Assembly: GCA_964106915.2 (NCBI GenBank)
Contig: OZ066921.1
Strand: one strand, 5' to 3'
Source of the DNA: Podarcis gaigeae
Taxonomy: Eukaryota
DNA: 64,000 bases
Below the pieces are notes generated by a model. The model worked only from the letters and a program-made list of their open reading frames with translations, did no database searches and was not told the DNA's origin. The position numbers and the translations under genes are program-made. This document shows, in pieces, positions 1 to 64,000 of this stretch. Numbering within the stretch: position 1 is the first letter of the stretch; each line of letters starts with the position of its first letter.

Positions 1-105
1 GAGGTTGCAGAAGAACCAAAGGAGAGGATCAGCAAGGGTGCTGACTTGCTGGCAATGATGGATGAGCTGGATGCTGAGCATGAATGCAAGTCTCTCCCAT
101 CTTGA
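1..105 (+). CDS. OSCP1: OSCP1 last coding exon (partial; 5' part outside window)
   Basis: Frame 1 reads EVAEEPKERISKGADLLAMMDELDAEHECKSLPS*. It matches the recalled OSCP1 C-terminus (..SKGDDLLAMMDEL). OSCP1 lies just upstream of LSM10 on the same strand in mammals. Confidence 0.85.
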   Translation, partial: EVAEEPKERISKGADLLAMMDELDAEHECKSLPS

Positions 106-521
106 GGAGGAGAGCACCTGGCTGTCAGCCTCCTGTAGAACAGAGCAGTTACCAAGGTCATCCATTTTTGTTGGAACACTAAGGCTGGATGTTGCTTAGA
201 TGTGTTTGACCAATTCTGTCTCTGGCTTTGGTGAAATGGGGTCATGGTCTAATAGCAGCTTCATTCCTGTGCTAATAAGGACCTAGATTGTGCCTCCCAG
301 AGTTAGAAGCTGGAGCATCTGGAAAGAAAGTGGGCATTTATGTCCTGTGTGCATACACAGATTCCCTCTATAGGCTTCCTAATTAAAGGTCCAAACTGTG
401 TTATATCACTAGTTAAGTTTGTGAGTGTGTTATAACACGAGCAGAAAGACCAGTTCCTTCATTTTGTTTATGGGGACCAAGTTTTTAATGGTGTTGCAAC
501 CAAGGTCTTTTTAGTTGCAGC

Positions 522-527
522 AATAAA
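522..527 (+). terminator. Candidate OSCP1 polyadenylation signal
   Basis: AATAAA about 420 nt after the stop, followed by a T-rich tract. Confidence 0.5.
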
Positions 528-993
528 GAGCAGAAACAAGATGTCCTTTTGCCTTTTTTATCACTTACCTTTTAAGGCTCTCTCCACCCCACCTGTCCTG
601 TGATAACCCACCGCCTCACATGCCAAGTCCAGAACTTTACTCATAAGCAAATCCCCCTCTGTTCAGTAGGGTTTCCTCCCAGTAAGTGTGCAGAGGATTG
701 CAAGCTCTGAAAATCCCCGTAGACATACATTGACAGAGGAGAGAAACAACACTCTTACTAGAGTTGCCACTGTTTATTTCCCTATATAGCCTGGTGCCCT
801 CCAGGTGTTGCCAGACTACAACTGGGACTGGTGGAAGTTGTAGTCCAACAGCATCTGAAGGGCACCAGGTTTGTGAAGGCTGCCCTAGATGCCTCTCCCA
901 CTGATGAATTTCTGCTGCTTTTGCAGCTGTTAAAGGCACAGAAGCCCTATTGGCAAAAACCTTGACAATTCTGATTGTGGGACAGCATGGTTT

Positions 994-1800
994 AAGTATT
1001 ATTGTTGGCATCCATCTGTCTCAGGAGACAGTGAAGGAGTGTGCCTTTGGGGGGTGAAGCTAATCTATTGTATGGTTGCAGCACCTGCCGTGGCTGTTGA
1101 GACTAATACAAGAGAGTCATTTTGTTGCAGCTGGGTCAGATGAAGGCATCTGGTGATGCTGGTGCAGATACACTACGGCGTTTCTTCTCTCTACACTCTT
1201 CCCAGTGGTCTTTCCTCCTCTGGTCACTGCTATGGATACACAACCTGACTGTCTATCTCCAGGCACTCCAGTGTTCTGCAAGGTATTCCCACATAGTGGG
1301 GTTAATGCTGCCAGCCTTCATGTCACGTTTGCAGACATCTTTTGTAACACAGAGTTGGTTGGCCAACAGGCCTGGTGCCTGAAGCCATTTTCCCGTAGAG
1401 CACGTCCCTGATGATACCCAAAAGCTTCCTGTCACAGCACACATGTAAGGCGTTGAGGAGTCACTCCTGACAATTCTAAGTTGCCCATGACTCACTTCCA
1501 TAAGCAGCTTGCTCAACACACAAGTATGGTAGACCTTTATCTTGGTATGGGATGTTAGCATCACATTGTCGTAGCTGTGTTGCCAATATGCTTGTCTAGC
1601 TCAGCACTGATGGAGGCTGCTGGTTATGGTGAAATCCGGATAGACAAAACAGTCTACCATCTCAAGCATGTGATCACCAGTGCTAATGCATGGAGTGCTG
1701 GCGACGTCCTGACCCAGGATGTTCGTCATCAGGCTGATGGAACTGCCTGCAGGTTTGGTAAAATGGTTGATGAGTCTCTGTGGAGCTGATGCATTCATAT
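994..1800 (-). mobile_element. Degraded RTE-clade LINE, 3' portion
   Basis: Broken minus-strand frames give RTE-like RT/C-terminal peptides: LEMVDCFVY..TI, TKIKVYHTCVLSKLL, KDVCKRDMKAGSINPTMWEYLAEHWSAWR. Boundaries approximate. Confidence 0.7.
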
Positions 1801-1839
1801 TAAGTGAGTTTGCATAGGACTCCCAAATAGATTCTAACT

Positions 1840-1993
1840 AAGGTAAAGGTACATCTGACTGTTAGGTCCAGTCGCGCACAACTCAGGGGTTGCGTGCTCA
1901 TCTTGCTCTATAGGCTAAGGGAGCCGGTGTTTGCCCGCAGACAGCTTCCGGGTCATGTGGCCAGCATGACTAAGCCGCTTCTGGTGAACTAGA
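1840..1993 (-). mobile_element. Sauria SINE, truncated
   Basis: AAGGTAAAGG tail plus ggtccagtcg..ggggttgc..cttccgggtcatgtggccagcatgactaagccgcttctgg, matching the full copies at 30424, 46636 and 50645. Confidence 0.85.
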
Positions 1994-2279
1994 TCTAGCC
2001 TATTTGAACAGAACAAAAGCTGCTTATTAGAGAAGATAGTTCTACTTTTATTATAAGCTAATTATACTGTAAATCCATTACTACCATTAAAGAATAGTGT
2101 ATAAAAACTATATGTGTTTATTTAAAACATTTTAAATTTGAAAAATGCAGCATAACACACAGCTCGTCATATGTAGTTAACTAAATATTATCCATGTTTA
2201 CCGGGCAGGAAGCATTACCCTGCTTAACAAGGGTTGCTCCAAAATAATGAATTGCAGCCTGATGTTACTGTGATTCGTA

Positions 2280-2800
2280 AAATCACACCCGGATACCGGC
2301 AATTCTGAGCATGCTTAGTTGAGAGTTAAGGCGGCTTTGAGCTGGAGCAAAGGAGCCCATCGACACCGCCGAAACTACAACCTCTCCAGCTTTTAGGTGG
2401 CTTCTTCGCGTCACTTTCAGGGCGGAAAGCGAATCTCCGAGCGCACCAGCTACGGGCGGAAGCAACAGAGCAATCACAAGCCAGCTTTCTCCTCCCCCAC
2501 TTCGAGCCCCGCCTTTTCTTCCATTCTAGCCAATGGGGCTGCTCCACTTTCTTCCGGTTGGGCTTAGAACCGGCGAATGAGGAGCGAAGTCTCTTTGATT
2601 AAGCCCCCTATCGATTGCGCACGCGTGCTTCTGCTTTTGCGCTGGGCGAGGAGGCGGGAGATCCAAGACAGGTAGGCGAGCGCGCCTCTTCTGAACGGGA
2701 CCCGATCCGGGTCAGGAGCCGCCACAAGCTGCCCTTTCCCCTTCCCTGACTTTGGCAGCGGAGCAAAAGGCCGGAGAGCGAGACAGAGCGAGAGTTAGGC
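2280..2800 (+). promoter_or_regulatory. LSM10: LSM10 CpG promoter and non-coding exon 1 (ends 2671)
   Basis: CpG-rich. CCAAT at 2531, ETS-like CTTCCGG at 2552, NRF1-like TGCGCACGCG at 2616, donor CAG|GTAGGC at 2671/2672. Confidence 0.7.
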
Positions 2801-2822
2801 AGCCAGGAGCAGGCCTAGGGGG

Positions 2823-2966
2823 CATGGGCGTAACCAGGATTTTTGTTGGGGTGGGGGGTCAGGCCATTTGTTAGCTAACGGAGGTTCTGCCCCCCCCCCA
2901 TGTATTTTCATTTATTTTTATTGAAGGGGGCAGCTGCCCCTAACTGCCCCCCTTGGCTACACCAAT
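2823..2966. mobile_element. Degenerate hAT-type MITE
   Basis: Ends catgggcgtaaccagg..ccttggctacacca resemble the cagtggcgtagc-type TIRs of the element at 56222. Confidence 0.5.
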
Positions 2967-3017
2967 GCCAGGCAGCTCATGCTGGGGACCCCTATCATGA
3001 GTCCCTGGGTCTGCTTC

Positions 3018-3020
<3 letters not shown>

Positions 3021-3050
<30 letters not shown>
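3021..3050. repeat. (CCTG)n microsatellite
   Basis: Direct reading. Confidence 0.95.
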
Positions 3051-3167
3051 CTTGCTTTCTGCGCCCACAGCAGGCCCCATGAGTGGATCGGGCCCTCTTC
3101 CCCACTAGAAGACCACCTCCTTGGCGAGAGGGACTCTTTGGGCCACTTGGAAGTTGTTTTACAGAAG

Positions 3168-3450
3168 AACATCAGAACAGCCCGGCTTCAGCTAGATTGA
3201 GACACAGGGGGCCAATCTAGCCCAGTGTCCTCATCTCACAGTGACCAAACAGATACCCCCAATGGGAAAACCCCAGAGCAGGACCGGAGGGCAATAGCAG
3301 CACACACACCCTCCTGCTGTTTCCAGCAGCTGGCGTTAAGAAACACTTCTGCCTCAGGCTGTGGAGGCAGAGCCTGGTCTCCATCATGGCTAAGAAGCAT
3401 CAACAGCCTTCTCTGTGGATTTGCCCAATCCTTTTTCTTAAAGGCTTCCA
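3168..3450 (-). mobile_element. CR1 LINE 3' fragment
   Basis: Reverse-complement match to the CR1-type tails at 36921 and 47006. Confidence 0.6.
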
Positions 3451-3656
3451 AGTTTGAGGGTTCTTCTCTGTGTATGTATTTGCCCACAGCACTTATGGGT
3501 CACAGCTGTGACTGTACTCATTGGCTAAAAACAGATAGGCAGGAATAGGCTCATATCACAAAGCAATTGCTTCAAATAGCAATTGCTTCAAATGCCCACA
3601 CATTTTGCTTCCACACTTTCCTTCTAAGTGTTAAATTCAATTTAAAAAACACACAG

Positions 3657-3683
3657 AAAGAAAGAAAGAAAGAAAGAAAGAAA
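3657..3683. repeat. (AAAG)n microsatellite
   Basis: Direct reading. Confidence 0.95.
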
Positions 3684-4304
3684 GCTAGAAAGCTCAAGAG
3701 TCTGGACCCAGTATAACAGTGTTCCTCTCTCAGTGGCCCTGGCACTAGGTCTGCCATTTATTTATTTTCATTTATGCACTAAACCTACTAGTTGCTTGTC
3801 ACCAAACAGGTCTTGCAGCAACTTACACTGAAGCACACACAGTATACATAGATACATTATGGGAAAGAGAAGAAATTCAGCGTTCTCGCTATTTTACTGC
3901 TGCTCCTTCCAAGTGAGAATGTTTGGTTGCTGAGCAGTTGGCCTCTGGGCATGTGCAGATTCTTTGGGGCAGATGATAGATCATGGGCTCAGCCCCTTTT
4001 GATTCTTACTGCCTGGCTGCTAAGGAGAGGCCAACCAGCACACACAGTTCTGTACTGAAGCTTGCTTAGGTGGCTTTAGAGATCCTGCAGAGCCTCAGTT
4101 TGGGTTTTGAGGTTTCACCTGTGTGCTCTCCAAGCAAAACGAACAAGAACTGTGATTTTAAAATCATGAGCTGAATTCCGTGGTTGGCACAGAACAAGCA
4201 TGGACCCGTTCTCTATATAGCACGAGAAAGCGATTAATGGGGCTAACTCACTGAACTCTCGTCTTCCTCCTATTTCTGTTCCCGCCATCAGGTGGTGCCA
4301 AGCC

Positions 4305-4676
4305 ATGGAGATCAGCCACTCCGTGAAGGAGCGCACCATCTCGGAGAACAGCCTTGTCATCCTGCTGCAGGGCCTCCACGGACACGTCACCACTGTGGAG
4401 CTGCGGGACGAGAGCATGGCTGTGGGCCGCATCACCAATGTTGACGCCTTCATGAACATCCGCCTGGCCGAGGCGACGTTCACTGACCGGTGTGGCCATT
4501 CCACCTGGCTGGATGATCTGTTTGTAACGGGAAGGAACGTCCGCTACGTCCACATCCCTGACGACATGGACATCACGACCACCATTGAGAAACAGCTGCA
4601 GCTCATTCACAGAGTTCGCACTTTTGGTGGCCGAGACAGGGGCAGGAAGGAGTTCCTTAAGCAGAGCTACAAATGA
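4305..4676 (+). CDS. LSM10: U7 snRNA-associated Sm-like protein LSm10, 123 aa, single coding exon
   Basis: [64 protein letters not shown] (Sm fold). Kozak gccATGG; acceptor AG at 4290-4291; AATAAA at 4993. Confidence 0.98.
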
Positions 4677-5201
4677 GCAGGCTAGTGCCCTGAATTTGCC
4701 ATGTGCCCCAAACTCAGCCTGACATTGCTTGTACTTCTGATGAAGAAGCACATTTTTCTGGACTGAGATTAGAAGTGACCTGTAGACAACCCTTCCTGAT
4801 TTTTCTAGTTGCTTTACCTGGCTGCACTTCCTGAGTTCAAGAGTTCACCAAACTTTTCTATAGAAAGGGGAAGAGTGGGCATTAGGTCTCTTTGTAAGAA
4901 TAAGTTTGAATACAACTGACCTTAGCAACAAATAGGAGTCTTGCTTACTGTGGACTAATACTCTCTTCACCCTCTTCAGCCTCTTTTTTCCAAATAAATT
5001 GTTTACAAAATTTTAAGATCCACTTTCCTTTTACAAACTGTTTCTCACCAGACCAACCAGCAGCTTTTTGTACATTGAAAATCCTCATATCATCCCTCTT
5101 TAACAAGGATTTGCAGGCTGAGAAAAGTAGCAGCTGAGCCAAGGTTAAATTACAAATGAGAGAGCACTCAGTCCTTGTACAGAGTTTGACTCTTTATTTA
5201 C

Positions 5202-5202
<1 letters not shown>

Positions 5203-5232
<30 letters not shown>

Positions 5233-5250
5233 CATACATACATACATACA
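5203..5250. repeat. (TACA)n microsatellite at a SINE tail
   Basis: Direct reading. Confidence 0.95.
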
Positions 5251-5442
5251 TTTATATCTCACCTTTCCTCCAAGGAGCACAAGGTGGCATATACAGTTCT
5301 CTTCCCCCATTTCATCCCCACAACAGCCCTGTGAGGTAGGTTAGGCTAAATAAGTGACTGGCCCAATGTCATGGCTGAGTGAGGATTTGCACCCTGGTCC
5401 CCCAGGTCTTAGCCCAACACTAATTGCTACACCACACTGGCT
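5251..5442 (-). mobile_element. tRNA-derived CORE/MIR-like SINE
   Basis: atccccacaacagccctgtgaggtaggttaggct..gactggccca..ggatttgcaccctgg. Related copies at about 7398-7622, 8190-8500, 28960-29115 and 36455-36560. Confidence 0.7.
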
Positions 5443-6239
5443 CTAGAACCTCAATAATGCAATAGGAACATGTAGTAGTAGTATCAGGAACTTGGTCAAT
5501 CTTGCCTAGCCTTTTCCACCCTGGTGCCCTCCAGAGGCTGGACTACACTTCACATCATCCCTGGCTATTGCTTATGCTGGGTGGGACTAATGGGAGTTGT
5601 AGGAGTCTGATTTAGCCCAGTGCTGACTAATGGTGGTGGTTTTCCAAAGCCATGGGCAGAGAAAGCTTTCTTAGTTCTGCTGCATTACATCTTTCCAGTA
5701 GGAGATGCCCAAGGATTGCAAAGCATAAACCTGTCATTAAGCCCTTCTCTCACTCATCTTCTTGTTTGATCTGAAGTTGCATCTGACAGAGTGCATTCAG
5801 TTCATAATACAGCTGCTGGGGCATCGTCTCTTTGTGCCAGAAGCACATGTGTAGACTGTAATGCCTTCTCTTCTGAAAATAATGGAGGAGGGCAGCTGCA
5901 GCCTTACTAACATCCCATAACTGTTGCTCAGTTCCCCCTTGCGTTTCACCCATGGGCGTTACTTAGTTGAACTGGCAGCCCCACTTCAAAGTGGGCAGCA
6001 GGTACTATGAGGCAGGTTGCTGCTAACTATGGCTCTTTTGTTATGAGAGAATGGTTTGCACCATAGATAAGCAATGTTTGGGGATTGTCCTGGCTCTCAG
6101 CTGGATGAGGAACTAGAACTCTCAACACCATTTCTTCCAAAGGTTTTAATGCATAAGTCAGTTTGGTACAGAAGTCAGGTTCCAAGGCGCAGAGTAAGCA
6201 GGTACATCAGAGGCTATGTGACCAGTAGTGCTAAATGTC

Positions 6240-6770
6240 TGGTTTCTAAATGTCGGTCTGTAACATGGCGGGACAACTAACATCACCCCTCTGGATTTCA
6301 GTGGTCAAGCTGGAATATAACAGTTCAGGCTTCAGGTATTTTAGGCCCAAGTTGCTCAGGGCTTTGTATATCAATGCCAGAGCAATGTCAAAGAGCAGTC
6401 CCCCACCCAGTGTTATTGTCTGGACACAACCAAGCAAGTATGAGTGGAACCACTAATATAGTGTCTTCATCACCCATCCCACTCAGGTGATCCAGTAGGT
6501 TACCATGGCCAATGCTATCTAAAGCTGCTGAGATACCAAGCAATTGTAACAGGGCCATGTATCACCATATTTCTCCCATTACAGGTCATCCATCAAGGTG
6601 ACCAAGGCCAATTCATTCCCAAAACCAGGCCTAAACCTGGATCCTGATAATCAGTGTCATCCACAAACACTTGCAGTTCTGCAGCTTCTCCACCATCTTC
6701 CCCACAAAAGAGGTACTGTATTGGCAACAGGCCACCTGTTATTTCCCACCATTAAGTTCAGCTACTCTCT
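6240..6770 (-). mobile_element. Degraded L2-like LINE fragment
   Basis: Minus-strand peptide LIYKALSNLGLKYLK resembles the L2 ORF2 C-terminus. Boundaries approximate. Confidence 0.5.
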
Positions 6771-7397
6771 AGGCAGATGAAAGAGCAGCATCCCCTCCTT
6801 CCTCCAGCAGGCATTGAAAGCTGCTCTTCCTGCCAAGTCTGCTGACTTGCCTAGCACATGTTGAGGGGTAACTGGCACAGGAAAGGAGCTGGACTTAAAT
6901 GCCTTTGGGCTGATGATTCAGAGCTTTCCAGGGCCACTGAGGACACAGAGGACAGCCTGCCAGTCTGCACCAGCTTTGCTTTTCTTCCCAAAATCTACAG
7001 CCCAAAAGAGTTAATGTTTGTGTGGATCCATCTTAATGTGTGCTGAATATTGCAGCAATGTGGGCCCCGCAGATACCCTTTCACCCCATCGCATGCACGT
7101 GACTCATCTGTACTGCAGGAAATGTTAACACATCCCCTTCACCTGATGGAGCAAGTTTACAAAGTGAATCAAAGGCTGTGCAGAGGCTGCCTGGCACATG
7201 TTGGTGTGTCTGTCTGGTAACAAAAAAGTGGCATCTTGGCCACATCACATTAAGGAGCCAATGAGGGCCATGGAATTCTGTGTGCTCCATATTTGCTATG
7301 CTAACTAGTTTGGATATGCTGAACCATCTCCCGACTTTTTGCTTGCAGCTACATATATTTTGTGGGTCTCTACTCAGACTGCACACGTGGCATAGGT

Positions 7398-7622
7398 TTT
7401 TATTTATTGCATTTATATTGCACCTTTTCCTCTATGGAACTCAAGGTGCTTACATGATTCTCCCTTTCCTCATTTAATCCCTACAACAACCCTGTGAGGT
7501 AGGTTAGGTTGAGAGTAAGTGACTGGCCCAAGGTCACCCAGTGAGCTTCATGAACAAGTGGGGATTCAAACCCTGGTTTCTCAGGTCCTAGTCCAACGCT
7601 AACCAGCGCACCACCACTGGCT
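7398..7622 (-). mobile_element. CORE/MIR-like SINE
   Basis: Same core as 5251-5442; B-box-like gggattcaaaccc. Confidence 0.7.
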
Positions 7623-8189
7623 CATAATTCAGGATTCTTGGCTGCTGCAACAACTTCTAGAAAAAGTGGTTTCTATCCACTTCAGTTAGCACTAGACAAA
7701 GCGTGGGAATAGCCTGGCTTTATTTCCAAACGGTGCTGAGCACCCCTGCCAATGATAGCAGGAGGGAGTTGCACACCCAGAACACAGAGCTGTTTGCAGA
7801 AAGAGTCTCCAAATCTGGCAGAGGGCTCAAGTCAGGTTTGGTGACTGCAGCCCCACATCCCTTAATGCCGGCAGTACTAAGGAAGGCTAACACTCTCTTG
7901 TTACCTCCCTGGAGTCTGTTGTTTGCACAAGTGGCAGTTGAAGCTCCCATAGAGTGAGTCATGCCTGCATGATGCAAGTGCGCAACTGAGAGAGAGAAAG
8001 CGAGCTGCTGTTTGTCCTTCTCCCTCCTGCCCCCACCACCCAAGCATGACTCACCAGTTACAAAAGTGGCTGAGGGTTGCTCTGGGTTACTTGCTTTTCA
8101 CTTTTTTTAAAAAAAAAAAAAACTCTAGTTAAGAGATATGGCAATTTGAGGCTGTCAGATAAGGAGCAAGCGAAGGCCCCATCAATATA

Positions 8190-8505
8190 TATTTTTTACT
8201 GCATTTAGAGCCCACCTTTTTTTCTCCAAGGAGCTGAAGGTGGTGTACAGACATGGTTCTCCTCATTTAATCCCCACAACAACCCTGTGAGGTAGGTGAG
8301 GCCGAGAGGTAGTGCTTTGCTCAAGGTCACACAATAAGCTTCATGGCTAAGTGGGGATTTGAACCCTGATCTACCAGGGTGTTGTACCAGACTAGGATCA
8401 GGGAGACCAGGGTTCAAATCCCTACTCGGCCATGAAACATGTGCGCCGCCTTGAGCGTCTTAGAGGAAAAGGTGGGAAGGGAAGAGTTATAAAAATAAAT
8501 AAATA
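8190..8505. mobile_element. CORE/MIR-like SINE pieces in opposite orientations
   Basis: Minus copy (cacaacaaccctgtgaggtagg..ggatttgaaccc) followed by a plus fragment (gggttcaaatccctactcggccatgaa..aaataaataaat). Confidence 0.6.
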
Positions 8506-8679
8506 ATAAAGCCCCTTTCCCCCTAGGCCAGTTCCAGGAGCAGATCTTGTGGAAACGGCCAGGCCAGGTTTCTCATGTGTTTTGCTTTTTTTAATAAACG
8601 GAATAATTAATTATATTTAAACACTTGCTCCGAGAAAGAAGTAATACAGAAAGATTAATACAGTCAACCTATGGTATTT

Positions 8680-9800
8680 AAAGTGACGTCATTCGGAGCC
8701 TGCCAATCATACTCTGCGCAGGTCTTTCATTCGCCCTCGAGTAGGTGAGGGGCAGGGCTGATTTCGCACCGAAGGGAGGGGTGCGGGACTCTCGAGTTCA
8801 CCAATCCTGCACTGGCACTCCCTGCCTTCCTCTCCCCCCTTCCTCTCTTCCGCCCGGCCTTGCTTCTGTCGGGGCCATCTTTGACACAGGCCGAGGCTCC
8901 GGGGAAGAAGATGGCGGCGGCGGCTGCCTGCGGGGGCGTGGCCGGCGTTGGCGATGACGGCAGCGTCGCGTCACGTCCGTTGTCAGGTGGCGGAGTCGAA
9001 GAGCCCGAGTTGGCTGGGACAGGCGAGAAGCGGACGGTGGCCGGCGGGGCCGGGCCCGGAGGCGGCGGCGATGGGTAAGAAGGGGCAGGCCGCCCCCTGC
9101 CCGCCCACCTACCCCCGCCGCGGTGCGCGCGAAACCTTCTCTTTCCCGGGGCGGGGGTGGAGAAGGGTAGGTAGGGCTGGAATGGAGTCTCCTGGCAGAG
9201 GGCATGGCTGGCCGGCTGACCAGCTGGTGTCCTGAGCAGGAGCCCTTCCCGCAGCCTCTCCTCCTCCCGTAAAGCAGCAGCTTTGGCTCTTATGAATGGG
9301 TCAGCCGCGGCAGCCCAGCAGGGAATGGAATGGAGTCTCCTGGCAGAGGGTCTGGCTGGCAAATCAACGTCCTCCCTCCCGCGGCGGCGGCAGCTTCGCC
9401 TCTCGTTCAAGGGCCAGCCGCCGCAGCCCAGCCCTCTACGTACTCCTTGGACTCCCGTTGCAGTTGGTGCACAGGCTTTCTTGGGAGTAAGCCTCGCTGA
9501 GCTCCACGGGGTGGCCTTCCCAGGAAGGCTGCTTAGGGCACGTAGGACTGCAGGCGGCGCGGAGCCGAGGGGGTTAGTAGACCTGGCATACGGTGTTTGG
9601 GGCGGCGGAGAGAGGGTCGGGGAGGGGGGACCAACGTGCCTCTTTGCAAGCTTTTTGGTCGGTAAGCCACCACGCCCCTCCTTTCCCATCTCCGGCCTCT
9701 CACTGGGATACGGGTTTGTGGAGATAACCCCCTGAACACCTCCGTTGCGGAAATCAGTCGCTCATCACCGGCATAGAGTCCCCCCCGCCCCCAAAAAGAA
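8680..9800 (+). promoter_or_regulatory. STK40: STK40 CpG island promoter and exon 1 (ends 9074)
   Basis: Dense CpG. CRE TGACGTCA 8684-8691; CCAAT at 8703 and 8801; YY1-type GCCATCTT at 8874 and AAGATGGCGGC at 8908; donor TGG|GTAAGA at 9074/9075. Confidence 0.85.
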
Positions 9801-11156
9801 ACGGTTGAAGACTCCCCCTCTGTTCCTTGCAGGGCGAGGACAGAGTTGCTTTGGCCATGGCTGCTTCTCACCCTCAGGTTTGCCCTCGTCTGCAGTCTGG
9901 CCTACTCCTTCCTTTCAGAAATAGCCCCCCCCGCTCACTGATGTTGCCCTCTACTTTGATTCTTTCATCTTGTTCTCTTGCATTTCTCTTCATACACACC
10001 CTGTTGGCCGCTCTGGTCTCATGTCCATTTAATGCTGTTGCAATCAGAAAAACATGGGGGGGGCTGACGTTCAATCCCTCTTTTCTCTTTCCCTGCCTGC
10101 CTCCAGCTGAGACTCCTTCCTTTCCCTTCCGTGACCACGCCTCCACCCACCGGTACCCCCCCCTACCGGTCAGTTGCTTTGTTTCCGGCATGTGTGCTGC
10201 TTCAGCTCCTCTACCTATCCCCTTCCAGGGCTGCTGCAGCATGCCATAATTCCCCACACTGCCATCCCTTCCTGCTCAAGAGATCTGTGCTTGGCTTTGC
10301 TCATTTCTCTGAATGGGGATGATAGATCAAGGAAAGGCTGCAATCCATGAGGGCTTTCCTGTGGTGGTGCTGAGTGCAGGGCAGGAAGGAAGGTGAGAGG
10401 AAGGACTTTTGGCCCAGGAGAGGCTGGGAGCCCACATGCAGTCAGAAGAGCACTTTTTCAGGGGATTGAAGGAGGGATGAAAACAATCCTTGTTCGGGAA
10501 TGACAGGTGGGCTCCTTTGCAGAGCTAAGAGAAATATGAGGGCTCAGCCTTCACCTTGCAAGTAACAGGCAACTCGTTTTATGCATAAAAGTTATATCAT
10601 GAGAATTTGCTTTTTGCCCTCTGAGAAAGTGTGGTCCCACAGATCAGGATAGTCTTTGTGGTACCCTCGGGATGCTATTGAATTACAGCTCCCATCAGCC
10701 CCACTCAATGTGGTCAGTGTTCAGGGACCACTATCATTGGATGTGGTGGGAACCTGGCTATGCCCAGCTCTGCCATGGCAAACCATTATCTCTGCTTATT
10801 AGTGAGCATGGCTACTGCGCTGTAGAGTTTTTGAAGCACTTCACCATCATTATCTAAACATGATTAGCTACAGCTACTATCTCAATGTGGCTAATGTGGG
10901 AGCTGAGTCTGAAGGGAAAAAAGATTGGCAGTGGCCATTGTAGGAGAAGAGATATGGGGGGGGGGAGAGGGAGCTTCCACATTTCTGGCTCTTAGCCACT
11001 ATACTTGCTCCTCTCAAATGAGAATAATGGCACTTGTGTTCCATGAAGCAGAAAAAGATCGTGCAGCACTTTTGCACCTTAACAGCTCCTTGCTTTCTGC
11101 TGTGGCTCCACTTGACAGCTGTGGGGGAAGTTCACAGGTCTGCCACTGGCTAAAAT

Positions 11157-11243
11157 CTGAAGAAGTGTGCATGCACACGAAAGCTCATACCAAGAACTGA
11201 CTTAGTTGGTCTTTAAGGTGCTACTGGAAGGAATTTTTTTTGT
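11157..11243 (+). mobile_element. 87-bp Penelope-like pLTR fragment with a hammerhead ribozyme core
   Basis: CTGAAGA-AGTGTGCATGCACAC-GAAAGCTCATAC. Flanked by a 12-bp duplication ACTGGCTAAAAT (11145-11156 and 11244-11255). Same family as 63588-63990. Confidence 0.75.
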
Positions 11244-13329
11244 ACTGGCTAAAATGTTGAGGTGGGACAAAGTTTTCCCAGTCCTCTGACTCTGGTGTCA
11301 CCAGTAGCTGGAGCAGAGGTGTAACCCTCGCCTCTGCTCTGTCTTTCCCCAGAAGTCTATGGAAGCAAGTTCCCTTAATGAGAGAAAGCTATAGAAATTC
11401 CACTAACAGCTACTCAAATAAGATTTGGGAAAAAATATATATGGCAATTGATCCTCATGTCCAAGAACTTGAGATATCTTTGACCTAGGAATTGAAAAAG
11501 ATTTCCAGCCTGAGAGGGTCACTGTGTAGCTGTTTCACAGGTCTTCAGCATGCGGAGAACTATGAGTCTTCTTAGGTCTTCTGATCTAAGCCCTTCTCTC
11601 TCTTGCCTTGTAACATTTGTTTTTAATTGCAAATATACAGATTGAGTACAAATAGAGTAAGCCTTTCTCCTCTGTAGGCATAGTTTGCCTCTGATTCCAT
11701 TGTGTGATTTTGGGCAAGCTCGTCTTATCAAACAGGCCCAGAGTTCAGAGCTTGCTCTCCTTTCATGTGTGGACCACACTCTTCCCTTTTCAACTTGAAG
11801 CTTCTCTGGGCTGCTTCTTTGCTTGGTTCTTCCTTTTTCTTGTCACATTGATAATGCTGCAACTTAAGGTGTGGTTTTATAGTAAGGTGCAGTCCACCAC
11901 TTCAGGTGGAGAGAAAGGTTGAGAGACTAGGCTTCATTTTACAGTCCTCTCTGCAGGTAGTAGCTCGGTTGTGTCTGCTGGCTTGCAGACCCAGCCATAG
12001 CCTCATAGGAAAGTCAGGTAATGATACCCATCATGGTGATCCATAGAAATCATTGGCATTCCAGTCACCTTACACAGAATCTGTGTAGCTTGTAAATCTT
12101 GACAACTTTTTTTGTAAAAAAAAAAACCTCTCTTTGATTTCTGGTAGCTTCTATGACACTTGGATATGCTCTGATGGGAAGCTGGGGGGCGGGCAGTGAG
12201 AGGAGCTGATCTATGGGCATAATGAATACATCTGATACCTTGTGCTTGAGGTCTTTACGGAGGAGTTAGTCAGGTATAGAGTTAAAATCTTAGCTGTCAG
12301 AGATGAAAAACTTGGCTTCCTGTGTCTTCATGTGCATGAATGAGAGTGAGAAAATGAAAGGCAGGCCGTGTAAATACATCCTGTGGTTTGCTTCTGGTTA
12401 TGTGTTAGTTCAGGGGCAGGCTGCATAGCACTTAACCTGATGTGCTTTTGTAGGGTCTTCTGAGCGTTCTGATCTTCCTTTTAAACATGATTCTAGCCCT
12501 GATTACAGCGCTACACCCCAGAAGTAAAAAGGAGTACTGTAGAAGCATTGTTGTTTATTAAATTTATTAGTTGCTTTTTTTTGCCGCAGCAACTCATAAC
12601 GACTTAGAACATTTTAAACAAAAACACAAGTTAAAACCAGCAAAGAAAAATCTCTACATTAACACACTCCATCCATGCAAAAAAGCCACAGATAATTAAA
12701 GCCAAAGGCCTGGATAAAAAGGAACTTCTTTTGCCTGGCACAGGAAGATATGTAGTGATGGCACCAGGCAAGCCTCTGTAAAAGACAATCGATCAGAGCC
12801 CAAAGTAACAGAGTCAAAGTGTGTGTTTGCACACATGCACATATATTTGGGTTTGATCTCTAAATCCATATAGCAAGGCTGGTTCACATTTGTCATGGGT
12901 AGCATTTTCCAAATAAATGCAGTGTTTTTACCAATGGTTGTTGGTCTTCTGATCTGTTTGGATAGATGAAGCTGCTTTATGCTGGGTGTTCTGATACTAC
13001 TGTCTATTCTGATGACAAGGAATGTGGAGACCTCCAGATGGTGTTGGGCTCAAGCTCGTATCAGCCCCAGCTAGCACAGCCAGTAATTCCAGTATAATGG
13101 GGGTTATAGTCCCACAATATCTGGAGGGCACCATGTTGGCTGTTCCATCTAGCATGCAGTTGTGTGGTTTCTTCCCTTCCTAATCGAAGGTGCTAACTAA
13201 AGATTGGACCTGGGAGTTACATGCAAAGCATGGACTGTGGCCTTGAGCTATGGATCTCCTCTACGGACATGACAAGCATTTTGTCTGCAGATTGCAGGTG
13301 CAGATACCGAGCAAGATGCTCATGCACTT

Positions 13330-13620
13330 CTATTTCAGTGCATTGGCTCCACAGGGGGTCCAGAGGGTGACAACACAAGAACAGGCCTTTTCTGTGTTGG
13401 CTCCGTTTGTGGAATGTTCTCCCCAGGGAGGCTCACCTGGCACCATGGTTACATATCTTTAGGTGCCACCCAAAAACATTCCTCTGTTAATGATCTATGG
13501 CCTCTTAATGCTATGTGTGTTAATATATTTTCTCCTTTGTTTTAATTGTATGCGTGTGTTTTTTTGTTTTGTTTTTGTAAATCACTTTGAGTTTCTTGTA
13601 GCAAGAAAAAGGGACAAATA
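13330..13620 (+). mobile_element. L2 LINE 3' fragment
   Basis: ggccttttctgtgttggctcc..tggaatgttctccccagggaggctcacctggcacc, then a T-rich tail ending ..ttgtaaatcactttgag. Approximate. Confidence 0.55.
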
Positions 13621-16025
13621 CATTTTCTTAATAATAACAATAATTATAGCTCCTCAATGAGAAACTTTGGTGACTGATAGCACAGAAACCTGTCCTTCTT
13701 GAAACAGGTGTCTGACCCAGGATGGGTGTGCACAGGTCAGTGGTTCTGTTTGGGCTGCTATTAATTTGCTCCAGGAGAGGCAGCAGCCAGATTAATCAAT
13801 GCCTCCTGAGGATCCCAACCTCCACCCCACAGACCACTTGAAAAGTGATGCAGGTCTTGGCGGACCATGTGATGTTTCTGCCTATTGCAGTAATTGTAAT
13901 ATGCTGTGCTAGACACTGGGTTTTTTGTTTTTTTGCATTGCTTCTTTTCCTTCTCATATTTGGGTTTTATCGTATTGCAATTTGAAATCAAATGGTAAGA
14001 TGGTGAAATACAATGTAAGAAATAAGAGAAGCAATAAAAATACGATTAAAAACAAGTATGAATGTTGAATGTGATGGATTGCCGCTGTCCTGTCTTCAGC
14101 CACAAATCCACAGCCACACCTCAGACCACCTGACAGGGCTCAGAGATTGCTGGTGGTCCACAGACCACAGTTTGGGAACCCTTGATGTATCTGTTCTTCG
14201 GGAATCCCCAAGTGGCAAAGCTAAGGAAATCTAGGTTCACTAGTTGGGCCCAGAACAATTTAACTTCACATAACTTCAGACCCCTTTTCTCCGGGCCTGG
14301 GGTCCTTTGTCATGGACAAGCAGTTGTGTCCCCTCACTTGTGCTTGAAAAGGTCTGTTTGCTCCATATGCCTGTGTCTTCCATATTGCTTTCTGCCTGTC
14401 ATCTGGCCCACAGAGACCATGTTTTCCCCTGAGGATTGGTTTTTCAGTGAGTTTCTCCTCTAAAGTTCCACATGAGGCTACAGAGCAGAAAGGAAAAGTG
14501 TCTTGGCCCCATCTTTCAACCAAGAGGCCGAGGGCTGTTTGGGGGTTTGTGCTTGCTGTTCGAATCTTTTGTAAGTCGTCTTGAGACTAAATCAATCAAA
14601 GGCAAGTTATAAATAAAACAGCAAGGGACTTCTGAGAAGAAGGCCTTCCCTCCCTTTCAAACTCCATTGGTTGAAGTGCCGATTTAAAACTGGCTTCTGG
14701 CTCTGGGGATGAAGGTTTTGGAAGAGTGCAGCTGTTAGGTATCATGACCAGGCTGGCTTACTATTCTGGAGTGCCATGGCCTTCCTCCACTCGCCCCAAT
14801 CTCCTTATCCGTATGACCAAATGTGGGCAAGCCTTGTGGCTTGCTCTGAGCTAAACTTGCCAAACCCACATAGCTGGCATACCTTCGGCCAGTGAACGGC
14901 GCTAAAATAAGTTTGAGCAGCGAACGGCCCACTGGGTTGCTGATGTCCCAAGGAAAACAGAGTTTTTTGCCTTTGAGCAACAACTGGGGCATGTGTAAAT
15001 ATTATTTTGGGGAGACATTCTGCAAATTTCCTGGAAACATTTAAATTTACTTCTCCCCCCCCCCCCAGCTGCTCTAAATCTATGGAAATCTTATTTAGCA
15101 TGTTTGTTTGCCTAATAGTGCAATTCTAACAATGTCTGCTGGGGCTTACTCCCAGGTAAGTGGGGTTAGAATTACAGTCTTACAGTTTTGTTTGTTTGTC
15201 TTGTTTATTAACCTGTCATGTTTTTTTGTTTTGTTTTGTTTTGTTTTGAGCTGTAAGTTTCCTCCCCAGCCCCTGTAGCTCAAGTCGGTGAGCTGAAATT
15301 TTGGGTTGGGGGAGACCAATAAAGTGCTGTTAGTGTGGCTTAAGTGTCATAGTTGGGGGGAAAAATCAAAACTTTACTTGGAAAATATTTTTATTGACAT
15401 ACGCAGAAATACATTAAGACCTGACAGCTCAGTACCATATGCTTCCCACAAATCATTGGATTTTAACAGCACAGTCCTATGTCTGCTTCCGCAGAAGTGA
15501 GTCCCATTGAATACAGCGGAATTTACTTTTTATAAAGTGTGTTTAGGATTGCAGCATGAAGGGAAAATGAAGGATCCAAAGACTGTTAACATACTTATTT
15601 TAGAATGTCTGAAGAGCTCTGCATAAATATATGTGCTTCCTAAGTATAGTCACCTAAATATCATACAATAAAAACATTGATTTTAGGTTTGAGTGGTATT
15701 GTATCTGTCCCAGTTGCCCAATCTAAGTTGTGTCTGTTCATTATATTACCAATCTTATGAAGCAGTGCATTTCTAAATGTTTTCCTTTGAAAAAAGTAAT
15801 GGTGGGAAATTTCCTACCCAGCATTACTACTGGGTAGAAGAACTTTGCACTGAGTTTTTTTGTGTGTCTGTGTAATGAGTATGTCAGCATACATACAACT
15901 TTTTTGCTTTTTACCAAGGTGAGCTCTTTTGAGATTTTGACTGGTGGAAAAGTCTTTGCCCTCTGACGAATCTTCTTATCACAGCCTTTAGCCTTTCACT
16001 GAATGGGATCTGATCAAAGTACATA

Positions 16026-16251
16026 CAGTGATACCTTGGGTTAAGTACATAATTCGTTCCAGAGGTCCGTTCTTAACCTGAAACTGTTCTTAACCTGAAG
16101 CACCACTTTAGCTAATGGGGCCTCCTGCTGCCGCTGCACCGCTGGAGCACAATTTCTGTTCTCATCCTGAAGCAAAGTTCTTAACCCGAGGTGCTATTTC
16201 TGGGTTAGCGGAGTCTGTAACCTGAAGCGGCTGTAACCTGAGGTACCACTG
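16026..16251. mobile_element. Tc1/mariner (Tigger-like) MITE
   Basis: TA|CAGTGATACCT..AGGTACCACTG|TA termini with TA target duplication; internal ttaacctga repeats. Confidence 0.9.
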
Positions 16252-16884
16252 TATTGGATTGGTCAGACAGGGGCAACCAGAGGTTGGCACTTTCCTTGCA
16301 TGGGTTCACCAGTAAGGTGTTTAATATTTGTGTCATCAGGGATCAAACCTCTTGTTTAAATATCTTTATCACCTTTGGGGTCATCAGTTATATAGCAGCG
16401 CAACATGCAAAAACTGCACGGTACTGCAGCTGAGTTATGGTTGGAAGTGTCAGTGTGACAAAAGGCTGAAAGTGAGACCTGTTTGCTAATCCCATTTTTT
16501 ATTAGTCACCAAAGAACACTTTGGGGGTGTATTTTCAGTGGCATAATGGGGCATCAAGCTGGAGTTCTGTTGACGGTGAGAGCTACCAAAAAGTGAGCAG
16601 GACTTTGTAAGAAACATATACACAGTTATAGATAATCCTGTTCTGTGTTTCGGGTGCTTTGTGGCAGCATGCAGTGATTATCAGGGCTAGGAAAGTATCA
16701 CTGCAGTGCAGAGGCATTGGAATGTTGTGATACTTTTAGGTACCAGAGTATCTCCCAACTGTAGGTGCAGGTTAGACTGATGAGATGTAGAGAACTCAAC
16801 AAGATATACCTGTATGTGTGTGTGTTGGTGTGTGTAGTGGAGAGGATATTCTCTTGCATGCTGCTCAGGGTTCTCTTGCAGAGG

Positions 16885-17600
16885 ATTAGAAGGGGACTAG
16901 GGGGTCACTTAGCCCAATCCCCTTTACAGCAGATACAGCATCCCTGGCAGACAACTGGCAGTCTCTGCTTAAACAACTCCAACAGAGGTGCCCATCTCTG
17001 CCCAAGGTAATATTACCACTAGGGCGTTCCTCCTGATGTTTAGCTGAAATCTTCTTCCCTGTCATTTCCACCTCTTGGTACTCGTCCTTTGTAAGATGTC
17101 TGTGCACAGTGGTAAGCAAACCAGGCCTTCACCAGTCTGTCCTGACTGGTGACAACGAGAGAGTTTCATCACAGCCCTGAAATCTTCCAGGTCCTATCTT
17201 GTGAACATGAATACTCCAGAATCTACAAGCTGCTCCACCTGCCCAGCTTGTAAAGAGAAGGTCTCACCAGAGATTTCCTATCATACATGGAGATATCCAT
17301 CTTCAGATCTCTGAAGGGCTGCCACATGGAAGATGGTGCAAACTTGTTTCCTGCTGCCCCAGAGGTTATGACCCGCATCAATAGATTCAAATTACAAGAA
17401 AGGAGATTCTGATTAACATCAGGAAGAACTTTCTGATGGTAAGAGCTGTGGAACAGACTCCCACAGAAGTTGGTGGAGTTTTTTAAGCAGAGGTTGTGTG
17501 GCCATCTGTCAGGGATTCTTTAGCTGTGATCCCTTCATTGCAGGGGGCTGGGCTTAGATGACCCTTAGAGTTTCTCCCAACTCTACAATTCTATCACTCC
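16885..17600. mobile_element. CR1 LINE 3' fragments (minus ~16885-17075, plus ~17280-17600)
   Basis: aacatcaggaagaactttctgatggtaagagctg..tagatgaccctt..ccaactctacaattctat is a typical CR1 3' end. Confidence 0.7.
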
Positions 17601-20600
17601 GCAAGGCCATCTTCGATAGAACTTTTAATCCAAAGCAAACTTTCTGGTCCTGCCAGTCTGTTCCCACCATTTCTGGAGCATCAGAGAAGAAACATAACTT
17701 CCTAAGCTGTATAGCACCGGCGACACTTGGGTAGGGCCAGCCTCGTTTGTGTTGGGCCCTGCCTTTCCTCTTACCCCTCCCCTCTGCTTCTGGTTCCTAC
17801 TGGGCTGGTTATATGAATTGGTTGGTATGGTGTATCTTGAGCCCTGTTCCGGTTGCTGTTTAAGCATGTAAGTTATCACATGAGAAGCTTGTGTGGAGGG
17901 TGCTAGCTCTCCCCACCCCCATTTTCAATGCTTTCCACTATTGTTCCAAAATGTACAGAGACAAGAGGCTTCCGTCTACAGACAACTTCCCTTCAATTTG
18001 TGGAAGGTGATGAAAATAAGCTGGGGGCGCAGCTACTGTATTTGTCATGCGGTAACCTGCATGCTTAAACAATGCCTGAGTAGGGCTCTAATCTCTAGTT
18101 TTCCAAAGTCCCTGGTTCTCCTGTTTTCCAGCTGCATCAGCCTTTGTTCAGGGCTGAAAAAAATCCAGACGCCTGATGATAGGTGTTTGATTCTGGTGCC
18201 TAGAAAGCCAAAATACTGAAATAGGCCTAAAAACATACTGCTGGCACCAAAAAGCCAGATGATGTCACCTAAGACCAATCTTCACCCACCTAGTGCCCTC
18301 CAAATGTTTTGGGCTACAACTTTTCATTAGCCCCAACCTCTTTTATAGTTTCAGAGTGGGCTTGGTGAAGGCTGCTTAAGTCTTTTAAATAACTTGCACA
18401 CCTTTGGTCATCTGGGTGGTGAAAGCTGTTAGATAGAGTTCCCTGGTCCAAGGCAGATTCACATTGGCACACTGCCTATCCAAGAGAGCTTTTTAAAAAT
18501 ACCTACTTACTTACTTATTTTTAAGCCGACCTCTTTGTGCATCTTCCGTATGTTGACGGTCCCATTCACAATCCCTAGCATGTCAGGGGGCTCACCAGCA
18601 TGCACTGCCTCTCCATTACAGCTGCCAGAAGGATATTGGAAATTTCCACTTCCATTTTAATCTTCTGAACTCCATAGTTAGTTGAAACAAGCCAGCTTCA
18701 TAAACTGTGGCTTTAAGCTGCCTTTTCCCCATTGATGGTTGTTAAGGCTAACCACAGTTTGTTGGGGTTCAGGCAGCACAGCAAGCTATGCTGAACCTAA
18801 AACGCAAGCCAAACTCCCTGTCGCTTCTCTGTACCGAGGGGAGGGGCTGGCTGCAATGCCTGCTCGTAATGCAAAACTTTGGTTTAGATTTACATCTGCA
18901 CCAGGTCGTCTTCTGTATCCCATATCTGTTTGCTTACTTCCCCTGCAGCAGATGGCATTGTCATCAAGAACCACTCTTGCCATGCTCCTCTCTTTATTAG
19001 GAAAGATTTCCTTCTAAGGATGCATCAATATTTATTGGGTGGGACTGCAGGCTTGTCTCCTCATTCCTAGGCACATTCTCTCTCTCTCCAGGAATTGTTT
19101 AGGGTTGGGGAACCTGTGGACCTCCAGTTGTTGTTGTACTCCTGCCCACATCAGCCTCAGCCAATGATTAAGGAGGATGGGAGTTAAGCTCCCTACTCTC
19201 TCCCTGCAGCGCTTTATCTGCCATGCTGCCTCTCTTCTCCCTAACAGCAACCACAGACACCCTGAGAGCTTTGAGGGCTAAAAACACAGTTCTCCTTGTG
19301 TGGCTTTCTCGTCATCCTGAATAGCTGGGTTTTGTGGCATCTTCAGCATCTCTGAAACAGGGTTTCCTTGCGCAGAACTTGCAGGCCAGTTGTGTTGCAG
19401 ATTCTGGAAGCCAAGAGGAGGCGGCCAGAGGGCGGGCTATGGTTCAGTAACAGAAGGCGCTGCGCTTGGCTGGCTGCTCCTTGCAGGCCATGCATAGTGG
19501 AATGAAGCAGATGTTTACTTTTGCTCTTCGGAGGCAGCCAGATCCAAAGCTGGGGGCCACAGTGCAGAGAACAGCTGGCTTTGAATCAGGCTGCAGCATT
19601 GCTGCCTTTCCCAGCCACGTGCTTGTGCTTTTGGCATCACAATACCGGCATCTTGGCACCTAGAAAAGCTGTGTCCTGCAACCTGGATAAATTCTGCCAG
19701 TTACATATTTTCCTCTGTCTCTGCCGATGGTTGCAGCTCAAACCCCAGGCCAGTATCAGTGACTGTTTAGCTCTACCCCCCCACCCCAATTTGAATGTCT
19801 TTACTGGGCATAGATTTCCTCATGGATTATTGTGAGTGCAACAAATACCTTTATATTAAAAAAAATAGTGGAGATTTTCCAGGTTGCTGAATTCTGTGCT
19901 GCGTTTGAGTGATCTGACATACATTTGTGCTCTCAGCCCTCCTTCATTGCTGGTGCTCTATGTAGTCTTTGCTGTTGAGTTTATGATTCTCAGACTGGAA
20001 GAGATGGGCAGGCAAAGCTGGCCAGGGAGACCTGTTCTTGTGTACCAAGTAAACTCAGAGAGGCGAATGGGAATGTGTTGTGAGATTTTGGATGGCTCTT
20101 TTGGTATCACACATTCTCCCCTTTGACCGTAATAAGGCAGTGCCCTTCTGCCTATTCTCCACATGAACAAACAGATCTTCTTCTCCCATAATCTCTGCCA
20201 CCAAGTATCAGCTGAAGGCAAGTGACAGCAGCTCTTGGAGGGTTGGCTGAGCCCACAGTTTCACCATAGCTTCTGTGTATTTGTTTTATCAGTGAACCTT
20301 CACAGGGTGAGAAGCCCGAGGGAGATCCGGGCCAGATTCCCCCATGGGCTCCCTTTGTTCCTCTTTTGACAGAACATCAGCCACTGCTGGGAGATCCCCT
20401 TGGCCCCTTGCCACCTGGGCGGCTCTCTGTCCTGGCAAGGCTGCAACAACAGCTGACATTTCAAGTTTGATGACAAATGGTGCCCGCCAGGAGTCTCCAG
20501 GGAGAAGTGACTCATCTCCTCTGCATGCCTGTCAACTTCAGCAGCGTGGGAACCTCTCTCATATTTCCCCATCGTGTCACATTATGCTCAGTTGCTTCAG

Positions 20601-22128
20601 CCTTGGGTGGGTGGTCCTGTGCGCCAGGGGCTGAGCAGGCTCACAGTCCCCATTTTGAAATCCCTCTTGTGTTTTCAAAGACCACCCTCAGCCCTATTTT
20701 CCTGGATGTGTCTAGGGTGATGCCTCTTGAGGAAGGTGAATGTGCTTTCAATTCAGCCAACATTGCCTTGGGCTCTTGGCTCCAGAAGCTGCAACGTGGG
20801 CAGCTTCACTGCCACTGCTTCAGTTTGTGGCCACTGCTGGTTCATCTCATCCTATTTGACTCAACCTTAGAGGCGTTGCTCACATTATTGGTGCTTTTCT
20901 GTTTTTGTATGAAAAGTGTAAATGTGCTTGGATTTTGGCTGTGATTGACAAAGCAACAGTCCTACATAACAAGGCTGTGACAGCTGCTGCAGCTGAGCTT
21001 GCTTTATCTGTGGATCACTTGAGGCCAATCTGGTGTCTGATCCTGGGCATTGGGCAGGGGCACAGTTAATTTCTCTTAGCCTTTGTTTTTCCTGTATGTT
21101 TCATCTGCGACCTTTGCCCAGGGTGGGCAGTATCTGGTGGCTGTGAGTGCATGGCAAAGGCACAAGGGATTAAGAGAGTAGCACAGCCATCTTTTCCCAG
21201 GGGCTTTCCCTGGCAGGGATGGAATAAAGCGGGAGAGAGTTGCATTTATGGACTTGAGGACAGTTCAGAATTAGCCAGGCACCAGTCGTACTTTGCACCT
21301 GGCTATGGAGCACTTGCAACCAAGTGAAGATGCCAGGATGGTACTTGGCATCTCCATCATCTGGGGATCATTGTATCTGGACTGTTTTCACACACTAATA
21401 CCCCGTCCTGTAGAATTCTATCACTTATTTTTTTATAGGCACAATTAGAATGAATTTCTGGAACCAAAATGCTTTTTCTGTGCAGCTTAATCAGGAGCAG
21501 TCGCTATTAAGAAAAAGGTTGGAATAAGCCAGTATATACATGGACTGTCTCTGGATCAAGTGGCTTTTCTTCTTTAAGTTCTCAAAGTTCTTAACCTAGC
21601 TCAAGGTTGTCATCTGAACTAGCCAGTTGTTTAAATGAGAATCAATCACAGTCAGTCCATTGTTTGACAGTTAAGACTTTAGAGACATTTTACCCCAAAA
21701 TGGCAACTAGACATTCCGTTTTGGTGACTCTAACCTTGGTTTAAGGAGCCATTTGGCGCCTAGCTTATATATCTGAGTTTCTAACACTGCTCGAGGAATC
21801 ACCTTCGCTCCTAGAGCAGGGGTCACCATTTTAGGACCATTTTGAATTTTGAGTGAGTACTGTAGGTGCCATTCAGAAAATAGCTGTTGGCAGGGAGGTA
21901 CATAACACAAAATTAGAGAGACATGCCAACCTTATGCTTACTATGGGAAGTCAGCTATGTTCTGTGGGTCCTGAGTTTGGAGATCATGCAATACTTCTCT
22001 CCCTCTCCCCCCCACCCCCTCTGTAGCCTAGGATATGTAGGGGCATTACAGAGGGAAAGACATGAAAGTCACGGGGGCTCCTTCAGGGCCTCACAATAAG
22101 TGTCTGCTCTCTTTCCCCAGAACTCAGA

Positions 22129-22234
22129 ATGAACCAGCGAGTGTCTGACAGAGGGGGCGGGGAAACGTCCACCAAGGCTTTCTGCCCAGGAATTTCCAGC
22201 AGCAACACCAAGCGGGCAGGACCTTTCATTCTCG
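22129..22234 (+). CDS. STK40: STK40 coding exon 1 (exon starts 22121)
   Basis: MNQRVSDRGGGETSTKAFCPGISSSNTKRAGPFIL; acceptor tttccccag, donor gtaagc. Confidence 0.93.
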
Positions 22235-25200
22235 GTAAGCAGGAACAGAGCCTGTGATCTGCTGCATTGCACCTGGCAAAGGCAGGCTGCAACCTACCCT
22301 GTGCTTACTGTGCAGCTGGCGTGCAGAATGCAAGTTAATCAAATGTGCATAGAGCTTGCATTGGGCACAATTAATTCTCTGGCAACATTCTGCCCACCCC
22401 TCTGGAATCTGAGATCCCTCCATATTCAAGCTTATTTTCACAGCCAGGTGGCTTAGGAGCTTGGGTTGTTTTTTTCTAAATTTGGGAAAAGGGGGACTAG
22501 GTAAGGTTTTGAAGGAGAGCTCTGTCCCTGGTACCACATTGGTGCTTCTCAGTAGCACACAGTGTTGCTCACCTTACAGCTAAGTCACTGCTGCTTACTG
22601 GGAAAGTAGGAGGGGCAAGGTGGTGGGGATGTCAGTGCTGTGCAACACACAGGCAGGGATGCTGTATTATCTCTGCTCCTGGCGACCTCCTTGCCCCTCC
22701 AACTCTCCCTCCTGGTAAGCAGCAGAGACTTGGCTGTCGTCATTCAAGCACTGCTCCACAGATCTGGCCCTGACTTAGAGCACTACCTTTCTCCTTTTGG
22801 TGGTTTGCTGTGTCCAGTGCCCAATCCCAGCCACCTTGTTTCCTTGTGATATAGCCCAAGTGCAGCCTCCAAAGGTCCTGTGGTGGTTTAGACTATGCTG
22901 GCAACCACTGAGCAGCAGGAGGGCTTGCGCCAAAAGTAAAAAACAGCCAGGCTCTTCTGGCATGTGTGACGTTTCTGCCATGATCCAATTCTGGAGGAGG
23001 TGCCCTTTCTTGTATCTCCTTTAAAAGACCTAAAATGCTATTAAAATGTAGGTATCCTTTCTCTCTATTTAGATGTGCAATCAAGAAGAATAGTAATTTA
23101 GTTCTAAGTTACCTGATACCATTCTGTCTTTATATTTCCTTATTCAGATTAATTCCAGGTTGGTACATACTAAAATACCAATCAATAGCACCAAATACAC
23201 TTAAGCCCACTACAGCGATAATATAATAAGCTGTAGTATGGTCCAGTATTATAAATGCAGTCATTAACCGTAATCACTTAAATTAGTTTGAATGGATTAT
23301 AGCAGTTAATATCTAATCCATATCTATTCCTCATAAAGTTTAGAAATAATGTTCAGTGGTGATGAAAACTTTGTCCGTCTGTCCCCCAGACTGCCATCTT
23401 TTAACTGAATGTTCTCAGTAATCTTGGCAATTTCTACAATAGTCCAGATCTCGAGCAATCACATTTTTGTTGATGTGACAAAAACAATTGACTCTCCACT
23501 TTGCTGAAATCACCATTTTTGCAGCTGACAATAGTTTTCACACTAGCCCCTAATTTTCTTTCTTTACTGTGTCATTCACATAACCTACTGACCTCAAGAG
23601 AGGATCTAGTGGCATTGTGTAACCTCATGTTAGGCACAATGTATAGTTAGCTTGTTTTGGGAAAGGATTTAATTTACAAGCAAGCTCACCATCTGTGGTA
23701 GAAATTAGCCAAATTTTGAGTACAGCACCAGCCATGATCTCGGGCTTTTAAAATATTCTAAACTGCTTGTCTAGGTCAGATACCACTTACATAGTTTAAT
23801 GATTCTCTCCTTTTCCAACAAGATGGTTTGAGGGGGATCTTTTGCAAATATAAAGTGCCATATCTGATATGATATATCTGAGCCATTCATTTCTCCCTAA
23901 GCTTCTTAAAAGCTATTACAACTACCATGCAAATTTTAATAATATACTGTACATTTTTTTACTTCTTACCGTAAATCTTTGACACCAGATTATTTGAACT
24001 ACTTTGGATTAGTATGACAGTACTTCAAAGTCTTACTATTTTTAGAAATACAACTGTTGAGATGTAAATATTGGAGCCAAAAGAGCGGTTTCCTAATTTT
24101 TCAACCATATCTGTTCCGCTCACTTCACTAACACAAAGGGAGACAGTAAAGATAATCCTGGACTTTTTTTTAATTAAAAAAACTGTATCTCATACTTCCT
24201 AAACAGCAGTCACACAAACATCATTTATGTGGCCGCTGTTTTCTGTTTCTCTTCATCAACCCTCACTTGGGGCTGCAAAGCATTTGGACCTCCATGCTCT
24301 GAAGCTCTGTGTGACTTACAGAAAGACATGCAATCCATCCCGGGCAGGGAAAGGGAACTTCCTGATAATCAGGGTCAGCAGCTGAACTGCCAGCAGTGAG
24401 CAATGTAGGTGATGAGTCAGAAGAAGCAAAGTCCATTGTTCTGCTTTTGCCTTCTCAGGGCCTCGCTTGGGCAACTCCCCAGTGCCGAGCATCGTCCAGT
24501 GTTTGGCAAGGAAGGATGGGACAGATGACTTTTACCAGCTCAAGGTAAACAGCAGGTGGAATTCTTTTTTCTGGAGAAGAGCTGGCCAGGTTGCGGAAGC
24601 ACCGGCAGCTGCTGCAGTCTGTGGCCTTGTTCCTTCTGTGATTGCCGGCCTTTAAACCGCTGACACCACAGCACAAAGTGCTGCAGCTCTGCCCAAGTCC
24701 CCAGGGTTTCCTTGGTCCAGCTGTAAATATTCCAAGCACAGAGTTTGATGTTGGAGCTTGTTGACTTTCGAGAAAGGAATGCAATATGTGTTTGTGTGTG
24801 TGTGTTTTCTTTTCTTTGCCTGCTTTCCCCAAAGATCCTTACCTTGGAGGATAGGAATGACAAAGGCACAGAAACCCAGGAGGAGCGACAGGGCAAGATG
24901 CTACTCCACACAGAGTACTCGCTTCTCTCCCTCCTGCACAATCAGGACGGGGTGGTCCACCACCACGGCCTTTTCCAGGTAAGCACAGCCATCCTGGGCA
25001 CACTGGAGCTCTGTATCCCTGCCCAGCCCAGCCGGTTGCATGTTCTATCAGCTTTTGCACTTTGGAGAGATGTGGGCCCCTGTTCCTCAAAAGACACTGC
25101 ACACCTATCCAGCTACTCTTGTGACCATGATTGCCCCCATATTTGCTTCACTTATATGTCACTCTATTGATATTATAGTGTTTGCAACATGATCCACCCC

Positions 25201-28200
25201 TCAAATGCTATTATGATTATTATGAGCTGCTTTGAGCTCAGCATCTGTTATCTGAAAAGTGGAATAAAGTATCAAATCAGATCAGATCAAATATATTTTA
25301 AAGCTGCTTGCTGAGGCTGCCGGTGCCACAGTGACTCCATGTTTTGCAATCATATTGCAACAATGAAATATCACTCTGTTCAGGCTTTGCTACAGTCTTC
25401 AAGTTCTTCTGACTGTAACTTGTTTTACCCGGTTTTAATATTTTTACATTGTTGTGACCCACCCTTGGACTTTATGGTGAAGGTAAGAAATCACAGTTCA
25501 TAATACAGACTGCGGGTGACCCAAACTGAAGTGTTTAGGAAGCTCTTCAGTGGAACATTTAGCAGTTCAGCCTTTTGAGTCTGTGGCACATTAGTGGGAA
25601 GAATTCCAGCACACTTCCAGCAATAAGGCCTTTTCTCAGCCCCCCCCCCACCAAACACACACATCCATCCATGTAAATTCAGCACATGACTGGAGAAGGT
25701 GAATGGGCCAGACCTGCCACACGTGCTGCTGTTGTGCTGGTGGAAAGAGACCTTTTTGGAAAGGAGACTTTTGAAACAGAAGGGTTGCATCCAGTATTAT
25801 TATTACTTGGAATATACCCATTGAAGTTAATGGACATGACTAACTTAGGCCCATTAATTTCAGGGGGTCAACTCTGAGTATACCTTAGTTTCCTCCAACC
25901 CCAAAACCATAACTGGGCTCTTTATTGCATGTCTGTGATCATGCAGGTGTAGAGTTTGGGGTTGGCTGTGACCTCTCATGCCAAGGAGTGGTGGCCTAGA
26001 TAGGGGTCTTGGCTTTTGGGAGCCACACAGGCAGCAAGTATGGGGGGTCAGCCACTGATGGTTAGAAAGGCCAGTTTGGCACCATCTCTCCCAGATTAAA
26101 ATAACACCTGCCTCCATCCTTGTTGGGGCTCTGCAGGACCGAGCCTGTGAGCATGTGGAAGACCTGGAATCCAACCGGATGGTGCGTAAGATGAAGAAGC
26201 GCATCTGTCTGGTGCTGGACTGCCTCTGCGCCCATGACTTCAGCGACAAGACAGCTGACCTCATCAACCTGCAGCACTATGTCATCAAGGAGAAGCGCCT
26301 CAGCGAACGGGAGACCGTCGTGATTTTCTACGACGTTGTGCGGGTAGTGGAAGCCTTGCACAAGGTAGGGTGTCTCTGCTTGTCTCAGGGAGCTGTGAGG
26401 AAGATGTGAGGCCCTTGTGGGGTTTTGGCAGCCACGTGACTGTGAGGGAGGCTTGGTGCTTTGGTGGGGGGCACGGCGTCTGCCGATGCTGAGCTAGAAA
26501 GAGTTCTGTGCAAAGCATCTTCTTATATCCAACTTAGTTGGTGCAAAATTCTTCAGGTCATAAATGGCCAGGTGAAATGAACAAGGGATCTTGATCCACT
26601 CCATTTTCTGCAAGCACAACTTTAGGGCTGGGGGGATTGAATTAAGCATTTAAGTTTCTTATCTTACCAAATAATCTACTTTGTTCTACAGTGGTACCTC
26701 TGCTTATGAACTTAATTCGTTCGAGAGATCCATTCTTAACCTGAAACCGTTCTTAACCTGAGGTACCACTTTAGCTAATGGGGCCTCCCACTGCCACCAC
26801 CGCACCGCTGCCGCACGATTTCTGTTCTCATCCTGAGGTAAAGTTCTTAACCCGAGGTACTACTTCCAGGTTAGCAGAGTCTGTAACCCGAAGTGTTAGT
26901 AACCCGAGGTACCACTGTAATAGTATAAATTCCCTCTTGTCTTTCTAGAAGAACATTGTGCACAGAGACTTGAAGTTGGGGAACATGGTGCTGAACAAAA
27001 GGTGAGCCCCTTTTGCAACTTTCACTCTGGAACATTATTTGCAGCTGGTGGGATTTCTGTGGATTGAGGTGGCACACCAAAGAAAGTTAAGCTCCTGTGT
27101 GTGCTGGGAAACACCTGCCAAGAAAGCTCCCACTTTTCAGTCTGTGCATCCACACACAAATCAAACAGCAACCTTAGAAGGCGGGGTCTTGTTTGCTTGT
27201 TTTTCCCTGGAGAAAGCACTTTGGCCTTCCTTAGGAGTTTAGCGAGGTCACAGGAGAATGAAACTGGAGGAGAGAGGCCATGTCAGTCTCGTCCCCCTAG
27301 ACATCTGATGCAGGAACATGTGTTGCAGCCTTGTCATTTGTGCACCAGTTCAGGGTTGACCTCATAAGAGCCTCAAGTGAGATGAGGCCAACTAGTTTTA
27401 TCATCAGAGTGTAACTTCCAATAGCTGCCACTGCCCTCTCCCTTCCTTTGCTCCCAGACAACTTAGCGTCACAGTGAGGAATGCCGCTGACAGCTCCATG
27501 CACCCCTTTAAACAAGATGTTATCTCACATCAGTAGGTTTTGTATCCATTGCTTGCACACACTCACATGCTCCGCATAATGTGACTCACGTTTCTGGCAA
27601 GACTTTGCCTGTTCAAGCCCCTGCCACCCACAAGCACAAGTTATATCTGTTCTGAAACATACAAGGCATACATGTGGCTTCATGTCTGGCTTGTGAGCTT
27701 CTTGGAGATACTTAAGCTGCTGCATTTGGAAAAAGGATACTGGGTTAGATGAACCTTCTGATATCACCCACTAGGGCCGCTCTTACACTCCTAATAATGA
27801 AACGCAACACAGTTTCCTAGAGCAGCCGTTCCCAACCCTAGTGCCTTCCAGGTGTTTGGGACTGCATCTCTCATAACCCTTTAATGTTGGCCATTGAGTG
27901 GGTCTGATTGGAATTAAAGTACTAAAGTTTTAGAGCGTACCAGGATGGGGAAAGGTGTTCTAGGGAGTTGGAGATGAACAACCCTGAAAAAGGATCTGGC
28001 TCGCACCTGAAGGTTCTCTGAGTTCCAGCCCTGCAGTTGATTGTCTGAAGTGATATTCATGGCTCAAAGTGCCTTTCATTGACTTTGGCTCTTTTACCAA
28101 GAATGAACCCTTCCTGAGTAGGCCTTATCCCAGGGATCCAGCAGTGTTTTGCATTCAAGGTGGCCATAAGGCCATGTTCTTGCAGGCATGTTCTTGTTTC

Positions 28201-31200
28201 TGTTGCCACCACTGCATTAAAAGCGCATCAAATGGCCTTGTGGAGCGAGAGATGTGAAGTAGGCAAATATCTGTTGAGCAACGGCCTGGTAGTGCAGAAA
28301 TGCCCTTTGGGTGGCCCTCGCTCATCCAGGATCACAGTGAGGCAAGTGGTGCCATTTATTGCTCCTTCCTGATCCCCTGTGGGATGAGATCAGTTTTTGG
28401 CTGCCTGAAAACAGCCATTCATACATTTCACAGCTGAAGCACCTTGGATGCTGATCTCCTGATGGCTTCATTGCCAAGAAAACATCGTCGTCTGCCAGGA
28501 GGACATGGCGGATGTTTATGAGCTGAGGCCATCCTCCACCCCTCACTCACAGGAGAGTCATCAGGAGCTGGCTGTTTGGAATGCTGACTTCTTTCTTTCT
28601 TTTAAACAAGTCTCAGTTAATTTAGCCAAAGAACATCCAGGCCTGCTGGTTCTTGTGCATTCAGGCCTGTTGCTCCGTCGTCCCTCCCTCCCACTCCCAA
28701 CTTCTCAAAAGTCCACTCGTATTTCTTGAGTGAAGGTCAATAAATCTGGCACAGATGATCAAAACCTTTCAGGGGAGTGCCAGACCCCCCACTCCCAGGG
28801 GGTTAATGCAACCTTGTGGAGAACTGAAGGGTGTTTTAGTCCAAAACGTCTGGAGGGCATCAACTTGGTGAAGGCTGAATCAGGGTTTTGAGGACACTCT
28901 GAACATCAAAGTTTAAGCTGAACCTGAGTTCACAAATTTAGATAGATAGGCAGCGACATATTTATACAGTGCTTCTCCAAGTTGCTCAGGCCAATGTACA
29001 TGGTCTTGCATCCATACACCCACATGCCCTTGCCAACTACCGCATGAGGTAGACTAGACTGAGAGAGTTACTCACTGGTCTTAGGTCACCCAGAGAGCTT
29101 TACAGCTGAAGGGTGGCTCTGAATAATTCTGATGTGTATGTCATACCAAATTCCCAAAAGCCCCATCTGGTCCATCCACTGTTGTTAGCTGCTTGGCATT
29201 ATTCCTCAGAGCGGCCTTCAGTGTCTTTGTTGACACCCCAGGCATTCATACTACTCCAGCACCCCTCACTCCCACCCCGTTACCCAGCCACTAACTTTTT
29301 CTCCCCTCCAGGACCCACCGAATTACCATCACAAACTTCTGCCTGGGGAAGCACTTGGTGAGTGAAGATGACCTCCTGAAGGACCAGCGTGGGAGCCCCG
29401 CCTACATCAGCCCTGACGTCCTCAGTGGTAGGCAGCAGCATCCCGTGGCAGCCCCCAGACCTTTCTCCCAAAAGGGCCTCCTCCCTGCTTTGCAAGCATG
29501 GCATCACAGGCATGTGACGCGGCACTGAGCCTCTCCAATGTTGGGCCCAAGACGGGAACATGAGACCAGCCCACAGGCTGGTTGCTTAGCGCCTCTCCTT
29601 TGTCTTCGTCCTCCTCCTCCTGGATGGGCCCTGCTAACTCTCCAGGGCCGTCTCTCTCTGTTTGCAGGCCGGCCGTATCGTGGGAAGCCCAGTGACATGT
29701 GGGCCCTGGGCGTGGTCCTCTTCACCATGCTGTACGGGCAGTTCCCCTTCTACGACAGCATCCCCCAGGAGCTCTTCCGCAAGATCAAGGCTGCTGAATA
29801 CACCATCCCTGAGTAAGTGGGGGTCGGGGGCATGCCTGGCCACGGGGTTCTGGGCCTTGGTGTCTCTGGTTTGGGTAGCTCAGCTGCCCCTCACTCTCGC
29901 TCTTTCCTGGCAGAGATGGGCGGGTGTCGGAAAACACTGTGTGCTTGATCCGAAAGCTGCTCGTCTTGGACCCTCAGCAGCGCCTGAACGCCTCCGAAGT
30001 GCTCGACTCCCTCAGTTCCATCATTGCTTCCTGGTGAGTGTGTGGTGGAAGGGGATAAAATCCTTCAAAGAGCCCTGCAGATGGATCAGGGCAAAGGCCC
30101 ATCTCACCCAGCATCTGTTCTCGCAGGCACCAACCAGATCTGGGGGCAACACCAGCCCCTCTGCTCACCCCTCCAGCTGGCCTACGGTGAAGGAGTGAGC
30201 TTTGTTGGGAAGGCTGGGTGGAGGAGTCTTTTGTAAATGCTTTGAACATTGGCCAAAAGACACAGGAAGTGTTGTCTCAACTTCTTGGGAAGGAACACCC
30301 TGGGCCATGTCTCTTGTTTCTTAATGGTGGATGCGGCATAATTTCTCCCTCCTCCTCACCTTGCTCCCTTTGCTAGAATAGCATCTTCTTGAGCTACGTT
30401 TTATACCCTGCTACAGAGACCCAGGGACGCGGGTGGCACTGTGGGTTAAACCACGGAGCCTAGGGCTTGCCGATCAGAAGGTCGGCGGTTCGAATCCCCG
30501 CAATGGGGTGAGTTCCCATTTTTTGGTCCCTGCTCCTGTCAACCTGGCAGTTCGAAAGCATGTCAAAGTGCAAGTGGATAAATAGGTACCACTCTGGTGG
30601 GAAGGTAAACAGCATTTCCGTGCACTACTCTGGTTCGCCAGAAGCAGTTTAGTTATCCTGGCCACATGACCTGGAAGCTGTAGGCCAGCTCCCTCAGCCA
30701 ATAAAGTGAGATGAGTGCCGCAACCCCAGAGTCGGTCACGACTGGACCTAATGGTCAGGGGTCCCTTTACCTTTACAGAGACCCAAGTACTGAAAGAAGC
30801 ATGAGCAGCCACCTTTACTTCTCAAGTAAATGGAAGCACCCCATTTGTGTCCTTCAGTGCCCTGCCCAGGAAAAGGCTTGCCTTTCTTGACAGTGGGCAC
30901 TGTGGAAGACCTCTTACAGTTCTGACCACCAGGTCTTAAAAAGATATTGTAGAGCTGTCAAAGGACAGTCAAAAGCATCCTGGGGATGGAACAACTGCCT
31001 GCAGCATGTGATGAACCCTTCGGTCCACTGATAAAGAAGCATCCATAATAACCTGTGTGCCATGTTGCCCCCACCCCACCCCGGTCCTGTGCTGCTGCTT
31101 CACAGTCAGGTGCTGCTGGCTTGTACATGCTGAGAAATGGTGAGGTGGGTGGGTGGGCAAGGCTCCTGGGTGCAGTGTGTGAGGGTTGCCGTCTTCCAAC

Positions 31201-32329
31201 TGGGGGCTTAGGCCCCCTCTGAGGTTGGCACAAATGTGCTGCCTCCTGACCCACCAGCCTGTCTCTCCTGCAGGCAGTCCATGTCCCTGCTGAGCGGGCC
31301 CTTGCAAGTGGTGCCTGACATAGACGACCAGGTGGCGAATCCAGAAAGCGGACACGAGGTAAGACCTGCCTGCTGAGCGGGACCACTTGCTAGTCAGAAA
31401 TGAAACGAACAGGGCAGAGCAGATACCCAGCAGCATCTGTCTCTGCTGGCCTTGGGGGCTTTTTCCATCAGTTGGTTCCCAGCTGACGAGAAGTGATGGC
31501 TGGGGCAAACGAATGTCTTGCTGAGAAAGCTCTCTGAGATAGCAACACATTTTTTAACCGAATTGCAATTTTAATGCAGATTCTTAAGTATTCTTAAATG
31601 CTACTGGGGATCTGAAGTCAACCACCTCAGCCTGTCCATGAAATTCAGCTGGTCTCTTGGCTTCCTCTTTTTCTCTCTCTTCACCTGCAGACGGCCCCTT
31701 CCCTTCTTAGCTGGCTCCACCTGTCTTTCCTCCAGGCCCCTCCTGCTTTCCCTTTGGCAGTTGGAATGTTTGAGGACATTCCTGCCAAATATTAAGAGCC
31801 CCCAGGTTGTGTTTGAGTGCTGCGAATCTGGCGGCTCCTTGCAGCAGAGACCCCTGTCGCCTCTCAGAGCTTGCTCTCAAGTCAAATGCCCACTGCTCTG
31901 AATGAATCTGGGATTCCCAGGTGCATGAACATGGAGGGGGGGTGGGGAGCGACTTGTCAATGCAGAAAACGAGCCTGGCAGGCTTTGTGGTGTGTGCAGT
32001 GGAGCAGTGAACTTGTGTACAAATGCTGGGGGGGAAGGGGGGATGCTGTTGCAAGCAGGTCTGGCCCCCACCTTCCTGGTGGTCTCTAACAGGGCTCCTC
32101 CTCCTCGCAGGCGAAGGTGACAGAGGAGTGTTCGCAGTACGAGTTTGAGAACTACATGAGGCAGCAGCTGCTGCTGGCCGAGGAGAAGAACACGCTCCAC
32201 GAGGCCAAGAGCTTCCTCCAAAAGCGGCAGTTTGGGAACATCCCTCCGGTGCGGCGCCTGGGCCACGACGCCCAGCCAATGAACCCCTTGGACGCGGCCA
32301 TCCTTGCACAGCGCTACCTTCGGAAGTAG
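22129..32329 (+). CDS. STK40: STK40 (SgK495) pseudokinase, 10 coding exons, 1302 nt, 433 aa
   Basis: Exons 22129-22234, 24459-24544, 24835-24978, 26137-26364, 26949-27001, 29312-29427, 29668-29812, 29914-30033, 31274-31358, 32111-32329. All GT-AG with consistent phases. HRDLKLGN, NFC in place of DFG, COP1-binding QVVPD, C-terminus ILAQRYLRK. Confidence 0.98.
23050..24200 (-). mobile_element. AT-rich degraded L1/Tx1-like LINE ORF2 3' remnant
   Basis: Abrupt AT-rich block. The minus strand gives LLSAAKMVISAKWR and a W.CT.NLANF segment resembling the L1 C-terminal region. Confidence 0.5.
24459..24544 (+). CDS. STK40: STK40 coding exon 2
   Basis: GPRLGNSPVPSIVQCLARKDGTDDFYQLK. Confidence 0.97.
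24835..24978 (+). CDS. STK40: STK40 coding exon 3
   Basis: ILTLEDRNDKGTETQEERQGKMLLHTEYSLLSLLHNQDGVVHHHGLFQ. Confidence 0.97.
26137..26364 (+). CDS. STK40: STK40 coding exon 4
   Basis: DRACEHVEDLESNRMVRKMKKRICLVLDCLCAHDFSDKTADLINLQHYVIKEKRLSERETVVIFYDVVRVVEALHK. Confidence 0.97.
26689..26917. mobile_element. Tc1/mariner (Tigger-like) MITE
   Basis: TA|CAGTGGTACCTC..GAGGTACCACTG|TA; same family as 16026. Confidence 0.9.
26949..27001 (+). CDS. STK40: STK40 coding exon 5
   Basis: KNIVHRDLKLGNMVLNKR. Confidence 0.97.
29312..29427 (+). CDS. STK40: STK40 coding exon 6
   Basis: THRITITNFCLGKHLVSEDDLLKDQRGSPAYISPDVLS. Confidence 0.97.
29668..29812 (+). CDS. STK40: STK40 coding exon 7
   Basis: GRPYRGKPSDMWALGVVLFTMLYGQFPFYDSIPQELFRKIKAAEYTIPE. 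Confidence 0.97.
29914..30033 (+). CDS. STK40: STK40 coding exon 8
   Basis: DGRVSENTVCLIRKLLVLDPQQRLNASEVLDSLSSIIASW. Confidence 0.97.
30424..30773 (+). mobile_element. Full-length Sauria SINE
   Basis: GGGACGCGGGTGGCACTGTGG head, GGTTCGAATCC B box, (ACCTTT) tail, 12-bp TSD TACAGAGACCCA. Confidence 0.93.
31274..31358 (+). CDS. STK40: STK40 coding exon 9
   Basis: QSMSLLSGPLQVVPDIDDQVANPESGHE. Confidence 0.96.
32111..32329 (+). CDS. STK40: STK40 coding exon 10 (last)
   Basis: AKVTEECSQYEFENYMRQQLLLAEEK..ILAQRYLRK*. Confidence 0.97.
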   Translation, partial: AKVTEECSQYEFENYMRQQLLLAEEKNTLHEAKSFLQKRQFGNIPPVRRLGHDAQPMNPLDAAILAQRYLRK

Positions 32330-35233
32330 CTCCTCCCACCCCACCGTGGGTCTCTTGCCCCCGACGGGGCGTGCGACAGCGACAGCCAGGTCCCAGGATC
32401 CCTCACAATGTAGCAGTCTTCCCCTGTGAGCTGAGTGCTCAACGGGCATTGCCTGCTGGGCTTTGCCCCCCGACCCCGGAGGGGGCAGCAGGGGAAAGAC
32501 CCCAACTGTCTGGGGAAATGGCTGGCGGATTTTAACTCCACACCTAGACAGCTAATCTGCTTTTAATCATGACTCTGAAATCTACCTCTCTGCCTCTTTT
32601 TAACCACACTGTTCTCTGGACTGAAACGAGGAGCGTTTTTTGGCAAAGTTTGCCCCCGCAGGCTTCTTTTCTGACGCAGACGTTGGACTGCTGCGGAGAC
32701 CACGTGGGCCGTGCTTCGCTCTGTCTGGTTTGAATAAGCTTAATCATTTCCCCCTCCTTTCTTCCCTCCCCCCTGGTGGGTTTCATGAAAGTAACTATTT
32801 CTTAAACCCTCTCCCCCATCCCCTTTGTTCTATTTTTAATTTAACACCTGGTTTGAATATATTTTGTGTAAACGTTGGTTTCGGGCCCTCTTCGTGACCA
32901 CAGGCTTAGCAAATGGGTTGCCTCCACTACGAGCTTCTCTCCACGTGAGAAAGCCTCGCTCTGCAGATTCTGACTTGGGGAAAGAGTTCCAAACCAGGGG
33001 CTGTTTTTAAAAATGTAGCTTTTCTGAGGGCCCAAACCTCCCTTTTCCAATCACTTTAATTATTTGGGGATATCCTGGGAGGGTTTTTGTTTTGTTCTGT
33101 CTTTCTTTCTTTTTTAAATGGTAGCTTTTGAAAGGTGCAGTAACGTTGCATTAATTCTGTTGACATTTCTCCCTGCCTCCTCCTCACCCACACTGGTACG
33201 GCTGAAGGGATAAATCTGTGAAAAATGTGAAAAGGGTTTGCTTGCTTCGTTGTTGTTGTTTTTGTCCCCTACCCGCCCCGCCCCCCAGGCTGTCTCAGGT
33301 TCAGAAATGCCTGCTGGTCTCCACTCCTTTATGTGCTCTTTGCTTTGTCTTGCCATTGCCATCTTGTCACAGACAATTCCCCCACCATGACATTTATTAT
33401 TATTTTTTGCGGGGGTGGGCAGGAGTGTTCCCCTGATGCTGTGCAAACGGCAGGTCTTGCTGGGACTGGGCTGGAACATTTCTGAGCCTCGTATGTTGGA
33501 ACTGGATGCCTCTCTTGCCAGATAAGCTGTTCTCAAGCAACCCTCCCAAGGCTGTGCTGCCCCATTTCCACTCCCTTCCCATTTCCGGTCAGCCTTCATC
33601 ACCCTTTCAAAAATTGTCTCAAAATGTGAGGTGTCCCCTCCCCACCCACCCTGTTGAACCATTGGATGCCAGCAGAAGCAGCATTGCAGTATCCAGGAAG
33701 CGACACTGACCTGAAGGAAGTTGGCTCAAGACCTCTGCAGTCTGGCTGTTGGATGGCCCTGAGATGAATGAACCAGCCAAGGACAACTGCCTCCCTTAGT
33801 GTGAATGTTTTTGCATAGTTCAAAGAGGAGGACTAGCGAAGGTTGTAGATCCTGAAATCTGACTTCAGCACAAGGAATTCTTTTCTACTGACGAAAACTG
33901 CAAAAGAATTCTGCAAATCTGTTTAAAAAGAGAAAAGAAGAAAACCAACCATGTTGAAACTTCCTTGCAGAACCTCTGTGCCTGATCTACACTCTCCTCC
34001 CCTCTGTGGGGCAGACTCTGCTTTGGTTGTTCTCTGGCTTTCTCATCGTTGCTAAGTTGGGAAACAGGGATGGAGTTAGGGAAACCCAGGAACAGTTTAT
34101 TTTGCTCTCTCGCTAGGGATGGACGGTAACCAACCCCTCAAAGGTCACCAGCCCCCCATGCAGTCTCGCCAAGAAACACAGCATAAACCTTTCTATAAGG
34201 CATTAGCTCTGTGGATCAAGCCAAAACTGGATTGGTGAACGCTAACAAGCTTAATGGCACCCCTTGCTTGGCCCAGGTGGGGGCAGTAAATTTGGGCTCC
34301 CATTTCACAGCCCCTTCTGTGGGCCAGACCTCTCCAGGTGAGCCAGTTGTTGTAGGCCCCTGGATCTTGTGTCCTGGGGCCCAGCCTCCCTGGTGGCTTT
34401 TGGGTCTGTTTCTTGCAGCACCATCATATCCCACAAGACGAAGGAATCCCTCAATTGGGGGGGGGGGCGCAAAGATATTTCCCCCACTCCAAAAGTGAGT
34501 TGCCCCTCTTGGTATCTGGACACACGTGAGGTGTCCTGCTTGAGCGGGGCCTGCACACCTCCAAAATGAACTATTCTGCTGAAGACAGACCCTTTGCAGT
34601 TCCCCTCAGTACTACCTACAGCTTTCTATGGGGTTGCAATCCCAGCTGACATGTTTTCTTAACAGTATTGGAAGGTGGGGGAAGAAGTGTAGGATGACAG
34701 GCGAGGTGTGGGCCAGCTTTCACGACAACTTTCTAGTCCACTTCCCAAGCAGGAGGTTTCTGTGGACTTCTCCTCTGCCTGGAATATTTCCTGTGTCAGT
34801 AGCAATAGAAGCCCCCTGGGCAGGGCTGGCTCTTCCTTCCCCTCTCGGAATTCAGGCAGGGCAGACACTGCTCCCTCTGCTTCCTTTCTCTCTCTCATCT
34901 CCCCTTCACCAGTACTGACCATCTTCTCCAGCAGAGCTGGCTGTGTGTTTTGCATTGGGACTTTCTCCATCCTCAAAAAAAACATAGCAATACTCGATAG
35001 GCTGTCAAGCTGTGTGCTCCGCCCAACTCTGGACATGGTGATGAAAAGCAAACTAAAAGGAAATGGGGAGTGAGGGTGTGTGGAAATTGGGGTGAGCTGT
35101 CTGGGTTGTGTTTTTGTGGATTACAAGCCGGGTGAGACACCAGAGACAAAAGATCCTATTGTAAAAAAATTGCAAAGATAATTTGTATAGAGACCTATTT
35201 TTGTATTACATCCAACTATTCCTGCATGTCAGC

Positions 35234-35239
35234 AATAAA
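35234..35239 (+). terminator. Candidate STK40 polyadenylation signal (3' UTR about 2.9 kb)
   Basis: AATAAA after an AU-rich, TGTA-containing stretch, followed by GT-rich sequence. The UTR lacks obvious TEs. Confidence 0.65.
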
Positions 35240-35312
35240 ATTTCATAATGTAGAACTAAATCTGTATTGTGTTGGAAGGTCCTGGCGACTTTTGTCTGGA
35301 GCCAAGCTCTGT

Positions 35313-35313
35313 C

Positions 35314-35365
<52 letters not shown>
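35313..35365. repeat. Compound (TG)n(AG)n microsatellite
   Basis: Direct reading. Confidence 0.95.
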
Positions 35366-35368
<3 letters not shown>

Positions 35369-36116
35369 CATGTGAAAACAGAATTCTGTTTCAAGCGAAT
35401 TATTTTGCTAGCTTTTAAACATTTTTACAGATACTGCTAGTTCTCATGCGTCTGAAGATGTGCTTGGAATGAGGTAGGCAATATCTGCAGAAATCTTGGA
35501 AGCTGGAGGGAAGGAAGGCTGCTCATGAGACCACAGGTTGGAACGAATTGCACATGGGGAGGTTGAGCACATGGGATCACTTTGTGTAACTTATGCAAGA
35601 CCTGAAGTTTGGGTGCAAAATCTGAGTTGTCCAAGGAGACAGAATATAATGTGTCTCAAATAAGCAAGCCTTGCAGTGAGTCAGAGCGAAGGGCTTCTCC
35701 CCGCTGCCTGAGGAGCATCCCTTGAGTTGTTTGTGCAACTCATTTTTCAAACACCAATGTTCTACACCTGTGTTATCACCGGCAGTCAGGTATGTCCTTT
35801 CTGCCCTGGTGGTATGGGTGCTTGTGGTAGTTAAAACTCTTCTACTTAGGAATGTGTTGAGCCCCAGCTCGGAGAGAATTCCACTGGTCTGTCTTATCTA
35901 ACACACTCAAAATTCCTCTGAAGCACCACTCCACCATTGAGGAAGCGAAACCCCAGAGGGCACAAGCTGGTACTCAACTGGGGAAGGGGAAGACACTCTC
36001 AGATCTTTCCCTTGCTGCCCGCTCCTGACTCCACAGAGTCAGAGGAGGGCTGCAGGAATAGTTCTGTATTTCCCATGCCAACCATCTGCACACTTAGGCA
36101 TTTAGGCAGCCCTACA

Positions 36117-36297
36117 GTGAAACGGCGTTTCCGTGCGCTGCTCTGGTTTCACCAGAAGCGGCTTATTCATGCTGGCTACATGACCCAGAAGCTGTCTGCG
36201 AACCAACGCCGGCTCCCTCAGACTATAGAGCGAGATGAGCACCGCAACCCCAGTGTCGTCCACGACTGAACCTAACAGTCAGGGGTACCTTTACCTT
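36117..36297 (+). mobile_element. Sauria SINE, 3' half
   Basis: aaacggcgtttccgtgcgctgctctgg..gcaaccccag..ggggtacctttacctt. Confidence 0.8.
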
Positions 36298-36920
36298 CAC
36301 TGTGAAAAATGGCCAGGAACCTTCACAGCAGGAGTGAAGGGAAAGTGAGCTAGAGTTTCCAGTCCAACGAGGCACCATTAACCCACCTCTGCCTCGGTAA
36401 CACTTTGGTTGGCCCACATTTCAGCGAGCTCGTGAGGCGGGACATCTCCTGCACCAGCCCTGTGAGGTAGGCTAGCCTAAAAGGATGACTAGTTCAGGGA
36501 GTGCTCTGGCTCAGGGAGGTGGGTAGATTTGAAATTGACCCCAGTCTAAAACCAACAGCATGCTGCAGACACCCCTATGCTAGGCTGGATGCTCCCTCTT
36601 TCGCACGCAGCTGCCACGTAGAATCAGTCTGACTATTAATTTGTTTCTCTCACCTGGTGTTGCCTGTTCAGGGTATTGGGCACAACTCTACCACCTGGTA
36701 TAGCCCCCCCCCCCGTGCTTGAACTTGGGGTTTCCAGCCAATCAGGTGCAGGCCCTCTCCATGTTCTCTGGGCCCCAGAGGATCCTCTGCAGTGATCTGG
36801 TACAAAGGGGCACTGCTGAGGTGTATCCTGCAAGTGATGACGATTTGGAGGCCTTCTGCCAGGGCTAGATCAGTTGCCCAAGCCCCCCGGTCACTGCTGG
36901 CGTTGCAATAAATTAGTGAT

Positions 36921-37355
36921 GTGATAGAAGATTACAAAATGTGTGGCATGGAGGAAGTGGATAGGGGAAAGTTTATCTCCCTCTCCCATAACACATTCGA
37001 AGCCGAAAGTTGTGGAGGATTCAGGACAGATAAAAGAATCTTTATGCAGCACATAGGTAAACTGTGGAACTCTCTCCCACAGGAGGAAGGGGTGACCACT
37101 GACCTGGATAGCTTTAAAAGAGGATTGGACAACCTCACGGAGGAGAAAGCTACTAGCCAAGATGGCTACGCCCTGTCTCCACTGTCAGAGGCAGCAATTC
37201 TTCTGAATACCAGTTGCTGGAAACCACAGGAAGGGAGAATACTCTGGTGCTTGGGTCCTGCTTGCAGGTTTACCACAGGCATTGGTTGTCCACTGGGAGA
37301 AGAGGGATGCTGGACTAGATGGGCCACTGGCCTGATACAGCAGGCTCTTCTTGCA
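36921..37355 (+). mobile_element. CR1 LINE 3' fragment
   Basis: Peptide YKMCGMEEVDRGKF..KLWNSLPQE..LDSFKRGLD is CR1 ORF2 C-terminus-like; followed by a CR1-type 3' UTR. Confidence 0.8.
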
Positions 37356-40114
37356 TTGGGTGCTGCAACAAGGGCCTGAAGAGAAGTCAGTGAAAGGACT
37401 GGGGCTCCCAGTGTGGCACCTTCACTTGCTCCCCTGAAAGGCATATGAGGGCAAGCAAGGGCCTCAGGCTGGACTCTTCCACTGCTGAGTTAATGCCTGG
37501 CCCTCTTTTTGGCACAAGAGGGCGCCTGAGGATTGGGCGCTGGATGCAGCCCTGACTGGGCCTCAGTCCCTCCGAGAAGCTCCACCCTTTGCAACTGCAG
37601 CAGCAGCCTTCCCTTCCTGCAAAGGAAGATTTGGGGTGGGAAAGTCTCTGCCAGCGCTTTCTCCCCAACTTCCCAGTTCAAGACCTGGAAGGAGAAAGGA
37701 GCTTTTCTATTGGGGCTTCCCATCTTCTTTGAGCAGCTTCCCTGAGGGTCTCTGCACCCCCACCCCAAACGAATGAGAGATGGAGGGCTGTGCACCCAAC
37801 AAGTTGGCCCCAAACTTGTTTTGGGGTTGGCAAACTGCTTGTGCAACTTTGTGCCAAACTGAGGAATTGGGGACCTATTTTAGCATAATTGGAAATCCCT
37901 TTGTACAGGAGTGAAGATGATTGAGATGGAGCCAGCCCACAAAGGGTGGCTGTGGAGAGCTCTTCAGAGGTTGGGGGTAACCCTTGAGGACGCAGCATTG
38001 CCCCTTCCTCGCCACTTGCCATTGCTTCCCAGTGCCAGTGTCCCCCCCCCCCCCGAGTGCATGCTTTTCTCTCACAGCTCAGTAAGCCCAGCCCCACTCT
38101 CCTGCCCCCTGGATTTGGGGGACAAGGCAACTAGGCAAGGAGGCAGGGTTAAGTTCCAGCCCCATTTCCCTGTGGGACTGGGTGGACAGAAATGGGCTGT
38201 GCTGCTGGCACAGCTGCCCTTTGAGGTAATAGAAGTAGACTGAGGAGCACCCTCTAAACCCTGGTTGGACTAATGCCTACAAATTCTTCTCCCTCGACCC
38301 AAGTAGAAGTTGCACGTGATTGAACACATAAGAGTCTTGTGGAGGAAGCAGCCTCAGAAAGAGAGAGCAGCAGCAGGAGGAGGATACCGGTGAGAAGGGA
38401 AGGGAATGGCCAGATCTAGTAATTTGGGTTAAATTTGTTGGGAGAGCAGCAGCTTATAAATGAGGTAGGGGAGGGGACTGAATTTATGGGTGGGGGTCTC
38501 TGCAACACTTGGGCAGGACCTGCAAATAGCTGAGAAGCAGAAAGAATGAGAGGAGAGAATTTTCAGCCCATAGCATGTCTTCTGGGAGTCACCTGCCAGT
38601 GGTGGGCGGAGCCAGAGGCAAGAGTGGGCGGAGCAGCAGAGGTGACTCCTACTTTCTGCATTCTAGCCACACACCCATGCCTCTCCCTCTGTCCAAGCAA
38701 GCAGGAGGTATGATTACACAGCTCGTGGACACGTTCTAGCCAGGCAAAAGAAGTTGAGGAGGGTACTGAGCCAGGCAGATGAGGGCTGTGGCCTTGGGGA
38801 GAAGGGGTGTGCCCTGCAAAAGACTCCCAGCCACATTCAGACCCAGGTTTGAGGTTCTCCACCCCTGATAACAGAGAGTCAGCTGGTCTAAAGGGGTCCC
38901 CCATTTCGAGTCATTTCCTGGCACAGATCCACCCTTAAACTCCACAGGACACACAGGGGCTGTTTGCAGACCTGCCCATAAACACCAGAGCAGGAGATAT
39001 GGGAATGTGTGAAGGCCATGCGGTCTCTGGATTTACACCTTCAAGAGCTGGATCCTTGTAGCCAAAGAGAGCTGCAGTTTGTGCCCATGAAGGACTTGTT
39101 GTTCTGTCCTGGTAGGGATCGTGTCTCTTGTTCTCCCGCCTCTCAGCCTATTCTATTTCTTAAGGTTAAACCAACAGGCTCCTCAAATCTGCATATCTTT
39201 AAATAAATTAACATGCCAACTATTCCAGCTAGAATATTTAATCCTCCTTCCCTCCCATCCACATGGAATTTCAATACGCATTATTGTCGTTGTGTACTCC
39301 AGTGGCCATTTTTGTTTAAGGGACGGCACCTGCCTTCCCTTGCTTGTTCTACCTGAAGCAGGTTAGCCATCAAAATAATCCAGCCATCCCTGCTCTCGCT
39401 CCCTCTGTGTGGGTGGAAGGGGGGGAGCTCTGACCCGCCAGCCCCCTCTCAACCACTTCCTGTTGCTCAGCAGCGTTAATGGAAAACAGACCCCATCTTT
39501 GCCTCTCTGACTCTCTTCATTCCCAAGCAAGAGGACGGAGCAGGGGGGTCCTTCCGTGGCAGAGGGGCTCCATTTTTCCCTCCTGGCACCCCTGGTGCTC
39601 CCGCGTCCCTCTTCTCCGTGTGCCCGGTGAGTATGCCTTGGCGAGCAGCCTTCCCCCACCCCATCCCCTGTGTCTTCCCACCCAGGGATCCAGGCGACCC
39701 AGTTCTTTGCTCACTGGAGAAAGAGGAATGGCTTCTGTGTCTGGCTTGCAAGCTACTTAGCTTGAGGTTCTCCACCATGTTTCACAAGGAAGGTAGCGGA
39801 GAAATCTCCCCCCACTCCGATTCTGCTCTCTATGTGTTTGTTTGCTTGTATGTAGGGAGAGGAACCTATCTGGGCCTGTAGGCTCAGTGCAAGCATGCTC
39901 AAATTTGCGTCTTGGGCACAGACCTGAGTTGTCTCAGATGCTAGAATTCAGCCGGAGAACAAGCTAACTACCTTCCTCCTCTCCGGTCCTGCTTAACTTC
40001 TGCAACCCTTCTAACCCTTGGAATTAGGGAGCCATTGTTTTCAAATGTGTAGCAGTTGACAGTAGTTACTCAGCAATGTCCCTCTGCATGTGTTCAATGA
40101 CGCCATTGCTATTT

Positions 40115-40700
40115 CACAGAACCAGAGAGTTGGAAGAGACCTTGAAGCTCGTCCACTTGAAACCCCTGTTCGGTGCAAAGACACCCATTGCTTCAGCATC
40201 CCATCCAACCTCTGCTTAAAAACCTCTAACAAAGGAGAGTCCACCACCTTCTGAAACAGCCTGTTCCAAATACCTCACGTTATCAGGAAGTTCTTTCTAA
40301 TAAGGCGAAATCCTTTTTCCTGTGATTTGAATCTGTTGTTTCAGGAGTCCTACAGATTTGCCCCATCTCTGTGACAGCCCTTCAGATATTTGAAAGTAGT
40401 CATCATTGTATCTTGCTCAGGCTAAATATACTCAGCTGCTTCAACCTAAAGACCTAGGAAGAAAGGGGTCCTCTTGCCCCTCCCCGTGTTAGTTTCCTTG
40501 CTTGCCCACCCCAACCCCAACCTCTGGACACATTCCAATGTGTCAATAGCCTTTTTAAGCTCCAGTGCCCAGAAGTTAACACTGTTCTCCATATGAGGCC
40601 TGGTCACAACAGAATGGAACAGCACCGTTCCTTGTGATCTGGATGCTATCGTGCTGATGCAGCCTAGAATTTCACTAGCCTTTGTAGACACCCCATCTCA
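40115..40700 (-). mobile_element. CR1 LINE fragment
   Basis: Minus-strand peptides VDSPLLEVFKQRLD and VTRPHMENSVNFWA..KKAIDTLECVQR. Confidence 0.75.
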
Positions 40701-43700
40701 CTGCTGACTCAACAGTGGGGCTGCTGATGCCATGTGTCCCAGCGCTGAATGCTAGACTCTGTGTCAGCATCAAGCATCCTTGGGCAGCTTCCAGAATTGC
40801 AGTACCTTGGCATGGTCCACTGCTGATGCCTGCCCTGGACCTCCTATAATTTTGATGGGGTGGGGGAGCACTCTGAGCACGGCAATGGGGTCTATTTTAA
40901 ATTTCCCAACAATGCCCCTGGCCTAATGTTGCTTTGGGGTACTGTGTGAAATTTAAAAAGTACATAGATTTCACTGTCCAGCAGTCAGATAAGCCTATCA
41001 GAGGACATTGTTGCCCAAGGCAAACCTGAAGCTGGCTCTGATGAAGGCCTTGAGAAGGGGCTTCAGGTCCAAATCCACCCCTTTCTTCCACCTTGCCCTG
41101 CCTTTAAAGCCTGCTAGGGTCAAAGACATGAGATAAAGTCCACAGGGCACTAGGCTTCTTCAAAGCTCAGTGTTGCTTCCTGGGTTTGGGCCATGAAAGC
41201 TTTCTCCTGCCATCTTGGCAGCACATGGCTCAGCAATGAGGACTGGAGCATGATGGCAATGCCCATTCCTGTTAGCACATTCCCAGCAGGCCCAGGAATT
41301 GCTGCTGAAAAGTCCAGGCGACATTCTTGTTCATGGCTCTGGCTGGGGCCAAATGGACTTAGCTGCCCCAGTTGGGTGCTCTTCAGCAGTTGCAATAATG
41401 CATATATAGAGTGCTGCAGACTCCCCTAAGTAGTCGGGACTCGGTCTCAACCTAAGGATCCAGTTGAGAATATTGCAGAGATGAGAGAGTGAGCCAAGGG
41501 CACCCCAGGATGACCGTCAGCCAGTGGCCTTATTGCAAGAGCACACCCTTTGTCTTAGGACTCCGTTTCTCTTTCCACCTGTAACTGCTTCCTCCTCCAC
41601 CTCTCCAGCCTGCCAGCTGACTACGAAGATGCAGGACTTCCTTGCTCTTGTGCCTCCAACAGCACTGAGACCATTTGTCCTTTCACCTGCTAAAGTCTGC
41701 GGCCCAATGTGCTGTTACAAAGGCACAGTTACACTTTGCAGCTGAACAGTTGGCACCCTGAGTCACCCCCTTCACTGCTCTCTCCCTGCACTTCAAGCCT
41801 CTTGACTTTGCTTTAATCATTAACCAGATGTTTGAGCTGTGCGGAGACCAGGGAATGGGAGGGGGGCCCAGCTGGATGGTGGGAGCTTATAGGAACTGAG
41901 CTGCTGCATTGAGGGGAGGAGGGGAAGATTGTGGAAGAGGTTGCAAGGGTCAATCTAGGGCCACTTCACATTATTTTAGTGGCCCTAGTCTGGACTCATA
42001 ATGTGCCTATGGCAAGGTCCCCTCAAGGCTGGCAGCTTCAACCTCATCACCCCTCTTTGTGGTAGTGAAGTGTCAACTCTCACTCAAGCCTGGACACTTC
42101 ATTGACTTGCCTCCCTCCCTCCGCCCCCCCACAACAGATAAGCCAACCAGCCCTTTGTTGGACAGATACAGCCAGACATATCAGTACAGATTGGGAGAAG
42201 CCACTGAACTGGCTGGGGGAACAGCTCCAGTACTTGAGGCAGTGACTGCCCCCCCTCCGCCACCACCACAAACAAGAGAGGAGCCCCAGCACCCCCCATT
42301 TCCTGTGGCTGAATACTTGGCATCCCTCCTCCTGCTCCTTGCCAGAAGCCCCCCCCCCCACCGAAGGGGGTCTGTGTTTTCTATTGCTGGCCTGGCTTGA
42401 CTCATCTCTGCTGATGTGTCACATTTTTTGGATTTTTCTCTTCATCCTCCATCCATCCGGATATTTCTGGGAAAAACAGGATCTGGCTGCCCCTGTGTCC
42501 GCTGCCCCACTTGGGCTAAACTCAGCAGCCATCGCTCTCAGTCCCAGGAAAACTCCAGCTGCCAAACTTGCTGCAGCCAAGGAGACGGGACAGCTGCTTT
42601 TGAGCTCAGTGTTGTGAAGCGGCGAAAGAGAGAGGATGCTAGAGGAGGCCTGATCCTTCCTAGCCCCATTGCCACTGCTGGAGTTCTGAGGTTAGTGACT
42701 AAAAGGCTGAGGGACTTAAAGGCTGCAGTGCCCAGAGGTATGAGAGCACTTTCGTGTGCCAGGAAAACATGTGTGCCAAATCTGAACCAATGGCGGAGGG
42801 GAGCAGTCACTTTATATTTCTGGATCAGATGGCCGGATCCTTTTCCTTATCAGGCTGACCAGTATTTCTAATATATTTGGGGAGGTGGGAGTGGGCAGCC
42901 GCCCACATTCTTGGAAGGGTTCCTGCACTGAAAGTTTGGTTGTCTGAATGCAGTGTTTCTCCCTAAGACATGACACCTGGCGTTTGTCTTTTTGATAACA
43001 GGGTTTGCAAAACCTGCTGGAACTGGATGCTGCATTTGTGGCCTGTGTGCGGTTTTGACATTTTGGGAGAGAAGTCTTGGCAACAGCAGAAGAGGCTATT
43101 TTGACGTGCACCAAAAAAACCCTCCCTTGTGGGGTGTGCCAACCAGCATGGCCTCCTGGGACCAGTGCCTTGGCGTCACTGCTTGTTTTCTCTTCTGTGG
43201 GGCTGAGTTAAACTTAACATGCCACATCTAATGAGCACCCCTCCCATTGGAGGCATGCTGCCAGGGTGCCGTTTTGGGAGCTTAATCCAAGAACGGCTTA
43301 GCTTGGAGAAACAGGAACAGAGTTTCTCTGTGCCATGTGCAGAGAGAGACTTTCCCCTCTCAAACTAAGAAATTGCTGCTCTGGTATAGTTAAGCTTACT
43401 GACTAGTTTCCCATCCAGAAGGAGGCAGCCTTGGGGGCCCATCCAGCACCCCCCCCCCTTTTAAAAACCAAGCTCTGCTGATGAAGCCCGGGACCAAATC
43501 TGAGAGGGCCCAAAGGAGCTGTTTTCTGCCTCTGCTGGCAGGAGGGTGTTTCTCTTGCCCTGGCTGTGCAAACACACCCAGCGGGTCTTGATGCCAACCC
43601 AAGCCCAACCTTGGAGGCCTCCCTGGTGCAGAGAGAGAGGGTCCTTTGTGTGGACCTCTTTTGATCCTGACTTCCTTCCGTGGACTCTGGGCCCCTTCAA

Positions 43701-43779
43701 CCACCACGGCAGGTGGGCGGGCACAGGGACAGCTCCTTTCGCAAAGGATTTTGCAGTCCATTGGCCCTTGCAAGCCTCT

Positions 43780-44180
43780 CCTCCTTGCTGCCTGGCCCTC
43801 TGCTGCCCGGGGGCTGCTCCTCCCGGAACGCAGAGAAACAGGAGGCCTTCTCTTCTCCTCCCTCTGTGTGTCCCTGGGTGTGTGTGTGTCCGTCCGTGTG
43901 TCCAGCCCAGGCTTCCTGCTCCAGGGGAGGGGGCGGGTTCACTGTCCAAAGGGAGCCAGGCCGGTCCTGACATTTGTGCGCTTCCAGCTGCACGGAAGTG
44001 AGCGCCAGTTTCCATTAGCCGCTCAGTTCAGAGGCCAGTCTGCTGCTGCTCTGTAAAATCCCGCTCAAGCAGAGGGGGGGGGCTCCCTTTCTCCCCTCCT
44101 TCTCAGAGGCTCCTTTCTTCTGACAGGGACTGCAATGGAGGCAGAGCAGCAGCCTTGAATTCGGACAGACCCTGCGCTCG
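43780..44180 (+). promoter_or_regulatory. EVA1B: Candidate EVA1B promoter / non-coding first exon(s)
   Basis: Locally CpG-enriched; GC box GGGGCGGG near 43930; donors GAA|GTGAGC (43998) and TCG|GTAAGC (44181). Confidence 0.4.
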
Positions 44181-44699
44181 GTAAGCCTGGCACCCTTTCT
44201 CAATGTTGGTCTGATAGCTGGATTCTGTGACTGCTAATTGCATGAACCGCTTTGTAACGGTCCCATTCAAATCTGCTTTGAAGATAGCAAACTTTTCAGA
44301 AAGGAGAGCTGGAAGTTGCCCATCCACATCTATGCACTTGGATAGCAGACCAAGCACAGGGCCACAGGTTGCCTGACCCACAAACTTCCCTGCCAGGGTG
44401 ACATGTACTGTATTTCCATCGAAAGCACAGTAAATACTCGCAAGCTTTCGTGAATTAGTGCATCCAAATTTTGTTCAATTGCATCCTCTTTGCCCCTCTT
44501 TTGGTGTTGCATCTCATCCTTTTCGGGTGATGCCTGAGTGGGGATCCTGTCCCTGTGCCATTTGGGAAGGATGGGCTGATAGAAGGAGCTTTGTGGAAGG
44601 AGCTTCTCGGTGGAAATAGTGGGTGAACAAGTCTTGGGATTCCAGTCCGATTCTACTCTGGGCAACTGTTCCTTTAGAAGAAGTCGTGCTTGTTCCTAG

Positions 44700-44845
44700 A
44701 ATCAAAGAATTGTAGAGTTTGAAGGGACTCTAAGAGTTATCTAGTCCAACCCCTTGCAATGCGGGAATCACAGCTAAAGAATCTCTGGCAGATGGCCATC
44801 CAACCTCTGCTTTAAAACTTTCAGTGAAGGAGAGTCCACCTCTAG
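44700..44845 (-). mobile_element. CR1 3' end
   Basis: aatcaaagaattgtagagtttgaaggga..ctagtccaacccc..atggccatccaacctctgc. Confidence 0.65.
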
Positions 44846-46635
44846 GGACAGACCTGTTGGTTCTATCTCTGGCCTCTTCCTTGCATCCTTTACTGTAGTG
44901 GCATGAATAACCTACTCAGGTGTAGCTCCTGAACCTTCATGGCTCACTTTCAACAATGGATGGGGTAACTGCTCTTAATTTCACAAAGCAGACCTGACTA
45001 GCTATCACCTCTGCCCTTGGAGGGTCCTCTCTTATCCCAAATTGGGGGAGGGGGTTTGCTGTGGATGCACTAGCACTCTGCCCATGCTCAGAGACAGAAT
45101 TTATTATTAAATTCTAAGCCGAGTCTTGCTAACAACTTGTACCTCCAGTCAAGTCCCCCAGTGACATCTTAATATCCTGTTGTTACTGGGTGAGTTTCTA
45201 CATCTTTAACGCTCTGTGAAAAATCCCATTTCACGGAGCCTTTCCCAGTCCCTACTAACATTATGTCTTCAGCCAAAGCTGCAGTTCACCGTAACATATT
45301 CACAAAGTCTCCCTCCACCCCCCAAAAAAACACCCAAACTCCGCTTCCCTTTTTAAAAATTTGATGTTATATAGAACCCATAAACAGCCCAAGGGTTGAA
45401 ATGGAAAAATTAACTTTCTAGATTTGCTCTCACCCACCCCTCCCCCAAATAACAGGCAATGTTTCCTCAATGTGAGGGATGCGCTTTGTGCATGCTTTTG
45501 GTTATTCTTGCCTTTGTTATTAGCTAGCACATTCCCGGAGATGCGCTTAAAACAACATTGAGCACCAGGACTGTGCCTGAATCTGCATCTGTGTCTGGCT
45601 TCTGCTGGTTTCCCCCTCTCCCTGCCCCCTCCCTCGCTCCCCTGCATTCCTGCACTCTTGGCTTCCTGCTGCAACAGGCCAGGCATCATTGGGCAATTTG
45701 GTCAGCACAGGAGAGACTCCAACCAAACCAAGCCAGTTTCCATTTTAATTTCAGGCTCAACTGGAGGAGGAACTGCCTGGTCCCTCTTTGAAATTCATTC
45801 ACATGCCCCCCCCCCCCAAAAAAGGCATCTAGGAGAGTTCCCCAGAAAGTACCAGTGGGGGTGGGAGAGAATCTGAGGCACCTTCTAAATTGCTTTCCTT
45901 ACTCACAAAAGGTTCCTCTGCAATCATTTTCTTTCTTTTTTCTTTATTCTCCTCTGCTTGATATTTGAAAAAAATAGGACAAAGCTGGGTTTTGTTGGTG
46001 AGATTGGTTTCATAACATAAATCTCTATTTTTAAAATTATTCCATTATCTCAAATTATTTTGATCAGATTATGGAAGCATTTCTCTCTATGCTTATTAGC
46101 TAAAACAGCTGAAAAACAGGTCATGGGGGGACCCCTTTCCTACCCACACCCCAATATGTGTGTGTTGCACTCCAGTTAGTGATTGATGGCACAAGTCTGT
46201 TTTTCTGCGTTTTTTTTTTTTTTTTATCCTCTGTGCCCAAATGTCTCATTTTCATTTCCGAGTTTTACAAATATTTTTGCAAGTGGTTTTTAGACTCCCT
46301 TTCCCATTCCTTCCCTGCTGTACTGCCATGGGGGTTGGTCGAGGGGTGTGTGCGTATTTTCCAACATCACAGACAAATGAGAAGAGGCAATTCTTACCTT
46401 TGATGAAAGTTAGCAGCAACACCCCCTTGTTTCCTCCCTTAAAACTTTCTTGTTATCCCTGACTTATGTGGAAATACAGCCTGGTAGGAGCTGAACAGAC
46501 CCCTGATGCAGGACCTTTTCTGCATTCCTTGTAGAGATGAACAGTGGGAGGTAACAGGAGGAGGTGCTCTGCTTCCCAGCAGAAGTGACCAAACTCACAC
46601 CCCAGATCAACAAGGCAGTGGTAGTCACCAAGCTA

Positions 46636-46991
46636 AGGTAAAGGTAAAGGGACCCCTGACCATTAGGTCCAGTCGTGGCCGACTCTGGGGTTGCAGTGCT
46701 CATCTTGCTTTATTGGCCGAGGGAGCCGGCATATAGCTTCTGGGTCATGTGGCCAGCTTGACTAAGCCGCTTCTGGCAAACCAGAGCAGTGCACAGAAAC
46801 ACCGTTTACCTTCCCGCCAGGGTGGTACCTATTTATCTACTTGAACTTTGACATGCTTTAGAACTGCTAGGTTGGCAGGAGCAGGGACTGAGTAACGGGA
46901 GCTCACCCCGTCACGGGGATTCGAACCGCCGACCTTCTGATCAGCAAGTCCTAGGCTCAGTGGTTTAACCCACAGCACCACCTGCATCCCT
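46636..46991 (-). mobile_element. Full-length Sauria SINE inserted in a CR1 fragment
   Basis: 14-bp TSD TAGTCACCAAGCTA (46622-46635 and 46992-47005); CR1 sequence resumes at 47006-47255. Confidence 0.93.
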
Positions 46992-47841
46992 TAGTCACCA
47001 AGCTAGATGACTCTAAAAGCGGTTTAGACAAATTCATGGAGGAGAGGGCTATTGATGACTAACAACCATGATAGCTACTAGCCACGACTAGTCAGAGGCA
47101 GCAATGCTTCTGAATACCAGTTGCTGGAAACCACAGAAAAAATCCTGCTTGCTGTTTCCCCTTTAGGGCATCAGATTGGCCACTGTGAGAACAGGATGCT
47201 TGACTAGATGGGCCATGGGCCTCATCCCGCAGGCTGGTCTTATGTTGTTATGTTTGGGGCCCATAACTTTGCATGGTTTATCCTTAGCATGTTCAGAAGA
47301 GGAGGTAATTTTTTCCCCAAAAACAACCCCCTCTTTCTTCTCTGGCCTGCTGCCCAGCCCAGCTGCCTGGCTCGCATCAAAGGGTCGCTCAGAGCTTTAG
47401 GAAATCTTGGACTCATGAAAAGCTTGTGGGGTGAGGGGGGGGGAGTTCTGTTTGCAGATGAGGCTGGCATCTGCCTGGATGGCTCCTTTAAATGGGGGGC
47501 TGTGAGCTGCTCCTTGCTCAAGGGGGCATCCAATCCAGCATGTTGTCTTGAATGGGGGGTGCTTTCTACCTATTATTCAGCAGAATAAGTGGGGGCCAGG
47601 AATAATTATTTGCCCAAGGGCCTGTTTGAGGAGTCAGTGCTGTGGGTAGTAATATTGGTGAAAAATTGTGTTCGCATGCAGCTTGAGAATCTTCAAAGCT
47701 TTTGACTCAGATCTAGTTTGAACCTGAGAGTCTCAGATCCAACCTGTCCTTCTGTCCCCAAGACCTTTTTGCTCTGATTGCAGGTTTGATCCCCCTATGG
47801 GACAGCCACATATTCCTGCATTGCAAGAGGTTGGACTAGAT

Positions 47842-47970
47842 TAGTGTTTCCCAACCTTGGAGCTTCAGCTGTTTTTGGACTACAACTCCCATCATCCCTA
47901 GCTAGCAAGGTCAGGGATGCTGTGGATTGTAGTCTGAAAACATCTGGAGAACCAGGGTTGGGAAACACTG
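47842..47970. mobile_element. Palindromic hAT MITE
   Basis: TIRs (T)AGTGTTTCCCAACC / GGTTGGGAAACACTG; 8-bp TSD GACTAGAT; sits inside a CR1-like tail. Confidence 0.9.
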
Positions 47971-48869
47971 GACTAGATTATACTCAGGGTTCCTTGCAGC
48001 ATCTACAATTCTATGACTATCAGCTTCTTCCCCGGCCCTTGTTCTGTCCACCCTGGAGTCTGTCCTCTGGACCCTTTGCAACATCCTTTCAACCTGCCAG
48101 AAATAGCCTTGACCTGGAAGACTCCTGAGTGCGGCTGTTGTTGGGTGGGGGCAGAGGAAGAGGCAACATCCGGTCTCCAAACAACAAGCCATCTTCCCAC
48201 CACTGAGGATGCATCTTTTCCTGTGACAGTGGCAGGAAGTCCCCTGGGGGTGGGGGGGCTTAAGGGATGGGGGAAGAGAGGAAACATTTGCTGGGACTCT
48301 GTTCCCAGGGTCATGCACAAGCGTAAATTAAACATTGGGCCTTGGTGCATGACAAGGCAGTGTGAATAATGCATTGGGTTTGGGTATGGAGAAACCTGGG
48401 TTCAAACCCTGTTTGGGCATGAAACTCAAAGGCCTGGGTCATTGAGAGGATTAAATGCCACAGGAAATTCTTTGTATCCTTTGGCGCCCCTCTTTTCAGC
48501 TTGCAGAGTCACTGACAGATGCCTCCATCCAAGCTTGCCCGGGGTGTGGTGTGTGACGCATGTCAGAAGAGGCCCACTGGGAAGGATGACTGTCACAGGA
48601 CTTTGTAGCCTGAGAGGCTGTCCTGTCCAGCAACCCCATGACTGGCCTGGGGGCCTGAGGAAAGCAAGGCAGCTGTTTTGCTAATTAACGGGGGGGCAGT
48701 TGTTTGGCACAGTCAAGCCCCCAAGGTTTCTTTTATTTGGCAATTTAAAACTATCTCAGCTGTTTGCCCTTTAAGCTTAAGAGTTCTGGGGCTGTGCACC
48801 CCACAGTGTGAGCAAAACCGAGAGAGAGGAGTTCTCAGGAGTGCCACAATCAATTTATTAAAAGCCTGA

Positions 48870-49500
48870 CCCATTTTAGAGAAATTCCTTTGTTGGAGGC
48901 ATCTTAGTATACCTGAAACCCACATGCATTTAACTTGCGTGCATTCAGCTTTATGTGACCTGGTTCTAAGAAATGATTCACAGTGGGGGCAGTGTACCTT
49001 GTTTTTATCCCACATGTTACTGAGGTGCTCATTTGTAGTGGTCTTTGTGTTTGACCCACATACAGTTTCCTGCATGCACACCAAGTGGCATATACTACAT
49101 AAATGCTACTGCACATGGAGAAATGTTGGCTGGTATAAACTGTTGGATTTGTGAACATGTAAAATTTACTTGTATGATTACAGTGAATGCAGTGTCTGCA
49201 GGGATGGTGGCCAGAGAGCTTAGATATTCCCAAGATAATGGACTGTGGTGGATTTTACATTAGAGTCGCTGCGGACCAAGCAGTGCTTTAAGTTCCTTGT
49301 TCTTTTGTGATTAAAGGTTTGCTCTCTAAACATAGAATACTATCTTGAGATGCCAATGTTTGTGAATACGATTCTGAAGACCATTGGTGACACTGTCCGA
49401 TCTCAGACCACAAACAATTCTGTCCTTGCTCCTCAGCAGGGATATTGATAGAAGGTCCTCTGTGTTCCTTCTGAAGGCCCTTAGCCTGATGTCCTTTGCA
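48870..49500 (-). mobile_element. Penelope-like element remnant (GIY-YIG endonuclease)
   Basis: ORF 48904-49233 reads CRHCIHC..CSSIYVVYATWCACRKLYVGQTQRPL, the PLE GIY-YIG signature; frameshifted downstream. Confidence 0.75.
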
Positions 49501-49669
49501 GTTCTTCATGGACACCCTCTGTCATTTAGTCCTCTTTCCAGTCCAGGTGCCTCCTGTCTGAACGATGTCTGAACGAACCATGTCTCCTAATTCTAAGGAA
49601 TTGGGCAGGAGTAATATGCAAATAACGACCCCTCCTCCCTATCCTCCCAGGTGCCACTGAGGAGCCACC

Positions 49670-51560
49670 ATGGAGACCCACAAGCGGGAGATGGAGCTGC
49701 TGAGCAACAGCATGGCAGCCTATGCACACATCCGAGGTGGGTCAGGAAATGGGGGCAGGGGCAGACATATATGTGAGCAATGGCAGTCTCTGGCACTTGG
49801 CCAGAGGTGGCATCTTGTTCCCACTATCCGTCCTCAGCACACTATCTTGGGATGTGGATGGAGGATCTTCTTCCTCCTGTTTCAAAATGGCAGGCCAACC
49901 TCCTTCCTTCCCATCCCCAGAATGGAGTCTGGTTTAACTGCATTTATGAACTGACCGGCCAATTTACCCACCAGCCTTTGGATTTCTTCTCTCAGAAGCC
50001 AATCTAGTCCACTGCATTTCAAGTTCAGGAACCCTCTTGGTCAACTTCATTATAAAAGTTATATTGCTCCATACAGTGCAGTGTGATTTAGGATACCTCC
50101 TTGACTTCATAATGGAAAACAGTGGGAGGCATTCAACACTGTGCTCTTTAATTCATTCATTCATTCATTCATTCATTCATTCATAAACTAATTCATATAC
50201 CGCTGTGTCACTGAGGATGAAGGCTATCCATCCCTTGATGTGCAATTCACAAACACCTGAAACTGAGCATTTAGAATGTGAAATAAATAAATAATACTCT
50301 GGTAACCATTTAAGAAAACTCAGCGAAAGACTACCATGTCAAATTAATTGCCTTCTTCCTGTACCCACTTCCGTATTCCCTCATTACATCCCAGCTATTC
50401 AAAGGCCATTTCTTTGTTTCACACAGAAGAAACTGTATCCCTATATTTTCTATATACGTCATACTACTTTCCCTCCACCATAGTATTTATCTAAGTTTTA
50501 AGCATTTAGTACTGAACAGCCCTTCACCTCCAGCTGCACAATAGTTTAAATCTCTGGTGTCTTTCAGTGTTTGGCTACTAAAATTCCAGCATCCACAAAG
50601 AAATGGCAAATCAACTCAGTTTCTTACCGCCTAATGTCTACAGAGGGACGCAGGTGGCGCTGTGGGTTAAAGCCTCAGCACCTAGGACTTGCCGATTGAA
50701 AGGTCGGTGGTTCGAATCCCTGCGGCGGGGTGCGCTCCCGCTGCTCGGTCCCAGCGCCTGCCAACCTAGCAGTTCGAAAGCACCTTCGGGTGCAAGTAGA
50801 TAAATAGGGACCGCTTACCAGCGGGAAGGTAAACGGCGTTTCCGTGTGCAGCTCTGGCTCGCTAGATGCAGCTTTGTCACGCTGGCCACGTGACCCGGAA
50901 GTGTCTCCGGACAGCGCTGGCCCCTGGCCTCTTAAGTGAGATGGGCGCACAACCCCAGTCTGTCAAGACTGGCCCGTACGGGCAGGGGTACCTTTACCTT
51001 TAATGTCTACAGAGTATGTGGGAGCCCCAGCTCTTAACCATTTCTGTCCCATTTACTACCATTTGAATCTCAAAAGCCGATCTCCTCTGTCGTCTTCCTA
51101 GCCTATCTGACCCTCTCCTCCATGTCTCTCTCATCTAGATCACCCTGAGAGTTTTGGCCTTTATTTCGTGCTGGGGGTATGCTTTGGCCTTGTCTTGACC
51201 CTCTGCCTGCTGGTCATCCACATCTCATGGCAGCCTCAAGCCATCCCCCGCAAGCCCCGAAAAAGCCTACGCGACTTCAGTGAAGATGAGGACGAGGAGG
51301 ATGATGACGATGAGGAGGAAGAAGACACCATTGACCAAGCTGCTTCTGAGCCCCCCTTGGCTATGACGGAGCTGCCGCTGGAGGCCCACTCCACCCCTGA
51401 TGGGACCCTCACCGTCAACGTCTTTGCCTCGGCGGAAGAGCTGGAGCGTGCCCAGCGGCTGGAGGAGCGGGAACGCATCCTCCGGGAGATCTGGCGCAAT
51501 GGGCAGCCTGACATCCTGGGCACAGGCACTGGCACCATTGGCAGAGTCCATTACTATTGA
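49670..51560 (+). CDS. EVA1B: Protein eva-1 homolog B (FAM176B), 2 coding exons (49670-49736, 51139-51560), 162 aa
   Basis: METHKREMELLSNSMAAYAHIR|DHPESFGLYFVLGVCFGLVLTLCLLVIHISW..NVFASAEELERAQRLEERERILREIWRNGQPDILGTGTGTIGRVHYY*. Kozak gccaccATGG; phase-1 GT-AG intron; syntenic with STK40. Confidence 0.96.
50151..50182. repeat. (ATTC)n microsatellite
   Basis: Direct reading. Confidence 0.9.
50645..51000 (+). mobile_element. Full-length Sauria SINE in the EVA1B intron
   Basis: tRNA-like head, ACCTTT tail, 13-bp TSD TAATGTCTACAGA; many CpGs retained, so likely young. Confidence 0.93.
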
Positions 51561-54349
51561 CCCATGGTTGGCCATGGTCACATTCCTCACCCGGGCAGGG
51601 TGGACTGCTACTGAACACTTGAACCCCCTTGCCTCACCCCAAGGGATTTATGGTTAATCATTTCACCCAGCCAGTATCTCAAACATTGCACGACCTGCCC
51701 TGATGCCAGATAAGAGGCAGGGTTTCGCAGAGGGGTGAGAGAGGATCAAGTGACAGTGATAAAATGGCAAGAAGGACCAAGATGAGTTAGTTAAACTGTT
51801 GGACAGCAAATTCAAGGACTCTGCTCCTTTTCCTCCTGGGAACTTGAGATGGAAGGCAATGCAGGCAAAGTAAAGGAGCAGCACACAGAACTAATGCCAG
51901 TTCTTTTGTTTACGTGTGAGGACTATTCCTGATTTTCACAATGGACGTGTGTAGGGAACACGGAAAGTGGTGTAGCAGTGCCCACTGCAGTAACAGAAAG
52001 GTACGGGGGTTGCAGTTCACCAGCCTGAACAGATCAAAGTCAGTACTTGCATGCAGGACTCTGGCTTGCATTGTGCTTAACTGATTTAGTAGGCAAAAAA
52101 GGAATATGGTGCTCTTGGGGAGGATTGTGGTGGCAGCAGGGGTGGTGGTGTCTTATTGCACCTGTCCAGGTACCTCTAAAGGGATGGGTTGGAGGGAATA
52201 GACTGCAAGGACCTTCAACCCACCTGCGCTTACACACAACCACATACCAAGGGAGACAGATCAACCGTGACAAAGTTCTGTATCTCCCTTTTTTCCTGGC
52301 TGTGTTGGAGGCCTGTTTTTCTCCTACCCCTCCCAAATGGTGCTTATTATTTCAAGGAGTTGCATAGGGAACAGGTAAGTACCAACTTCAGTATTTTTCC
52401 ACACTACCAGGAAACTCCCAGTGAATTCTCAGGGTGCAGCACTTCATCTCATCCCACCTTCAGCCAGGTTGATGCACAACTGAGGCGCATCCTGCAGGGA
52501 GGCAGCTTGGGGATGACCCCAGCACTTCCTTTGCTGCCTGACTCCTCTCATCCCACAAACAGGGTGTGGTTTGTCTAAGTATTATCAAGCAGCCTTTATG
52601 GCTCTTTCCCCGGATGGAAAAAGGGGAGGATTAGCAACCCTCCCACTGGTCCTGTGGTGCTTTGTGCCTGGTGCCCATGTACCCCAGAGGGGGACCTTTT
52701 CAACTTTGCACAGACCCATGTTGTATACAGGACAACCTTGGTTTTTAACAGGCCGGTAAACTTTTATGTAAAAATGTGCCTTATCTTTCATAAACATCAT
52801 TCCAGTTTTCCACAACTTGCCTTGTGGTCTCACCTCTGGTCCTCTGCCTAATTTTACCTGGGTAACAAGGAAAATGGGGGAAGCAGGCGGGAAGGCTAGC
52901 GTTCCCCTGCCCCTGGTGGAACCTCCTTTGGTTGAGATGCTTTGTCAATGCCTCTCTCTCTAAGCCCCCTAATGCACAGGAAGGAGCCAGATGGGAGGTA
53001 TGAGAGGGTGGGGGAGTCTGAGAGACTCTTGGCCATGTTCCAAGCATATTTTGGTAGTATAACTTCCTTTAACTTTCTCTCTGTCCCCATCCACACACAC
53101 ACAGACATGCCAACATGAAGAATGTCTAGTCTTTTCCTGAAAAAGGCTGGTTCTCCTCTGCACCAGACCTTCCCTGCGTTGGAAGAAGAGCTTTTTGTGC
53201 CCATGCTACTTGAAGGCTCTTACTGCCCTTCCTTGTTTGGGAGCCCTCTGCTTGGTTCCCACAAACCTCCTCCCACCCCCCACCTTGACTCAATCTTGGA
53301 AAACAGTAACAGGCTGGTGGGAAGGGTGGGGGGAGGTCAGGTTGGGGTTGGCTTCCCAGGGTCACAGCCTCTGTCCAGTAGCCGCATGCTTTCCCCCAGA
53401 GACACAGCACTGGTGATGTGGGAGGGGTGGAGAGTGAGAGCAGAGTAAATGTGTCTGGGCTGGGAATGGTCAGTGCGGAGCAGGGACAGGCACAGCTGAA
53501 AATCAGATGCTTAAAGAGTTTATTTTGCAATTAGGGAAAGCAACCAATTATTCCATCCAAGAAAACCCCACCCCTGACAGCATCTGGCCCCTGGTAGGAC
53601 ATTTGGGGTCATTGGTCCTGGGACAAAAAGGGCTCAAGGCACACACCCCTTCCTCCCTGCTCCTTTTGCTCTTTATCCCACTCCTCCCTAGTTTGGCTTG
53701 ATAAAAATAGCCCGTCCTCTCCTCCTGCTACTGCTCTAATTGGAGCCAGATGTTTTCCTGCAGGCGGGGGGGGGGGGGGCTGGGCAGGAAGTTGCCTGGA
53801 ATGCAGTGGATGAGTGGATGAGAAAGGGTGTTGGGGGAAGGAAGCCATCCTGCATCTAGGGAGTGGGAAAAGAAGGCAAGGCTTCTGGGTCCAGATGCCC
53901 CAAAGAGAGCCTGTGCCAGCCCAGGGTCTTCCCTGTTCCCATCTGTTGAAAGTTAGGAATGTGACATCTGTTTTTTGTATCCACATCATCAACTGTGTTG
54001 GGATTTCATGCACACAGCATCTCCAAGGCCACTGTCTCCAGTCACCCTGAAATCCTTCTGGGTCCTATCCTGCCCCACATTTTTTCAAGGCTTGTGTGCC
54101 ACTTCTTTCTGTCTGTGCATGGGAAGGTTATTATGCCAGCTTCTTAAGTGAGGCTTAATATCATTTTCCTTATATTATCTGGTGTAAGGGGGAAGTTAAT
54201 GAGTGATGCTTATGACCACCCCACCAAAACAAACATCTTTAGCTGGCAATTACTGTTGAAATTAAAACCTGACCTACCCAATTCAGTTTGGGTGGGGGAA
54301 TAGAAAGGAGGGCACCACAAATAAAATTTATGTCTGCAAGAGTCTAAGA

Positions 54350-54485
54350 TAGGCTTCCTAAACCTCAGCCCTCCAGATGTTTTGAGACTACAATTCCCAT
54401 CATCCCTAACCACTGGTCCGGCTAGCTAGGGATCATGGGAGTTGTAGGCCAAAAACATCTGGAGGGCCGAGGTTGAGGAAGCCTG
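54350..54485. mobile_element. Palindromic hAT MITE
   Basis: TIRs (T)AGGCTTCCTAAACCTC / GAGGTTGAGGAAGCCTG; 8-bp TSD GTCTAAGA. Confidence 0.9.
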
Positions 54486-56037
54486 GTCTAAGAGGTTCTG
54501 GTTCTGCCAGAGCTAAGAGTCGAAAGGTCCTGGCTAAGTAAATTTCTTCCCGTTCCCTGAAAAGGGGGCAAATGTCTTGATCCCTACAAGTGTGGGTGAT
54601 GAGACCCCAAACGGTGTTAGACATTCTCTCTCTACTGACCTGCCTCCTTGAGTCCCTTTAGGGTTATGAGCAGGACAAACAAAGGCACGTGCCATAGAAC
54701 ATACCACTTATCAAGCGACATCTATTCTTTAGGAGGGAACCATGATATACAAACTGCCAAAAAAAAAATACAGGTTCGGAAACTCCCTTCAACCGCTTGA
54801 AGGAAACAGGAAGTCAAAACTTCAGGCAGAGTCTCTTCTTTCTGGCCAGAACGGACTGCCTGGAGTTCTGCCAAACTGGGAGCCTGGAGGTTCTGAAGGA
54901 AACTGGTTCTTAGCCAGGCTTGTGCATGTGCTTGTTTAGTTTCAAGTAGTCATGACCGTATCTCTCCTCTCCCCAAAGAAGCCTGGGACCAGGATATTGG
55001 GTGCCTGGCCAGTGCTCTTGATAGCCATTTTATCCCTTTGAAAATCCAAGTTTCTAGCTGCAGAGAGGTCCTTTTTGCATGGGGCACCTTCTAAAGAGCA
55101 TCTCATCAAAAGCAGGGGGACTTGAGTTCCTCTTTGGTCTCAGTAAGCCATGGTTTGGCCTAGTGCAACATGAGAACAAGGACAACAAAATAAGTAATGG
55201 AATAGAGACATCCAGGAGTTGTCTACGCTAGACACTTACAGTTCCCCTAGAGTCCAACAGCACTTGTTTTGCACATTTAGCAGAGAGCTAACACATTGTT
55301 CCCTCATTTTTTATGGGACACCTACATGATGATGCCACCCAGTTGTTATCCTCTTGTGTGTTCTCCACAGTATCGGCTTTTTCTTCATCCATCTTCCCTT
55401 AAAAGTCTCTGCACTACACCCGCTGTCACAGGTGTGCATTTAAATCTTTTTAGGTATTGTCCATGGAGGATGGAGAGGTGGTTGTGGGTGTGCTGATGCA
55501 CATCTAAACACTGTGTGGCTTGAATGCAGCCTATTCTACAGAGGTTAAGAGCCATGTCTGTCACTTCACAGTGATATTTGTAAGCACTGGAGTACAGTTA
55601 TGGGAGCTGAACTCTACGAAGCCACAAAGCTCCGCCTCCAATTTGGGACTTACCTCCTTCTGTTAAATCATCCACATGCAGCCAAGGTCAACAACCAACA
55701 GACTGCAGAACAAGCCAATACAGAGACCATAAAGGGTGCTAATAGCTTGTGTAAAGTTCAGATTTCATCCAAGGTAGACCAGCTATCAGTCTGTAGAAAT
55801 GGGCTCTGAGCCTCACTCACAACAGATAAATTGGAAGAGAGTCTTCACTGTTGCTTTCACAAACATCAAAGGCTGGGGGCATGTGGAGTAGCCAGCTCCA
55901 GGGAACTACAAGCTTTTCCCTGCAGTCATGGTGGGAGCTGCTCCCCCAATGCTTTCTTCCCCCTGATGGCTGGTAAGAGCAGTTACATCTGTTTCTGTTT
56001 GACTGGGAACATAAGCTGGAGACCTCCAAGTCAGCAG

Positions 56038-58632
56038 TCACTCTGGGCTCCCCAACTTCTGTTTCAGGATCAAATACTATGAAGAGGGAGGGAGGGAAAA
56101 GAGAGAGAGAGGAAAGGAAGAAATAAGGAAATGAGTTGCAGATGAAGTATTGTCCTTTACACAGCACCTAGGGCACCATTGGTTCTGAAATGAATATTAA
56201 ATTGTAATAAGCACCAGTACCCAGTGGCGTAGCGTGGGGGGTGCAGGGGGGGCGGCCGCACTGGGGGCGACATCTGGGGGTTAGGGTTAGGGGGCGCAAA
56301 TCCATGGGTTAGGGGGCGCAAATTACTTGCCTTGCCCCGGGTGCTGACAACCCACGCTACGCCACTGCCAGTACCCACATTAGACTCCAATGGATAGTGC
56401 CTTTGACAGTTTTAGCTATTTGGTGCTGAACTGTCTGCGGAAGCGGACAAATGCCAGCTCCCTCGACTTGTAAAGTGAGATGAGCGCCGAAACCCCAGAG
56501 TCGTTCATGACTGGACTTGTCAGGGGTCCCTTTACCTTTTACCCACCCACTGAGATTAAAAGAAACGAAAGGTGAAGAATCATCCCAGACCCACCAGCTC
56601 TTTTCTCAATGGTGGGAGGGTGCTGTAGGCATCATCTTACAAAGGTGTGAACAAGAAGTCACAGCTCCGCACCACAGCACTGGCTCTCCTAGCATCTCCT
56701 CCCCATGCACAGGAGACACCCCATGGCTCCTTGAGGACCAGCTCTTATGTTCTTACGGCTGGCAATCGCTTGTTGCAGCCACAGCAGCTCCATGGCCAGG
56801 TGCTTTTGGTAGCACTGGAGGTCAGGCACAGCTTGGGGCATCTCTGGTACTCTTTGGAAATGAAGCTCTGCACAACAAGAGGTGCACAAAAGGTCAAGAA
56901 ACCACTCTTAGTCTGCCCCTCCCCTTGTCTCTCCTCTCTGGTTGGCTCCTCTTCCCTGCCCCCCACTACCAGGTAAGTTTATTGGGGCAGGGACTTGCCT
57001 TTTCAGCATAAGCAAAAAGCACTATGTTGGGTGATGATGCTGAAGAACAGAGAAAAACAGCAACTGTACTGCAAAGCAAAGGAAGACAGTGGGTGGGAGC
57101 TTGGAGTCTCAAATTGTTCCACATGCCTTACCTTGGCTCACCCTCGGAGACTCCATGTTGAGGATCATGCTGCTCCATTCAGATGACATGCTACTGTGGT
57201 GCTTGCCTTCCTCACTTTCTCCTAGCAAGCTGCAAGCATTCCCAGGGGGGCTGCCCACAAGATGCTCCTCAGCCTCAGTTTCTGCCACCACTTCAGCTGG
57301 TGATTGCATCTTGCAATCAAGGTCTTTTTTGGAGAGTAGCTCATCTTGACGACAAAGCACTGCCTCCTTTTCATGCAACTTGTTCTTGTTGGCCCCTGGC
57401 TTTTGGACACTTAATTCCTTGGCTTTTATTGGTTTCTGGACAGACTATATTTAAGACAGTGGAAGAAGAGCACAATTTTCAATGCATGGCTGCAACATTA
57501 AGTATCACCCTCACTTTTACTGACGTCAGTTTTCATTTCCCTCTTCTCTTTCCTCCTTGTGCAATTAAAAGCCAGCGAAATTATAAGCACTGCCAGCTTC
57601 TACCAAGAGCAGAAAGAACCAGTCACCATACCTTTGGAAGAAACACTGGCACAGGCATGGAATGACTGTCCCACTTCAGCCAATCCAGATCCCCTTCAAT
57701 CTCCTTGACGATGTTCTCATATTCCCCCTTTAAGCATTGAAATCTCTTCCTGACCAGGTAACCCCTGACATGAGCCTAGGAAGTAAATGAATCATAAAAA
57801 AATAACAATCACAAATTAGGAAGGAATTAAAGGCCATTAGCTCAAGCCTGGTTTAATAAGACAAGTCCACACAGGCCAGCCTTCTAGGGTTTCCATGAGT
57901 CCCCCCACTTCCTGGTCTTGTGGCTTTAAAAAGCAGCCCAACAAGCAGGAATTATATAGTGATGGTTTTTCTATCTCCACCTTTGCCAGGCTGCTGTAGA
58001 AGATGCAGGAGAAAGGCCAGTTAGGAAGTTGGCAGTCCTAGTATACTGCGCTCCTGACCCCAATCCCAAGAGAGGAGATGCTGGAGGCAGGAAAGGAAAG
58101 AAAGAGCTAAAGGCATATGTATGTGTGTATTTATATATTACATGCTACCACCACCACTTTTGAGAACTTTTCCCTATGGGCATTTTTTAACAGAAGCCGC
58201 CATTTCCATTTAAAAACAGCAACAGCAGAACAAAATGCTTTAAGCAGAGCAGTTTATTTGCTCCGAGGGAATCACTGAGGAAAGGGGTGGGATAGGTGAA
58301 ATGTGTATTTACGCAAAGCAGGCCGTGTTGGGAAGGGAGAGTATCTGCTTTGCATGCAGAAGCTCCCAGTTTTGCATGCAGAAGCTCCTCTCGCCTGCTT
58401 TGAACCCACATCAAGCCTCCCGCCCGCCCAGGGCTGCTGCTGCTTTTCAGGGTCCCCAAGGGGATGAGGCCACGATAGCAAGCATGAGGACGAGCACCCC
58501 TAGGTCTGCCTTGAGTGACAGGTCCACCATGCCAACCGATGCCACCCACTATCCTGCTTCCGGCACCTGAAGAGTCAACACTCTCCTCCTCAGCATCAGT
58601 CGTTGCCGCTCTTCCTCGCTCTCCTCCATCAT
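56038..58632 (-). CDS. IQCC: IQ domain-containing protein C, 5 coding exons (58632-58567, 57775-57632, 57444-57132, 56867-56749, 56076-56038), 226 aa
   Basis: MMEESEEERQRLMLRRRVLTLQ|AHVRGYLVRKRFQCLKGEYENIVKEIEGDLDWLKW..VFLPK|..|ELHF..HLAMELLWLQQAIASRKN|YLILKQKLGSPE*. IQ motif LQxxxRGxxxR plus the recalled IQCC motif HLAMELLWLQQAI. The exon 4 donor reads AT. The exon 3 acceptor has an in-frame alternative 9 nt downstream. Confidence 0.9.
56222..56367. mobile_element. hAT MITE with internal TTAGGG repeats
   Basis: 17-bp perfect TIR CAGTGGCGTAGCGTGGG; 8-bp TSD CCAGTACC. Confidence 0.92.
56443..56540 (+). mobile_element. Sauria SINE 3' fragment
   Basis: gccagctccctcg..aaagtgagatgagcgccgaaaccccagagtcg..ggggtccctttaccttt. 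Confidence 0.8.
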
Positions 58633-60000
58633 CTTCCTCAGCGTTGGCTGCCCTGGCAACCGCGCCTCTCGATGACGTCAGCGAAGCGCGACAACCGCGG
58701 GCTCTTTTCTTCTTCCTTTTTCCTTAAGTTCCTCAGAGCGGACGCTAAGTGGCGTTGTCCAGGCGCTCTCTTCGTTCTCCGGGCTGGATGACGGAGGCGA
58801 ATGTCTTCCGTCATTTCCTTCCAAATTAATTGTTGGTACAATTACATCGGTCGAGGGTTTCTCAGCAGGCGCCTATAATATCGTTCACTGCATTTTTAGT
58901 CTCCTGTTTCTCCAAATAACTGCCCCTTATTTTAGGGCTCATCCTATACGCTAATCCCTTATAACTGAAAGATGCAGGTTGATATACCAGTATGATATGA
59001 TATATTTAATGTAATATAATCTCCCCCCAACACACCTGCCCCCCCCCCCCACTGCCCGCAGCCAAGTCTTGTTGGCAACTGTTGGCGGCGAGCTCTCGCG
59101 AGACTTGTTCGCAAGGCATCGCGCATGCGCCTTTGAGCCGCGCCATTTTGGAACTGGCTGGCAGACTGGAGCGAGGCCTTGTGGGCGCGGCGGGGGAGAA
59201 ACGGCGGCAAAGAGGAGCGTTCAAAATCCGGGATCCCGACTGGAGCTGCTGTGCTTTGCCGGAACTGGGCTGGCAGGTGAGAGTCGCGGCGGCGACAACG
59301 CTTCCTCCTTCTGCCACACCGCCGACCGGCCTGAGGGAAAAGGAGGCGGAGGAAACAATGTTTGCGTGGGGGGGCGGGGCTCGTCGGGGGGGGGGCGGAA
59401 GAGGGAGGAGAAGCCGGGCTCTGAGGCTCCCATAGTTCGGTCTTTCGCCCCCTGCCTCGAGCATGCGGCCTCTCCGTCCTTCCCCCGTCTCCTTTCTTCT
59501 TCCAAGGGGAAAAAATAATGGGACTGAAGTTCCGTTGGGGTCCAGCTTGGTCGAGGGGCGGCAGTTGGAGGCTGATTGCGAGGGAGGGAGGGAGAGTGTA
59601 GATAGGGCAACCTGGGACGGGGGGGGGGGGAGTCGTACCCGACTTTACTTGGCTATGAAATGGGAGGGGAGCATAGCTGTCAACTTTCAGATTCGAAAAT
59701 AAGGGATCAGCAGCCTCGAAAATAAGGGATCCGCAGCCTCACCTGTCCCGGGGACAGTCTACGGGATATCTAACAATCCGGGATAACAGCGGGAAACGGC
59801 GCTGGAATAAGGGAATTTCCCGCAAAAAAAGGGAAGGTTGACAGCTATGGAGGGTAGGAAACGCGCGCGCACTCCCGCAGGTTAGGCGCTGAGATCCACG
59901 GGCGCTTTTCCTCCTCCGCCCCTTCTTTCTTTCCTCGGGTCTCGGATCCGAGCTTGCCACCTCTGGTGCGTAAGGGGGACTTTTCCCAAGTAACTCTTAT
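58600..60000. promoter_or_regulatory. Bidirectional CpG island promoter (IQCC on -, transposase-containing transcript on +)
   Basis: X-box GCTGCCCTGGCAAC 58647-58660; CRE TGACGTCA 58673-58680; TCTCGCGAGA 59094-59103; NRF1 GCGCATGCGC 59121-59130; YY1 CGCCATTTT 59141-59149; + strand donor CAG|GTGAGA at 59276/59277. Confidence 0.8.
59672..59849. mobile_element. 178-bp hAT MITE
   Basis: TIR CATAGCTGTCAAC (13 bp perfect, 16/17 extended); TSD GAGGGGAG/GAGGGTAG; internal 23-bp tandem duplication at 59694-59739. Confidence 0.88.
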
Positions 60001-60720
60001 GCCTTGGGGTTGCAACTGCAACTCCTCCTTTCACCGAGGACTGCCTTCTCTTCTGCTAGTTCGTTGGGCCAAGGAGCGTGCTTGGTGATAGTTTTAATTC
60101 CTCCGGTTTCCTTCGCGCCTGCCTCCTATGGTAGTATCGCCGTTTCACTCTGCAGTAAGACATTCTGACCTAACCCTTTTTGCTGCCGACTTTAGCGTAT
60201 GCTTCCAGTGCAATCGGCATGGATTTCGTTGCATGTTCTTATTTTAAGGCTTGCTTGTTCACAAGTACATGGTGTTCTCGTCTGGAGAAGGGAACATTGA
60301 TTGCATGTGTCTTGTCTCTTTTTCCCAGCCTGGCCTTCTAGGTGATCTGGATTCTGAACATGAGGCCTGGATATTTTGCAACCTGTTGCCTCAGCTTGTG
60401 GGGCAATAAAGGTAGCTGGATGTTGACCTGCAGAGTCTGCTTCGGTTGAAAGGGAAAACGTTGACTAAAAAGGGAATTGGGATTAAAACCAGCTCAGTCA
60501 CTTTTCCACTTCAAACACTTCTGAAGTCTGCAGAAGCCACCTCATGAACTTTTGAAATTCTCTTTAAATTCAGGATAACACCTTGGACTACTATTTTCCC
60601 ACATGGAATGGATAATTGTATAAACTTCTTAAGTTCTGCATACTACTTTCAAGAGCTGTTTTTGCTTTCTGGTTCAAACATTTCAAGCAAAACTGAGATT
60701 TAGTGCTTCTACGCAACAAA

Positions 60721-62667
60721 ATGCCGAAAAGAAAATGTAAATTTTCTGTTGGGCTACAGAAGAAGTATACCTGTTTTAGAAGAGGTAGAGATGATTTTGA
60801 AGGCGAATGCATGATATGTAAACCAGGTACATTTGTCTCTGTGGCAAATAAAGGAGGACGTGACTTACAATCACACGTGGAGTCCGAAAAGCACAAAAAA
60901 GCAATTCGAGGCGAAGCTTCTTCAGCACAATTAACAGACTTTTTCATAAAACCATGTAGCAAATTGGAAGATGAAGTAACCGCAGCTGAAGGAACTTTTG
61001 CTTTTCACACTGTTAAGCACCACAACAGTTATAACGTGATGGCGTGCACATCAGGCCTACTGAAGACAACATTCCCAGATTCCAATATCGCAAGGAAGTT
61101 TTCAAGTGCAAAAACCAAGACAGAAGCAATTGTAAATTCTGTCTTGGCACCCGATTGTTTGGAAAATGTTTTGAAAAGCATTGAAGAAAATGACATATGT
61201 TATTGTGGAGTTTCTACTGATGGGAGTAACCATGGTTCAGTAAAGGTGTTTCCAATAGTTATTCAGTATTTTGACTGGAAAAGTGGTGGTTTGCAGTCCA
61301 AAATAATTGAAATGCGAAGCCAACCCAATGAGACTGCAGATACAATCTTGTCATACGTGAAGGAAACTCTTGAAAGTAAAGGACTGCTAAAGAAATGCAT
61401 AGCATTCATAGGTGACAACTGCAACACAATGTTTGGAGGGATACGATGGGATTCAGAAGGAAGAAATGTGTTCGCAAAGTTGAACAATGAGCTAGATAAC
61501 AAAACTTTAATTGGTGTGGGATGTCCAGGACACATTTTGAATAATTGTGTTCATCAGGCAGCAGAAACTTTGGACATTGATGTTGAGAGCATCATTTTCA
61601 AGATATACCAGTACTTTCACATCTATACAGTCCAAACGGAGCAGTTAAAGGAGTACTGTGAATTTGTAGATACTGAATACAAAAAGCTGCTATCTCATAG
61701 CAAGACAAGGTGGTTGTCATTATTTCCAGGCGTCAATAGACTCATTCGCGTGTTTCCAGCTGTCAAGGCATTTTTTCTCTCGCAGAATAATCCACCAACA
61801 GTGTTAAAAAGGTTTTTTGAGCACGCGTTTAGTGAGGTTTATTTATTGCACTTGCAGTCTCTCATGAGTATGTTTCACTCATATATTTTAGAACTCGAAA
61901 GGGAAAATAATTCAGTTGTAGAGGTTCTGAAAGTTCTGCTTTGTGTTCAGAATGTGCTCAATGAACATAAAAGCAACAACTTTATGTCCCTCAAAGTTAA
62001 GAGCCTTCTAGAAGAAAAGCGTAAGGAGGGTCTTGGTGCAGAGTGTAACAAATTCTATGCAGAAGTAAATAGCTTATATGACAGCTGCATAGAATATCTG
62101 GGAAAATGGATGGAGTCCATGAAAGAGTTTTCATGCTTCATGTGGATGTCTCTTAGTGAGTCACTTGAGTGGGATAAGGTAGAACTTTCCATAAAATTTC
62201 TCCTGGACAGGGATGTGTCCATAGATGATGTGAAATGCTTTGATCAATTCTGCAACCTCAAGAAGTTTGTGGATCAATACAAAGGTGAGGATAGGTTCAT
62301 TAATCTTCAGGCACATCAGAAGTGGACCAAGTACTTTGAGACTTCCCAAAACATGTGCCACTCAGAACTTTTGAAGATTGCACAGTTTTTTTTTGCTGTT
62401 GCATCACATGATAATGCAAATATGGAACACATTTTCTCTTTGATGCAGAGTTGGTGGAGCAAAGAAAGAGGCCACTTATCCTTGGAATCGCTGCGGAGTA
62501 TATTGCTAGTACAATATAATTATAAGCACTTTACTTGCAAGGAATTTCATGCTTATCTCTTAAGCAATAAGCAGTTGTTGAATAAGATAAGATCTACAGA
62601 GAAATATGCTTGGGCCAGACAACATCAGAAAGAAGAACAAAGTGCATTTGAAAGTGACATACCATGA
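60721..62667 (+). CDS. Intact hAT-superfamily (Blackjack-like) transposase or transposase-derived protein, 648 aa
   Basis: Single ORF from aaaATG (in-frame stop upstream at 60694). BED-like C-x2-C-x18-H-x5-H finger, STDGSN, IGDNCN, CPGH, KTRWLS, NMEHIFSLM, and a hAT dimerisation-like C-terminus. Confidence 0.92.
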   Translation: MPKRKCKFSVGLQKKYTCFRRGRDDFEGECMICKPGTFVSVANKGGRDLQSHVESEKHKKAIRGEASSAQLTDFFIKPCSKLEDEVTAAEGTFAFHTVKHHNSYNVMACTSGLLKTTFPDSNIARKFSSAKTKTEAIVNSVLAPDCLENVLKSIEENDICYCGVSTDGSNHGSVKVFPIVIQYFDWKSGGLQSKIIEMRSQPNETADTILSYVKETLESKGLLKKCIAFIGDNCNTMFGGIRWDSEGRNVFAKLNNELDNKTLIGVGCPGHILNNCVHQAAETLDIDVESIIFKIYQYFHIYTVQTEQLKEYCEFVDTEYKKLLSHSKTRWLSLFPGVNRLIRVFPAVKAFFLSQNNPPTVLKRFFEHAFSEVYLLHLQSLMSMFHSYILELERENNSVVEVLKVLLCVQNVLNEHKSNNFMSLKVKSLLEEKRKEGLGAECNKFYAEVNSLYDSCIEYLGKWMESMKEFSCFMWMSLSESLEWDKVELSIKFLLDRDVSIDDVKCFDQFCNLKKFVDQYKGEDRFINLQAHQKWTKYFETSQNMCHSELLKIAQFFFAVASHDNANMEHIFSLMQSWWSKERGHLSLESLRSILLVQYNYKHFTCKEFHAYLLSNKQLLNKIRSTEKYAWARQHQKEEQSAFESDIP

Positions 62668-62690
62668 GGTAATTAAAAGTAGAAGTTAGC

Positions 62691-62732
62691 AAATGTGTCC
62701 TCTTTTTTGTTCTTCAATATATGGCAACCTTA
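62691..62732 (+). mobile_element. Right terminus (TIR and subterminal motif) of the hAT element
   Basis: TGTCCTCTTTTT..ATATGGCAACCTTA; the reverse complement TAAGGTTGCCATAT resembles recalled Blackjack-type TAGGGTTGCCA ends. Confidence 0.65.
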
Positions 62733-63587
62733 GTCTGGAACTGAGAGGAGTGTTATGCACTGTTGACACTAAATAAATGTTTTGTACTGACAGTATATGG
62801 TGAATGCTAATGTATAAGTTTGCTTGAAGACAGAGATGCATTATTAAACGGTCTGTCTCCCCACACTGCCTCATATTTAAATCAAGCCTTGCAATTATGT
62901 ATTTGTGCCCCATCTCTCAGCATTAGTTCCCAAGGCAGTTTACAATGACATTTAAAAATCCATCCAAGAAATGAAAGGGCCCCTGAGCAAATGAATGGGG
63001 AGGGCACAGGAGGGTGACACAGCCAAGAGGAGCCTTGGGGCAGAGCAGCAGTCCCCTAGGATTGCTATCAGCCAGATAAGTCACTAAAGTGTAGTGCCAG
63101 TTCCCTCCCTTCAAAACATATTAGTATTAAAAGCTGAAAAACTATAGGAGAGCCAATATACTCGCACGCACCCTCCACTGGTATAGACCATCTAGCAGGA
63201 CCATCAAGACATTTTCAATCCCAAATCTGGGTCAGAATCAATTTTATAGCAAATGTGGTTATAGTATGAACAAGAATTGAGAAAAAAATATTTTAAGACA
63301 CAGTTTGCCAGTCTGACTTGCACTGCCACAATGATGTCTCCCAGCCCACATAAAGCCCCTGAACTCCTGGCTTACTGCCCCCTTGATCATGAGATGATGA
63401 GATTCCTTACCACCTTCTCCCTTGAAAAGTACTTAGAACTGAAGGAGGCAGTTGGACACCCGTTTCCCGCACGATGTGCTCTCAAGGCTCAGATTAATTC
63501 TACTGGACCCAACTTTTGCACAAATCCCTTGGAAAAGTGGTGAGTGCATGCACACTTTCTCTTCACACCCCTGGTTGATGTTAACTG

Positions 63588-63990
63588 TCGTGGTTACAGG
63601 TAGGTAGCCGTATTGGTCTGCCGTAGTCGAAACAAAAAAAAAATTCCTTACAGTAGCACCTTAGAGACCAACTAAGTTATTGGTATGAGCTTTCATGTGC
63701 ATGCACACTTCTTGAGATACACTGAAACAGAAGTCTCCAGACCCTTATATATTGTGAGAGGGTGGGGAGGGGTATTACTCAGAAGGGTGGTGGGAATTGC
63801 AGTCGTTAACAGTCTATCAGCTAATCACCCATTCCCACCACCCTTCTGAGTAATACCCTCCCCACCCTCTCATTATATATAAGGGTCTGGTGACTTCTGT
63901 TTCAGTGTATCTCAAGAAGTGTGCATGCACATGAAAGCTCATACCAATAAAAAACTTAGTTGGTCTCTACTGGAAGGAACTTTTTTATTT
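63588..63990. mobile_element. Penelope-like insertion made of two inverted pLTR arms
   Basis: Arms at about 63634-63798 and 63831-63990 are near-perfect reverse complements, each with a hammerhead-like core. Flanking 9-bp repeat TGTTAACTG at 63579 and 63991. Confidence 0.8.
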
Positions 63991-64000
63991 TGTTAACTGA

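Follow-up and report, generated by a model that had tools for sequence, protein, structure and literature searches.

Is the intact hAT-type transposase reading frame in a 64,000-nucleotide stretch of Podarcis gaigeae DNA (contig OZ066921.1; the whole stretch is referred to as the window) part of a mobile element, a remnant of one, or a gene that now serves its host? The longest open reading frame (ORF) of the window runs on the plus strand from an ATG at 60721 to a TGA at 62667 without a stop and encodes 648 amino acids, as an earlier note on this DNA had reported, and the second-longest ORF encodes 320 amino acids. A Pfam scan of seven other long ORFs in the window matched no family. The motifs listed in that note were all located in the four parts of the 648-aa protein: a C2H2 finger at residues 30-58 (ligands C30, C33, H52 and H58), D167, D232 and a CxxH motif (C268-x-x-H271) in the RNase H core, RW (R330-W331) in the insertion domain, and the catalytic Glu (E569), followed by His (H570) in place of Arg, in the C-terminal part. 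Pfam and PDB sequence searches using the single window protein gave nothing useful, and a profile and a predicted fold were needed. PF05699 matched 8 of 21 aligned relatives, the window protein itself having no match, and the predicted fold, which is that of Hermes, gave a Foldseek E value of 6e-10 and TM scores of 0.51/0.66. The window protein shows the hallmarks of the hAT superfamily: a D-D-E RNase H core, CxxH, RW within a helical insertion domain and a predicted fold like that of Hermes. Membership of the ZBED family, which is defined by a BED finger that profiles recognise and by descent from two ZBED clades of jawed vertebrates, was rejected: there was no Pfam match to zf-BED, no ZBED was present among the best 120 homologues, and the closest kin are free elements.

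hAT elements carry TIRs at both ends, and the window gene has the right one only. The right end of the element lies at 62696..62732 (+), where 34 of 37 bases equal those of a free element described below, and its TIR (62719-62732), placed there already by the earlier note, shares 13 of 14 bases with that element. A left TIR, which the note had looked for and not found, is indeed lacking upstream of the ORF, the best match (10/14) being at background level, and neither a left TIR nor a decayed left end was found in the window gene and its two siblings or at the parent IQCC locus. A 7/8 match at 60280 in the search for an 8-bp target-site duplication is at chance level, and the left junction is lost. 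Given the hAT mechanism, a copy with one end cannot be excised as a unit. Copy number in the genome is low (three siblings, at 84%). In a DNA run the promoter showed single-copy depth and the ORF at most about four times that, which is a rough measure, with very high depth over about 62680-62720. With no sign of many near-identical two-ended copies, and no left end, an active autonomous hAT element was rejected.

The CpG-island promoter proposed earlier was confirmed at 59050..59450 (+), where the GC content is 0.65 and CpG o/e 0.92; this region contains the gene start and is kept in P. raffonei and Zootoca. TCTCGCGAGA at 59094, the sole occurrence in the window against 0.02 expected, is presumably a BANP/ZBTB33-type motif, and we take GCGCATGCGC at ~59121 and CGCCATTTT at ~59140 to be of NRF1 and YY1 type, respectively. 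Next to the promoter, at 55825..58786 on the minus strand, lies a decaying lacertid duplicate of IQCC that shares about 85% identity with a parent copy 1.07 Mb away, and the promoter was absent from that parent locus. A promoter common with IQCC was rejected, as the duplicate ends at 58786 and Zootoca has deleted its neighbouring IQCC copy while keeping the hAT-derived gene and its promoter. Thus, the promoter is the gene's own. Delivery of the promoter by a Pack-hAT was unsupported, there being no flanking TIRs and single-copy depth.

The predicted splice junction 59276->60329 was observed in one contig (depth 4.4) of run X4, a run only guessed to be RNA, and was missing from DNA run X19. This contig spans 59166-59273 and joins 60326, with GT..AG appearing when the cut is moved by +3, and it defines non-coding exon 1 at 59166..59276 (+), the true start of which may be slightly upstream. 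A contig of run X1 retains intron 1 (59277..60328, +), which has GT..AG boundaries that P. raffonei and Zootoca also keep. Of the two acceptors suggested earlier, the one at 60327-60328 is used in X4, while the one at 60572-60573 is present in the DNA with no joint seen. Similarly, the donor of the suggested ATG-free first exon is used at 59276, but an ATG does exist at 59125, within the NRF1-like motif and ahead of 59166, where the observed RNA begins. An unrelated, high-copy hAT-type MITE with a 17-bp TIR and an 8-bp target duplication lies in the intron at 59672..59849 (no strand assigned) and is restricted to Podarcis. The 5' UTR part of exon 2 (60329..60720, +) contains five upstream ATGs (60360, 60420, 60544, 60603 and 60608). 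At the other end, the host poly(A) signal AATAAA (62772..62777, +) lies outside the element, in line with the earlier note, and is conserved in P. raffonei and Zootoca. RNA-type contigs grow sparse beyond about 62930, although contigs are unable to show an end. Nested use of a donor after the stop, in the manner of ZBED6/ZC3H11A, was unsupported, since RNA-type contigs read through it with no joint; P. raffonei has GC at that place.

The window gene is one of three lacertid siblings, located beside IQCC, JTB and C11orf98. Neither flank is common to them, which implies three separate insertions of one element. A free hAT element of 2474 bp was found in runs ERR3138xxx / ERR4842565, the host of which is probably the cockroach Blattella germanica. 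It equals the window gene in length, has the same right end, shows 82% DNA and 79% protein identity to it, and is sister to the three lizard genes with 100% support. Both of its 14-bp TIRs are perfect, it has many flanks with 0-2 differences between copies, and its active site is unaltered; its contigs join flanks of different copies. We take its TIR to be of Blackjack type, and a literature search on the TIR motif returned nothing relevant. An intact multi-copy relative, 82% identical in DNA, in runs that are probably from a cockroach implies horizontal transfer. An alternative history, leaving function aside, is one domestication followed by gene duplication, which would explain why all three siblings lack the left end, begin about 10-25 bases before the ATG (where the similarity of the window gene to its siblings and the free element starts) and have L348V in common. 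However, similarity ends exactly where the right TIR ends, the flanks differ, the promoters and first exons are unrelated, and the three branches split from nearly a single point, so that we regard this history as rather improbable compared with three insertions.

Orthologues of 648 aa were found in P. raffonei, P. lilfordi, P. muralis and Zootoca, all annotated ones beginning at the transposase ATG, and an unbroken ORF occupies the same site in each of the three genomes examined (P. raffonei, P. lilfordi and Zootoca). The gene, once thought possibly squamate-specific, appears to be lacertid-specific: relatives in snakes and in skinks/iguanians form separate clades in the phylogenies reported here, which are quick trees, and orthology with them was rejected by an AU test and by different neighbours. 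At the outgroup site, approached via EVA1B in Rhineura and Liasis, synteny breaks and no empty site is visible. The window and Zootoca ORFs differ by 39 synonymous and 27 non-synonymous changes, giving a dN/dS of 0.18-0.34 (P at most 5e-7, also when kappa is set to 6) rather than a value near 1. Neutral simulation at the intron rate yielded 91-95 amino-acid differences against the 27 seen, with at most 0.7% of pairs free of stops, and no indel separates the two 1947-bp ORFs (16-39 expected), whereas the flanks have 8-20 per kb. A young transposon remnant drifting neutrally, with its frame intact by chance and transcribed by read-through, would fit the weak constraint on the stem branch (omega 0.4-0.6, not significant) and the lack of an orthologue among the annotated proteins of Lacerta agilis, and the upstream ATGs could silence translation. 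But the dN/dS, the simulations and the indel count, together with conserved splice sites and promoter and the survival of the gene while the adjoining IQCC copy decays, make such a remnant very improbable, and this explanation is already largely refuted. The same-site orthologues, dN/dS, spliced junction and lack of many two-ended copies support the immobilised, host-expressed gene that the earlier note had proposed, and we are highly confident that lacertid lizards have domesticated this hAT transposase gene, which is immobile.

In the active site of the protein, lesions surround the catalytic Glu (62410..62430, +). Asp564, a one-codon insertion five residues before the Glu that had been overlooked, the kept E569 and R570H are fixed in four Podarcis species and Zootoca. 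The His-x4-Glu-Arg spacing of the family, kept in 69 and 67 of 73 scored members and lining up with Hermes, is thus x5 with His in place of Arg in the window gene, and R416H, R243W, A270G and Q578W are further changes at columns 83-96% conserved. Since the Glu-bearing helix has fixed lesions, the kept D-D-E is no proof of activity. In the literature, no mutant was found for the Arg that follows E572 of Hermes. Domesticated transposases may still act as nucleases, for which Kat1, THAP9 and PGBD5 are models, and the immobile gene might provide transposase in trans, either to mobilise non-autonomous elements or to introduce programmed breaks. Of the three siblings, the window gene alone retains D167, D232, E569, CxxH and RW as a full set, with no change between Podarcis and Zootoca, which counts against a non-cutting protein; the high DNA depth at about 62680-62720 hints that a repeat with a similar end is present in many copies, and several conserved C-terminal serines of Kat1 can be changed with activity retained (PMC4763223). 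Nevertheless, we consider a nuclease unlikely in view of the Asp insertion and R570H beside the Glu, the loss of other conserved Arg residues through CpG-type changes, and the retention of siblings that lost catalytic residues (E569G beside JTB, D167G beside C11orf98/INTS5); with 27 differences spread over 648 sites, chance alone would be expected to leave three residues unchanged. A role independent of cognate DNA sites, as a protein scaffold or chromatin co-factor acting through the self-association domains, would agree with constraint over the whole fold and with a finger that tolerates changes outside its ligands, residues 1-62 holding 4 of the 35 lineage-specific replacements. This seems distinctly unlikely to us, as all four zinc ligands are kept in the three lacertid siblings and are invariant in snake genes, and no new host domain is fused.

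Given domestication, a non-cutting DNA-binding role is therefore the one we think probable, and a domesticated gene encoding such a regulator is, with slightly less assurance, our best explanation as a whole. In this scenario, a hAT element would have reached the lacertid lineage by horizontal transfer and then jumped, and at least three copies, perhaps in that order of events, landed downstream of host CpG-island promoters without a left end and were kept. The window copy would be transcribed from its housekeeping-type promoter, spliced, and presumably polyadenylated at the host signal, with probable low-level translation behind the upstream ATGs. Selection appears to retain the whole fold, including the zinc finger and oligomerisation parts, with the active site left to erode. 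The protein most likely oligomerises and, without cutting, binds terminal or subterminal motifs of the transposon family to which it belongs, and may damp related transposons and/or control host genes near relic ends, as ZBED1/4/6 do.

ZBED1, ZBED4 and ZBED6 are domesticated Ac-type hAT transposases used as regulators (PMC3606216, PMC7786948). The window gene resembles them as a stand-alone, immobile, host-expressed, full-length hAT ORF in one exon with finger, DDE core and dimerisation part, but it belongs to another hAT lineage, is far younger, lacks a Pfam zf-BED match, and is limited to lacertids with three parallel captures and a close intact relative extant. In host-transposase fusions, the transposase exon is likewise captured via splicing to a host upstream exon (bioRxiv 10.1101/2020.05.07.082677). 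The JTB and C11orf98 siblings have an AG acceptor 19-25 bases ahead of the ATG, a placement shared with 8 of 9 of those fusions, whereas the proven acceptor of the window gene lies 392 bases upstream of the ATG. The window gene falls outside the survey of Cosby et al., since its non-coding upstream exon adds no KRAB, SCAN or SET domain in frame. Kat1 of Kluyveromyces lactis is another hAT transposase that was domesticated and immobilised; it retains DDE, CxxH and W and was shown to cut (PMC4763223), but the Glu helix of the window gene is altered. Hermes (PDB 6DWZ, 4D1Q, 8EDG) shares the overall predicted fold, and the CxxH and Glu-Arg-x-Phe-Ser regions align, but identity is 14% and Hermes is an active two-ended element.

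A literature search found no paper on the window gene, which is an addition to the domesticated hAT transposases; the three-sibling set and the intact relative are newly seen. Separate domestications of related elements appear to have occurred in snakes and in skinks/iguanians, and this hAT lineage thus seems prone to capture in squamates. A bolder view, to which we give only a small chance, is that one horizontally acquired element was tamed three times in parallel by a common route, in which the left end was lost and the ORF spliced onto a CpG-island promoter, leaving two dead enzymes and, in the window gene, a nuclease that still cuts or has been tuned down and that binds, and might also move or silence, abundant non-autonomous elements with related ends; if true, the insect-borne intact relative would let each step from parasite to host gene be replayed experimentally. 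Most vertebrate domesticated hAT genes date back hundreds of millions of years, and the elements from which they arose have disappeared. Because this gene is young, with two independently captured siblings bearing different lesions and a 79%-identical intact two-ended relative, early steps of domestication become directly testable, namely the order of immobilisation, promoter capture and loss of catalysis, and whether tamed transposases first serve to restrain their own family or to regulate genes.

The gene at 60721-62667 is an immobile, one-ended element with a host promoter, a splice, a conserved reading frame and an altered Glu helix. The 648-amino-acid transposase ORF of the earlier note runs on the + strand from the ATG at 60721 to the TGA at 62667, is the longest ORF of the window, and lies in a gene region containing no N stretches. 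All motifs listed for it were present (C30/C33/H52/H58, D167, D232, C268-P-G-H271, R330-W331 and E569-H570); Asp564, inserted before the catalytic Glu, and five upstream ATGs in exon 2 had been overlooked. The window protein alone matched nothing in sequence searches of Pfam and PDB, and a profile built from 94 relatives matched Hermes (E 3e-4), with the CxxH and Glu regions aligned. Hermes was also the sole structure match at E < 0.001 (best E 6e-10) to the AlphaFold model (pLDDT 87.6), in which the predicted fold is intact. From sequence and model together, we identify the protein as a hAT transposase.

The promoter region is a CpG island (59050-59450), as claimed before, and the right TIR (about 62719-62732), the donor (after 59276), both acceptors (60327-60328 and 60572-60573) and the AATAAA (62772) were confirmed in place. 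Part of the window stretch was contained in 18 runs drawn from six studies and four organisms, and contigs of three of them covered the ORF when aligned to the locus; that these runs are RNA is a guess, and their contigs give no start, end or level. Of the two predicted junctions, 59276->60329 (GT..AG) was seen in one contig of run X4 at depth 4.4 and was absent from DNA run X19, while the joint to 60574 was found in no contig. Run X1 has a contig that contains the intron, and no joint from a donor after the stop was seen in the run contigs. Spliced models were searched one exon at a time. Intron 1 carries a hAT-type MITE with an 8-bp target duplication (59672-59849), missing in Zootoca, into which a second element of ~1 kb is inserted in P. 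raffonei (L001:7886-8955). DNA-run depth over the UTR stretch 60590-60720 is two to four times background, although neither sibling gene aligns there, so that other relic copies may exist; part of the stretch could belong to the 5′ region of the lizard element itself.

The adjoining IQCC (55825-58786, - strand) is a second lacertid copy with ~85% identity to the parent IQCC (L020:9853-12721), which is located between SH3D21 and TMEM234 at a distance of 1.07 Mb. This copy is decaying: its exon-4 donor reads AT in the window, and it carries a low-quality flag in L. agilis. The Zootoca assembly shows a clean deletion of it (L003:8166) and retains the transposase gene together with the promoter and the two splice sites of that gene. 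Since the promoter (58790-59450) had no match at the parent IQCC locus, we regard it as the window gene's own. Neither IQCC nor the transposase occurs within the 10 kb past EVA1B in Rhineura and Liasis, which places the gene at a rearranged site; a causal role of the transposon in this rearrangement is speculative. Beyond the gene, 130 bases (63238-63367) show 78% identity to the parent IQCC 3′ flank (L020:12779-12907), and may be an old repeat or else a vestige of the rearrangement. Two bins around the right end (62524-62875) have a DNA-run depth near 11,000 versus ~45, which points to a short repeat of very high abundance whose end is similar. A long inverted repeat at 63590-63995 (95-nt arms at 97%, inner 33-nt arms), presumably Penelope-like, is younger at this site than the Zootoca split.

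Two more domesticated hAT genes of lacertids, siblings of the window gene, are 84% identical to it, one between JTB and RAB13 (L002:10001-11971) in Podarcis, Zootoca and Lacerta, the other beside C11orf98/INTS5 (L014:10001-11884) and seen only in Podarcis. All three keep the right end and lack a left one, and the similarity among them ends at the TIR. For each, the 5′ end of a host gene on the other strand is a few kb away, across CpG-rich DNA. Their flanks share nothing on either side, and their branches join nearly at one point. Three separate insertions out of one burst fit these comparisons best; the sole point favouring a single capture followed by duplication is the left-end loss common to all three. 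The active-site lesions are E569G in the JTB sibling, D167G in the C11orf98 sibling, and Asp564 plus R570H in the window gene. Among 73 scored family members, 69 have four residues between His and Glu and 67 have Arg after Glu. The window gene is also altered at R416, R243, A270 and Q578, several of these being CpG-type transitions. The JTB sibling is strongly constrained and has a high CpG o/e (0.78), and constraint on the INTS5 sibling is weak (omega 0.55-0.85).

Short contigs in many public runs are the source of a 79%-identical protein cluster. The element that these contigs carry is complete at 2474 bp, and its 14-bp TIRs are perfect; its varied flanks and 0-2 differences between copies mark it as a young multi-copy transposon, and a candidate active one (L004-L013). 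A second ORF on one such contig clusters with Blattella germanica proteins, and the dates of two cockroach gut-metagenome studies fit, in our judgement, the run numbers, so the host is probably Blattella germanica. The free element is 82% identical to the window ORF over 1965 bases of DNA, with a synonymous distance to the lizard ORF of 0.46-0.75. In the tree it groups as sister to the lizard genes (100% support). Such similarity is too high for vertical descent and implies at least one horizontal transfer between insect and lizard lineages. The window keeps the last 37 bases of the free element (34/37 identical) and none of that element's left 346 bases, bearing out the reported absence of a left TIR. 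A single squamate clade was rejected; for lacertids plus snakes the AU test gave p 2e-117. Snakes have a separate tandem set of C-terminally cut hAT genes near FRMD8, apparently unnamed, which is an independent capture; its roughly three genes (L015:10001-11737; L016:1804-3555 and 10001-11734), cut just past the catalytic Glu, occur in boas, pythons, vipers, colubrids and elapids. Skink and fence lizard relatives form a third clade. Proteins from Tiliqua and Sceloporus (P0036, P0040, P0042) and Microcaecilia (P0023), full-length or C-terminally cut in clades of their own, are possible further domestications.

The closest protein to the window ORF was an unnamed Podarcis raffonei protein (99%), clustered with 648-aa members from P. 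lilfordi, P. muralis and Zootoca vivipara. Same-site orthologues, flanked by EVA1B/IQCC and a DCX-domain gene, were found in P. raffonei, P. lilfordi and Zootoca; none from Lacerta agilis was among the annotated protein matches. That this is no named vertebrate gene held, every orthologue lacking a real name, and a literature search on their locus identifiers gave no match. The 66 base differences from the Zootoca ORF comprise 39 synonymous and 27 non-synonymous changes, and dN/dS is below 1, as domestication implied (0.18 by NG86, 0.23 by LWL85, 0.34 by YN00); the synonymous excess persists under strong transition bias (P 2e-8 with kappa 3 and 5e-7 with kappa 6). Divergence per site is 0.034 in the ORF versus 0.06-0.14 in the flanks, with 0 indels in the ORF (16-39 expected) and 8-20 per kb in the flanks. 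Neutral simulation at the intron rate gave 91-95 amino-acid differences, and no more than 0.7% of its runs left the two frames open; we find it scarcely credible that the ORF is a neutral transposon remnant. In a parsimony reconstruction, constraint was weaker on the stem leading to the Podarcis-Zootoca split (omega 0.4-0.6, not significant) than on the tips (0.2-0.45). Because the stem's 11 synonymous changes are close to the 10 on each tip, the insertion may, as a rough estimate, date back twice as far as the split.

That hAT transposases can be domesticated is already well known, and excision of a hAT element requires both ends. Under a strong host promoter a copy would persist only if unable to excise itself, so that loss of an end would have come first; later selection would have kept binding and oligomerisation and allowed catalysis to erode. 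The hAT finger reads subterminal repeats (PMC10368747). We lean towards a protein that binds its own family's relic ends without cutting, and would restrain related transposons or regulate genes in the vicinity, a role likened to ZBED1/4/6 (PMC3606216, PMC7786948). A still-active nuclease like Kat1 (PMC4763223) seems unlikely to us, and owes what weight it has to the window gene alone among the siblings keeping D, D, E, CxxH and RW together. The non-cutting binder would work like the stand-alone ZBED-type domesticated hATs, but it is no ZBED, having no BED profile match and belonging to another lineage, and it is not of the kind of host-domain fusions surveyed by Cosby et al. The value of the window gene lies in its youth, in three parallel captures with differing lesions, and in a living relative.
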